Of a stretch of DNA of 64,000 nucleotides, positions 1 to 64,000 are shown piece by piece. Source of the DNA: Macrostomum hystrix (lineage: Eukaryota > Animalia > Platyhelminthes). The stretch covers positions 11,904,001-11,968,000 of the forward strand of contig CATNEN010000007.1 of assembly GCA_950097015.1 (NCBI GenBank), written 5' to 3'. Position 1 is the first letter of the stretch. Each line of letters starts with the position of its first letter. A model generated the notes under the pieces. The model saw nothing but the letters and a program-made list of their open reading frames with translations, did no database searches and had not been told where the DNA came from. The translations under genes and the position numbers were made by a program.

Positions 1-275
1 AAACCGTCGCCGCCGCCGCCACCAGCTTCGACAGTTGGCGCCACGACCAACCGGACCGTGTCCTCGAGAACACGCGGTGAAGTCTGGCCCTCCTTGCCGT
101 TGCTGGCAGTCGGCGCAGCGGGAGAGGGAGAGGCGGCGGTTGCAGCTGACGGCGAGGCCTGGGCGCTGTGAGCGACGAAGCCCGCAGCCTCCTGGTCCAG
201 CTGGCCGCCTGGCCTGAACGGATTGTCGCGGTCAGCGTCTTCTTCGTCCACTCGAGTCAGCCTGGTGGCCGTCAT
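1..275 (-). CDS. Partial coding exon running off the left edge; uncharacterised protein (MTATRLTRVDEEDADRDNPFRPGGQLDQEAAGFV...)
   Basis: Open, GC-rich frame from ATG at 275 to the window edge. Acceptor-like TTTCAG at 296-301 (minus). Contains an NPF-type motif (DNPFRPGGQL). Missing from the ORF track because it has no stop inside the window. Confidence 0.5.
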   Translation of the reverse strand, partial: MTATRLTRVDEEDADRDNPFRPGGQLDQEAAGFVAHSAQASPSAATAASPSPAAPTASNGKEGQTSPRVLEDTVRLVVAPTVEAGGGGGDG

Positions 276-3024
276 GCCAGTTGCAGCAGACCCGGCTGAA
301 AGGCGTCGGCGTCGGTTGGCATGTGGCACAATGTGTAGGCTTTGCTGGCAGTCTGGCCTCATCATGTTTAACTGTGAGCACTGCTAAGTCTAGCCCATTT
401 CTCAGGTTGCTTCCCACGGGTTTGACAAAAGACTCAATTGCTGCTAACTTAAACTACCAGGTCAGCACTGTTATCACTTACTCAAACAGACATGCAGCCT
501 TTCTAACCCTAGGACTTCCTTAGAGATGCTGATTGGCTATGAGCAAACTGACCAATCGATTTATCACAATGTTAATAATGTTAATGGCCAAGTAAATTGT
601 CAATTCAACAAAAATATTGATCTATTAATACATTGCTGTGACGATTCTGGTGATTGAATTAAATTAGATTAACTAATTAACTATAATTATTAAAAAATGT
701 GAACAAGTAAAATAACTAATATTAAATGGGTTCCCTTTACTGATAAAGGTTTGTCTGCTAGTTTATTTTATTTCAACCAAGAGGCCAAAAGTTCACTCCA
801 AAAAACACACTGCAAAAAGAATAACAAATTAGAAGTTATTGTCCAATCCTAAAAATGTACTTACTAAGGCTTAGCTTGCAATAGGATCAAGATTCTAATT
901 ATCTACCATGTGGATAGGCTTATCATTATTGGCTAAGTATGAAGTACTTAATGTACTTAATCAAGGCCTAGTATATTAATTAGGTTAGGTTATATTTAGA
1001 CAAACTTACATGAGGACAGGTTGGGTAGTATTGTCATTAGTTTTATTTTGCTAGTTTTATTTACACAATTATCTATTTATAATTTTTTTGTTAGAGAGTC
1101 TATAGGACAATACAAAACAATTTTTATAATAATGTAACCTTTTTTATAACCTGTAAATACATGAAAGATCCCATTTTATATGGACTGATAGCTTGGCCTA
1201 CACAAAGTAGCTTAGGCTTAAGTGCAAGTGGACAGGTGTTTTCAGTGAAGCAATATTGTTTTTAATGACAAAAGACATTTTACAGACAGCTTTATAAAAG
1301 AAAAACCAAGAGTGTGTCAAACAAATATTTAAAAAATCAAAGATTGTCAACAAAACAAAATGATTCAAGTTGTCACCAAAATAACTTTGGTCTGTGATCA
1401 TGGATGGAAACTATTGTCCATACAAAGTAGGCCTAGCTAAGTAGTCAGATAAGAATAGGCCTATAACAGTGAAGATATCAATACCAAGGTATAGCTTATT
1501 AGTAATAAATAGGATGGGATCATTCATACTTTTTTAAACTAGAAATTCACGTTTTGATCAAACTTATTGTAAAGTTTTTATAATTGCTATAAAAACTTTA
1601 TCTCTGCAATTATTGAACACTAGCTAGATACTGATATAACGCTGCACTACTACAAGCAGGACGAATTTATTCACTTGATTATTTTTCCAGCTTTTTCTCT
1701 TCTAATGGCGAATTTCGAGTACTAAACTCTTGCATGATTTATTATCACATTATTACCAATGCTTCAATGACCAATGAATGCCCACTTAAAAATTCAGTAA
1801 TATTGTAAGATTCAGATGAGCCTGTGTTCGAATTAGTAGTAGTAGCAGTAGCAGCAGCAGATATTAGGCGCAGTTAATTAAACCTTATAGGCCAATACTG
1901 ATTAACTTTATTATTGTTGAATGCTTATTAAGTTATTTTATAAGAAACACAGTAAACCGAGTTGGTGCATGGCCATGCATAGGTCTATTTTTTAATTGAA
2001 ACTCATTCTTTACTTGATTTAAATGCCCTGAGTTTCTTATAACATTGAGGCAAAACAAACAATATTTTAGTAGCTATTTTTTAGGACAGCTGCAGTATTG
2101 AAAAAATTCACTTCATTATTAATAAATACTGTATAACAATGTTTTAATTATATTCGGAACAATGACATTATTTGTACACACATTTTTAATATTGTTCATA
2201 CGTTACAATTTATTCATGATCGTTGAGCGCTCTAACTAATATGTAATTTGCTGACATGTCAGCAGCTGGCAACATAACGTAAAGTAAAGTGAGGTATCAC
2301 TGATTTCATTTTTCAGTGATACCTCACTTACAAGCATTTAACTCTAATATAAAAAAATTCTCTAAAGTTAATATGGCATGCAATTTATTAAGAAATGATG
2401 AGGCATATGTTAGATTGTTAGTTTCTGGCGGCTAGGCTAGTTTGCTTCACTTATATTATTTTATGCAAAAGTAAAATGGATTGCCATTAGGTTTTGTACT
2501 TTCACAGGGTTATTTTAAAACTGATTATGTAGTAATGCTTTAATGTAGTGTATAGATATTATTATATATCTCAGTGACAATATATACGACACAATTAATA
2601 GCTATATATGTATAAAGCTATCTAAGACTTTTGTAAACAGAAAAGTGTATAGTATTTGTTTGATTTGGACTTAAGTAATAAACTTTACTTATTCAATAGC
2701 ATATGCTTTTAGTCTCTGTTAAAATAACTTAACTGTTAGCTGTATTTATTTTAAATGTATTAATACTTTTTTAAATAATTAGGTTTACTATAGCTCAACT
2801 CTAGTAAAACAGTCATTTGTGCTTCTTGAATTCTCTAATTCATGAAAAGGTTTGTTAGTTGTAGTTTTTCATTAAAAAGTGTTAGAATTTGCTATTTAAA
2901 ATTGCAGTAAGCATGCTATTGTTCCTAGAACAAATAATGTCTTGCTTGTTGCTTTGAATGAATGTGACACAATCAGTAGACAATATTTTATGTATGGTTA
3001 TAGGCAAAATAAACTCAACTTAAA

Positions 3025-3305
3025 CATACATGCGCAACCTCCCAAATCTTAGCCGGCCGTGCGACTTAGTTTTTGCTCTCATTTGCGACTTAGTTCATTT
3101 CATTGCTCTATTTACGACTTAGTTTGCTCTCATTTGCTCTCTTTTTCTCTCCCCTTTTTCCTTTTTTTCACGCCTTCCTTTTTTGTCCCTTGGTCCCCCC
3201 TTTGATTTTTTTGCGCTTGGTCGATTGGTTTTTGCGACTTACCTTGCTTGGCCCTCGTTTCACCTGGCCGGTTCAGCCGGGTCGGCTGGGTGTTGCGCAT
3301 GTATG
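3025..3305. mobile_element. hAT-like MITE family A, copy 1
   Basis: TIR CATACATGCGCAAC...GTTGCGCATGTATG with 8-bp TSD AACTTAAA on both sides. Closely related copies at 39517 and 57416. Confidence 0.9.
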
Positions 3306-3622
3306 AACTTAAATATCAACAAAAAGAAAATATACTAACTGAAAAATTAGTACTTGGCTAATTGTGATAGGAATTTAAGATATCTATTTGTTAATTGCTT
3401 TAAATGTTTTTTTTCTAAATAAATTACATCATTATTTCATGCTTGCTATTGAAAATATTTTACTGCATTTAAACATTTCTATCCTTATTCATCATAATAT
3501 ATTGTTGATGATGCATGCATGACTCATTCCACTTGCTCATGCCCTCAGCCTGGAGTTGACTATTGCTAGTTGGTGCCCAGTGAGTGAAGTGTCTGCAAGT
3601 CTGTCAACGACCAACAGATGAA

Positions 3623-6600
3623 ATGTCGGCCATCAAACCAAATGCAAATAAGCTGTTTGATAAGCTCAAGCCAACTCAGTTTCCACAGGTCAAGTCGCTA
3701 TCAGCGGCTTATATGAGCAGCCCTGCAGGCAAGTTGGCATGCAAATTGTGTGCAGCCAATCTTTGCACTTGCACTGAACTAAAAGGCTAATTTATTCTCG
3801 AATCCCAACCTCAATTCATGCAGATGTCAGGCGGACACCGTCCACGGACTCGATGGACAGCGCTCAGTCAGCAAGCGAGCAGCAGGGCCGCAAGGACGCT
3901 GGCAAGCGCAAGATGACGGTGACCGACTTGGCCACACTCGTGCGCCAAAAATCAGCTACCATCGATGAGCTCAGGAGAGCGCTGGACAAGCAGAAGGCCG
4001 GTGAGCGGATTTGTGGCTTAATCCACTTGAGTGCGAAGCGCTTTCTCATAATATCACAAACTCCTGAGTCCGTGCTCAATGAAACTCCAACTGTCCCCAT
4101 CATCCAGATTACGAAGGCGTTATCAGCAACTTGAGGGAGTCATTTCACTCGGCCAAGGAGGTCATGCAGAGCCAGCAGCAGCATGCCACACAGGCCATCA
4201 TAGAGGTAGGCTTTGGCTGAGTTTTGCCGGGCCGCTTTTTGGGACTTTGTGATTGCTTTTGGCGCAGGGATTTCCTATGTATGCTCTTTTTAAGCAATAG
4301 TCAACCAAAAAGCAGTGAGATTTAAGCGAGTTTTACCTGGGAAGTGGCATTTAGTCTTCCAAGAGTAAACCCGATTAAAGCGCTACCATGCGAAGCGACG
4401 TTTCTGACGTCATTTGTAACGCTTTTTCTGGTGACTCAAATGCTTCCCTGATGACTCAAATGCTTCTATAATGACTCAAATGCTTCTATAATGACTCAAA
4501 TGCTTCTATAATGACTCAAATGCTTCCCTGATGACTCAAATGCTTCTATAATGACTCAAATGCTTCCCTGATGACTCAAATGCTTCTATAATGACTCAAA
4601 TGCTTCTATAATGACTCAAATGCTTCTATAATGACTCAAATGCTTCTATAATGACTCAAATGCTTCCCTGATGACTCAAATGCTTCTATAATGACTCAAA
4701 TGCTTCCCTGATGACTCAAATGCTTCTCTAATGACTCAAATGCTTCCCTGATGACTCAAATGCTTCTCTAATGAACCAAATGCTTCTATAATGACTCAAA
4801 TGCTTCTATAATGACTCAAATGCTTCCCTGATGACTCAAATGCCTCTCTAATGACTCAAATTCTTTTAACGAGTCAATTAAGCGTCCTTCGAGAAGGATT
4901 TGACGCTTTGTCGAGGCGTAACGGGTTCGCTTCGATGGAGGCGCCTAAAATAGACTGAAGAGCACGTCTGACGCTTTTCACTGTGGCAAGGTGTATGTTT
5001 CTGCTGTTTCCTTTGTGTCAGTTTTGACTTTTGACCGCTTCTGGAGTGACCCCAAATAATCCAAAGCTCCAGACAGTGGTTTGGGTTCTGTCTGGTAAAT
5101 CAGCTGATTAGCCAGTCAACCCCAAATAATCCAAAGCTCCAGACAGTGGTTTGGGTTCTGTCTGGTAAATCAGCTGATCAGCCAGTCAACCCCAAATAAT
5201 CCAAAGCTCCAGACAGTGGTTTGGGTTCTGTCTGGTAAATCAGCTGATCAGCCAGTCAACCCCAAATAATCCAAAGCTCCAGACAGTGGTTTCGGTTCTG
5301 TCTGGTAAATCAGCTGATCAACCAGTCAAACTTGTTCGTATTTTCGGTTGCGGCTTTGGTTTGGCAGGAGCACCCACTGGGTGACTGACTACCTGCCTGG
5401 CTGAGAAAACAATCAATCATTTAACTTGTCGACCCGCAGAATAACTCGGCTCCAGCTGCCGGCCAGGTATCTCTCACTCACCTGTCAGTTTAGATCAGTT
5501 CATTGTGACCTTGCCTGTTGCCATATTGTTACAGGTGCACATCTGTTTATTTCAATGTTGTGCTGCACTATACAGCTTTGTGATTTGTGAGCTGGGAAAC
5601 TCACATTCAGGGTTTGGATAGTCAAATTCAGGGTTTCTATTGAAGTAAGAGCACCTAGAATTATTAGCGCCTATTCTAAAACCCAGTAGAATACTCGTAA
5701 ATACAATGACAAGGACAAGGCCATCCATAATTGCCTGACGACTTGGAAGCCTGCAAAGTGAATTGGCCATATCCGTTTTATCGCGCACTTTCATCTCCTT
5801 GCGTGTACTCAGCATTTACAGTCCCCGCTGCGCCACCCCATGAGACATTTATTTATTCATTTAATTAGTCTATTAGTCGCCTTGACTACAGTTTTGCATT
5901 CACCTGCCTGCTCTGCTATTATGATATCATGGCAACTACAGTGCTACTTGAAATTACATTTGATTTGAGTTTGAGCACAATCGTTACGCAATTCGCACTC
6001 GCATTATTTATTGCCCGAACCCTGGGCAGCAGTACTCACGGGTTGAGCAGTGTCCGTTGCTAGGCTGGCAACTGAGCATTTAGATTTTCCTACCATCAAC
6101 ATTATCGCCACCGTTCTGTTAGAACATGCCTGTGTTACGTTCGGTTTATTGTTCGCAGCAATGAGGTGTTGCAAAAGCCCCATTGTGGCTTATGTTAAAT
6201 CCCATGCTATATGCCGTGGCTCAGGCAGCAGCATTCCGCCCAGACTCACAATGCAGCCGCTTTCCCGCGCAGGAGAAGCAGCAGCTGTCTCAGGAGCTGA
6301 GCCGGCTGCGCGCGCAGACCAGCGAGTTCCGGCAGCAGGCCCAGCAGAAGGAGGAGGAATCTGACGAGATCCGCGACCTGGCCAGGCAGGAGCTGGCCAA
6401 GGTCAAGCACATGCTGCTGAATGCCCAGACCCAGCTGGCCGAGGCGCACAGGCAGCTGGACGCGGCCAGGTGCGAGGCGGACGCCGCCAGGCGCGAGTCG
6501 GAGCGGGCCAGGCGGGAGAGCGACCTGCGCCAGCAGCGGATGGACCGGCTGCAGGAGGAGCGCAGCCGGGAGCTGGAGGAGCGGCGCAGCCTGCAGGCCA

Positions 6601-9600
6601 CCATCAAGTCGCTGTTGGCCGAGAAGGACGACCTGGAGCGGCGGCTTGATGAGCAGGCCGGGCAGCAGGCCAAGACACAGGTGAGAAGCGGGCTGGGGTG
6701 ACTCAAAGTCTCATGGTGATTCAGCATTCATCAGCTACACTTTCCTGTTCTGCTACTCCCAGTAGGCATAATCGGACATTAGTTTCTGTTGAGTGCAAAC
6801 TTTCACCTACACCGTGCCGCCTCCGCAGGCCCTGTTAGCAAATGTGGAGCGGTCTGGTGCCGAGCTGCACTCGAAGCACCTGTGCCTGCAGAAGGAGTCC
6901 GAGCAGCTGCAGGCCCGCCTGCTGCGCCTGCAGGCCGAGGCCGACGAGAAGCAGGCGGCATCAGCCGACCGGATCCGACTGCTGGAGCAGCGGGTGCAGA
7001 GTCTGGACTCCGCCGGCGGCGGACAGGTTGGGATTCGACCCTTAAGTCTGCTCATCTATGCCATAAAGGCTGTCAAGTTTGATTGCTAAATTGTTCCACG
7101 TGAGCAGACAAGCCCTTGACTCGCCTCTCCTCAGGACGAACGGCTGCGCTCCATCACGGCTGAGCGGGACCTCCTGGACAGCCGCCTGGCGGAGGCGTTG
7201 GCCCAGCTTTCCGACGCCAAGTGCGAGGCCGGCGAGCGGGCCCGCGGCCTTGAGGCCCAGCTGGCCAAGCTGAGCGCCCGCCTGGCAGACGAGCGCCAGG
7301 AGCTGCAGGAGGCGCTGCGCCAGCAGCAGCGGGAGGCCACCGGCCTGGCCGAGGCTCTGTCCGTCTCCGAGGCCAAAGCAGCCGAGTCGGCCACCCGGTC
7401 GGCCGGTCTGGAGGAGACGCTGGAGCAGCGGGAGCACGAGCTGCAGCGACTGACAGGCCGTCTGGACAATGCCCAGGCCGACCTGGATGCCGAGCGGCAC
7501 AGCTTCCAGGCCGAGCTGCAGGCTTCGGCGAGGCAGCTGCAAGATGAGCGTCTGGCGCATCGGCAGGCTGTGGTGGGCAATGCACACATTCGGCCTGAAT
7601 TTTGGGAGGCCTTTTGGAGAACGGTTTTTTTGGAGAACGAGCATTTGGGTGAATTTAAAGATTTGGGAGAATTTGAGGATTTGGGAGAATTTGAGGATTT
7701 GGGAGAATTTGAGGATTTGGGAGAATTTGAATATTTGGGAGAATTTGAAGATTTTGGAGAATTTGAGGATTTGGGAGAATTTAAAGATTTGGGAGAATTT
7801 GAAGATTTGGGAGAATTTGAAGATTTTGGAGAATTTGAGGATTTGGGAGAATTTAAAGATTTGGGAGAATTTGAAGATTTGGGAGAATTTGAAGATTTGG
7901 GAGAATTTGAAGATTTGGGAGAATTTGAAGATTTGGGAGAATTTGAGGATTTGGGAGAAGCCTGGCTGATGATGATTAGGCAACGCTGGTGTTCTTGTGT
8001 TGCGTATAGAATAATAGAGATTTCGAACGCTTGTTTCTTAACATTAAAAAGACTTCGATTAGAGATTCAAGAGGATTTTCTCTAATGCTCTGTGGATTTC
8101 AGTCGGCAGTTCAGGCGAAGCTGGACTCAGCCACGCACCAGCTGCAGGAGCGGGCGGACCTCATCGGCAAGCTTGAGAGGCAGGGTCAGGCTCTGACGGT
8201 GAGTAGTGAAAACTTAAAACTAATTTCGATGCTAAAGTCATGAGTACCGGCTCCGCATCGATCACCCGCAGGAGGAGTTGCAGACGCTCAACTCCGACAT
8301 TGACCGGCTCAGGTCGGACCGCTTCAACCAGGACCTGCGCGTGACCGAGCTAGCATCGCTGAAGGACAGCAGCGCCGCCGAGCTACGGGATCTTCAGCGG
8401 AAGCTACAGTCTGCCAGGCGTGAGGCGGGCGCCGCCCAGGCCGAGGCTGACAAACTGCAGTCAGGTGAGCATTCAGAACAGCCTGTACTGGGAGTGGGGA
8501 AGAGAAACCGAACTGGGGATGAGGAAGAGAGGCCGAACTGAAGATGGGGAAGAGAGGCCGAACTGAAGATGGGGAAGAGAGGCCGAACTGAAGATGGGGA
8601 AGAGAGGCCGAACTGAAGATGAGGAAGAGAGGCCGAACTGAAGATGGGGAAGAGAGGCCGAACATGGATGGGGAAGAGAGGCCGAACTGAAGATGGGGAA
8701 GAGAGGCCGAACATGGATGGGGAAGAGAGGCCGAACTGAAGATGGGGAAGAGAGGCCGAACATGGATGGGGAAGAGAGGCCGAACTGAAGATGGGGAAGA
8801 GAGGCCGAACTGAAGATGAGGAAGAGAGGCCGAACTGAAGATGGGGAAGAGAGGCCGAACTGAAGATGGGGAAGAGAGGCCGAACTGAAGATGAGGAAGA
8901 GAGGCCGAACTGAAGATGGGGAAGAGAGGCCGAACATGGATGGGGAAGAGAGGCCAAGCTTGTAGTTGGAGGAGAGGTCGGACTGGAAATGGCAACCATA
9001 ATAGGAATTACGTGGTTCCCACGTAATTTGCTGAATAAAATAAGTTGGAAGTCAGCCAGTGTCCATAAATGCAACCACCTGGCCCTCCAAACTCGCAGAG
9101 AAGCTGTCCCTGGAGCAGCGGTTGGCTGCAGCTGAGTCCGAGTCCCGAGCAGCCTCTGCGGCGCACCAGTCCGAGGCGGAGTCGCTGCGAGCGGAGCTGG
9201 CCTCCCTAGAGAGCCAGGCGGAGACGGCTGCCCTGACCAACAGCGAGCTGACTGAGCGGGTGCAGGAGCTGGAGCGCGAGCGGGAGACGGTGGTGGTCAG
9301 CCTGGAGACTGAGAGCGTTCGCGCCCTGCGACAGGAGGCGCAGAGCCTCGGCGACCAGCTGGCGGAGCGCAACAAGACGGTCCGGGTTCTGCAGCAGCGC
9401 CTGCTGGACATGAAGAAAACTTTGCAGCGCGAGCTCCGCCTGCAGCAGCAGCCGGGCGGCGGACGGCTGCCTAACGAATCGGCAGCCACCGACGCCGGCG
9501 TTGCCGACGATGATTCAACGGTGGCTGCTAACGGCGGCGGCGGAGGAAGCGGCCTGGAGTCAGCGGAGGGCGAGCTGGTCAACCTGATGTACCTAAAGCA

Positions 9601-9781
9601 CGTGCTGCTGAAGTTCCTGCTGACCAGAGAGGACGAGGCGCAGCACCTGGTCCGAGCGCTGTCCGCCCTGCTGCACTGCTCGCCAGAGGAGGAGAAAATG
9701 CTGCGCAAAGCGCTGCGCCACCGCTCCGCCTGGTTTGTGTCCAAGCCGCGCCTCTCCGACCTGGTGCCACCCAACCTCTGA
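3623..9781 (+). CDS. GOLGA1: Golgin-97-like coiled-coil GRIP-domain protein (9 exons)
   Basis: Phase-consistent exons 3623-3728, 3824-4000, 4108-4205, 6273-6680, 6829-7026, 7135-7572, 8103-8198, 8272-8464, 9099-9781. Long coiled coil. The C-terminus ERNKTVRVLQQRLLDMKKTLQREL...VNLMYLKHVLLKFLLTREDEAQHLVRALSALLHCSPEEEKML...SAWFVSKP matches the golgin-97 GRIP domain and tail. The first exon is the least certain (needs a GC-AG intron). Confidence 0.88.
4432..4862. repeat. 20-bp minisatellite ATGACTCAAATGCTTC(TATA/CCTG), about 21 copies, intronic
   Basis: Direct tandem periodicity. Confidence 0.95.
5049..5329. repeat. 70-bp tandem repeat x4, intronic
   Basis: CCCAAATAATCCAAAGCTCC recurs at 5051, 5121, 5191 and 5261. 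Confidence 0.95.
7645..7959. repeat. 18-bp minisatellite GATTTGGGAGAATTTGAA in a golgin intron
   Basis: Tandem periodicity; explains the spurious DLGEFE and SQIFKF ORFs. Confidence 0.95.
8498..8956. repeat. 25/24-bp minisatellite GAAGAGAGGCCGAACTGAAGATGGG in a golgin intron
   Basis: Tandem periodicity. Confidence 0.95.
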
Positions 9782-11140
9782 CCTCCTCCTGACCCCCGTG
9801 TGACCCCCCCCCGCGTAAGCAGTCCAATCACGCCTGAGTACTTTAATGACCTCTACAGGCTATTCTCTGTGCAACGTGCTAGTCTTGCCCCATCCGACAT
9901 CTGCTGGCATCAGCGGCCGGGACCAGCCCCGGATCCGGTTGCCAAGCTCTGTTCAGTACTTTAATTGCCTAAAACATTTGCATTGACTGTTCTGCTAGAT
10001 TCCCCGTTGGCAAGCCCTGGCAACGAGCCATCAAGTATTCTCAACGATTCGCTCTCACCTGCTCCTCACCCCAAGGACAGCAGAGCTAACGAACGAACGC
10101 ACCGCTCTACCGCACCATTCCATGCCTGCTACCATGTCGATCGATTGCTTCTGTGATGGCAAACATTTTTGTCCCTGCACCTGTACTCAAACTACTCAAA
10201 TCCGCTTTACGGTGAACCGGCACGCTGACATGTACTCCAAGCCCCCTCACCTGTTCATGGCTGTGGCATCGCAATGTGCAGCTCTCAGCCTCCGCCCCGC
10301 TGCAGGGCTTGTTTTCCCCGCGCTTCCTCAATTGTACAGCCCGCCCAGCCGCCTCCGCGCGCTGCCGGACAATAGCTTCCCGCTTTGTTTAATTCCTTAA
10401 TGCTGTTCGAATTGATTGCGAAATTGCGGTTAATTGTAGACTCTCAGCGCTCAGCTGAGCTGGTTCAGGGCTGCCTCCGTCTCCGCCGCGTGTAGCGGAT
10501 TCGCTTCTCTGAGGCTGCAGTCTTTTATTCTTTCTTTTGTCTAGTGGAGATTTTTTTCTGTTTAGCCTTTTGTCTTGTCGATTCTTCCTCATCCGCCCGC
10601 TCTGGTGTTTGTTCCATTGTCCGCCCCGCCTGGCCCGCGTCCTCCACCCAGCCTGCTGCTTCTGCTGCTGCTGCATTGTTTTTGCTTGTCTTCTATATGG
10701 AAAATAAAACTGCTGTGCGCAATCAATCAAGCCGAAAACAGACGGGGAGAATTATAGAAGGACTGAAAGGTGGGGACAGAGACAGCAGGGATTTAGGCGA
10801 TTATCTTGGGGATAGAGGCGGAGATGCGGATTGGTTTGAGAAGTGAAACACTGCGGTAGGCAAGCAGGGATAGCAGATTCTGTTGATTGTCTTTCACCGC
10901 TGCAGCGGACCTCGCAGGTCAGGGCTCGGTGGCTGAGAGTGCGGGAGGTGCGTTCTCTCCATGTCAGTAAATTAGGGTGTCCCAGGCACCGAACCCGCCC
11001 CAGTGGCAGCGGCTGTCAGAGTTTCCTTTTATCATCGCTCGCAGACTCAGAGCTGGAGTGAAAGCAATATTAAAACAGGATTCCTGCGTTTAGCGTCTCG
11101 GTTATTTCAGATTTGCTTCTCTGTTACTGATGGAACTGAT

Positions 11141-11451
11141 GCTGATGGAATCCCACAGGCAGTGGTGGCTGATGGAATCCCACAGGCAGTGGAGGCTGAT
11201 GGAATCCCACAGGCAGTGGAGGCTGATGGAATCCCACAGGCAGTGGTGGCTGATGGAATCCCACAGGCAGTGGAGGCTGATGGAATCCCACAGGCAGTGG
11301 AGGCTGATGGAATCCCACAGGCAGTGGTGGCTGATGGAATCCCACAGGCAGTGGAGGCTGATGGAATCCCACAGGCAGTGGAGGGGATGGAATCCCACAG
11401 GCAGTGGAGGCTGATGGAATCCCACAGGCAGTGGAGGGGATGGAATCCCAC
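11141..11451. repeat. 27-bp minisatellite GCTGATGGAATCCCACAGGCAGTGGAG
   Basis: Tandem periodicity. Confidence 0.95.
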
Positions 11452-11743
11452 TGTCAGCACATTCGTCAATAATCCAGTACTGCACGTTGTCTCACAAAGT
11501 GGGGCAGCTTGGGTTGTAGAAATTTGTCCCCAAGCATCTGCATATCCCCTCAGTGCAATCGGTAGGCCTGTAATCTCTGGATTGCTTAGCCATCCAATCG
11601 CTAAGCAGGCCGCATCTCATTGGTCCTGCCCTGAGGAGCACCAGTTATTAAAGTAATTGATTTAGCTGTCTCTGAGAGCGGAACTGACGCCTCTGAACAG
11701 CTGGCAGCGAGCTGCAAAGCCGTCACACCCAGCCACCCACCTG

Positions 11744-14700
11744 ATGCTGACGCAGCGCAGGCAGCAGCGCTCCGGTGCCATCTCTATCCACACCGAGAGC
11801 CGCCTGCAGCGCCTGTTACGTCGCTTCACCTCGGCGCCCTCCCAGTTGTTGACGGAGGTTCGACGACTTAGCCACGCAGCGGACGATGCAGCCGCGACTA
11901 GAGCGGCGGCTGCAGCGATAAATAGCGGTGTCTCGGACAGTTCGCCTGAGTTGATGCTCCTGTCCGGCCGGCGGCCTCGTGTGGCCAGCCTGGCCTGCCT
12001 GCTTGCCCGAACTGGCTTCGACAGGCAGGAGCTCCGGCTCATCTACCGCCGCTTCAAGTCGCTGTGCCCGTTCGGTGAGGCCTGCTTCAATCCATTTTAT
12101 ACCATTCCTAGCGCACCCACCTCACTCCACAAGATGTAGGACTTCAATCATTTTCTTACCCTGCCTAGCGTACCCACCTCACTCCAATGGGTGAGGGACT
12201 ACAATGATTTTCTTACCCTGCCTAGCGCACCCACCTCACTCCACTGGGTGAGGGACTTCAATCATTTGCTTACCCTTCCTAGAGCACACCTCAAGCCACT
12301 GGGTGAGAGATTTCAACCCATTTCTAACCTTTCTGAGCACAACAGCTTTCACTTTCCAGCTCGATGGGAGCGTGTACTCTTCCCTGTTCTTTCTTTAATG
12401 CATTTCTATAATGCATTCGGATAAGTACTCGTATTTTGAATGCATTTCTAAATCATTAATTTAATCCTGTCAGCCACTCAGCCATCAATCTCTTGTCTGA
12501 GTGCCTGACATTACTATGTTAGAAATGTTTAGAAATTTTGCTGTTGTGAAAACTGTCTGACCCGATCTCAGCTACATTCGAGTGAATCTGGTACAGATGC
12601 AGCAAGCAAAGAGACACTGGGTTTGAAATCAGACCAATGTCTAGCAATTTCACCATGGGTTCTCAAAGTCTCGCGTTTGCTTTTTGTAGAAACAAGAATA
12701 TCTGGGTCTTGTGTTTCACTTCCGCTTGTCACGCTGAGCAGTGGTGAGCAAACAGAACTCTGCCCCTTTCACTCCCACCTGCCTATCCGATGTGCACCAG
12801 CACCTGACAGGTCTGTCTAATACACCGGTGTTTCGTTGTTGCCTTGCTGGTCAAGCGCTGTGGTAGCATTGCTGATGGCCCCTTGTTTGAATGCTGAACT
12901 AGGGAGGAACTCATTGAGAAAGCTTAATATATAACTATTCTCAGCGCCAGTCAGAAATAAATTTGAGCTCAGTTATTGCAAGAGCAACTGCAGCCAGCAT
13001 GTTCAGTTACTCTGTTGCCCGTCAAAGTATTAAAACTTTGTTGCGCCGTAAAATGTCTGCTAATTAGAGCATCGTGTGACAGCTGCGTGCATGTGCTGCT
13101 TCGTCTGAGAATCAGGACTCACCTGCTGCTCAACTGTACGGACTTTTCAAAGACTGGCCCACAGCATCCAGTAAACAGACAGACAACAGCTTAGCCACGA
13201 TCTGGACCAGCCATCTGTGACTGCCTGGGCTTGCTAATTGTCCAGACTGGCGCAGCTGTTTGGCTTAACTGGCCAATCACAATGCGGAGTCTACGCACTC
13301 AAAGTGATACTGTATGGCCATTTACGCAGCAAGAGGTTGTAGCCTAGTGGTTAGGGCGTCGGACTCACGACTTGAAGGTCGGGGGTTCGATTCCCGACTC
13401 CACTGGACCAATTTGCGTCCTTTAGCAAGACACTTAACTCTGCATTGCTTCAGTTCACCCAGCTGTTAAATGGGTACCAGCATTAGCTGGGATAATCGAA
13501 GGTGGGTGTGGCGTCCCCCCAGTCCATGGACTGAACAGCTGTACGCAGCCTTCAGATGCGCCGCGCAATAGCTGCGGCTGTGCTGTCGGCTGCACATCTG
13601 ACCCAATTGGGGCAGGTGTAATCAATCCATTGTATGGCCACTGTACCTTACCTAATGTGAGTGACATGATTCAGTGTGCGAGTGACGTGATGTTGAAAGG
13701 TTTGGAACCTTTAGAACTTGAAATGAAAATAATAGTTCTTATCATAGTCTATTAAATTGGGATTAATTAATTAATATGGGAATTAAATTGGGGATGCAGG
13801 ATTAGCGGGAGGAATAGCAGGACGGGCGGGATGGGAAGATAAGAAGGGGCACAACGGATCGATATCTCGTAATTAGAATGTACAACTACGTACAGGTAAA
13901 CAAGAACCGAAGGGGACGAGCAATGAATGAGGGAAGGAAAGGGGGAGAGCACTGCGCAGGCATAGATGATTCACAGTGTGACTGCCGTGATTCACAGTGT
14001 GAGTGCCGTGATTCACAGTGTGAGTGCCGTGATTCACAGTGTGAGTGCCGTGATTCACAGTGTGAGTGCCGTGATTCACAGTGTGAGTGCCGTGATTCAC
14101 AGTGTGAGTGCCGTGATTTACAGTGTGAGTGCCGTGATTCATAGAGTGAGTGATTCACAGAGTGAGTGATTCACAGAGTGAGTGATTTACAGAGTGAGTG
14201 ATTCACAGAGTGAGTGATTCATAGAGTGAGTGATTCACAGAGTGAGTGATTCATAGAATGAGTGATTCACAGAGTGAGTGATTCACATAGTGAGTGATTC
14301 ACAGAGTGAGTGATTCACAGAGTGAGTGATTCACAGAGTGAGTGATTCACAGAGTGAGTGATTCACAGAGTGAGTGATTCACAGAGTGAGTGATTCACAG
14401 AGTGAGTGATTCATAGAGTGAGTGATTCACAGAGTGAGTGATTCACAGAGTGAGTGCCGTGATTCACAGAGTGAGTGCCGTGATTCACAGAGTGAGTGCC
14501 GTGATTCACAGAGTGAGTGCCGTGATTCAGAGTGAGTGCCGTGATTCATAGAGTGAGTGCCGTGATTCACAGAGTGAGTGCCGTGATTCACAGAGTGAGT
14601 GCCGTGATTCACAGAGTGAGTGCCGTGATTCACAGAGTGAGTGCCGTGATTCACAGAGTGAGTGCCGTGATTCATAGAGTGAGTGCCGTGATTCACAGAG

Positions 14701-17359
14701 TGAGTGCCGTGATTCACAGAGTGAGTGCCGTGATTCACAGAGTGAGTGCCGTGATTCACAGAGTGAGTGCCGTGATTCACAGAGTGAGTGCCGTGATTCA
14801 CAGAGTGAGTGCCGTGATTCACAGAGTGAGTGATGTGATTCACAGTGAGTGGCCCACTGAGTCCTGGAAATAGATCAGTCACCTCGTTCTCAGGGATCAG
14901 TTGGGCTGCATAGCTGTCGCCGAGGGGGGCATGGAAGTTAACGGACATTCGGGTAGGCTACGTCCGCGTGGGTATCGAGGCGGCTGGCAGGCGGACACCG
15001 CGCCTCAACGGTCCCACGAACTCAGCAGGGCGCAGCCGCAGCTCATGGATAATTAACGAGCAGCTCTGACAGAATTCACTTGGCCCGAACTCTTTCCCGG
15101 CCACGTCAGCGCGCCCGCAACTCTGGCGCGTCAAGGCAGAGGCGGAGGCAGCAGCTGGCCGGGTCTCACACAGCCGGCCAGGGGGAGGTCGAGTCAGGGG
15201 GGGGGCGGGGCTGCCCGAGCCCCAGGTGAGCCGTGAGTCTTATCTAATAAAGCCAATTTGAACACAGACTAAATGGGGTGGCGAATGAAGTGAATCAAGT
15301 GCGCTGTGAGCTGCGCAAAGCGAGAAATTGGGGGAAATAAACAGCGTGTGGGGCGGGCGGGCTCGGGCACCTGGAGACTGTTCGGGTGGAGGCTCAAGAA
15401 ATTCGATACGAGGCGCATTGCGGGCCGAGCGGGGTCTCCTCACGGAAGCACTGGGATTTGAGTAGACTCAATTAATCCGCAGCCCTGATATTTGAATTCG
15501 GTGGCCCATACTCCGGCAGATTAACTTGGGGGAAGGGCTGTGCCGGCTTTAAAGCGGTAGCAGCTGGAAATGTACTTTAAGCTGAACTGCATCCGAGCTG
15601 GCCGGAAAGCGACGCACTGCGAGCGGGTGCTCGGCGCAGCGCTAATTGCTGGCTAATCCGATTCCCACCGACCGGGCCTGACCTACTGCAAATCCCACTG
15701 CTAAGGTCCCAAACATTGCTCAACGCTCCCGATAAGCAAACTCTGACAATCCACCCTCCCTCTTACTTCCTATCAAGACTCTATCCCACACCCTTAATCT
15801 CTCTCATGGGATCAGTCTCACTATCTCGGATTCCTCAGGGCCAATGCAAGGACCACTGTAGTATAACTACTTTACACTGTAGTTATACTACAGTGGTCCT
15901 TGGGCCAATGTCCGATGCCGCACTAATATCTTAAAACTTTAATCCCATTCCTTATCCCACGCTCTTATCCCAATCCATCCCACTGTCCCATCAGATTTCA
16001 TAACCATTGCTCTCATCCTAATCAGAGCAACTAACTCACTTAATTATTCCCTTTTTGGTACCTTTGCACTCTGGCAAACAACTACTGTCTTGATTTTTAT
16101 CCATTTTCTACGCACGTATATCTCCCATTCTCTCCCTGTCCATGCAGGTTCCCAGATTTTTTCGTTCTATCGGCCGCCTCAGCCCTAAAATGCCAGCTCC
16201 CAGTCTCCCCGAGAATCCCCGCGGTGCCAGCTCATCACCTGACAAGCGCTTAGCTCCAGCGCTGACAATTTACGATTGTTCATACCGCAGTCTCCGGTCC
16301 CCAAGCACCCTCTGCCCATGCACAATTGGTTAGTAGCAGCGGCTGCCGGAAACGTGGGCTCTGCTGGGAAATGCGGTCTCCGGAGAGTGTGGGAGCTTGA
16401 GAGACCGCTGCGTTTAGCTCTAATTGGATCCCTTGGGGAGTCGGCGCGGCATATTGATTGTGCAGTGCGGCTCGGAGATGAGGAGGCCGCGAGGAAGGGA
16501 AGCAGTGAAAGCGGCAGTCCCCGAGACCCACTGAGACCGGCCAAACAGGCCCAGGCGGCAAGAAAATAGATTGATACGAGTAATAAAGGGCTGGTCGCGG
16601 CTGCACTGAGAAGCCCGGCTTTTTAAGTTGCTCGATTCCTAAGGCCACCAAAGTGTCTGTAGAAGAATATGATGCCGTTGCTTTGTCCAGTAAAAACCAC
16701 AAAATGCCTCCATTACGGTAAAATTTTATGTTCATGCTTAAAATAAGAATGTCTTTGTGCCACGGAGTATTACCGTATGATTCGTAACGTATTAACTGGA
16801 GCTTAGGACACCTTCATAGTCTGAAGCCGTTGACAGCACTTCGTGACAGGCGGCATCTTAAATAGCCAGATTGACTCGGCGCCAATTCCTGGTGCCCGCA
16901 GGTGTAATGCAGGAGGAGGCTCTGCACAATGTCCTGGCGCAGATTTTCCCGCTGGGCAACGCGCACTCGTTTGCCCACTACGTCTTCTGCTGCTTTGATC
17001 GTAGCCGCTGCGGCTGTGTGACCTTCGAGCAGTTCGCCGTGTGTCTGGACACGCTACTCAAAGGCAGTCACGAGCAGCGGCTGCGTTGGATCTTCAACAT
17101 GTACGACATCAACCGGGACGGTGAGATCTCGAGGCGGGAGCTGACCGAAGTTGTCGCCTCAATCTGCGACCTGCAGGGGCCGCGAGTTCGACCGCCGGCC
17201 AGCCCGGCCGCAGTACAGGCCCAGGCGGACGCCGCCTTCCACCGACTCGACCTGGACGGAGACGGCCTGATCAGCTGGGATGACTTCCGCGCCTACTGCC
17301 TACGACAGCCGGAGCTGCTGCGTGGCCTGGATTGCCTGCAGACCATCCCTCTGGCCTGA
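11744..17359 (+). CDS. Kv channel-interacting protein (KChIP/KCNIP)-like neuronal calcium sensor
   Basis: Exons about 11744-12074 and 16902-17359, phase-1 join giving CPF-G-VMQEE. Sequence TGFDRQELRLIYRRFKSLCPFG...FAHYVFCCFD...LLKGSHEQRLRWIFNMYDINRDGEISRRE...DLDGDGLISWDDF is a typical NCS/KChIP four-EF-hand layout. Start codon uncertain. Confidence 0.85.
12084..12300. repeat. 57-bp degenerate tandem repeat, about 4 copies, just after the KChIP donor
   Basis: CCTAGCGCACCCACCTCACTCCA unit repeated with period 57. Confidence 0.8.
13321..13630 (+). mobile_element. tRNA-derived SINE
   Basis: A box TAGCCTAGTGG and B box GGTTCGATTCC, followed by a SINE-like body (CCTTTAGCAAGACACTTAAC...TTCACCCAGCTGTTAAATGGGTACC). 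Flanked by the direct repeat TGTATGGCCA (13311-13320 and 13631-13640). A diverged second copy lies at about 45580. Confidence 0.8.
13966..14850. repeat. Compound minisatellite of 21-bp GTGATTCACAG(T/A)GTGAGTGCC and 16-bp GTGATTCACAGAGTGA blocks
   Basis: A 21-mer block, then a 16-mer block, then a 21-mer block, inside the KChIP intron. Confidence 0.95.
15847..15902. mobile_element. 56-bp minimal hAT-like MITE
   Basis: Perfect 24-bp TIRs CAAGGACCACTGTAGTATAACTAC, 8-nt spacer, 8-bp TSD GGCCAATG. Confidence 0.88.
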
Positions 17360-17512
17360 CGACTCACCACAACTCCGGACTGCAGACCATCCACCTGGCC
17401 TGACGACTCACCACAACTACAGACTGCAGACCATCCACCTGAGCTGACGACTCACCACAACTACAGACTGCAGACCATCCACCTGAGCTGACGACTCACC
17501 ACAAGTCCAGAC
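17336..17512. repeat. 44-bp tandem repeat x4 spanning the KChIP stop codon
   Basis: CTGCAGACCATCC...CTGACGACTCACCACAACT repeated; the first copy encodes the C-terminus. Confidence 0.9.
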
Positions 17513-17563
17513 ACGAATTCGTACAAAGTACAAAGCATAGATTTCTTCGCACCACCCAGTAAC

Positions 17564-17629
17564 CACAGATACTAAATACCTATGCCTATACCTATACCTA
17601 CCTAAATACCTGGGTATTTAGTATCTGTG
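17564..17629. mobile_element. 66-bp minimal hAT-like MITE
   Basis: 17-bp TIRs CACAGATACTAAATACC/GGTATTTAGTATCTGTG with 8-bp TSD CCAGTAAC. Confidence 0.85.
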
Positions 17630-18073
17630 CCAGTAACCAAATGGAAGTGTTCAAAAGGTAGCGGCGAGTAGAGCGGATGCGAGTAGGTCAAGAACAAAGA
17701 ATAGTGAATTTATTAGCACAAGAGCTTGTATTTAACATGCACTGCGAGCTGCAGTTCCCGAAGAACAGATGTTCACAAATAAATCAATGTATTTTACAAA
17801 AAAACTGCAACGCAAAATATTTAACAATAAAAGACAGGAGAAGACTGACAATGAGTGACTAACAAGCGAGTGGAGAACAGCAGATACAAACAATCAATAA
17901 TAGTTCACACATGACTAGAAACCACAAGGGTACATAAGATGCATTAATAGGCCGACCGATGCAGGGTGGCTAGTGTTGGCAATACGCGAACTGGCAATAG
18001 GAATGGAAACTGGGGGCAAAACGGCCGCACATTATCCTCAACTGGAGCAGCTGGAGCCAGAACCGCAGTCTAA

Positions 18074-21000
18074 TCAGGAGGCCGCAAACGAGGAGCCGGC
18101 CGAGGCGGATCGCACCGCCCAGTTGGGCGCACCAGGCGGCGCAGTCCGGTTGCTCTCCGCGCCGCCGTGGCGCTGGCAGCGGGCCAGCTGGGTGCGCTGC
18201 TTGACTGTGGCGAATCTGGCGTAGAAAACTTGATCCAGCCGGCGCTTCATCTCAGTGACCGTGTCAGACTCCCAGGCCAGGCAGCGGACCCTCAGGCTGG
18301 CCAGCTCGTCATCCGGCTCCCCGGGGTACGACGAGGCTTCGTCCTCCTCGTCCGAGGAGGTGAAATCCCGGCACAACACGGTGCGGAACTGGTCCAGCTC
18401 GTCTGGCGACATGTTCGGCAGCAGCGACTCGAAGGCCTTCTGACGCCGGCTTAGCTTCTGAGGGATGAAGGGAACAGTGTACCTGAAGGACACGTGGACG
18501 GTGGAACTGAAGGACACTGGAACAGTGGACCTGAAGGATACGTGGACTGTGTACCTGAAGGACACTGGGACAGTTTACCTGAAGGACACGTGGACGATAG
18601 AACTGATGGACACGTGGGCTGTGGAACTGAAGGACACGTGGACGGTGTACCTGATGGACACGTGGACTGTGGACCTGAAGGACACTGGAACAGTGGACCT
18701 GAAGGATAAGTGGACTGTGTACCTGAAGGACACTGGGACAGTTTACCTGAAGGACACGTGGACGATGGAACTGATGGACACGTGGGCTGTGGAACTGAAG
18801 GACACGTGGACGGTGTACCTGATGGACACGTGGACTGTGGACCTGAAGGACACGTGGACGGTGGAACTGAAGGACACGTGGACGGTGGAACTGAAGAACA
18901 CTGGAACAGTGGACCTGAAGGATACGTGGACTGTGTACCTGAAGGACACTGGGACAGTTTACCTGAAGGACACGTGGACGGTGGAACTGATGGACACGTG
19001 GACAGTGTACCTGAAGGACACGGGGACAGTGTACCTGATGGACACGTGGACGGTGGAACTGAAGGACACGTGGACTGTGTACCTGAAGGACACTGGGACA
19101 GTTTACCTGAAGGACACGTGGACGGTGGAACTGAAGGACACGTGGACTGTGTACCTGAAGGACACTGGGACAGTTTACCTGAAGGACACGTGGACGGTGG
19201 AACTGAAGGACACGTGGACAGTGTACCTGAAGGACACGGGGACTGTGACCTGATGGACAAGTGGACTGTGGAGAGAGGTTCTTCGAACCAGGAAGACCAG
19301 ACGTGAGAGCATCGTTGACGTCTTACCGCTTTCATTCTGTTGCATCGGGCGGCAGTGCGCCTGTTGCACTGCACCCGGCGGCCCTCCCTCACGTAGTACT
19401 GGTACAACCCTGCGGGCAGTAGGGGCGGCAATATCAATAAGAAGCGCTGATAAAAAGCAGCAGACAAGAGTCAGAGCGGCCCTCACTCTTCCACGTGTCC
19501 GGATCGGCTTCGACGCTGGAGGCTCCGGGTATGTGCTCTATGAGCCTGCTGGCCGCGCTCTGATTGGTCGGATGCTCCCAGCTGAGGGTGGTGCGGGTCA
19601 CAATAATTTTCTATCAAGCTTAACCAAAATTCAAACTGGAATTGCCATCGCAAACACTCACGGCAGTGAGAAGTCAAACAAATGAGGACCGCTGCCGCGC
19701 AGCTTCTTGTAAGTCTCGTGCAGCAGAGCCTGCGAAATGATGCGAGAAGCGGTTCACGGTGAATGGCACCGCCTTGGAGGAATGCTTGTTTGCAGGCCAG
19801 GCTAATGAGTGATCTGCAGGCCAGGCTAATGAGTGATCTGCATGCCAGGCTAATTAGTGATCTGCACGACAGGCTAATGAGTGATCTGCATGCCAGGCTA
19901 ATGAGTGATCTGCAGGCCAGGCTAATGAGTGATCTGCATGCCAGGCTAATGAGTGATCTGCAGGCCAGGCTAATGAGTGATCTGCATGCCAGGCTAATGA
20001 GTGATCTGCAGGCCAGGCTAATGAGTGATCTGCATGCCAGGCTAATGAGTGATCTGCATGCCAGGCTAATGAGTGATCTGCATGCCAGGCTAATGAGTGA
20101 TCTGCATGCCAGGCTAATGAGTGATCTGCATGCCAGGCTAATGAGTGATCTGCATGCCAGGCTAATGAGTGATCTGCATGCCAGGCTAATTAGTGATCTG
20201 CACGACAGGCTAATGAGTGATCTGCATGCCAGGCTAATGAGTGATCTGCAGGCCAGGCTAATGAGTGATCTGCATGCCAGGCTAATGAGTGATCTGCAGG
20301 CCAGGCTAATGAGTGATCTGCATGCCAGGCTAATGAGTGATCTGCATGCCAGGCTAATGAGTGATCTGCATGCCAGGCTAATGAGTGATCTGCAGGCCAG
20401 GCTAATGAGTGATCTGCATGCCAGGCTAATTAGTGATCTGCACGACAGGCTAATTAGTGATCTGCAGGCCAGGCTAATGAGTGATCTGCATGCCAGGCTA
20501 ATTAGTGATCTGCATGCCAGGCTAATGAGTGATCTGCATGCCAGGCTAATTAGTGATCTGCATGCCAGGCTAATGAGTTGTCTGCGTGGGAATTCATAGA
20601 TCTGCAGGCGATTCTCACCCGGACGTCCAGGCCGCCACCAGAGCCGGTCACAGGGGCGACCTCGCTGCCAATAAGAATCGAAGAGCTGTCGACACCGACG
20701 GACCTGTCGCCGTTGAGCTGCTCGTCCTCCTCCTGATCCGCGTCCTCCTCGAAGCGGGAAGAGCCGCTGTCGATAATTTGAATCTTCGTGTCGACGCAGT
20801 CCTCAGCAGCTCCAGCTGCCTCCTCCTGCTGGCACAGGTGTCGCTTTCTGTCGCCGAGCTGCGGAGCTGGAGCCTGGCGGGGCCCTACGCTCGCCGCCGC
20901 TGGCTGGTCGGACAGCCGCTGCTCTGCACGGAGCAGTCGCCGCTGCACATCAGCGGCTGACGGCTGCATGATGTCCACCAGCTGAAGGTGCAGGCTGTTG

Positions 21001-21132
21001 ATGAGGCGCAGTGCCGTGCACAGGTCGTCCAGCGGCATGCTGTCCAGCAGCATCCCGGCGTTCAGCAGGGTGGACTCGAACAGCGTCAGGGCGGAGAAGG
21101 TGGGCTGCTGCTGAGTCACTGCGGTGGCCATG
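18074..21132 (-). CDS. Uncharacterised C14orf93/DUF4616-like protein, paralogue A (5 exons)
   Basis: Phase-consistent exons 21132-20619, 19729-19662, 19581-19487, 19409-19327, 18457-18074. Homologous to the neighbouring gene at both ends (FSALTLFESTL vs FSPLTMFECTI; FDFSLP; RDFTSSDEE...VRCLAWES...MKRRLD). Family assignment rests on recalled similarity to C14orf93 motifs. Confidence 0.8.
18465..19272. repeat. 24-bp minisatellite CTGAAGGACACGTGGACGGTGGAA (variants), intron of paralogue A
   Basis: Tandem periodicity. Confidence 0.95.
19791..20578. repeat. 24-bp minisatellite GCCAGGCTAATGAGTGATCTGCAT, intron of paralogue A
   Basis: Tandem periodicity. Confidence 0.95.
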
Positions 21133-21986
21133 GGGTGGATGAGACTGGACCGCTGCAAAATGGTAGCATCCGCCAGTTAGCTACGAGCACTGCATCGATG
21201 GGTCAGCCGATCTCAATGTCTACGAGTATAAAGCTAAAGCTACGAGCGTTGCTGGCATGCACCCCACCCGATGCCCTTGAACTTCTACTTTAAGTAGCAA
21301 GTCTGGGATTCACACATTTGAGATTTGTTGCAAAACAACAAGCAAAGTAAAACAGGCAGGAGCTCAAAGCAGTGATTTGTTTGGCTGGGCTTGAGTCACA
21401 GGCCGAGCACAGTTGCGAAACTCGACCGCTTGATGCGTCATGAACAGTGTGTATTTAAACATTTAACATTTGAACATTTAGGCAGTGTTACGGCTTACAC
21501 AAGCAGAGACTGTTAGGGCCAGGGCCGGACAGACTGCCAATCAGTACACAGTAGAAAATGCTGGCAGGATTACATTCATGAGCTCATTGGTGAGACTGTG
21601 AGCTCGGGCAGTTTAGCTGAATTAGTTGCACGCACATAAAAACACAGAGAAGGAGCGAGTGCCTCACGAATCAGTTAATAAAACATAATAAAATAAAACT
21701 GAAATACGAGTCCGATCGCATTCAAAGGCTAAAAACCTCAGCTGAACCTTGCTTCAATTATGACCGACTACTCCGATTATACACCCAATTTGCCTTATTG
21801 CTATTATGCAGAATAGGCGATAGATAGAGAGATGCGGGGAGACATGGGTCAGCCCCTTATGCGGAGTGAGCCCCGGCCAAGCTGTCGCTTAGCACCTACA
21901 AGCTGATTCGGGTATCCTGATTCAAATTAGAAATGGCCATAACTGACGCAAGGATGCAATGATCTCAGACCAATGAGTCCGCCGTG

Positions 21987-24900
21987 TCATTCCATGCCGC
22001 CAGTCGGGGCAGGCTGAGCGAGTGCAATCCAGGCGGGGTCGCGCGCCCAGTCCAGCTGGTCAGCGGGCGGAGGCCGGCTGGACAGCACGGCGGGGTCTCG
22101 CTGCAGGCGGGTCACATCCGCCCGCTGCTTGTCGTCGGCCAATCGTTCGATGAAAACATCGTCAAGGCGCCGCTTCATCGCCTTGAGCTCCAGGCTCTCC
22201 CAAGGCAGGCTGCGCACCTTCATCTCTGAGTCCAGATCGGCTCCGCCCTCCTCATCCGAGCTGGTGTAGTCCCTGTTGAGCACGCTCTCAAACTTGGCCT
22301 GCGTGGCGGCGTCCAGACTGGCCTTGATGGCCTCGTAGCTCTTCTGGCGCCGGTTCAGCTTCTGCGGGGCGTGGCAGACGGAGGCTAAAAACAACATGTC
22401 CGATGTTAACTGATAGGAGAGAACTTACCGACTGGGCTATTGCCACAGGCTTCCTGATTGGACGGAACCTATTCACATGCTTCCTGATTGGACGGAACCT
22501 ATACACATGCTTCCTGATTGCACGGAACCTATTCACATGCTTCCTGACTCGACGGAGCCTATTCACATTTTTACTGATGGAACAGAATAAACAGGCCTCC
22601 TGATGGGAGAGAGCATACTCATGGGCTGTTCGAATAGGCCTTAATAAAATATTTTAGCCCCATTCTGGTGCTCCTATCATTAGATAAACCTAAAAAAACG
22701 CGCACAAAAACTCTTACCCGTTTCGCTTCATAATTGTAACTCCTCTTTCTCCCACCTGGATTATCCCAATGCTATTCGCAAAAGCTTTCAATTCTGTCCC
22801 TAAAGTGGAATCCAAGGCATTAACGCCAAATGAGCAGCTAACAAGCATGCCCCAGCAGAAACAAACAATGCGGTGAATGAGACAGACTCCGGTTTCATAG
22901 ATTAGCAGCTACGGTCAAATTGATCGCACTGGCAGTCACGGTGGATCAAATTGTCAAGAACAGACTCACGGATTGCACAAGAAAGATTGAGTTGAGCTTG
23001 CTCTGCTGCTGCTGCTGTTTAAAGTCTCGCTTTAGATTCTTATTAAACCAGCTGCCAAGGTACTTGAAGCTGGACTCTATAAATAAATGGCATTCGCTAA
23101 ATGCATCTCAGCCGGAGGCAGCTGACAAAAACTGAGGCGCCCAGAATGGGAGTTGCTGGGCCATGCGAGAGCTCTGCATTTCAATTAATCTATTATAATA
23201 TGAAAGAATCCTAAATCAAAGCAGCTACAATTGCAAAGCACACGGGCTACGCAAACTGACCAGGCTCATCCGGACAATGCTTCGAGTGTCCAGCTGGCGC
23301 TTGTTGACTTTAAAGGCGCTCTGCAGGTTCTTGCGGTAATGCCCGCCAAAGTACCTTAGCGACTGGTCTGCAGGGAGTGCGGGGCTATTATTGTGCTACA
23401 AGCTAATTTACTGAATGCTAGGATGTCCGCCACACAGGAGAAGCATTGCAGAGGCCAGATCTAACACGAGACACTTACTATGAGAGTCTGCACAGTCTGC
23501 CGACACTGCAGGCTGCGCTCTGAGCTGACGTATTTAAACTTAAGATATCTGCGATAGTAGGAGCTGAGGTAGGCCGAGCTGCCTCCTGCAAGCAGACGGC
23601 TGTTCGGCAATGCAAAACTTGCTTCTAAATACAGTTCACACAACAAACCGCTTTGCTAGGCACGTTGCAGAGGAGAGAGAGAGAACGGCTGGGGCACTGA
23701 CTGGGGCGGGGATTCTGTGTGGCGCACGTACCCAGATTCGCTGGAAGCTATGTTTCTGATAGTCGTGCCTAAAGTCGCGCCGCAGTACGCAGCGAAAATA
23801 GCCCGAGTAGTAATTCTGGGCCTGCTCTGCAACGCATTGATTTTAGTCAGTTTTGCCTGACGATTCTGTCATATCAGCGTCATATTTTGGCTAGGGCAGC
23901 TGTGGGGCCCAATGACGGAGGCGGTCTAGCGCAAGTCAGACAAACAGGAGGGACCTACCAGGACGCGGCGGTACACTTTGTTGCAGGATCGCTGTTGGTT
24001 CAGCACTTTATAGTCGCGCTTGAGCACAGCGTTAAAGTACATTTTAAAGTATTTTTCGGCTATGGCTGCAAGTGCAAATGGAGGGCATTGTGAAGGCAGA
24101 GGAGCGAAACGGGGAGATGCGGGGGCGGCTCGGGCATTCCAGGGCTGAACTGAGCTGGGGCACCGACAACTACTCAAATAGTTCAAATCCGCAGCCTTAC
24201 TGAGCACAGATTCTTGAAGCGGTCCATTCGCTGGTGCAACTGAGCCTGCTCAATCAACTTCTTAGCCGAGGGTTTCAGCGTCCAAGAGAAATAGTTGCTC
24301 ACGTAGCCCGTGCACACCTCTGCAGGCAGATGGCGGACGCGACTGTCTTATTCGGCCAACTAGTTGTTTAACAGGGGCTAAAGGGCGTTGCTAGGGGAGA
24401 CGAAGCTGGGCGCACCGGAGGCGGAGTGCTTACCAAGTTAAGGAAAATCTGCTTCTTAAAGCGGGACGCCATGACAACCTTTTTCACGCCGGGCTTCAGA
24501 GTGCAGCCAAAGTACACCGGCATGTACCTGTTGCAGCCGCCTGAAAACATTCGGTGCGCGTTGCATTGCAGATGCGGATGGGGATTTCAGCGGGGGGCGC
24601 CGGGCAGAGCAGCGCTCCCAGTTGCTTCGCGGAGGGAGGCGGGGCAGTGAGGAGTCAGTATCCTAGCAACCGCTTCTGCAGGATGGCCGATCAGATTATG
24701 CTAATTAGCTGATTAGTGTCATAGCAGACTGAGCAGCGAGCGCTCGCGCCCTCGTTAGGCGGCCCCAGAATAAACGGGGCCGATGTAATGCAATTTTAGT
24801 TAAAATTTCAGTTTCATTATTCTCAGCTCTGACTGACTTGGTCTGTGACTGTTCAGCCCTGCGCGCTCTCCCAGCGCGAGTCCGCTTCGGCCGGACAAGC

Positions 24901-26005
24901 CAATTTTTGGATAGATTTGATTGCGCAATACTCATCAGGCCCTGCAACGCCCTTTTTAAATAAATTGAAAACGAAAACATGGATTTAGACAAATGCACAT
25001 CGAGGCACTGGGCGGTCGGTTGTCAAGAGGCATGTATGCAGATTTGACACTAGAGTGTACTAGAGTGAAGCGTGCTCATGTACTGCTTAGAGACTCACTC
25101 CTCCATGCTGCTAGGTTGGCGGGCTGTTGCGAGCTCAGGCTGAGGGCTCGGTCAATCACCCGATTGGCGGCCAGGACGTTGACGCGAGCGGAGTAGGGCA
25201 GGGAGAAGTCGAACACGTTGGTACCAGTTTCATCTTTCAGCACGCGGTAGGCCTTGCGCAAGGAGGCTTTCCATTCGTTTGAGAGCTCGCCGGAGTCCGT
25301 CAGGTCGGCGCCGCCGCTGCCGCCGACGCCTAGCCGCGGTACCTTGGCCGGCGGGCTCTGGCCGAAGGCGGTCGTGGAGGTGTTGGAGGCGTCGAACACG
25401 AGGTCCGCTTCCATCAGCACGCAGTCATCGTCCGAGTCAGCGCATGGCTCCGATTTGACAGTCGAAAATGAATTCGGTTCCGGCTTGCCAAGCTTTGAAG
25501 TACCCGGAGCACCAGCGGCTGCCGCGGCGGCGGCTGCAGCGGCAACTGCGGCCAGGCCGCCGGAGCTGTTCCCCACAGAGCGCGAGGCGGGCGGCGGGCA
25601 CTGTGGAGCGGACCAGACAAGAATCATTGTGAGCAGAAACCCCTTATGTACATCGCAATTAATTTGATCCCAAATCTACAATTTCTTCACACTGAGATAT
25701 GGTGACGTATCTGCATCTGTCAAGGGCGGACATTCTGGCACAGCAGTTCAGCATTCCTGCTCACTTACCTGACTGTGCTCGTCGGCGACGTTGGCCAGCC
25801 GCTGCACCGTGGGGTCCAGCACCTCCAGAAGGTGGCCGTGCAGCTGGGCGACAATCTTGAAGGCCATGAGCAGGTCGCGCACGGCCATGCTGTCAATGAG
25901 CATGGTGGCGCTACTAATGGTGCACTCGAACATGGTCAGCGGCGAGAAGGTGCTGCCGCCCTGGCTGCCAGCCGGAGTTGACGGGAATCCCATAGCGATA
26001 GACAT
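21987..26005 (-). CDS. Uncharacterised C14orf93/DUF4616-like protein, paralogue B, with an array of 7 alternative internal exons
   Basis: Constant exons 26005-25769, 25600-25099 (ends phase 1, ...NLAAWR) and 22361-21987 (starts phase 0, KLNRRQKSYE...RDYTSSDEE...VRSLPWES...MKRRLD). Seven homologous phase 1->0 cassettes lie between the last two. Confidence 0.85.
22449..22568. repeat. 30-bp tandem repeat x4 GCTTCCTGATTGGACGGAACCTATTCACAT
   Basis: Tandem periodicity. Confidence 0.9.
22970..23076 (-). CDS. Variable exon V7 (107 nt): KSSFKYLGSWFNKNLKRDFKQQQQQSKLNSIFLVQS
   Basis: TTTATAG acceptor, GTGAGT donor, phase 1->0. Confidence 0.85.
23261..23367 (-). CDS. Variable exon V6 (107 nt): NQSLRYFGGHYRKNLQSAFKVNKRQLDTRSIVRMSL
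   Basis: CCTGCAG acceptor, GTCAGT donor, phase 1->0. Confidence 0.82.
23479..23585 (-). CDS. Variable exon V5 (107 nt): RGSSAYLSSYYRRYLKFKYVSSERSLQCRQTVQTLI
   Basis: CTTGCAG acceptor, GTAAGT donor, phase 1->0. Confidence 0.85.
23732..23826 (-). CDS. Variable exon V4 (95 nt): KQAQNYYSGYFRCVLRRDFRHDYQKHSFQRIW
   Basis: GTTGCAG acceptor, GTACGT donor, phase 1->0. Confidence 0.82.
23959..24065 (-). CDS. Variable exon V3 (107 nt): TIAEKYFKMYFNAVLKRDYKVLNQQRSCNKVYRRVL
   Basis: CTTGCAG acceptor, GTAGGT donor, phase 1->0. Confidence 0.85.
24201..24319 (-). CDS. Variable exon V2 (119 nt): KVCTGYVSNYFSWTLKPSAKKLIEQAQLHQRMDRFKNLCS
   Basis: CCTGCAG acceptor, GTAAGG donor, phase 1->0. Confidence 0.85.
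24434..24540 (-). CDS. Variable exon V1 (107 nt): SGCNRYMPVYFGCTLKPGVKKVVMASRFKKQIFLNL
   Basis: TTTTCAG acceptor, GTAAGC donor, phase 1->0, open frame. Confidence 0.85.
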
Positions 26006-26675
26006 GACGCTGGGCTAGTCCTAGATGACTGGAGGTTGAAAGAACAATCACTGCAAGCAACGCGATGGTCGGGCATGGGGTGGCTGTGAGTTATGAAATA
26101 TGCAGCTGCCCGAACTATAAATAATTGGCTACATCAAATATGCCTAGCATACTAGTTAGCGTAACGGGTTGGGGTAAGCTACCTGATCTATAGAAGACTG
26201 CGAATCAACTCTTAGATACATAAAAAGAAATGGAGAGCTAAAGTTAAAGCAACATGGATTCGTGCTGTTGCTACGAGCGTAGTTAGTAGTATTTTAACAG
26301 AGACCATTTATTCAACGCCTTAGTACTACTAGGAATACATCAATCTGGTAGTTTTTACTTCCAACAATGTCCCAGAGTGCTCCTTTTGTGCCTTTTTAAA
26401 GATTTTTTAACAGTTTCACGCGCTTTACAAAATGAACTTAGCGCTTCGCTTATTAAGTAGCTCTTTTATTTATATTTATTCATATCGTGTCACAAAAACA
26501 AACAAGGAGCTGCTTAGTTAAAATTTGCAAATGCTAGTTTAACCAGCTATGTGCTTATCGGTTACATTGGAAATTCCATTTCGATTGATGGGTTATTTTG
26601 CTCGGCTAGTTGCCATCAGAAACGTCTAACTCTTATCAAATATTTGTAAATGCATTAATATTTCAGAAATTCTGG

Positions 26676-28752
26676 TTACTGCCTATCTGTTGCTCTTCTA
26701 ATTTATCAGCGATTATTACTGACCGTCGGTTGCTATTACAATCTATCAGCGATTATTTCTGACCGTCGGTTGCTATTATAATCTATCAGCGATTATTACT
26801 GACCGTCTGTTGCTATTACAATCTATCAGCGATTATTACTGACCGTCGGTTGCTATTACAATCTATCAGCGATTATTACTGACCGTCGGTTGCTATTATA
26901 ATCTATCAGCGATTATTACTGCCTATATGTTGCTCTTCTAATTTATCAGCGATTATTACTGACCGTCGTTTGCTATTACAATCTATCAGCGATTATTACT
27001 GACCGTCGGTTGCTATTACTCGTAAAATCTATTAGCGATTATTTCGGAACGTAGGTTGCTATTACAATCTATCAGCGATTATTTCTGACCGTCGGTTGCT
27101 ATTACAATCTATCAGTGATTATTACTGACCGTCTGTTGCTATTACAATCTATCAGCGATTATTACTGACCGTCGGTTGCTATTATAATCTATCAGCGATT
27201 ATTACTGCCTATCTGTTGCTCTTCTAATTTATCAGCGATTATTAATGACCGTCGGTTGCTATTACAATCTATCAGGGATTATTTCTGACCGTCGGTTGCT
27301 ATTACAATCTATCAGCGATTATTACTGACCGTCGGTTGCTATTACTCGTAAAATCTATTAGCGATTATTTCTGAACGTCGGTTGCTATTACAATCTATCA
27401 GCGATTATTTCTGACCGTCGGTTGCTATTACAATCTATCAGTGATTATTACTGACCGTCTGTTGCTATTACAATCTATCAGCGATTATTACTGACCGTCG
27501 GTTGCTATTATAATCTATCAGCGATTATTACTGCCTATCTGTTGCTCTTCTAATTTATCAGCGATTATTACTGACCGTCTGTTGCTATTACAATCTATCA
27601 GCGATTATTACTGACCGTCGGTTGCTATTATAATCTATCAGCGATTATTACTGACCGTCTGTTGCTATTACAATCTATCAGCGATTATTACTGACCGTCG
27701 GTTGCTATTATAATCTATCAGCGATTATTACTGCCTATCTGTTGCTCTTCTAATTTATCAGCGATTATTAATGACCGTCGGTTGCTATTACAATCTATCA
27801 GGGATTATTACTGACCGTCGGTTGCTATTACAATCTATCAGCGATTATTACTGACCGTCGGTTGCTATTATAATCTATCAGCGATTATTACTGCCTATCT
27901 GTTGCTCTTCTAATTTATCAGCGATTATTACTGACCGTCGTTTGCTATTACAATCTATCAGCGATTATTACTGACCGTCGGTTGCTATTACTCGTACAAT
28001 CTATTAGCGATTATTTCTGAACGTCGGTTGCTATTACAATCTATCAGCGATTATTACTGACCGTCGGTTGCTATTACAATCTATCAGTGATTATTACTGA
28101 CCGTCTGTTGCTATTACAATCTATCAGCGATTATTACTGACCGTCGGTTGCTATTATAATCTATCAGCGATTATTACTGCCTATCTGTTGCTCTTCTAAT
28201 TTATCAGCGATTATTACTGACCGTCGGTTGCTATTACAATCTATCAGTGATTATTACTGACCGTCTGTTGCTATTACAATCTATCAGCGATTATTACTGA
28301 CCGTCGGTTGCTATTATAATCTATCAGCGATTATTACTGCCTATCTGTTGCTCTTCTAATTTATCAGCGATTATTACTGACCGTCGGTTGCTATTACAAT
28401 CTATCAGCGATTATTTCTGACCGTCGGTTGCTATTACAATCTATCAGCGATTATTACTGACCGTCTGTTGCTATTACAATCTATCAGCGATTATTACTGA
28501 CCGTCGGTTGCTATTATAATCTATCAGCGATTATTACTGCCTATCTGTTGCTCTTCTAATTTATCAGCGATTATTACTGACCGTCGGTTGCTATTACAAT
28601 CTATCAGCGATTATTTCTGACCGTCGGTTGCTATTACAATCTATCAGCGATTATTACTGACCGTCGGTTGCTATTACAATCTATCAGTGATTATTACTGA
28701 CCGTCTGTTGCTATTACAATCTATCAGCGATTATTACTGACCATGGCTTGCT
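26676..28752. repeat. About 40-bp minisatellite array (about 2.1 kb) AATCTATCAGCGATTATTACTGACCGTCGGTTGCTATTAC with recurring variant units
   Basis: Tandem periodicity. Variant units (GCCTATCTGTTGCTCTTCT; 45-bp CTCGTA-insert) recur, suggesting higher-order duplication. Confidence 0.97.
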
Positions 28753-31345
28753 ATCCGAAACCAAAAGTACTCATTCCCAATTATTGGTCGCTATATCCCT
28801 ATCGACGGGCTTTTATTCGCTATTCATCAGTTGTCAATAAGCCTTGATCCATTCATTAATTATCATTAACTTTGCAGTAGTTACTAATAATCCACGATAG
28901 AGAAACTAGGGCTTAAAATTTTCAGAAAAACGACATTTCGCTCGCAGCAGTATGGAATAGAGTTCGCTTTGTAAAGGATCTTAGAAACTAGGAAACAAGC
29001 TTAGATGGAAATTTCCCCAGGTGAAAGAAGGTTTCCTATATGTTGAATGTATGTTGAAAACATGCATTTTCCTATATTCTCGGAATTCTTGAGTATAAGG
29101 CTCACGAAGTTCCTAAATAGCTAATCAAGATCAATCCCGAACCAATTCAGGAGCGAGTTATTTCAATTGATTTTCCAAGTGAAAGTTAGTGGCGACTGCT
29201 ATATCTGTTTAAAGTGGTGACTGCGTCTGAAAATAACAAATTTGCTATTATATAAGCAGCGGATGCACACTTACCAAATTACAGATTGCAGCAACACCGA
29301 ACAAGCGCCAGAAAGCAACTGATGCGAGCTACCGCTTGGCTGCACTTTCAAGTAACAATGGACTGGCGGTTGGGGGAGAAAGAGTCGCTAAAAATTTACA
29401 ATCTTGCGATTTGGAAACTACAATTGTCTAGTTGGCTGGGAGCTTTATTCAGTTTATTATCTTATCCAGTATTTTGAGGGTGAGCCCCGTTTTTTAAAAG
29501 GTCAGGTGTACTAACACGTGTACTAAACTTAAACTGCCGCGAATGCGGTTAAGAGTGGCAAGCAGAGGAAAATAATGGCATTATTAACATTAATAGGGAC
29601 TAAATGGTTTTCAATATGCGGTATAACCTTACTTACATAGTATCATGGTATGCATGCCTGCGCCTTCGAGGGCTTGATGCAATAAAGAAATGCAGATAGA
29701 AAAGTACTAGTATCCAGTACTTGAATACTAGTATCCATATAATTTTAAAGCTAGGAATTGAGAAATGAGCTTACGTAGCTTAATGTATTAACACCTCGGC
29801 TTCATAGAACTGTTTCGAACCTGGCTTAGGATTGGCCGTTAGGAAGCGTGTTTCGTTAGGATAGATTACGGCGACTAGGGATTGGGAAAGCGAATTAAAC
29901 AATCAGCTGCTCATCAGCTGACAGCTAATCAACTCTCACAGACAATAAGCAACTACCTAAGCAACTCAAGCTTACAGAAAGTGTAATGCGGTAAGACAAC
30001 CAGAATATAATATTCGCACTCGATATTTGACCTAACTCTACCCGACTAGGACCGTGAAAAATTGAAGCGAGGAACTTATTTTATTAATGCTAGATTTATG
30101 CAAGAGTGCTATATTGTAGAGCCCAATTTATCACGAACCGTGCATAAAACTAAATGAACAAATATGGACGCAGGTGTCAAGGAAGGGAATAAAAAACTCT
30201 AAATTACTAATACTGCCTCATTTCTACCATATAGCGTGAACCAATAAAAAGGAAAGCAATACCATTTCGAGCGTAGACAGAGACCAAATTATAAATTAGG
30301 GACCTGCGCATTGTTTATTTCAGATAATAGTTCACTCGGAGACAATCTAGGCCAGTAGCAGTAACGAAATTATCATTGCGCAGGGGACTTACATAGAGCG
30401 ATCGGGGCGGTTTATATTGACGAAATTGAATAAAAAGACACAAACATGCATGCCAGCATTAGATAATTTAATTGGGATTTCAAATAGTTGTGCAGAGCTT
30501 TTAGTGTTAGAGACAATGATGTGTGCTAAACACTGTTAGTAGGCAGTTTTATCAGCGTATTATCAGTAATTCTTACGATAAGTATACCTTCGAATTAAAA
30601 ACTTACAAAAACAAAGAGGGTAAACTACAAATTAAGCAACGGATTGCTCCTCCCTACTCAGAATATATGGGTAAACGGACTGAGCGACTCGGTAGACGAG
30701 TTGCCTAACTAGTAATATTACGATAAACTATAACAGCAATGTGCGGCAACCAAAGATGCGGACAAGTTAAGCGGATAATAAAAGAGGGAACGATGCACGC
30801 ACAACACGTAGAGCAAATTGATCGCGACTGCAAGCAAGCCAGCGAGGCAAAACAAATGGATGATGTGAGGAGTAACAGAGTAATAACTATAGCCATATGC
30901 TCAATTTGAAATTACGGCAACATGTACTTTTTAATCTGCTTAGCCTTAAAAACTGAAGTGCTTAATTATTGTCTAGAATTACGATGTATTCGGGAACTTT
31001 TGCCAAGATGTGAAAAAAGTACCTAAAATGCTATCGATAAATTAAGCTGAAAAGACTACTCATTCGACGTCTTGTCAATTTCGAAGTTGTTGAACTTTTT
31101 TCTTGGCTTACCATGTTTGTAAAAATCTGCTCTTATAGTTCGAAAAACCGAAAAAAACCAGTACTAAGATTTAGAAGGACCCGTCTGGGATTTCTGTGTT
31201 TCCTATGCGTGAAGCTATAAGACTAGACCCAGTGTTTGAATAAGATGTCCTAACCAAAGAAAGAATATTCGCTTTCTGAATGTACATTTTACAGAGCGGT
31301 AAAAAATCAACTTAGTTAAAACGCCAGGTTGCATACAAACAAGTA

Positions 31346-33286
31346 TTAGAAACGAAAAGGACGAGGAGCAGCCTGGCCAGGGCGAGAGCCAGCAGCTGGT
31401 GGCTGCAGAAGGCCCTGGTTGCTAACTGGTCTCGGAGTGCCGAAGGATCTAATTCCGGCTGCTGGATTCGTGTATGGCGGGCCGAAAGGAGGATTGGAAC
31501 GCGCAGTCTGTGGCGAAAAGTCCGTGCCACGGTTCATATCCGGCCTGTCAGCTCCAGGGCCGCTAGATTCAAAGGAATTACGCCCTGGAACATATCCGCG
31601 TCCAGCAGGCAGCATAGGGCCTCCATATGATTGCTGGAGAGACTCCATAGCGCCACCACCTCTTTCCTCCATGCGTGGTCTTTTCATTTCACCAGCGCTG
31701 TTGGCTGACTCAACAGAATTTCTTTTTCCATATTTGGAGCCTAGCTGTTGTTGCTGCTGCTGCTGCATTTGCTGGAAACGCTGTTGTTGGGGTGGCGGGG
31801 GCTGCTGCTGGTGATGCTGCAAATGCAGAGCATCAACACCCCGTCCTTGATTCGAAAACGACGGATGTTGTTGAATATTAGCGATACTAGGAGCCGGCGC
31901 TCTAGATGCTGGCGATGCGAACGGGTTGGTGAGTTGCTGCTGGGCGGCGACTGGAGCAATGCCAATCGATGGCGAAGGTCCAAAAGGTCTAATCTGTTGC
32001 TTTTGCAACATACTTGGACTCATTCTAGGCTGACCAGGTCCTGGTGGAGGCATCGACTGATATTGAGGATTATTGGGTGCCGAAAATCGAGGTCCAGAAG
32101 AGGAAGCAGATTGAGCCTGCTCGGATCTAGTAAAGTCATTAGCAAACAAGCTAGGAATGTCTCCCTGTTGCTGCCTTGCCGATTGGCTTCCCTGCTTGGC
32201 CGAAGCAGCACCTTTGTGCTGTGAATTTTGTGCAGTGCTAAAGGCGGGCGACGTGGTGCTGTGTCTGGCTTTTTGCATATTCTGTCCTGCAGCACCCTTG
32301 CCACCAGAGCTACCCGCTATGTGCCTTGACGAAGTGTTAGCAGTAGCCCTACCAGCCGAATTAGGTGTGCTAGGTTTGCTTGAAGAATTAGGCGCAGCAG
32401 CTTTGTTAGTGGCTTGGCTAGATTGATTTGCTGGACTAGCCGCAGTGCTAGCAGCTTTTTGTGATGGGCTAGATGCGGCAGCGTTGGCCGCACCGTCGCT
32501 GCCTGCAGAACCATGCCTCGAGTCTAACAGAAACGCGCCTCCAAATAGCAGTTCCTTCTGCTTTATCCATGGGAACATGCTGGCGGGAATAAAAGTAGCG
32601 CCTTCATTGGCGTCCCAGTACTTCTTAAAGTAAGAGCTGGCAATTCCAGAATTCAATTCCCAATTGGCTACTAAGGGACGAGTGTTTGGAATGCCTGTAA
32701 GTGCTTTAAAGGCATCAGAGCGAGTCTTAAATGAAACTACCGCCGTATTCACGTAGGGCTTGTAGCTGATACTGATTACAGAGCCATACTCTTCCGCTTT
32801 TTCCTTCACTTTTTTGTCACTCCAAAACTTCGGTATTTGCTTAATTATGAGTGTGGTGCTGCAAACGGCAACGTGACCATCTCTGATCTTGGGCAGACCA
32901 GGATCACCACTAGTAGTCTCGTGCTTACTCACGCCATTAGCAGTCTCCTTCGAAGGTTGGGACTCCTGAGCAGTAGTTGCTCTTTGTTCAGCCTGTTTCG
33001 CTACAGGCTGCTTAAGGGCTGCATCATTAGATGGCTCCTGTTGTGGCTGACTCTTTGGTTCAGAGGGAGCAGGGTCATTTTTAGTCTCAGAAGCTGCTGG
33101 GTTTCCTTCATTGCTCGACTTGGACATTTGAGCCCCCATCTGCTTAAAAGCATGCTCATTAACGCTACTAAAAAACTGGTTGACTTCCTTTAGACTTGCT
33201 ACTAAGGCATCGCCTTTGGATTCCTTAATACAATCAAGAACCTGATTCAGAAGATGTGGGATTTTGGACGAATTCTCCGTTGCCAT
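31346..33286 (-). CDS. SCAF4/SCAF8-like RRM protein, single coding exon, no CTD-interacting domain
   Basis: 646-aa ORF. GLPKIRDGHVAVCSTTL...EEYGSVISI...RSDAFKAL...WELNSGI...FKKYWDANEGATFIP matches the SCAF4/8 RRM and its flanks. P/Q/S-rich tail. Confidence 0.8.
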   Translation of the reverse strand: MATENSSKIPHLLNQVLDCIKESKGDALVASLKEVNQFFSSVNEHAFKQMGAQMSKSSNEGNPAASETKNDPAPSEPKSQPQQEPSNDAALKQPVAKQAEQRATTAQESQPSKETANGVSKHETTSGDPGLPKIRDGHVAVCSTTLIIKQIPKFWSDKKVKEKAEEYGSVISISYKPYVNTAVVSFKTRSDAFKALTGIPNTRPLVANWELNSGIASSYFKKYWDANEGATFIPASMFPWIKQKELLFGGAFLLDSRHGSAGSDGAANAAASSPSQKAASTAASPANQSSQATNKAAAPNSSSKPSTPNSAGRATANTSSRHIAGSSGGKGAAGQNMQKARHSTTSPAFSTAQNSQHKGAASAKQGSQSARQQQGDIPSLFANDFTRSEQAQSASSSGPRFSAPNNPQYQSMPPPGPGQPRMSPSMLQKQQIRPFGPSPSIGIAPVAAQQQLTNPFASPASRAPAPSIANIQQHPSFSNQGRGVDALHLQHHQQQPPPPQQQRFQQMQQQQQQQLGSKYGKRNSVESANSAGEMKRPRMEERGGGAMESLQQSYGGPMLPAGRGYVPGRNSFESSGPGADRPDMNRGTDFSPQTARSNPPFGPPYTNPAAGIRSFGTPRPVSNQGLLQPPAAGSRPGQAAPRPFRF

Positions 33287-35020
33287 TGGCTGAAATTAAG
33301 GGTAAAGGGGGAAATTGAACTACTAAGATGGCCTATAAAAATTGGGAACAGAAAATTTAAGTTGTTTATGACTTCTCTTGCAAGTTTTTTATTAAGGGCA
33401 AATTTAAATAACTGCGTTTAAAAATAGAGGCGCAAGATTAGAAAACTTTTGGCTTTTACTTTGAAAACTAAAAATACATTTATAATTGTTAAATTTTGGG
33501 GGGAATTTTAAAGGCTTGAAGACAAATTCCTTTGAATAGTGAAGCACAAGGGAAAATGTAAATTAATTTTACTAACAATGGTGAATCAAAACATTTACTT
33601 TCTTGGTAAGCAAATTTAATTAGCTTTGCCAAAAGGATTCCCTTACATATAATTGTTAAAATCATTTAAATTTCAGTCATTATAATTTTTTTACTACAGC
33701 CAGTAGCTCTATGGATATTTTATACACAGCCAGTATATTAAAATAAACAACTTGTCTTTCTTACTTGTAAATACCACTTCATAATATTGAAAAAGATCAG
33801 AACCTACCACTCTATTTTAAGCTACTGAGTACCTGGTATTATTAATATGCCCTGAATGTTATGCCCTAAAGCTTACCTTACTAATCTACTTTTAATTTAA
33901 GCTACATTGTAACTGTCTGACCTATATTAAATTATTAATTCTAACCATTGTGAAATAACCTAATAAAAAAAGATGTAAGGAATTTGTACAGGTTACTTTT
34001 TATTAAACTTTGGTGAGCAATGTGCTTTTAGGTGCACTCAAAGAAATATTTTGGTATGACAATGAGACCCACTATGCTATGGCATATCAAAGAACACTGC
34101 TATAGTTAATTGTGAGCTGCCAGACCAAAAATTCCTTATGATAATATATTACATAGTAAGTGCAAATTTGAAATGGAAAACAAGGTCAAGACTTAAGTGC
34201 ATTTTAAATTGGTAAAGCACTTTGCACTCAAATTTGTTTGGGAAAACCCCTAATTTCATATCCCTAACTGCAGAAGAACAATCTAACTACCTATTGGCAC
34301 TAGACATCAGGGAAACCACTGAAGCACTAGCAAAGTACATTATAGAAATATCTAAAATAATATAACAGCTGCTTTGAAGCTACAAACATTTAAATAATTA
34401 TCAGATTGATGTACTACTGTATTTGACTCATGTTGTCCCTGCATTTTTTCTTTTTTTAAACTCTGTGCTTCCCTTTTCAGTTGAATAAATTTCTTTTTTT
34501 ACAACACTTTGTTTTCTTCTCTACTTGCTTGATTAATCAACTTCTTGAAAAAGAAAGAAATCTGTATCTATAGATAATTTGTGCATTTAAAAAATATATA
34601 ATAAAACATAACCATGTGGGCCTAAGTAAATTTAGACTTTCTTGTAGAAGGTCACTTTTATAGGGAAGGTTATGCCAGAATTTTCACTTGATAACTAGTA
34701 TAATTGCCTTAATAAAACTTTGTTTCCTATTGTTGACAGTTATCCATGTTTCTTACTCTTGCTAACTTAGAATGAAACATCTCTTTTTAGCTTCTTGTTT
34801 AACTTATAAAAACAGCACATTTTTTATTTCATTTTTTCTGCCAATGATTAATAATTCAATTAAATGTAAGTTTAAAAATGATAAAGCAACCCATGCTTTA
34901 TTTATGCAAGAATATTAAATTCCAGGGGTGCATAACATTCCAGTTTGTCTCCAGGGACCAACATATTTCATGGGTTAATCTTTGGGTTAATATATTGGTC
35001 TAAGTCAACTGTGTTATGAG

Positions 35021-35851
35021 CATAGTTGCCACAGGTTGTGAAGAAATTAGTAGCGCAGAAAGGTAAAAATAGCGCAGGTTCACCAAAATGACAAAACGTG
35101 CGATATATATGACCCCCTTTGCTGCCCAGCCCCCCGCCCACGCCCAACTGCTTCTTTCTCTCCCTCTTACTGTCTGTCATCCAGACAATGACAGCAAAAG
35201 GCAGCATAAATTAATGTGCACTGAATAAGAAACCTGTTTATTTTTTAGCAAAAAATTGATTTGTCTCAGAAGGGTTTTAACTATAAAGGGAGGGGGAAGA
35301 AATCCAGACAGAAGACATCCATGGGGTGGGCCTTAATCCTTTTTAGTCTTTGGGTAGAAAAGTGGACGAGGGAGAGATTCACAGCCCAGCCAATAGCAAG
35401 TGAGCTGTGGCGTTTGACTTTAAAGTTGGGGTAAGAGAAGCGTCAAAATAAACATGGGGTTACACCAGGGGTCAGCAATCTAACTGCAACCCCTCCTCCA
35501 GAGACTTCTAGAAATAACGACTGGACCCGCAAGCCGCAAGGCACAGCGATGACTAATGTTTTCCCTGCAAGTTGAGGCCGGCATTTTTAGGGACAGATGG
35601 AAGTGCACAAACTTGTTTACTGCAGCCAGAGACTTCTAGAAGTAACAGCTTTGTTATTTATAGAAGTCTCTGCCCCTCCTCCAATGTACAGTATCAGTCT
35701 GGCGAGAGAAAAAGAATCGCATAAAGCTCAACTTGTGACAGAAATCACACTTCAGTGCAGAATTGGTCATGTTTTGCAAATAGTAGCGCAATAGCGCAGG
35801 CAATTGAGAATAGCGCAGCTGCGCTAAAATAGCGCAGCAGTGGCAACTATG
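35021..35851. mobile_element. hAT-like non-autonomous element, family C
   Basis: TIR CATAGTTGCCAC/GTGGCAACTATG, 8-bp TSD GTTATGAG, subterminal TAGCGCA repeats at both ends. Confidence 0.88.
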
Positions 35852-37817
35852 GTTATGAGCCAGCCTGTTTATCTAGTCAAAATACAAAAAATACTATTTT
35901 GGTTGACATTAAAGCTGTTTGTATTTTTCTTATTGTGCAAGCTTTGTGAAGTATGTGAAGTTTGTGCTATATGTAGCTTTTTTATTATATTCTAGTAGGC
36001 ATTTCCCTAGCTAATGATAGGAAGCACCTATTTACCAACTAATTAAACTAAGCAATGTAAAGTTAAGTTTCTACCAAAAGACACAATTGCTACAATATGG
36101 CATTAAATTGCCAAATTCAGCATTAAATAGAGTTCAGCATTAAACCCAGATCTTTAAGTTACACTCACTGTCAACTAAGCTAGCTCACCATTGGTCTCTA
36201 TATATCAGTACATAAACAGACAACAAAGGACCTAGAGAGAGAACGCTTCTAACAAATCTAGAAAATGTTCTAATTGCTTTGAGAATAAAGAATTCAGCCA
36301 TTCATTAGTTTCTATGCATTGTGTGGTAGCCTAAAGTTTATCTCTCAAACTAATGAATGTCTAACTCACAATTGAAATAATTGATGAACATTCTTAGTGC
36401 CACTATATAATGTGTAGTCTAAATTTAAGGGTTTTTACAGGTAGGCACCTAGGCAGATTGGTGCAGGTAGGCTTTAAGGTGCAGATAAAATACAGATCAA
36501 AAGTAATGCATTCACATATCTATTTAAATGATTATTTTGAAATTAAAATGGAATTTTCAGCTGGTAATTTTTAAATAATATTGTTGTCTATGCTGGTGTT
36601 AAGCTGCATTGACTCACTTAAAACATTCTATAATGATTATGATGATATAATGATATTCAAAAAATTATGATCTATCATTCTATCATATCAATCTTGTTTA
36701 TGTACTATAATACTAAATTTTGAGTAGACTCTGTCTATCTGTCTGTACATTTTTGGTAACTTAGGGACACAGATGGGTCAAACTTAATGAGACTTGCACT
36801 AAAAGCCAAGTAAATAGTTTTGAAATAAGGACAATAGAAAAGGACACTAAACTGCTAATTTTAATTGATTGCATCAGTAATTTTCTCACTGTCATGTGTT
36901 ATAGTAGAGGGCAGGCAGAGTTTAGGTTGAGCAATACTTTCTTTGCCTAGGCCAACTGTCTGAGTGATTTGATTTGATTTGTAAAAAACGTACTTCAATA
37001 CATTTTAATACTACAATACTTCAACATAGCTTTAACTATAAGTAATAGAATGTACAGACTTCAATACAATTAAAATTGTTACACTCTGCAAAGATATTCT
37101 AATTTAAAAGGCTTTCTCAAGGCTTAATTTTAATTTAAAAGGCTTAATTTTGTTGACTTTCTCATCAAAAAGTGGCAGTGGCATTGTGAGGAAGTAAATG
37201 TCTGAACATGTTTCATGTCTGTTCTATAAATCATGTTCTAAATAATGGAAAGAGTTTTTTCTAAATATAAATGGCAACAGTTTTACATTTTATAGAAAAA
37301 TTGTTTTATACTTGGTGTTGAGGCACTTATAGAAAATAGAAATTTGAAATATTATTGTAAATCACAACTATGACCCACTTGCTACTAGTTTACTAACAAC
37401 TTGAACTGATTTGATTCAGAAGCAGATTTTGATACATTGATGGACACTGGAAGAATTCATATTGTAAAAAGGCAAGGATCTTCTAGCTATGAGATTATCC
37501 CAAAGCCACTTTAAGGTTTAGGAAAGGTGCATTTAGATTGAAATAATATGACTGTAAAATTACATGTACACCAAAGCTGCAGACTGTGCATTGATTTGAG
37601 ATCTGATTGAACATTAAAATGAAATTGTAGCATACTGACAAAATCTTCCAGCTCTGGGGAAATTGACCTCTCTGAGGGAAATCTGCTAACAGGAAATGGA
37701 GAACAGTTCACCATATTTTGTCAGTATTCATAGCTTAGTTTTCTCTAATCTGGAATGTTGCTTTCTCTCATTCATGATTTATTTTCCCTTGTCTATGACA
37801 CTGCTTTGTCTTAAGAG

Positions 37818-38085
37818 AGAAGCAAAGCAGAAAGACAAGAAGAGAGACAAAAGGGAAAAAGAAAAAAGACAGAAAAGAAGACAAAAAACAGAGATTAAAA
37901 AAGAAGGACAAAATCAAAGAGTAAAAGAGAGGAAGAAAAACACAGAGAAGAAAAGAAGGCAAGCAGAGAAAGAAGAAAAACAGAGAGAAAGGAGAGACAG
38001 AAGATAAGGAGAAGAAAAGCAAAGAGAAAGAGATGCAATAAAGACAGAGAAAAAGATAAGAAAACCAGGGAGGGTGGAAGAGAAC
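37818..38085. repeat. Purine-rich (A/G) low-complexity tract
   Basis: Composition; produces spurious K/R/E-rich and F/L/S-rich ORFs. Confidence 0.8.
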
Positions 38086-39516
38086 CCTATTGGAGCCAAT
38101 AGGGGTTTTTGCAGACAGCGTCCAGCGCACTTGTGAAAAATTGCCTGCGCGGCTGCGCAGAAAGAAATTCCTGTCCACGCGGCCGCGCCTTGTGTGTGTA
38201 AAGTTGTCGAAGTATGTAGATGTATAACAAACAGTGTGCCCTAGCTTCGCAGTGCCCGAGTGCGAAAAGACAACCTTAGCTGTTCTAATTACAGAAATAC
38301 ACTACGGAGATCAAAAAAGGTCATTTGATATATGCGTCTTTATTTTTTGGAAAATCACCACATACCTGTTCTATCTTTAGAAATACACTACGGAGGTCAA
38401 AAAAGGTCTTTCGACATTTTTTCATGAAATCAATTATTACATTGAGTCAGACTGAATATATATAGCAGTTGTGGATTTGCGCTCTTTTTCTTGAAAACAA
38501 CTGTGCACCTGAGCACCTAGCAGGAGTGTCCTCAGCTTTTCTAAATTCGCTCCATTAGGGGAAGAGAAGAAAGTCAGAGAGAAGAAGAGAAGGGTACTAC
38601 GTTATACTCCTAAGGAGGGTCAGTTTGATTAGATAAAAAGCAGTCTATATCACTTGATAAAAGAAAAGTAAACTGTCAAACTTTTGTTTCTTTTAATTTC
38701 CTGTTTTGAATTAGCAAAGAAAATAATTTTCTTTTAAATAGGGGCCATGGAATATTTTTGTGCTCAAATTGAATATTTTGAGTTTACCTAATTTTAGAGC
38801 CAGTTTTACATTAGATAGAGTCAATGAAACATGTAATATAGTGATTTATTAGATTCCACCCAAGGGGACATAGTCAAGAAGGTGGCAAGTGTATACTGGA
38901 AAAGTTCACAGAAAAAAAAGTTATATGGCAAAAAATTTTGTGCACTAAATGTACACAAAAATAAATTGTGAACCTATAAAAACCTTGCTTGTGACAGTGC
39001 AAACCTTAATGGTCTGCTTTGCAAATCAGATAAAATATTTATAGAAAAGAGTTGCAGTAGGCAATACTTGAGAGACATACAGAACAATTTAAGAAAGTGA
39101 GGTAAGGCCTAAATGCAATTCTTTTATAATTTAATTCTAGTGCAGTTGAAGTAACTGATTGCAGGTTGCAAAAATTGGCCAGGTTACACAAATTAATATT
39201 TAATTCATTTCTTGCATGTCAAAAATGCAAATTATAAATTTTCAAATTTTGTTAAGATCATCATGTGAACTGTATATCAAGTTTTCATCCTTTATTTATG
39301 TTTCATTTCTTTCACATGCTTTGATTTCTATTTATATAGGTAGTGAAATGATGTTTTAAATATTAATTATTGTAAGTGCTTATTCCCATGGTCCCGTGCT
39401 GATAATTTCAATTTTGTCCACATGGATCCATGCCGATAATTTTCTGCTTATCCACATGGCAGCTTATATGAATAGGTCTACTTTCAAGTCCCTACCTATT
39501 CTTCTCTGAGCATAAG

Positions 39517-40654
39517 CATACATGTGCAACCTCCAAAATCTTAGCCGGCCGTGCGACTTAGTTTTTGCTCTATTTATGACTTAGTTTGCTCCCATTTGCT
39601 CTCTTAAACTCTCCCCTTTTTCCTTTTCTTCACGCCTTCCTTTTTTGTCCCTTGGTACCCCCTTTGATTTTTTGCGTTTGGTTGCCATAGTCAGGAAGGT
39701 GGCCTCTGAGGCGGAAAATTCCGGCGCACACAAAGGGTCTCGGAGCACATCGGCGCACAAGCGCGGCGCACACAAAGGGTCTCGGCGCACATTGGCGCAC
39801 AAGTGTGGCGCACACAAAGGGTCTCGGCGCACATTGGCCCATATGCTGCAGTACACACTATAAATTCCTAGAAGTCGTAATTTGTCGTAAATTGCATATT
39901 TGTTATTCTAACGGCATTTTTCAAATATTGAAATTGTTCATAATTTTTGAAATCGTATGATTGAACATCTTGTTGTATCATTGTCGTAACTCGTAAATAT
40001 TTTTCGTATTTCCTGTTTCCCATCAACTGTCCGAACTGTGTTACAACTTACAATTACTGCTTTTGTTTCAATTCAGTTTTTTTCAATATTACATATATTT
40101 AGCCAACACGCCGCAGATGGCTTCCCTTCTGGACGATGCTGCACGCCTATATTTCAAAGGCGACGAAGCGCAGTCTACGTCCACATCCCGACCCACTCTT
40201 TTTTGACCCTATAGGCCGGGCAAAAAAGAAGTATTTGGTCAGCAAGGTGGTCGACGTCCACCACGCAACTTCGAAGCCACACTGCCCGTACATTGCCGGA
40301 TCTGTGAATCTGTGATCTGCGATCTGCGATCTGCGATTTGTGAATGCGATAACCTAACTGTATGATGAACGTATTTTATTTCGTAACATTAATACATCAT
40401 ATAACCCTTAGGTTAACATAGGGTGCTTTTCTGTGTAGGGTCAGGGCTAGGGGTCAGCGCATAGACGGCACACAGATGGCACACAGATGGCGCACAGATG
40501 GCGCACAGACGGCGCACAGATTGTCCCTCCAAAATTTATTCCGGCGCACACTCTGCCACTTTCCTGACTATGGTTTGGTTGATTGGTTTTTGCGACTAAC
40601 CTTGCTTGGCCCTTGTTTCACCCGGCCGGTTCTGCCGGGTGTTGCGCATGTATG
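39517..40654. mobile_element. hAT-like MITE family A, copy 2 (interrupted by family B)
   Basis: TIR CATACATGTGCAAC/GTTGCGCATGTATG with TSD AGCATAAG. Confidence 0.9.
39685..40573. mobile_element. hAT-like MITE family B, long copy
   Basis: TIR CCATAGTCAGGAA(G/A)GTGGC, TSD TTTGGTTG, subterminal GGCGCACA repeats. Inverted copy at 58138. Confidence 0.9.
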
Positions 40655-43600
40655 AGCATAAGGTTTTTGCTTCAGATTCAGAGTATAGTGTATAGTGTAC
40701 AATATCAATGCATAGGCCTAGTGTAAAAGAATAACAATGATGTGTGATAATATGTGTGACAAGTTTCGTGCTGACTAGAATTCTGCTGGTTGACTCATAT
40801 GATTTTCTTTGATAGACTTCTTACTTTTTAAGTCAATACAATTTGAATGAAAACACATAACGATGACATTAATGTTGGTTAATGAATGTGTAGGTTGAAA
40901 TGTAGAACACATTCGTAACACACTGGTAACTTTGTTGATCTATTGGCTTGAGGGTTCAACAAAACGTTCAAACCCGAAAGAGCCTTGTTTCAAAAAACAG
41001 AACCATGTGGATAAAATTGAAATTAACAGCACAGCATATTTATATAAAGAGTTTTAGACCTATTCATACAAGCTGCTATGTGGATAAGCAGAAAATTATT
41101 GGCATGGCTCTGTGTGGATGAAATTGAAATTAACGGCACTGCATATATAAAGAGTTGTAGACCTATTCATACAAGCTGCCGTGTGGATAAGCAGAAAATT
41201 TTCAGCACGGATCCGTGTAGATAAAATTGAAATTATCAGCACAGGACTGTGGGAATAAGCTCTGCCTTAATTATTTGAGATTCAAAATTACCCAACCTGA
41301 TAGATTATTCAGAAAAATGACTTGAACAAATTCAGCTAATGCCCAAAGCGCAGAGTCTGCCTAGTTTATATCTCACTATTATTTCAAGTGATGATCTAAA
41401 ACAGAGTAATAATAATATACTGTCAATAGCAAAAAAGTCCTAACTTATTTTAGCAGCAAAGTTCAAAGTTAAGCTATGCATATTTTAACCCTAACCCTAA
41501 CCCTAAATTTGCGATTTCAAATCATACTTTTCGAACTATTTTAGATAACTCGTTCTAGTTTGTAGTGGCCAACACTAACAGCCAAAACTCTTTGGATTTC
41601 GATAAAATTAGGAAAATATTAATTAAAATTATTACTTAAATATTCAAGTTACACATAAAATTTAAGTAGAGTGCAGCTATTAGGAAAAGTATAGTTATTA
41701 AAAATCTTTCAATAATCGGATTCAACAAAGAAGAATATTCGAGAAGACGGATAATAGTCTCAATAAACTGTTTTATATTAAGAATAAACATTATTCAGGG
41801 ATTTTGAGAATTTAAATTTAGATAAACTTTTTCTAGACTGTTCAAACTATAGCAGCTCATTTAAACAAACGCGTGCTTTTCGTACAAATTTCTAAGAGTA
41901 ACGGAGCCCCATAATTTAATTTTTTTGTTATAAAAAGTTACTTAACAACTGCTGATAAAAAAAAACAAAATAAAAAAATAGAAAGGCTACATGCCTAAAC
42001 CCTTTAAACCCGAAAAATTTTCCTAGCCCATCCTGAGGTAAATGACATCTCGAATCATAAATGCGCAATCATTTCTAATGGGTCGAACTTGGTTAAAACT
42101 GTTGTGGGTCGAACCAAGGACCACTGTAGTATAACACGACGGGAAACTCAAAGATCGTGTAAATTTTTTGAAGGCCGATTTCCTGACAAAAAATACATTG
42201 CGGTCGCGGAGATAGGAAAAAGTCATTTTTTTCAGCATTAATCAACTATTGCTTTTGATCTGGAGCAAGTACAAATCCGTTTATCTTAGTACAGCATGCC
42301 CAACATTAAACTTATCTTGGTAGAACATGCAACTTCTCCCTTTTTGGAAGGACCACTGGAAGTAGTATGAATAATAACCAGTGTTCCTTGAAGCCTAGCT
42401 GTAGTGTCAGCTTGTTTGCCCTTCTATCTCCCGTGTTATTATTCAATACTTATTTTTAGACACCCATGCCAAGCCGGGCTGGACCAGCCGGGGAAGCGGA
42501 CGCCCACCACCCCGTGAGCGCTACCCCTGGGCTACAGTCCCGGCCAATCAGCGAGCGACCCGGCATCACTACCTGTCTACCCTCGGCAAGAAGCTACCCC
42601 GGGGCTCAGAACGGCGGTCGCAAGTCTACTGTGATTTGTCGCCTTGGCTCAAGCTACAGCCTGGCATCCGCCTCTCACCGATCGACCTTAATTTGGGGTT
42701 AACATGACTCTATAAAAGGAAGCGTTTTGCAGTGACTTTTATCGTTCTCCGCAATTCGCCTCACACTGTGAGAAGCACGTGCAACTAGTCCACTTGTTTT
42801 GTCTCTCCCCGCCCGACCACGCTCCGCTTGTTCAGTTAGGTAGCTTTCGGCGCTACGCATCTTGAGAGTGCGCCGCTGACAAGGGTGGTCTAGATAGGCG
42901 CTTGTTGTCGAAGTCAGTGCGTGCTCTCCTCGGAGACTCCGCCGTCAGGCAGAAGGAGTGCCAACCGATAGGATCTGTCGGGGCAGCGCTGAAAGCAGAG
43001 CCTCTCGGGAAGAGTAGGGCGCGGATTAGGCCAGTTTAAGTAAAATTTTTATATCCAAATTGTTAGATCAACCCTCAAACTTGCTTTTCACTGTGAGCGT
43101 GCTATAATTTATTTCCGTGTGAATATCCTCATTCTGTCAGTGTAACTTTTAAATCAAGTACAGCAAGTAAACGAGATTCAAATCAATTCCTATTCTTATC
43201 TGGAATCTTAGCGAGTCACAATTGATTAAATCACTCCCAATCAATTTATTCGAGTCTTCGTGTTCATACTGTGTTATTCTTTTTCATTGGGAGTTTCGCC
43301 GGGCCGGAGGACGACACACGGGTCTCATCGCTTATCTATTCCGCTTCGCTCGCTACCACAGTCTCTCTAACGCTATTTAATTCCAGATTTCCCTGCTGCT
43401 ATTGAGACGATTGGTAGGACACCGACCCCGGTGTGAATAGTGAATACATGTAGTCGCTAGCTTTAAATTCCTCACGCTCCAGCTAGGACATTCATTTTTA
43501 TTACATATCCACCACCTCAGCTTCCGCTTTCTTTTTCTTCAGCTTTAGCTGCCCTTTTTCGCCACTTCGTCCACGAGCTCGATCATTCTCGACAATGCCA

Positions 43601-44498
43601 TAGTGCATGGCTTTTGTGATTTATGTACGTGTAGCACTACGAGTACCTTAAATGTCATGTTTATCTAGCTCCCCCCAGATTGGCCAGATTTCTCCACCCT
43701 AGTCGCTAGCGGGCTGTTACCAGCTGCCTCATGGACCGCTTTTGCTATCTTTTGCCACAAGTGCTTTTCTCCAGTTGACCCCGCGGTGGTTCATGAGCCG
43801 TTCTCCCGCCTACTGTGGCACATACTCTCCGCCACGTTTCAACGCTTTCGAATCTGCTGGAGCGAGATTGCACCCCGCAACCTCGATCGTCTGCACATCA
43901 GCATTATCCTTGCTCTGGACCAACACTCCGCCTTCGCCTGCCTCCGACTCGCTGACCGAGCCAGGAACACATCCGCTTCTCTCCCCATCTTGGTGAGCCT
44001 GCTTATTCTCCCATCTTCCTGCACTGCTCAGCGTATAACCATACATTAGCTTTCATATTTAGATGCGACCTGGTGGACAATGTTATGTTTTGTCTCCCTA
44101 TATAAAAATTTTGAGAGGACATGTCCCCTAATAGTTGGCTATGCCGCTATACACATGAACTAATTCATCCACTTTTACCATTCCGGTGTGCCATTGCAGT
44201 TAAAGAACGCTTTACCACTTTATTTACCTGTTGCTCTATTATTATATACAAGAAAAGACAGATTGAATATAAGAATCAAAACATGGTCAAAAATATACAG
44301 AGGGTCTTGAGGATTTATTTAAAAATTAGAATGCTAATGTACACTATACATTCCAAATCCGAAACGGCTAGTGAAAATACACGAAGAAGCTATGCTAGAA
44401 ATTAAACGTTTCGCATGCCTCTGAACATTGTGTCTACTAAACTAATTTATATGCATTTTAGTTGATTTTTCCAGAATAAGCACTAACGTCGTGCAAGA

Positions 44499-47400
44499 AT
44501 GACACTGATAATAACTTTAGAATGGATAACAGAAAAATTGGATCTAAAAGAGGAAAATCTGGGTATGCAAGCATAATCGCATATGGCTTATTGCGGCTAT
44601 CTATATGTTTATGAACAACATTTTTTAAACCAATGTAGTCTAGAACAGTTTCTTTTGATCTTGTTCTTTTTCATTAGTTTTTTAATAAGTACACATTTTA
44701 GTAAGTTATATGTAGTATTGTGTAAGAGTTGAACGACTTAACTTATGTGAGTAGAATCAGAATGCAGCATAAAGATTTGCGTTTTTTATTTTTTAGATAA
44801 AGGGCTGATAGAAAATGGCCTTCATTTTTCATTCGAATTTTTATGTTGTATTTTTGAACATTTAGTTCCATATAGAATGCTTCTAAACAAAGTCTTTCGA
44901 GCACAAGACAGATATCAATGCTCTTCTGGGCTTATGCTTAATAGTCACCAGGCAGTAAAATAAAAATGTAAAATATAGAATATTTACAGCTTTTCTGAGA
45001 GTTCGTTAAAATATTAAGTTAAAATTCTTGGTCATTTTAATTATGCATAAGTAAATCGACTTATGTCTCAACTGTTCATCGGACTTCCCGCGAAAAAAAT
45101 ATACTTTCACTGTGGCTTAATTATTCATAAATAATCGGTATTTTAGATAACATCAAGTCACTGTCACTACCAGGGCGTTATGACGAGAAAATATCAAGCC
45201 TTGGCTCTGCATTGGTTATGTTTAGCCGGTTAAAGAACCTGGACTTGTCTAGAAATTCATTAAGTTCATTAAGTGTAAGTGTTACTTTCCTTGTTTTTGC
45301 GTATTATATAAATTTTCCATTTCGAAGCATAGTTATTCGAATTATACGCTGTTATGCACACACTGCACCCAAATAATTTAAGTGACTGAGTTCGTCAAGA
45401 CTCGATAAAAGTATTCGAAAGGTATAATTTTTCAAGAAAACGATGGGGATCGTATCCTGCCATCCACACCAGTAAAAGTGTACGCACAATCTCTATCTCA
45501 GGTACGCCCGCATAATTAGCAACCTAGCTATGCACAATATTAATTGGGATCAACGCGCTAGTCATTATTAGAACGGGTTTTAGCTTGTAGTGATTTGCTC
45601 TAAATCTAGAGCGTGACGGCTTGAAGATTTGCGGATTCGATTCCCAACACCAACGGAAAAAAATGTGTCCTTACGCAAGACTTTTACTGCATAGCTCGTA
45701 ACTTTGCATTGATTCAGCTCACCCAGCTGTTAAATTAGCGGCATTTGTTTTGGTAATTGAGGGGTGTCAAGGGCTTCAATAGCTGCGGCTGTGCATGTGG
45801 CCCGATTGGGACAGGTGTAATCAAAAATATTCTAAGCTTTGTAAAGCTCAAATAAGGAATGAACCAGAAAGAAGCTTCTAATGAAAAGAAAAGTGTGCAA
45901 ACAGAGTTTTTGCTATTTGGAATCCGCGCAAGCAAACACTGCGGTCAGGGCAGACTTGGAGAGGTCAAAGTGAGCATGTGATGAGCCAGCTTTCTAGCTG
46001 AAATTTTGAGGTCCGTCCATTGTGCAAACAGCACTGCGCAACCGAGGCAGTTGCTGTCAATGAATTGTGCTGCTCAGATGCTGAGTATATATAGCTTTTA
46101 TTGCAGCAGAGAAGTATTTACAATAGGGCTGTTATGCAACTTTTGTGTGCAGACATGAATGAGCTTAAAGGAAACAGGCAAGGCATTCAAAATGGGCAAA
46201 AATAGTAACTTTTAGTTCTAAATTTCAATTGCACTCAAAGTTAAGTTTTTCCGTACGAAATATCGATACTGCCCATAATTCAACCACACCTTGCAACCCT
46301 TGCCACCAGGGCCTGGAGAGTCTCAGCCAACTGGCGTCATTGAACTTGTATTACAACTGCATAGACTCACTGACTGAGCTGCTCAAACTGCGCAAAAATG
46401 CCCGACTGCAGCAGCTGGACCTGCGGCTCAACCCAGTGTCTAGGAGTGAACCGGACTACCGGTTCTACCTGATACAGATGCTGCCGGAGCTCAAGCGGCT
46501 GGGTACGGTCCTGCCCGGTGTTCATACTCTGATTGTCTGTGGCCTGGGAGTGAGGCCTGCCCGGTGTTCACACTCTGATTGTCTGTGGCCTGGGAGTGAG
46601 GCCTGCCCGGTGTTCACACTCTGATTGTCTGTGGCCTGGGAGTGAGGCCTGCCCGGTGTTCACACTCTGATTGTCTGTGGCCTGGGAGTGAGGCCTGCCC
46701 GGTGTTCATACTCTGATTGTCTGTGGCCTGGGAGTGAGGCCTGCCCGGTGTTCATACTCTGATTGTCTGTGGCCTGGGAGTGAGGCCTGCCCGGTGTTCA
46801 CACTCTGATTGTCTGTGGCCTGGGAGTGAGGCCTGCCCGGTGTTCATACTCTGATTGTCTGTGGCCTGGGAGTGAGGCCTGCCCGGTGTTCATACTCTGA
46901 TTGTCTGTGGCCTGGGAGTGAGGCCTGCCCGGTGTTCACACTCTGATTGTCTGTGGCCTGGGAGTGAGGCCTGCCCGGTGTTCATACTCTGATTGTCTAT
47001 GGCCCGGATTGAGGCCTTGCTTCCTGCCAACTGATTTAGGACTAAGGCCTGTTTCCAGGGAACTGGCTTGCTGTCCGTCAGCTCGTGTTCCCAGTTTTTC
47101 CCAGAAATTTCAAGCAAATCCCTGCAAATTGATTAATCTAGAAGTCTAATCGGTTTTCCCTCGCAGACGATCGAAGCGTGGCAGACGCGGAACGCAACTC
47201 CGCCCTGCTGCACTTCACCTCGGACCAGGCTGCCGATCTCCGAGGCCTCGTGCGGCAAGACAGGGCTTCCACTCCCAGGTGCGCTTTGATAGTTTTCATG
47301 TTTTTAGAAAGTTTTGCACCGTTAATACTACTGCTTAAAGATACTATGAGCGTTTCTTTAAGCTGCGCTATCCTAATTAAGAGGGAGAGTTAATTTCGAG

Positions 47401-50400
47401 TGAGCCTGGCCCAATCAAGGCCAAAAATTTCAGATAAGGGCTGCTCTCAGATAGTTTAATGCTGTTCCCGACCAATCACACTTAAGAGACGTGTGGGGGT
47501 ATTCAGTACTATTCAATCGATTTTTACCAAGCACCAAGTTGTAAGTATTCCAATAATTTCAACCAGCGTTATCGACGATGATACGGAGGACGCAGCCAGC
47601 GAGCCAGCGACTTCTCCACTGCCGCCGACACGCTCGCATTCGCGCCAGCAGCCGCAGCCGTCGCCGACGCCGCCTAACCCAACAGCCGCCGCTTCGCAGG
47701 GCCGCGACTCGGCATACAGCGACTGGCTGACCGAGGTCAAGGCCCAGGGCCGCTGGGCAGTGGCCGAGTCGCCGCCTCCGCAGCCGCAGCCGAGGCATCA
47801 GCAGTCCGCGACGTCTCAGGCCACCGCTGCCGCCTCCGCAGCAGCGACCGCTAGTCGACGATTTCGCTCGGAGTCTTATGGCAGCGGTGAGTCCTGGGTT
47901 CGAATCTCAGCCTAGGGTTCGAAACCAGTCGTGTTCCATGTGCAAGGTATTTGGCCTGTAGTTGAGGCATGGAGCTCTAGAATTCTAGAAACTATAGAGA
48001 CAACTTCCAACCAAACCTCCAACTTCCGAACCAGCATTCGCTGACTGGCTCGCCCAAAAATCCAATAAGCATATAGGAAATGCTGATGCAATACTTGGAG
48101 AAAAACACAGATAACTTCCATATCGTGCAACTGATTTTCACACTGTTTGTTTCATTAGAAAGCTGAATAAATTCTCGACAATCTAATTAAAGCTTGTGCG
48201 TCTACCAGTTTTAGCTACTGAGCTGTGCTTGAATAAAGTTTAAGGAACCTCGGGTTAGGGTTAGGGTTTGGTTTAGGGTTAGGCCCTGTGTTTGCATCTG
48301 ATTGTCTATGGCACGGATTGGGGCCCGCGACAGCTTCGATTCTGTTAATTAATAAATTAATTAATTTATTTTTTAATTAGGCACCAACATTAGCTAAAAT
48401 AGAAATTTTGGTTGGTGGACTGAGTTTCAGTAATGCAATAGCTACGGCTGCACGGCTGAACATCTTGCCCAACTGGGTTATTACTTTCACTCAGTTTATC
48501 CTATCTAATTATCATAGTAAAATTGTTGGATTTCCTTATCTGGGGCGAGTTGGCAAGTTTAGCAGTTATGGCCCCAGGTACTCTCTACTAGTTTGATTCA
48601 ACTGTCAGCCAAAGGTTTAGGCTGAGTAATGAGACCGGCATTGAGGTTGGCTGCTCTCAGAGCAAGTGCTCAGCTGAGCAGCCAGGAAACAGGAAGTCTA
48701 CTCGTCTGCCCTCCGCGCCCCGGAGGCGAGAAGCGGCACCCAAGGACCGTTTGGTCGCAATCAGGTAGTCTAAAAGGCCAGACACAAAAAACATTGCAGC
48801 AGCTTTTCACTTCCTCTACCTTCTTGGGCAGGTTCAGCCGCAGGCGATCAGCATATCCAGTTTCATCATCAGCAGCAGCAGCAGCATCAGCAGCAGCAGC
48901 TAGGCGATCCACGGAGCAGCGAATCATCGCTACAAGAATCCGAAAACGAAGACACAGCAGCAGCAGCTGCTAAAGCGGCTCTTAACAAAAGCATTGGTAA
49001 CTATTTGAGCGCACATGAAATGTTTAGGCTGATTCTCGCAGCACTCACAATCTCTGATGGTTCTCACAATCTCTCGGATGCACAAATGATCCCGGCCTTT
49101 TCTCCAATCCTCAAATGATTCACAATAATCCTCCTGAGATATCCCATCATAACAATTTTATCGTCTCCACTCCGAGCTGCATGCCGCCAACCCCGCACCC
49201 CACTCCCCCGGCAGAAGTTGCGGCAGCGGGCGAGCGTCGGTCATCCTTGTCATTCTCCCTGGGCGCCAGTGGCGGTGTTCCTCGCCTTGTGCTGAGCGAC
49301 TCGGGCCGCACCGCAGGTGCCAACCAGCTCGGAGCCGACAAGCAGCGGGTGCTGAAGAAGCGCCTGCCACGCGCCCGCTGGGAAAAGCCGCCGCCACCGC
49401 AGGCCCCGCACCCAGCGCCCGCAAGCTCCGGCAGGAAGGCGTCGGCTGCCGTAGAAGTCGCCCCGCCAGAGTCCAGTGCGATGTCAGTTCCATCGCAGCA
49501 GCTCCAGTGCGGCAGCTGCCCCGGCCTGGATCTGAGCAAGCCCTGTCCATTCCTGAACGAGCTGGCCTCCTTGGCCGAGAAGCACTGGGGCGGGCCGGGC
49601 TCGCTGATCCGCAGCCGCCGCTTCCAGGAGGCCGGCCGGGCCGTGCTGATGCAGCTGGCGCAGTTCGTCCGCAACGAGGCTGCGAGCGCCACCGCGGCAG
49701 AGGCGGTGGCCCTGAACTCCCGGCTGGCCTACCTGGAGCAGGAGAACACCCGCCTCCTGCGCGAGGTCGGACAGCTGGCTGCCAGCAGCGGCCGTCCGAC
49801 CCGCCTCCAGTTCGAGTCCTCGTTGGGCTACCAGAAACAGCAGCAGCAGCAGCAGCAGCAGGAACAGCACACAGTGAGCCAGAACAAGGTGGACGAGCTC
49901 GCACGGGAAGTTGACCGACTAAAGACGAAGCTGGGATCGTTGGAGCAGGTAGAGGTGAGTTGGGAAGCATATAAAAATTGACACAAATCATCAGCCGATC
50001 AAGACCCATCAACGCATCTGCCCCCCCAACCTTCCGCTTGTCAGCTAATCAGTTCCATGCTGCAGGAGTCGCACAAGTCCCTGCTGCTCACCAATGAGCA
50101 CCTCATGTCTGAACTGCGTCTCATGCGGCGCCGAGAGGACGGCCACGACGGCTCCTCGGTCGCCAGCTCCATCGGGGATCTCGCCAAGCCGTCGGGCTAC
50201 GGAGGCAGGAAGGCCCGGGACCAGTCGGCCTTCGAGGAATCAGTCACTCCCAAGTCCAGCGCCTCCTCCAGCACGCTGCACGGCAGCCGCCCCTTCGGAA
50301 ATGGTCGCCAGACATCTACAAGCGCCGGTGGGGGCGGCGATGGCGTCAACGGCGTCGGGGGCAGCGGCGGCAGTCTGCAGTCGGTGGGGAAGTCGAGCGG

Positions 50401-50428
50401 GATCTCAGCATACGCCGACTGGCGCTGA
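44499..50428 (+). CDS. CEP72: Centrosomal protein 72 (LRR plus C-terminal coiled coil), 8 exons
   Basis: Phase-consistent exons 44499-44562, 45147-45274, 46310-46502, 47167-47278, 47567-47886, 48832-48996, 49215-49954, 50045-50428. IKSLSLPGRYDEKI...LDLSRNSL...SLNLYYNCI...LDLRLNPVSRSEPDYRFYLIQMLPELKRLDDRSV..ERNSALLHF and C-terminal LQESHKSLLLTNEHL match the CEP72/LRRC36 family. Confidence 0.9.
45580..45825 (+). mobile_element. Degenerate copy of the tRNA-derived SINE (CEP72 intron 2)
   Basis: Shares GATTCGATTCCC, GTCCTT..GCAAGAC, TCACCCAGCTGTTAAAT, AATAGCTGCGGCTGTGC and CAGGTGTAATCAA with the 13321 copy. Confidence 0.75.
46510..47004. repeat. 46-bp minisatellite, about 10.5 copies, CEP72 intron 3
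   Basis: CCTGCCCGGTGTTCA(C/T)ACTCTGATTGTCTGTGGCCTGGGAGTGAGG in tandem. Confidence 0.95.
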
Positions 50429-51446
50429 GGAAGTGACAAGATCGAACCACTGACCCTACTTGTCCTTAGACAGGTCCATATGTGCGGCTGTACAAATTTC
50501 CAGACTTGCGAGCTCGTGTGTGGGTTTTGCGGGTAGATTTTTCTGTTTGCGTTATCTTCTTTTATCTAACAGTGGTTGTCTTCCACATGACCCTGACATT
50601 TTGCATGCTGAATTCAGCTGTCGGTTCGCGTGTACTTTTATTCAAATGCTCAAATTCGCAGCTTATTCGGCTTTCTTGTGAGCCATCATTGTTCTGTCCG
50701 TGATTTTCTGCAGTGAGATACTTTAGCCCAGCGCAGGCCTCGCTGCACTTACACTGCAGTAGAAATTATAGCGTTTGTCAGTTTTCTGCATTGCAAAGCA
50801 CATGCTTCTCCAAGCGCTTCAGAGCAATGCTCTAGCTCGTATGACTTTGCACTGTTTGCCAGTTGAATGCAGCTTGTCTGACGTCGCCTTTCTTAAAATC
50901 GAGAATATGAATATGATTTTATGCTCAGAGCTCTGGAAGTCCCAGATTATTTATTTGGAGCTGCGAATCTCCGCCAGTTTTATTTGTTTCGCTTAAACAA
51001 AGGAAATTTCTGCAGTGACTGTCTCCGTCTCTTGTTTTATTACTGTCTGAAAGTCTGAAGAAAATAACTATCAAGAAAATCAGCGTACGCAAGCAGGCCT
51101 ACAAGTGCACTAAGCATGCTAATGAGTGGGGCTGTCTGTGTTCTCAATAATTTCAGCCTGTGCTTCCAAAACTTCAGACAGAGCAGGCGAAAGTTTTTTT
51201 CCTAAAAAAGTTGCTCTTCTAGGACTCTAAAAAGTCCTTAGCAACTCAAAAGTTTTCCTTTGTCTAAAGAGACTTCTAACATGAGTTATATTTGAGTAAC
51301 TTCTAAGAGTCTGAGGCCCCGTCACCAAGGAAATCAAGCGCGGCGGAGACCACGTTGCCTACCTCGTACAGTTGTCAGCTTTCAGTCGAAATACATACAA
51401 AACGAAAAGACAGAAAGATATCATTTCGGCACACAGAGTTCAGTGT

Positions 51447-54400
51447 TCATTGCGCTGAAGTTGCTACGGTACCGTCACCGAAGACTCCCTCCAAGCCGAA
51501 GGACGCCGCTCTATCCCTGATGTGGCTGCCACCGCCATAGACGTAAAGAGCGATTCCGTGAAAAGTGGTTAACTCCAGCAGTGTGCGCCCGCTCGCTCTG
51601 CCGCCAAGAAGTTCCTCCGCCGGCGCCGCCACCGCCCGAACACCGTAATGCTTGCAGGCACCTAGCTCAGCGACGGCCTCAGCGACGCTGGCCGCTAGAA
51701 AGGCCAGTGGAAGCCGCGCCTGCTTGACGCTCAGCGTCAAGCAGAGTTGCAAGTCGTGGCAGGCCACAAGGACGCAGCGCTCCGCTGCTGGCAGCAGGGA
51801 GGCCAGCAGGGCATCGGCCGCCACGTTGACAGAAGCCGGATCGTCCAGCACGGCTCGAGCTATCAGTCGCGCATCAGTTGGGAGTGCTTGGCACAGTTCC
51901 TGGCAGCGCAGCTGCTCCTGAACGCCACCGCCGGTCCGCAGGACGCCAGCCTCTGAAACTCTAATCGGCAGTTCAAAGTATCTGAAGGATGGAGCCGCTG
52001 CAGCGAGCGCTGAAGTAGCCGCCGAGTAGGCGTCAGGACCCATCGGCGATAGCCATTGTGCGGGCATAGGGAGGATAATGATAGGCGAATCTGCCAAAGC
52101 TGCCGCTGCTCCGCATCGGTCCAGGAAGCGGTTCATGTCCAGCGGGCCTGTCTGGCTGCAGTGCACAAGGCGGACGTCCACTGACAGCTGTCCGATGTGT
52201 TCAGTTGATTTTGCATGAATCAGGTCACAGTTGAGAGCCCGCAGTTCGGGCGAGCTCAAGGTGACCATTGGATGCATCAGCGTCGCAACTGCCTCGACAC
52301 AGCTTTCGCAATTTTTTTCGCTACTATTGTGAAAATGGAGCGAAAACCGGAAGCTAACTGGACTGTCTAAAGGCACCTGCTGAACAAATTCCACGTTGGA
52401 TTCTGCGGCCTTGGCCAAACAGACCCAGTTGAGGCCGCCTTGATCGTCCATGACATCCATATGGCTAAAGCCAAGCGATTTTGCAGATTCAGACAGCTTG
52501 CTTTTTGATTGGGAGTTCAGCGGTGGAGAATAGCGAGCTGTGCCCTGCATCAGGAACGGTCCGCGGAGGTTCGGCGTCAGAGACGTTCCTTTGGCGCTCT
52601 TTGCCGAGAGCTCCACACCCATCGGAGAATCTAGCAGCTGGACCCAAGATTCTTGCAGCGTCGGGGGTCGAAAGTGCAGTAGAAGCATCGCATGGTCCCT
52701 GTCAGTCAACCAGCCAGGCTTCACAGGACCCGGCAGCTGAGGCGGCTTGGCCGGCAGCTCGCTCAGCTCTAGCAGCTGGCCTGGCTGGCCGAACAGCATG
52801 AAGCTGTTCCTTTGCTTGTACTCGGACATTCGGCGCACGAAGCCGCCCTCCCAGGCGAATAGTTCGAATTTCACCGGCCCCTCGGTGCCCGCCTCTTGTA
52901 CCACAATGGCCACACGAAACTCGACGTCCTCTTCGTCGCAGTAGCTGGAGCTTACTCTGGCTTCGAAGAAGACATAGCCGGAAGCGGTCAGCTTAGCAGT
53001 GGGCGACATCGGCTCAGCGCAGTTCAAGTCCCAGTCGCCCAATTCGATGACGTTGCCGCTAATGACGGGGAACGCTGAATCTGGCAACAGGCACATGGGC
53101 ACGGCGAGAAAAATCGGTAGTTGGAAGCCCACAACGCCAATCACTGTGCTGGCCGTACTGCGGTGCTCCTGGGTGTCATGCAACTCCACCAACTGTACGT
53201 GCTCGATATCAGACTTTAGGTAGACATAATCCCAACAGCCACTGACGTCTCGCGAATCAGGCGGGTCCAAATCATTCACGTTGCTGTTATTTTCTTGAGC
53301 GATTTCAATTATTTGACGCTTGTCGTCGCCACTCGCGCTGTTCCACCCTAGGTTTAAAACGTAGAATCCAGCGACTTTGTCTCCAACGTCGCCAGCAGGT
53401 GTCTTTCGACTGCCAGATGGCTTCTCAGGCTCCTCTGGCTGCAGAGAAGCATTCATAGCGACTCTGCCAAAGCCAACAAACGTCGGGGATGTCATTTTGA
53501 GCACTCGGCTCTCTGGCGTGACTGGCGGGACTGGCCTGAGATTTCGGACTCCAGGGTCGTTCACCTGCCGGACAGACAGGCGCAGGTGGTGACTCGCTAC
53601 CTGGAAGCGGCAACGGTCGACGGACACTAATTCGGCTGCACCTGCGCTGATTTCCGGCTGATAGTTGGCGATGACTGTCGATGGTCCCATCCCGAATCTC
53701 ATGACGATAGTGAGCGACACGTTGAGAAATCTGCTGATAGAGCAAGCTCGAATGAATCCACCGTTGCTACTCACCAGCCTATGCAAGGTCGAGCACTGGG
53801 GTGCCGATCCGAGAAGGCCTGCGAACTGATGAAGGACGCAGATGCCGAGCTCAACAGCTGTGCGAGGCCTCGCCACTGCGACAGCTTTATCGATCGGGGC
53901 TAGCCGAGAATTCGCCAGCTCAAGTGGCCAACAAAACTGCTGAGGCGACACGGGCTGCTGCCGTCTGTTGGAAGCGCTTGGCGGAATCACATGCATTGGC
54001 ACGCAATGGTTCGAAGCGAACGAGCCAAATAGGTCGGGGGCCAGGACAATACGCAGTATTGCGGGCCTAGGGCCTGTGTGACAGTGCGCCTGGCACTCCT
54101 GCGGCCAAGAAAAATCTTCAATGGCTGTCGGCAGCCATTCAGATTCAGAGCAGAAGCGTGTGACTGGACAAAGCTTCTTGCCTGTGGCTGCTGTTGCATC
54201 CAGGGTGTTCTCAGAAAGTGGGCGACCGCAGACTTCCACAGCCAGATCTGATATCTCAGTGCTTTCAACGAATTTCCGAACGCATTCCAAAGCTTTGGCG
54301 GTTCGTGAGCTCTGAGGGGCTGCTATGAACTGTGCGGTGGTTGTTCCGCTAGCTTTGCTACCCCGCAGACTGGCAAGTGACGTGGCTTCGGACATGGCGA

Positions 54401-54881
54401 GAGCTTCAAACCGATCGATTCCCGAACTCAGAAGTGGAAAAATTTTGCGCACGCTGAGAGGCCGCTCCAGTTCTTCCTGTCGCCTCTGCTTCAGTTTTCG
54501 TAGCCGTCCTCGTCGATTCTGCTTAGCAACCAGGAACTCAATGCTGATCTCGACACCCCTGCGACAGTCCGTGTCAGTTGCTGCCGGTAAGCTGCGGGCT
54601 TCATGGTGCCCTTGAGCTCGTCTTTTGCACGCGGGCCTCTTCGCATCCGCTTGGATCTTACGAAGGGTCTGCACACTGGGCTCTGGCTGCTGTTGAACCT
54701 CTTCCTGCAGGAGTCGCTGGCTAAGCAGCTGAAGCTCATGCAGACGTCTTGTGATGCTGCGAGTGTTCCATGGGTTGGAGACTGTGGGGGAGGCTTCCTG
54801 TCGGCTTATTCGACGCTTGTTCGAGCATGGTCGCTGGCAGCGTCGCCCGGGCATCAGAAGCTCCACGCTGCCTTGCCACAT
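51447..54881 (-). CDS. Large single-exon hypothetical protein (1144 aa)
   Basis: 3.4-kb uninterrupted, non-repetitive ORF with a true ATG directly after an acceptor-like CTACAG. No family recognised. Confidence 0.75.
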   Translation of the reverse strand: MWQGSVELLMPGRRCQRPCSNKRRISRQEASPTVSNPWNTRSITRRLHELQLLSQRLLQEEVQQQPEPSVQTLRKIQADAKRPACKRRAQGHHEARSLPAATDTDCRRGVEISIEFLVAKQNRRGRLRKLKQRRQEELERPLSVRKIFPLLSSGIDRFEALAMSEATSLASLRGSKASGTTTAQFIAAPQSSRTAKALECVRKFVESTEISDLAVEVCGRPLSENTLDATAATGKKLCPVTRFCSESEWLPTAIEDFSWPQECQAHCHTGPRPAILRIVLAPDLFGSFASNHCVPMHVIPPSASNRRQQPVSPQQFCWPLELANSRLAPIDKAVAVARPRTAVELGICVLHQFAGLLGSAPQCSTLHRLVSSNGGFIRACSISRFLNVSLTIVMRFGMGPSTVIANYQPEISAGAAELVSVDRCRFQVASHHLRLSVRQVNDPGVRNLRPVPPVTPESRVLKMTSPTFVGFGRVAMNASLQPEEPEKPSGSRKTPAGDVGDKVAGFYVLNLGWNSASGDDKRQIIEIAQENNSNVNDLDPPDSRDVSGCWDYVYLKSDIEHVQLVELHDTQEHRSTASTVIGVVGFQLPIFLAVPMCLLPDSAFPVISGNVIELGDWDLNCAEPMSPTAKLTASGYVFFEARVSSSYCDEEDVEFRVAIVVQEAGTEGPVKFELFAWEGGFVRRMSEYKQRNSFMLFGQPGQLLELSELPAKPPQLPGPVKPGWLTDRDHAMLLLHFRPPTLQESWVQLLDSPMGVELSAKSAKGTSLTPNLRGPFLMQGTARYSPPLNSQSKSKLSESAKSLGFSHMDVMDDQGGLNWVCLAKAAESNVEFVQQVPLDSPVSFRFSLHFHNSSEKNCESCVEAVATLMHPMVTLSSPELRALNCDLIHAKSTEHIGQLSVDVRLVHCSQTGPLDMNRFLDRCGAAAALADSPIIILPMPAQWLSPMGPDAYSAATSALAAAAPSFRYFELPIRVSEAGVLRTGGGVQEQLRCQELCQALPTDARLIARAVLDDPASVNVAADALLASLLPAAERCVLVACHDLQLCLTLSVKQARLPLAFLAASVAEAVAELGACKHYGVRAVAAPAEELLGGRASGRTLLELTTFHGIALYVYGGGSHIRDRAASFGLEGVFGDGTVATSAQ

Positions 54882-55348
54882 CTGTAGAAGCTGATTGTGG
54901 ACTGTGGTCGCTGAAGTACAGAATTCTTATGGCCAGCTTTGTAAGAATTCGGACCTGTTTAGGGCCTAATTATGAAAAGCTCCGAGTTTTCCTTCTTCTC
55001 GACCTTGCACTTCTCACTCGCAAATTACCAATGCGAAAGTCTAGAGACAAATAAATTAGAGCTCGCCTAACCGGAATTCTCGGGACAATGTTAGTCTATG
55101 GTGCAGACTCCGAAACTAATTAAGTGGAGAAGGGAAAAATGACTCAAACTATATGCTTGTCTTCTTCCTTTAATAGTTCATCATGCATTCAGCAGTAGTG
55201 TGCTGCTATCTAAATATAAGGCCTTTGAGAATCAAATTCAAGCTAGCTATTTAGGTTCGGCTTGTGACCAATAGCTCTAAGAAACAGAACCATACTCGTA
55301 GCTCGCATGTACTTAATACGCAGGTGTTCTATTGACCCGGCCAATTAA

Positions 55349-55949
55349 GAGTAGGACTACCAAGCCATTTGCGCCCGTTTTTATACCAAGGGGGGAATTT
55401 CCCGCCCCTCTGAAAATGTTTTTGCCAGCGCCTGGAATGCTTTAGGGGTGACTGATTGGTTGATAGACTAGTCGAGGGTGTCCTGTGGTTGAGCTGCGCC
55501 TAATAGTTAGGCTTGAACATGAAATTTGAGAAATTCGCGTCAGGGTGTCCATAGTGGCCTAGTTCCACCTGTTGTAGCTCTTGAAGATCTAGATAGATAA
55601 GAGAGATGGATCTAGATAAAGGTCGGTGACCGCCGAAGTCGGAGATGATGCAAGCACATACGGGTGACATGCTGATAAAGTTTGAAGGTCTAGAAAGGCC
55701 GCACTGAGGCGCAGTGCAAATTCGTGTATAGGGGTGTATGAAATACACTAGCTCTTATGGGAAAAATCGGACCTTCGGCCAGAAACATTGAATATCTCGA
55801 CGGTCTGAAGAGCTGGCGACTTGTTTCTTGTTTCAGAAGATGCGCAACAAAAAGTTGGCCCGTGTTCTTGAGTTTTGTGTGCTTGCATTGTTAAGTTCAG
55901 GTGCTGCAAAAATTGTCAGGGGATTTCCCCCCCTTTGGTAGTTCTACTG
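55349..55949. mobile_element. Non-autonomous TTAA-target DNA element (piggyBac/Kolobok-like)
   Basis: TTAA on both sides. Imperfect TIR GAGTAGGACTACCAA/TTGGTAGTTCTACTG extended by CCAAGGGGGGAATTTCCC/GGGATTTCCCCCCTTTGG. Confidence 0.6.
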
Positions 55950-56379
55950 TTAAACTGATTCTATTGAGAGCTTTATGATATGACGTCGTCGAAAATAACT
56001 GTTAAACAGAACAACAATTATTGGCGATTATTAAGCGTGTTAAAAATAGCTATATTTTATGCTATTGGAATAGAAAGAGCGTTTCAATGACATCGTTAAC
56101 ATCTCACATCCATTATAGTTGCTAAATTCATTAGTCATGACTAAATCAAAGTTAATCCACCAGGCTGATGCGGTAGCGGGTGGCCAGCACAGCAGGCGGT
56201 ACTGCCGGCGCGAAGCTGGCAGACCACCACCGTCTCGGCTCGGGTGACAAACGGGTGTCGCCATGGAATTTGGCGGTCTCAAACGCTGAGGTCGAGCCGG
56301 CGTCGAGATCGGTGGATGGTGGCTGTGGCCGCGTTAACGGTGAGTAGTGGAATCTTCAATTCTATGGATCGAGGCTGGC

Positions 56380-56640
56380 GTCGGGGTTGGCAGCGGCGTA
56401 CGCCCGCACATTGCCCTCGATACCTTGTGCGCTGGTACCCACATAAACCGGACCGGACGCCGTTCCTGGCAGAGCTCGTCCCAGTAGTGCGCGCCTGTCG
56501 GGTCAGCTTGGTCGGATGGGCCGCGTGGTAGTAGTGTCAGGAGGGCCGCCATATGCTGTCGATAAAGATTACTGATGTTGACTGAGCTGCAGGCGCGACT
56601 GTGGTTTATATGCCTTTTTTAAGAGCCGTCTGTTCCTGAG
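56380..56640 (-). pseudogene. Decayed RNase H domain fragment (retrotransposon type)
   Basis: Minus strand reads EQTALKKGI*...VIFIDS/(frameshift)MAALLTL...VRFMWVPAH/(frameshift)GIEGNVRA. These are the RNase H motifs AELxAI, IxTDS and WVPxHxGIxGNExAD in the correct order. Confidence 0.7.
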
Positions 56641-57415
56641 ACTCGAGGTCATGCCGCAGATAGGATCAAGAGATGGAGCGAGAAGATAAGTGTCTTGATT
56701 TTGATGGGCGCAATGGGAGTAACAGCCTGTGTATACATTTTTCAATGACCGGCTAAGTTTTCATTTAGTATGTAAAATGGATAAGATCTTTCGTTCTGAA
56801 AATGCTCAATTCATCACTTCTTCTCACACAAGGGGTGAACGAATCTACTTAATTTTTCGTTAATTTTGAACTCGTTTTTCGCACGATTCGAAACATATAC
56901 GATTCGTGTAATTCGCCCGCCCGCTCCGATCCGATGTGAGATGTGAGATGGCTTTTTCGCCCACGGTACCAAATTCTTGATGTGCAGCAAAAATTGGCTT
57001 AGAATATAGACGAATGCTTAAATTTCGGTTTATATCTGATGCGTATAGTTATCACGATCGTGTTACAACTGTAATTGTATTTGTAATTGACATCTGTCTT
57101 GTGTCAGTAAAAATATGCTAAAGCTAGTTATTTAGTAATCCTAATCACAAGCAAAAACAAACTATTATCTAATCAAACATAGGTCTACTAAGGGTCATAT
57201 TTGAGGATAGCTAGCTATCTACTTTTACCCTTTTAGTGTCTGCAGTTTGTTACAACTTGTCTTCCTTTTTATTTTTAAGCCTAGCTATGCCTAGGCCTAT
57301 AACAAGGCAGCTGTTATTTGTCTGGTTCACTGATATTTCTAGGAATATAGGAAATATAGGAACTGAAATATAGGAATTTCAAATCATTTTTCGATCAGAA
57401 GTAATTTAATTAGAT

Positions 57416-57665
57416 CATACATGCGCAACCTCCCAAATCTTAGCCGGCCATGTGACTTAGTTTTTGCTCTATTTACGACTTAGTTTGCTCTCATTTGCTC
57501 TCTTTTTCTCTCCCCTTTTTCCTTTTCTTCATGCCTTCTTTTTTTGTTGCTTGATCCCCCCTTTGATTTTTTGCGCTTGGTCAATTGGTTTTTGCGTCTT
57601 ACCTTGCTTGGCCCTCGTTTCACCCGGCTGGTTTGGCCGGGTCGGCTGGGTGTTGCGCATGTATG
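57416..57665. mobile_element. hAT-like MITE family A, copy 3
   Basis: Same TIRs as the 3025 copy, TSD AATTAGAT. Confidence 0.9.
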
Positions 57666-58137
57666 AATTAGATCACACTAGTGGTTCTTAAGATTGAAGT
57701 GAAGTTTGATACAATTAAATTACTTTTTATCAAAAAGTTATTAGAAACTTGTTATTTTAGATACAATAATGTAATAGTCCAAAGAATAACAACAAGAAAA
57801 ATCAACATAGTAATCCATGTATTAATAATGTATATTTCTCTGCTTTTTTAACTGGACAAATAAATATTATCTGACTATTTGTCTAGTTAACCAGATAAAT
57901 ATCCAAAATTGCTATACAGGACCAATAACAACCCATACCAGCTCAACTATTTTTAGCCCAACTAGGATAGTTTGTATGTATTTAGACAATTTAGTTTACA
58001 GTGTAATGTTTGTAATGTATTTAGTTTTTAAGAATGTGTGTTTTTGTAATTGTTGATATTATGTCAGTAGGCCTACTAGGGAATAGGCTTAATCTTGGAT
58101 ACTAATATTAGGACTCAGAATTCTATTTGGTTGGAAT

Positions 58138-58790
58138 CCATAGTCAGGAAGGTGGCAGAGTGTGCGCCGGAATAAATTTTGTTGGAGGGACAATCTGTGC
58201 GCCGTCTGTGCGCCATCTGTGTGCCGTCTATGCGCTGTTTCTGTCCCCTAGCCCTGACCCTACACAGAAAAGCACCCTATGTTAACCTAAGGGTTATATG
58301 ATGTATTAATGTTACGAAATAAAATACGTTTATCATACAGTTAGGTTATCGCATTCACAGATCGCAGATCGCAGATATATATGTAATATTGAAAAAAACT
58401 GAATTGAAACGAAAGCAGTAATTGTAAGTTGTAACACAGTTCGGACAGTTGATGGGAAACAGGAAATACGAAAAATATTTACGAGTTACGACAATGATAC
58501 AACAAGATGTTCAATCATACGATTTCAAAAATTATGAACAATTTCAATATTTGAAAAATGCCGTTAGAATAACAAATATGCAATTCACGACAAATTACGA
58601 CTTCTAGGAATTTATAGTGTGTACTGCAGCTTATGGGCCAATGTGCGCCGAGACCCTTTGTGTGCGCCGCACTTGTGCGCCAATGTGTGCCGAGACCCTT
58701 TGTGTGCGCCGCGCTTGTGCGCCGATGTGCTCCGAGACCCTTTGTGTGCGCCGGAATTTTCCGCCTCAGAGGCCACCTTCCTGACTATGG
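58138..58790. mobile_element. hAT-like MITE family B, short copy (inverted relative to 39685)
   Basis: TIR CCATAGTCAGGAAGGTGGC, TSD GTTGGAAT. Lacks about 230 bp present internally in the other copy. Confidence 0.9.
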
Positions 58791-60097
58791 GTTGGAATAG
58801 GCCTATTGTTTTGACCATTGATACAATTATAAATGAAGTGAATTTGCACTGCACTATTAGTATATGCCACTTGTGACTAATACAGTGTGTACCATCAATT
58901 TAATGAAGTATTTAACTTCTTAGACCATATTTTCCCATTTTAACAAACCAAAACTGGCCCTATTGGAATAAGTTTTCAGCTACTGCATCATCACAATCTT
59001 CAATCTCTAGTTCCTCTAGTTACATGCTTCATATCCTTGCTTGGGTTCACACTGGCCTAGTGTGTGATAAGTCAAGTTATTGTATCCTGACCTAATGAGT
59101 GTGCTGGATGATGACCACAAAAATACCACTCATTCTAAATAGGAAAACTGGCAGTGGTAGCTAACTTAGAATTATTAAATTTATAATAATAGCTATTGTA
59201 TTATGTTTTATTACTTGTTTTATTGAGTTTTTTATGTCATTAGGATATATTTTTGGTAATCATTTGACTAAGTATTTTAATGATTTCTGAGATTAAAAAA
59301 GAAATACTATTCCAATTTATTGGCCTCTGAAACTGTTTAGACAATTTAAATTTCCTTTTGAATTTCCTTTATGTCCAGTTCTATTTTGTACTTAAATTTA
59401 AAAATGCTAAGTCAGCACTAGTGTTACAGAATTATATGCTAATGGTTAAGGGGCTGTAAATCGCAATGAGCTTGTCTTCTCTCATATGTGCAATTATAAT
59501 TGAATAGTACCAGATTATCTTATGTCATTAAAAATAAATAGACAATGTTTTATCACTATTTTAAATCTGTCCTTGAGTTTGGCCTATGCCAGTCCTCAGT
59601 TGACATGCCACAAATGCTCAGGCCATGTTGGAACCAATCTAAGATTCTTTAGCATCATGCCTTAGATTCGTAATGACCCGGGTAAACTACAGGAGTAACT
59701 AGGCCTTTAGCCGCCTATATAAATGCCTTGTCATCTTATTAGTACTGTATTGTCCATCAAGCACTCTTTTCATTCCACTTAGTTTCAGCCGCCCACCATA
59801 GTAATCCATTTGTTGATGTGTGCCCTTGTTCTCACCCTCAGTCGAAAACGCTGTCTATGTTCCATGCCACTGGGCATTTGTTTTGCGGACCTCTCTTGCG
59901 ATTCAATCGAAAGAATCGCGCGCAGAATAAAACATGAGCGGAGCCCCCTCCTAGCAATTTGTGCATCTCACTTTAAGACGATCTGAAACCTCAACGAGTG
60001 GTCTTCAATACGTAACATACTGTATACAGTTGTGCGCGATGGCCTTACCATCATTCCAGCTGGGCCAGTGGAGTCCTAGGGGCCTACCAGCAGCAGA

Positions 60098-61835
60098 ATG
60101 AGCTCAGGCACGGACTGGGTTCGCGTATTCTTCACAGCCTCGGACTACAGCACCGTGCACTGCCACCCGGACCTCACCTGTCGGGAGCTGGTCGAGAAGA
60201 TCCTTTCTAAACGCTTCCCGGAGACGCCGGACATTGTGAGGCACTACTGGATTAGCACGGAGCGGCGAAACGGCGCCATGGTGTGCCCCAATCTCACCTA
60301 CTCCGAGGCCTGCGTTGTCTACGGCGGCCGCATCGCCGCCTTCTACCTGAAGCTGCGCTGGCTGCCGGCCTGCAGTCAGCGGGACCTGGCCGCTCTAGAA
60401 CTCAAACTGCTCGAGTTCATCTACAAGCAGGCCAAGGAGGAGCACCTGCTCAGCGTGTCCACCGCGCAGGGGGGCCTCCGACTTGGCGTCATCAACATCG
60501 CGCTGAACCAGGAGCGGCCGCAGACAGCCAGCGAAAGTGCCATCAAGCGGGCCGCCGCGGCCGAGAGCAAAGCCATCTATAAGGGCGCCGCTCACGGGCA
60601 TCACATGTTTCCCCAGGTTGTGCTGACCGACGTCAAGCCTAAGATTCTGCGACGGTACACAGCTGACAGCCTGTGCGACCTGTGGCGCAGGTCAGAGCTC
60701 AGCTGATGATTTGATGGGCGTCCCCGCGCTGTGCGCTGCTTTCACTTGCTGTTTTAACAGTCCGGGCAATTTGCCAAGCTAGAAGGAATAATAATAATAA
60801 TATTTGCAGGTTAGCTGTGGGCACTGCCACATTATTAGGCAGTGTACAATTTTACAGATTTTGGAAGTTAATCCTCAGTGGCGTAAATAGCACGACAAGG
60901 CCCGAGGTCTTCTCTCCGCGGCTGCGCCACAATTAAGCGTGGCCTTACCGCCGAATCGAGCTCTGGGACCTTGGTGCGCAAACGCGTTAGACCGCTCTGG
61001 CACTCACCTCGACAGTTTATTTAGAGTGTCATTCTCTAAATATAATCACGGGTCACTAAATCTGTTGTGCGTAGCGGCGCTAGGCAAAGGCTGGAGTTGG
61101 TTCCATCGGCCCTCCTTCTGTTGACTCAGACTGGTCAAAAGCCAAAATAGTCTGCAAATGCAGCAGAAGTAGAAATTACACACTAAAGAAATACACCTGG
61201 GCTAAGTAGGGTGCGCACAGGGTCACAGCCTGATCCTTCCCCTTCTCGCAGATCACGCTCTACTCTGCTGGCCGAGTGGTTCTGCCTGATGCTGTCCGAA
61301 CTGCCGGCCGCCTTCCTGCCGTCCGTGCCCTGCCGGGTGCTGCTTGGCGCTCGCGCCGACGCCCGCCTGGCCATCACGCGCGACGGCGACATCCGACTCG
61401 AGCTGCGCGACTCCGCGCCGATCAGCGTCGGCCGAGTGCAGAGCCTGGCCAGCCTGGAGCTGTGCAAGAGCCCGGAGGACAGCGGCGTCTCCCTCACCAT
61501 CGCCTTCCAGCCGCCGCTAGCGTCCCTGACTGTGGTGCTGGACAGCTCCAGGCGGGCTGACGCACTCCTCCACCTGCTGCTCGATGCCGCCCACCTGTCC
61601 GGTTGCCCTGAGGCCGCCGTCACCGCCATGCACCCGGCGCACAGGTGAGGCCATCGGCAAAAAATTTTTACTCCAGTTTCAAAGAAGTTCAGAAAATGAT
61701 TGAAGTTCACAAGCACTGATGATGATCCAACAGGTGCCAGCGTCTGCTTGAATGCGGCCCCGACTCTGACTACTCAGACCTGCAGCCGCCTCCTTCTGAA
61801 GCCGGCGGAGGCGCTGCCACGGGAGCTGGCGGATG
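60098..61835 (+). CDS. FAK/PYK2-type FERM-domain protein, 5' part (probably continues past the window)
   Basis: Exons 60098-60690, 61252-61644 and probably 61786-61835. Motifs LKLRWLP, LEFIYKQAKEEHL, LRLGVINI, FPQVVLTDVKPKILRR, LAITRDGDI and LTVVLDSSRRADALLHLL align with the FAK FERM motifs LRIRYLP, LNFFYQQVKSDYM, LKLGCLEI, FPKSLLDSVKAKTLRK, LAIGPEEGI and LTVTAPSLTIAENMADLI. No kinase domain is visible here. Confidence 0.75.
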
Positions 61836-61884
61836 GTAGGTGCCTTTGACTCATTGCCACCCATAGATCATGGATGACTGATTG

Positions 61885-64000
61885 ATTGACCCATCCTTGA
61901 GTCATTGACTGACCCATCCTTGACTCACTGGTTGACCCATCCTTGACTCACTGATTTACCCATCCTTGACTCACTGATCGACCCATGCTTGACTCACTGG
62001 TTGATACATCCTTGAGTCACTGGTTGACCCATCCTTGACTCACTGATTTACCCATCCTTGACTCACTGATTTATCCATCCTTGACTCACTGGTTGACACA
62101 TCCTTGGCTCACTGATCGACCCATGCTTGACTCACTGGTTGATACATCCTTGACTCACTGGTTGACCCATCCTTGACTCACTGATCGACCCATGCTTGAC
62201 TCACTGGTTGACCCATCCTTGACTCACTGATTTACCCATCCTTGACTCACTGATTTATCCATCCTTGACTCACTGGTTGATCCATCCTTGACTCACTGAT
62301 TGACCCATGCTTGACTCACTGGTTGATACATCCTTGACTCACTGGTTGATCCATCCTTGACTCACTGGTTGATCCATCCTTGACTCACTGATTGACCCAT
62401 GCTTGACTCACTGGTTGATACATCCTTGACTCACTGGTTGACCCATCCTTGACTCACTGATCGACCCATGCTTGACTCACTGATTTACACATCCTTGACT
62501 CACTGATCGACCCATGCTTGACTCACTGGTTGATACATCCTTGACTCACTGGTTGACCCATCCTTGACTCACTGATTTACCCATCCTTGACTCACTGATT
62601 TATCCATCCTTGACTCACTGGTTGACACATCCTTGGCTCACTGATCGACCCATGCTTGACTCACTGGTTGATACATCCTTGACTCACTGGTTGACCCATC
62701 CTTGACTCACTGATTTACCCATCCTTGACTCACTGATTTATCCATCCTTGACTCACTGGTTGATCCATCCTTGACTCACTGATTGACCCATGCTTGACTC
62801 ACTGGTTGATACATCCTTGACTCACTGGTTGACCCATCCTTGACTCACTGATCGACCCATGCTTGACTCACTGGTTGATACATCCTTGAGTCACTGGTTG
62901 ACCCATCCTTGACTCACTGATTTACCCATCCTTGACTCACTGATTTATCCATCCTTGACTCACTGGTTGACACATCCTTGGCTCACTGATTTATCCATCC
63001 TTGACTCACTGGTTGACACATCCTTGGCTCACTGATCGACCCATGCTTGACTCACTGGTTGATACATCCTTGACTCACTGGTTGACCCATCCTTGACTCA
63101 CTGATCGACCCATGCTTGACTCACTGGTTGACCCATCCTTGACTCACTGATTTACCCATCCTTGACTCACTGATTTATCCATCCTTGACTCACTGATTTA
63201 TCCATCCTTGACTCACTGGTTGATACATCCTTGACTCGCTGGTTGACCCATCCTTGACTCACTGATTTACCCATCCTTGACTCACTGATTTATCCATCCT
63301 TGACTCACTGGTTGACCCATCCTTGACTCACTGATTTACCCATCCTTGACTCACTGATTTATCCATCCTTGACTCACTGGTTGACCCATCCTTGACTCAC
63401 TGATTTACCCATCCTTGACTCACTGATTTATCCATCCTTGACTCACTGATCGACCCATGCTTGACTCACTGGTTGATACATCCTTGACTCACTGGTTGAC
63501 CCATCCTTGACTCACTGATTTACCCATCCTTGACTCACTGATTTATCCATCCTTGACTCACTGGTTGATCCATCCTTGACTCACTGATTGACCCATGCTT
63601 GACTCACTGGTTGATACATCCTTGACTCACTGGTTGATCCATCCTTGACTCACTGGTTGATCCATCCTTGACTCACTGATTGACCCATGCTTGACTCACT
63701 GGTTGATACATCCTTGACTCACTGGTTGACCCATCCTTGACTCACTGATCGACCCATGCTTGACTCACTGATTTACACATCCTTGACTCACTGATCGACC
63801 CATGCTTGACTCACTGGTTGATACTTCCTTGACTCACTGGTTGACCCATCCTTGACTCACTGATTTACCCATCCTTGACTCACTGATTTATCCATCCTTG
63901 ACTCACTGGTTGACACATCCTTGGCTCACTGATCGACCCATGCTTGACTCACTGGTTGATACATCCTTGACTCACTGGTTGACCCATCCTTGACTCACTG
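61885..64000. repeat. 23-bp minisatellite CCATCCTTGACTCACTGGTTGAC (over 2 kb, runs off the window)
   Basis: Tandem periodicity with recurring variant units. Confidence 0.97.

What the first reader, a model, noticed from the sequence alone, without database searches (positions are those of the whole stretch)
22970..24540. Dscam-style array of seven tandem, putatively mutually exclusive exons in an uncharacterised C14orf93/DUF4616-like gene
Seen in sequence: between constant exons 25600-25099 (ends phase 1) and 22361-21987 (starts phase 0) lie seven cassettes: 24540-24434, 24319-24201, 24065-23959, 23826-23732, 23585-23479, 23367-23261 and 23076-22970. Each has a YAG acceptor, a GT donor, an open frame and phase 1->0, and five are exactly 107 nt. 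Their first 16 residues align without gaps as xx[CAS]xxYxxx[YHW][FY]xxxL[KRQ]: SGCNRYMPVYFGCTLK, KVCTGYVSNYFSWTLK, TIAEKYFKMYFNAVLK, KQAQNYYSGYFRCVLR, RGSSAYLSSYYRRYLK, NQSLRYFGGHYRKNLQ, KSSFKYLGSWFNKNLK. Each is 3n+2 long, so including zero or two shifts the frame. Inference: exactly one is chosen per mRNA, giving at least seven isoforms with a shared scaffold and one variable segment. Known analogues are the Drosophila Dscam1, Mhc and 14-3-3zeta exon clusters. I know of no such array in this family, and the ORF track shows only fragments of it.
Basis: partly seen in the sequence, partly recalled or inferred. Interest (0 to 1): 0.93.

Follow-up and report, generated by a model that had tools for sequence, protein, structure and literature searches.

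The report
Flatworm gene with seven swappable exons
A Macrostomum flatworm gene of unknown function carries seven look-alike short exons, of which RNA data show single copies spliced between the fixed exons, and a conserved intron sequence that can pair in front of each copy, the exon-picking design best known from insect Dscam1.

Summary
On the minus strand, seven cassettes of 95-119 nt lie between constant exons 25600-25099 and 22361-21987. All have AG/GT borders, 3n+2 length, one open frame and coding-type GC3.

RNA contigs from two studies show c1->V2, c1->V7, V3->c2 and V6->c2, plus a frame-shifting c1->c2 skip. No cassette-to-cassette joint was listed. The M. lignano ortholog protein holds exactly one cassette (V7 type). 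Another M. lignano model shows V1-V3 conserved.

The genome matches the published Macrostomum hystrix assembly. The gene belongs to a family of about 24 paralogs. At least six carry 107-nt-type arrays and others carry 77-nt arrays.

A 17-nt element lies 145 nt after c1. Its 11-nt core is the only non-repetitive 11-mer of the c1-c2 span shared with paralogs, at the same place in four of them. It is complementary to sites 53-72 nt upstream of the cassettes (sum z -6.5 against shuffles). That fits a Dscam exon-6-type docking/selector design, which is inferred, not shown.

The C14orf93/DUF4616 label is not supported. Earlier agents in this scan reported the same design on paralogs elsewhere in this genome. 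I found no published report for flatworms.

The parts
25769..26050 (-). Exon 1. The spliced-leader trans-splice acceptor AG is at 26052-26051 and the ATG at 26005-26003. The donor lies after 25769.
   Evidence: An X4 contig ends at 26051 with 24 loose letters. Their reverse complement is the 3' part of the published Macrostomum SL. The joint 25769->25600 is seen in X4.
25099..25600 (-). Constant exon c1, 502 nt, ends in phase 1
   Evidence: In a local alignment to M. lignano P0166, 142 residues match over 171 aligned columns.
24938..24954 (-). Candidate docking site, 17 nt (AAGGGCGTTGCAGGGCC), 145 nt after the c1 donor. Its conserved 11-nt core is at 24949-24939.
   Evidence: It is the only non-low-complexity 11-mer of the c1-c2 span shared with two or more paralog loci. 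It sits at the same relative place in L026, L028, L029 and L030, with unconserved flanks. It was also the top-ranked pairing window of the intron.
24434..24540 (-). Cassette V1 (107 nt)
   Evidence: AG/GT borders, open frame, GC3 0.80. An ortholog segment is present in M. lignano P0170, 24/27 identical. No RNA joint was seen.
24201..24319 (-). Cassette V2 (119 nt)
   Evidence: Joint c1 25099->24319 in X4. It matches the 119-nt cassette type of paralog L027, with pN 0.33 against pS 0.89. It is partly present in P0170.
23959..24065 (-). Cassette V3 (107 nt)
   Evidence: Joint 23959->22361 in X4. The ortholog segment in P0170 is 26/34 identical.
23732..23826 (-). Cassette V4 (95 nt)
   Evidence: AG/GT borders, open frame, GC3 0.71. 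No RNA joint was seen.
23479..23585 (-). Cassette V5 (107 nt)
   Evidence: AG/GT borders, open frame, GC3 0.69. No RNA joint was seen.
23261..23367 (-). Cassette V6 (107 nt)
   Evidence: Joint 23261->22361 in X3 (49 letters on the short side) and in X4. It is 63% identical to cassette 1 of paralog L026, with dN/dS about 0.10.
22970..23076 (-). Cassette V7 (107 nt)
   Evidence: Joint c1 25099->23076 in X4. It is the cassette present in the M. lignano ortholog protein P0166, 32/32 identical in the local alignment.
24594..24611 (-). Selector-like site upstream of V1. It is weak. An alternative site at 24570-24556 pairs with the docking site in the intron's MFE fold.
   Evidence: E -24.4; p 0.28.
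24379..24402 (-). Selector-like site, 59 nt upstream of V2
   Evidence: E -29.6; p 0.003.
24131..24154 (-). Selector-like site, 65 nt upstream of V3
   Evidence: E -29.9; p 0.010.
23892..23914 (-). Selector-like site, 65 nt upstream of V4
   Evidence: E -28.6; p 0.013.
23657..23702 (-). Selector-like site upstream of V5, with its core at 23670-23657
   Evidence: E -26.1; p 0.033.
23440..23461 (-). Selector-like site, 72 nt upstream of V6
   Evidence: E -28.0; p 0.003.
23147..23166 (-). Selector-like site, 70 nt upstream of V7
   Evidence: E -26.7; p 0.027.
22433..22568 (-). 30-nt x 4.2 tandem repeat in the last intron. Its last unit holds a weaker selector-like site 71 nt upstream of c2. Role unknown.
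   Evidence: (E -25.0, z -2.0).
21987..22361 (-). Constant exon c2. It starts in phase 0, encodes the conserved C-terminal domain, and ends with TGA at 21989-21987.

Best explanation
This is a real cluster of seven mutually exclusive alternative exons in an SL-trans-spliced gene of Macrostomum hystrix.

**Productive mRNAs.** Each productive mRNA joins c1 to one cassette and that cassette to c2. The seven resulting proteins differ only in a 32-40 residue stretch. That stretch forms the first two thirds of a long, confidently modelled alpha-helix that leads into the conserved C-terminal domain. Conserved aromatic and leucine positions keep the scaffold, while the basic remainder varies.

**Frame rule (shown).** With zero cassettes, or with two, the reading frame hits a premature stop. 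Only single-cassette mRNAs therefore encode the C-terminal domain.

**Choice of cassette (inferred).** A conserved docking site 145 nt downstream of c1 pairs with one of the selector sites about 55-70 nt upstream of each cassette. The pairing brings that acceptor next to c1 and loops out the cassettes before it, as in the Dscam1 exon 6 cluster.

**Origin.** The array arose by tandem exon duplication that copied the selector along with the exon. It predates the duplication of several paralogs.
For: **Anatomy.**

**RNA.** Exact GT..AG joints were seen for c1->V2, c1->V7, V3->c2 and V6->c2 (V6->c2 in two studies), for intron 1, and for the c1->c2 skip. No V-to-V joint was listed. The spliced-leader tag shows that X4 is mRNA.

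**Other species.**
- M. lignano P0166, the syntenic ortholog, consists of exon 1, c1, a single V7-type cassette and c2.
- P0167 and P0031 share their constant parts but carry different cassettes.
- P0170 carries V1-V3 orthologs.
- P0168 is a skip form with the same frame-shifted tail type.

**Selection.** pN is far below a saturated pS for V2, V6 and V7 against paralog cassettes. GC3 periodicity is present in all seven.

**Docking and selectors.**
- The core is conserved in four paralogs at the same place, and it is the only such 11-mer.
- Summed duplex energy is -193 against -149 +/- 7 kcal/mol for dinucleotide-shuffled introns (z -6.5, 0 of 300 shuffles). Six of seven introns reach p <= 0.033.
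- The sites lie 53-72 nt from the acceptors.
- The complementary core is enriched upstream of 27 cassettes in six genes (p about 1e-8).
- The introns are otherwise unalignable.

**Structure.** The cassette lies at residues 249-284, inside helix 244-299, with pLDDT 85-97. The same holds in P0001.
Against: - No single read or contig spans c1, a cassette and c2, so exclusivity per molecule rests on the absence of V-V joints in contigs, on the frame logic and on database proteins.
- Four of the joints have only 26-28 letters on the short side.
- V1, V4 and V5 lack junction evidence. V4 and V5 also lack cross-species evidence.
- The docking/selector pairing is computational only.
  - V1's selector is not significant.
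  - Other G-rich windows of the same intron also pair well with these C-rich introns.
  - Cognate docking sites beat non-cognate ones in only two of five genes, clearly so only in L028.
  - Paralog L027 has three cassettes but no copy of the core.
  - The core ends in TTGCAG|G and so resembles a 3' splice site.
- The protein's function is unknown.
Confidence: 0.75

Rival explanations
1. The cassettes are true mutually exclusive exons, but the choice does not depend on RNA pairing. The conserved 17-nt element would then be a protein-binding intronic splicing element or a decoy 3' splice site. Exclusivity would come only from the frame rule, with decay or truncation of other products, and from cassette-specific splicing factors.
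For: - The core ends in TTGCAG|G, like the acceptors of V3, V4 and V5.
- Thermodynamic pairing is not unique to this window.
- The cognate versus non-cognate docking test is inconclusive.
- L027 has an array without the core.
- A skip mRNA exists.
Against: - Complementarity to six of seven upstream introns exceeds dinucleotide shuffles (sum z -6.5). The rival windows reach only -2.7 and -1.1.
- The pairing sites sit at a stereotyped distance from the acceptors.
- The complement of the core is enriched upstream of cassettes in six genes.
- Conservation extends 3 nt past the AG, and the bases before it are purine-rich, which is unlike a 3' splice site.
- No joint uses this AG.
Confidence: 0.2
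2. Only some cassettes (V2, V3, V6, V7) are functional exons. V1, V4 and V5 would be decaying duplicates that are rarely or never spliced in.
For: No junction was seen for V1, V4 or V5 in the four runs laid. V4 and V5 have no close counterpart in paralogs and none in the M. lignano proteins found.
Against: - All three keep AG/GT borders, 3n+2 length, an open frame, the scaffold motif and GC3 of 0.69-0.80.
- The V1 ortholog is conserved and open in M. lignano.
- Their upstream introns keep selector-like sites (V4 p 0.013, V5 p 0.033).
- Logan contigs drop rare variants, and 31 records were not shown.
Confidence: 0.15
3. The cassettes are included in series in frame-preserving sets (1, 4 or 7 cassettes), so this is not a one-of-seven choice.
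For: Arithmetic only: 1, 4 or 7 units of 3n+2 restore the c2 frame.
Against: After a first cassette, the next is read in phase 0. V1, V2, V3, V6 and V7 have stops in that frame. V4 and V5 run straight into a stop at the start of c2. No V-V joint was listed. The database proteins hold one cassette each.
Confidence: 0.02

Closest known systems
Drosophila/pancrustacean Dscam1 exon 6 cluster (docking site and selector sequences; Graveley 2005, as cited in PMC6071210; see also PMC8042237, PMC7430681, PMC8791459)
   Same: - A tandem array of homologous alternative exons lies between two constant exons.
- One conserved docking element sits in the intron just after the upstream constant exon.
- A degenerate complementary site lies upstream of each variable exon.
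- One exon is used per mRNA.
   Different: - The protein is unrelated: no Ig or FN3 domains and no Pfam family.
- There are seven exons, not 48.
- The organism is a flatworm, not an arthropod.
- The same docking core is shared by several paralogous genes.
- Cassette length is 3n+2, so frame adds a second safeguard. Dscam exon 6 variants do not shift the frame (my own knowledge).
- The pairing is untested here.
Smaller insect MXE clusters with competing RNA structures (14-3-3zeta, Mhc, MRP, srp; PMC4691838, PMC6071210)
   Same: These are clusters of 3-8 exons in which intronic docking/selector pairings have been reported.
   Different: They are all arthropod genes and mostly single-copy. The position of the docking site (upstream or downstream) varies.
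Evolutionary model of Ivanov and Pervouchine 2018 (PMC6071210)
   Same: Tandem duplication copies an exon together with the adjacent intronic selector, which automatically creates competing structures. Here the selector sites sit at a constant distance (53-72 nt) from each acceptor, as that model predicts.
   Different: The model was derived from fly and human annotations, not from flatworms.
Paralogous arrays in the same genome
   Same: They belong to the same gene family, sit at the same position before the C-terminal exon, and were read in the same docking/selector way. I re-found 8-9 cassettes in L028, 6-7 in L029 and 3 each in L026, L027 and L030. I also saw 77-nt arrays in L040, L041 and L042.
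   Different: This locus is a separate gene on contig C7 with its own seven cassettes. The 77-nt subfamily lacks this docking core.
Mammalian two-exon MXE with competing structures (ATE1; PMC7797038)
   Same: Competing intronic pairings control the choice between exons.
   Different: There are only two exons, and the architecture is different.

Membership tests
Mutually exclusive exon cluster made by tandem exon duplication | Adjacent exons that are homologous, of similar length and of the same phase, lying between constant exons | tested here: met
   There are seven cassettes of 95-119 nt, all phase 1->0, with a shared motif.
Mutually exclusive exon cluster made by tandem exon duplication | Individual cassettes are spliced directly to both constant exons | tested here: met
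   Joints c1->V2, c1->V7, V3->c2 and V6->c2 were seen. No joint was seen for V1, V4 or V5.
Mutually exclusive exon cluster made by tandem exon duplication | Never two cassettes in one mature mRNA | tested here: inconclusive
   No V-V joint was listed. Any double inclusion gives a stop. M. lignano proteins hold one cassette each. However, no record spans c1, a cassette and c2.
Dscam1 exon-6-type docking/selector control (mechanism, not homology) | A conserved docking site in the intron downstream of the upstream constant exon | tested here: met
   The 11-nt core is conserved in four paralogs at the same place with unconserved flanks. It is the only such 11-mer. Conservation in other species could not be tested.
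Dscam1 exon-6-type docking/selector control (mechanism, not homology) | A selector complementary to the docking site upstream of every variable exon | tested here: met
   Six of seven introns reach p <= 0.033 against dinucleotide shuffles, with a sum z of -6.5. V1 is weak. The motif is enriched in six genes.
Dscam1 exon-6-type docking/selector control (mechanism, not homology) | Pairing is needed for exon inclusion (disruptive and compensatory mutations) | not testable with these tools
   This needs minigenes or genome editing.
Dscam protein family | Ig and FN3 domain architecture | tested here: not met
   No Pfam domain was found in the exons or in full-length relatives. The models are helical.
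C14orf93 / Pfam PF15394 (DUF4616) | A match to the DUF4616 profile | tested here: not met
   There was no hit at E <= 1 on the exons, none at E <= 0.01 in 150 family members, and none at E <= 10 in the six-frame genome search. The only hint is an Atlas cluster in which 12% of members carry DUF4616 (score 0.94, 149 shared features).

The most novel reading that the evidence does not exclude
A flatworm-specific expansion of an unnamed metazoan gene family has evolved Dscam-like docking/selector-controlled exon arrays independently of arthropods. These arrays are spread over ten or more paralogs: about 30 cassettes of the 107-nt type and a similar number of the 77-nt type. Together they would give a large repertoire of proteins that differ in one exposed basic helix. 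Such a repertoire could act as a recognition or diversification system, possibly with stochastic choice per cell.
Probability: 0.3. Interest if true: 0.85.

Novelty: new member of a known kind. Interest (0 to 1): 0.66.

Why it matters
In the papers I could search, clusters of more than three mutually exclusive exons with docking/selector signals are described only for arthropod genes. I found no flatworm case.

This locus is compact, about 2.7 kb from c1 to c2. It has RNA support and a docking core shared by paralogs. That makes it a small, tractable system for testing whether competing RNA structures are a general, convergently evolved solution for choosing one exon of many. Macrostomum species already serve as laboratory models with genome resources (PMC10468722).

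The work also corrects the gene's family label. It shows that gene models in this family are mis-predicted: P0170 chains cassettes, and P0169 reads into an intron.

Tried and rejected
**Family and fold searches that led nowhere**
- Pfam on single exons, on ten and then ten more full-length relatives, and on all 150 best family members found no family and no DUF4616.
- A PF15394 search of the whole genome gave 0 hits.
- Rfam on 17800-26300 found nothing at E <= 1.
- Foldseek of the P0001 model against the PDB found nothing at E <= 0.001.
- VIA-align wide gave only Z <= 5.6. The hits were winged-helix-like over residues 181-275 and integrase core-binding-like over 287-379. These lie in the tool's stated noise range, so I treat them as leads only.

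**Tests that were inconclusive**
- In the cross-gene docking versus selector energy matrix, the cognate docking site was the best in only two of five genes (L028 clearly, L029 marginally), so it is inconclusive for co-evolution.
- The whole-intron fold is not more stable than shuffles (z -0.14).

**Mechanisms considered and rejected**
- Steric hindrance between adjacent cassettes: the introns are 111-184 nt, which is too long.
- Recursive splicing at the docking site: no GT follows its AG.
- A local hairpin between each selector and its own acceptor: this fits only V5.

Cross-species conservation of the docking site and of V4-V6 could not be tested.
- Read laying and the look-up of sequencing runs allow one call each, and both were used.

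**Other points**
Exons were searched by reference, and the database proteins P0166 and P0001 served as proxies.
Full report
**Source and gene.** The window's genome has 220,453,370 bases in 42 contigs. These are exactly the figures published for the Macrostomum hystrix assembly (PMC10468722, Table 1). The nearest database proteins are hypothetical proteins of M. lignano.

The gene lies on the minus strand:
- exon 1, 26050-25769, with the ATG at 26005
- c1, 25600-25099
- the cassette array
- c2, 22361-21987

An RNA contig of run X4 ends at 26051 with 24 unmatched letters. Their reverse complement is the 3' part of the published 35-nt Macrostomum spliced leader. The mRNA is therefore SL-trans-spliced at the AG at 26052-26051, and X4 is an RNA data set.

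c1 is 502 nt and ends in phase 1. The seven cassettes are 107, 119, 107, 95, 107, 107 and 107 nt, all 3n+2. Each follows CAG or TAG and precedes GT. c2 starts in phase 0. Read in the frame set by c1, all seven are open and show the stated motif without gaps.

Each cassette on its own has GC3 of 0.66-0.80 against GC1/GC2 of 0.23-0.52. This is the same coding periodicity as c1 (0.75) and c2 (0.82).

A finder for AG..GT, 3n+2, an open frame and the motif returns exactly these seven places in the gene. It returns none on the opposite strand of 24 paralog loci or of the window's own paralog stretch. A profile HMM of the cassettes finds seven hits here and no opposite-strand hit at E<1.

**RNA evidence.** Logan contigs of four runs from two studies were laid on 20650-26150. 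The exact GT..AG joints were:
- c1 (25099) to V2 (24319)
- c1 to V7 (23076)
- V3 (23959) to c2 (22361)
- V6 (23261) to c2, seen in X3 and in X4
- intron 1
- a direct c1->c2 joint, seen in X1

No cassette-to-cassette joint was listed.

There are three caveats. Four joints have only 26-28 letters on the short side, because of the k-mer limit of the contigs. No record spans c1, a cassette and c2. V1, V4 and V5 have no joint. All the joints nevertheless fall exactly on the predicted borders.

**The frame rule.** After one cassette the phase is 0. In that phase V1, V2, V3, V6 and V7 contain stops. V4 and V5 are open but lead straight into a stop at the start of c2. The skip form reads 24 frame-shifted codons and then stops. 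Only single-cassette mRNAs encode the C-terminal domain.

**Evidence from another species.**
- M. lignano P0166 lies next to the ortholog (P0013) of the window's downstream paralog, so I take it as the syntenic ortholog. It consists of exon 1, c1, exactly one cassette of V7 type and c2.
- P0170, a different model of the same gene, wrongly chains the orthologs of V1, part of V2, and V3. This shows that these cassettes exist, are open and are roughly three-quarters or more identical in M. lignano.
- P0167 and P0031 have the same constant parts but different cassettes, which match cassettes 1 and 3 of paralog L027.
- P0168 is a skip form with the same kind of frame-shifted tail.
- P0001 holds one cassette of the L029 array.

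**The family.** The exon 1 and c2 peptides each hit about 24 places in this genome, often in tandem. One is the neighbouring gene at about 21158-18110 in the window.

Arrays of the 107-nt type are present in six genes:

| Locus | Cassettes |
|---|---|
| this gene | 7 |
| L028 | 8-9 |
| L029 | 6-7 |
| L026 | 3 |
| L027 | 3 |
| L030 | 3 |

Four further genes have a single cassette. Other paralogs carry arrays of 77-nt cassettes at the same position: L042 about 13, L040 7, L041 4-5.

Between paralogs, synonymous sites are saturated while V2, V6 and V7 keep recognisable counterparts. For V6 against L026, dN/dS is about 0.10. For V2 and V7, pN is about 0.33 against pS of 0.9-1.0. Cassette types therefore predate the gene duplications and have been under purifying selection.

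A profile of the C-terminal exon finds 685 proteins at E <= 0.001. They include echinoderm and hemichordate proteins. No Pfam family was detected anywhere, including DUF4616. I therefore do not accept the C14orf93/DUF4616 label.

**How one cassette may be chosen.** This part is inferred. I had already seen this scan's notes on paralogs, which mention docking and selector sites, when I ran the test here (onwards).

- *Pairing rank.* The best-pairing 28-nt window of the c1-V1 intron against the inter-cassette introns lies at about 24952.
- *Conservation.* An unbiased 11-mer comparison was run between the whole c1-c2 span and five paralog loci. Apart from a CAG repeat, only this site is shared. 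Its 11-nt core occurs once, on the gene strand, in the intron after c1 in L026, L028, L029 and L030. The flanks are unrelated.
- *Selector sites.* Each cassette has a degenerate complement of the site 53-72 nt upstream of its acceptor.
- *Shuffle test.* Against dinucleotide-preserving shuffles of the introns, six of seven reach p <= 0.033. The summed energy is -193 against -149 +/- 7 kcal/mol (z -6.5, 0 of 300 shuffles). Two other G-rich windows of the same intron give z of -2.7 and -1.1.
- *Motif enrichment.* The complement of the core (CTGCAAC and its wobble forms) is enriched in the -110..-36 window of 27 cassettes in six genes (p about 1e-8 to 1e-9).
- *Background.* The upstream introns are otherwise unalignable.

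This is the topology of the Dscam1 exon 6 cluster. It also fits the duplication model of PMC6071210.

Weak points remain. V1's selector is not significant, although the intron's MFE fold pairs the docking site with a second site 15 nt before V1. The cognate versus non-cognate test is inconclusive. L027 lacks the core. The core resembles a 3' splice site, although its conservation pattern does not fit one. A weaker selector-like site lies at the end of a 30-nt tandem repeat, 71 nt before c2. It might relate to the skip form, but this is unexplained.

**Protein level.** AlphaFold models of P0166 and P0001, used as database proxies, place the cassette inside one long helix. In P0166 that is residues 249-284 of helix 244-299, with pLDDT 85-97. 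The helix runs into the C-terminal alpha/beta domain.

The invariant Tyr and Leu and the aromatic pair are spaced as one face of a helix, and the rest is basic and variable. My inference is that the scaffold face is kept and an exposed basic surface is swapped. Structure searches gave only noise-level similarities, so the function stays unknown.

**Novelty.** Full-text searches found docking/selector arrays only in arthropod genes, and two-exon competing structures in mammals. I found nothing on such arrays in Macrostomum or other flatworms. Within this scan the same design was already reported for paralogs on other contigs. This locus is a further, RNA-supported member with the clearest shared docking core.

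**Verdict.**
- The exon cluster is real: about 0.9.
- One cassette per productive mRNA: about 0.85.
- All seven cassettes are used: about 0.7.
- The choice is made by docking/selector pairing: about 0.55.

Noticed in passing
window 18110-21158 (-): A tandem paralog of the same family lies directly downstream, with its N-terminal exon at about 21134-20940 and its C-terminal exon at 18457-18116. It is the ortholog of M. lignano P0013. It appears to have one constitutive cassette-equivalent exon and no array. Its introns are filled with long coding-looking minisatellites at 18465-19467 and 19763-20599.
   Followed up: partly
L042 (G000:C12:352750-362749), L040 (C2:6199700-6206400), L041 (C34:7402750-7411900): Other paralogs carry arrays of 77-nt cassettes (about 13, 7 and 4-5) at the same position before the C-terminal exon. 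M. lignano P0003 contains exactly one of them. The docking core of the 107-nt subfamily is absent there.
   Followed up: partly
window 22444-22568 (-): A 30-nt x 4.2 tandem repeat sits in the last intron. Its units resemble the 3' half of the selector consensus (ATCAGG...), and its last unit gives a weak docking complement 71 nt before c2. It may be linked to the cassette-skipping mRNA, but this is unexplained.
   Followed up: partly
window 21522-21759: RNA contigs of X1, X2 and X4 cover this stretch, which lies between this gene's stop codon and the downstream paralog's ATG. Depth is low at 21754-21937. It could be a 3' UTR part, the next gene's 5' exon or a separate transcript.
   Followed up: no
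window 25309-25543 (-): In the alanine/GCN repeat part of c1, X4 shows several loose ends and an odd joint (25543 to 25309, with 9 letters between). This is probably repeat-length variation or cross-matching with paralog transcripts.
   Followed up: no
window introns I0, I1, I2, I3, I6, I7 of the array: A second recurring C-rich motif (CCGCCTCC and variants) appears near several cassette borders and just before c2. It may be a protein-binding element or a second pairing partner.
   Followed up: no
M. lignano proteins P0170, P0169, P0168: Public gene models of this family are often wrong at the array. P0170 chains three cassettes. P0169 runs into an intron after its cassette. P0168 is the frame-shifted skip form. 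Several UniRef names attached to family members (Exo70, Ras-GEF, BEN, ARID and others) appear spurious, since Pfam finds no domain in the family members scanned.
   Followed up: partly
window 23827-23835 (-): The V4 acceptor (GCGTTGCAG) is the same 9-mer as the docking core, so it could compete for selectors. It may simply reflect the local TTGCAG acceptor consensus.
   Followed up: no
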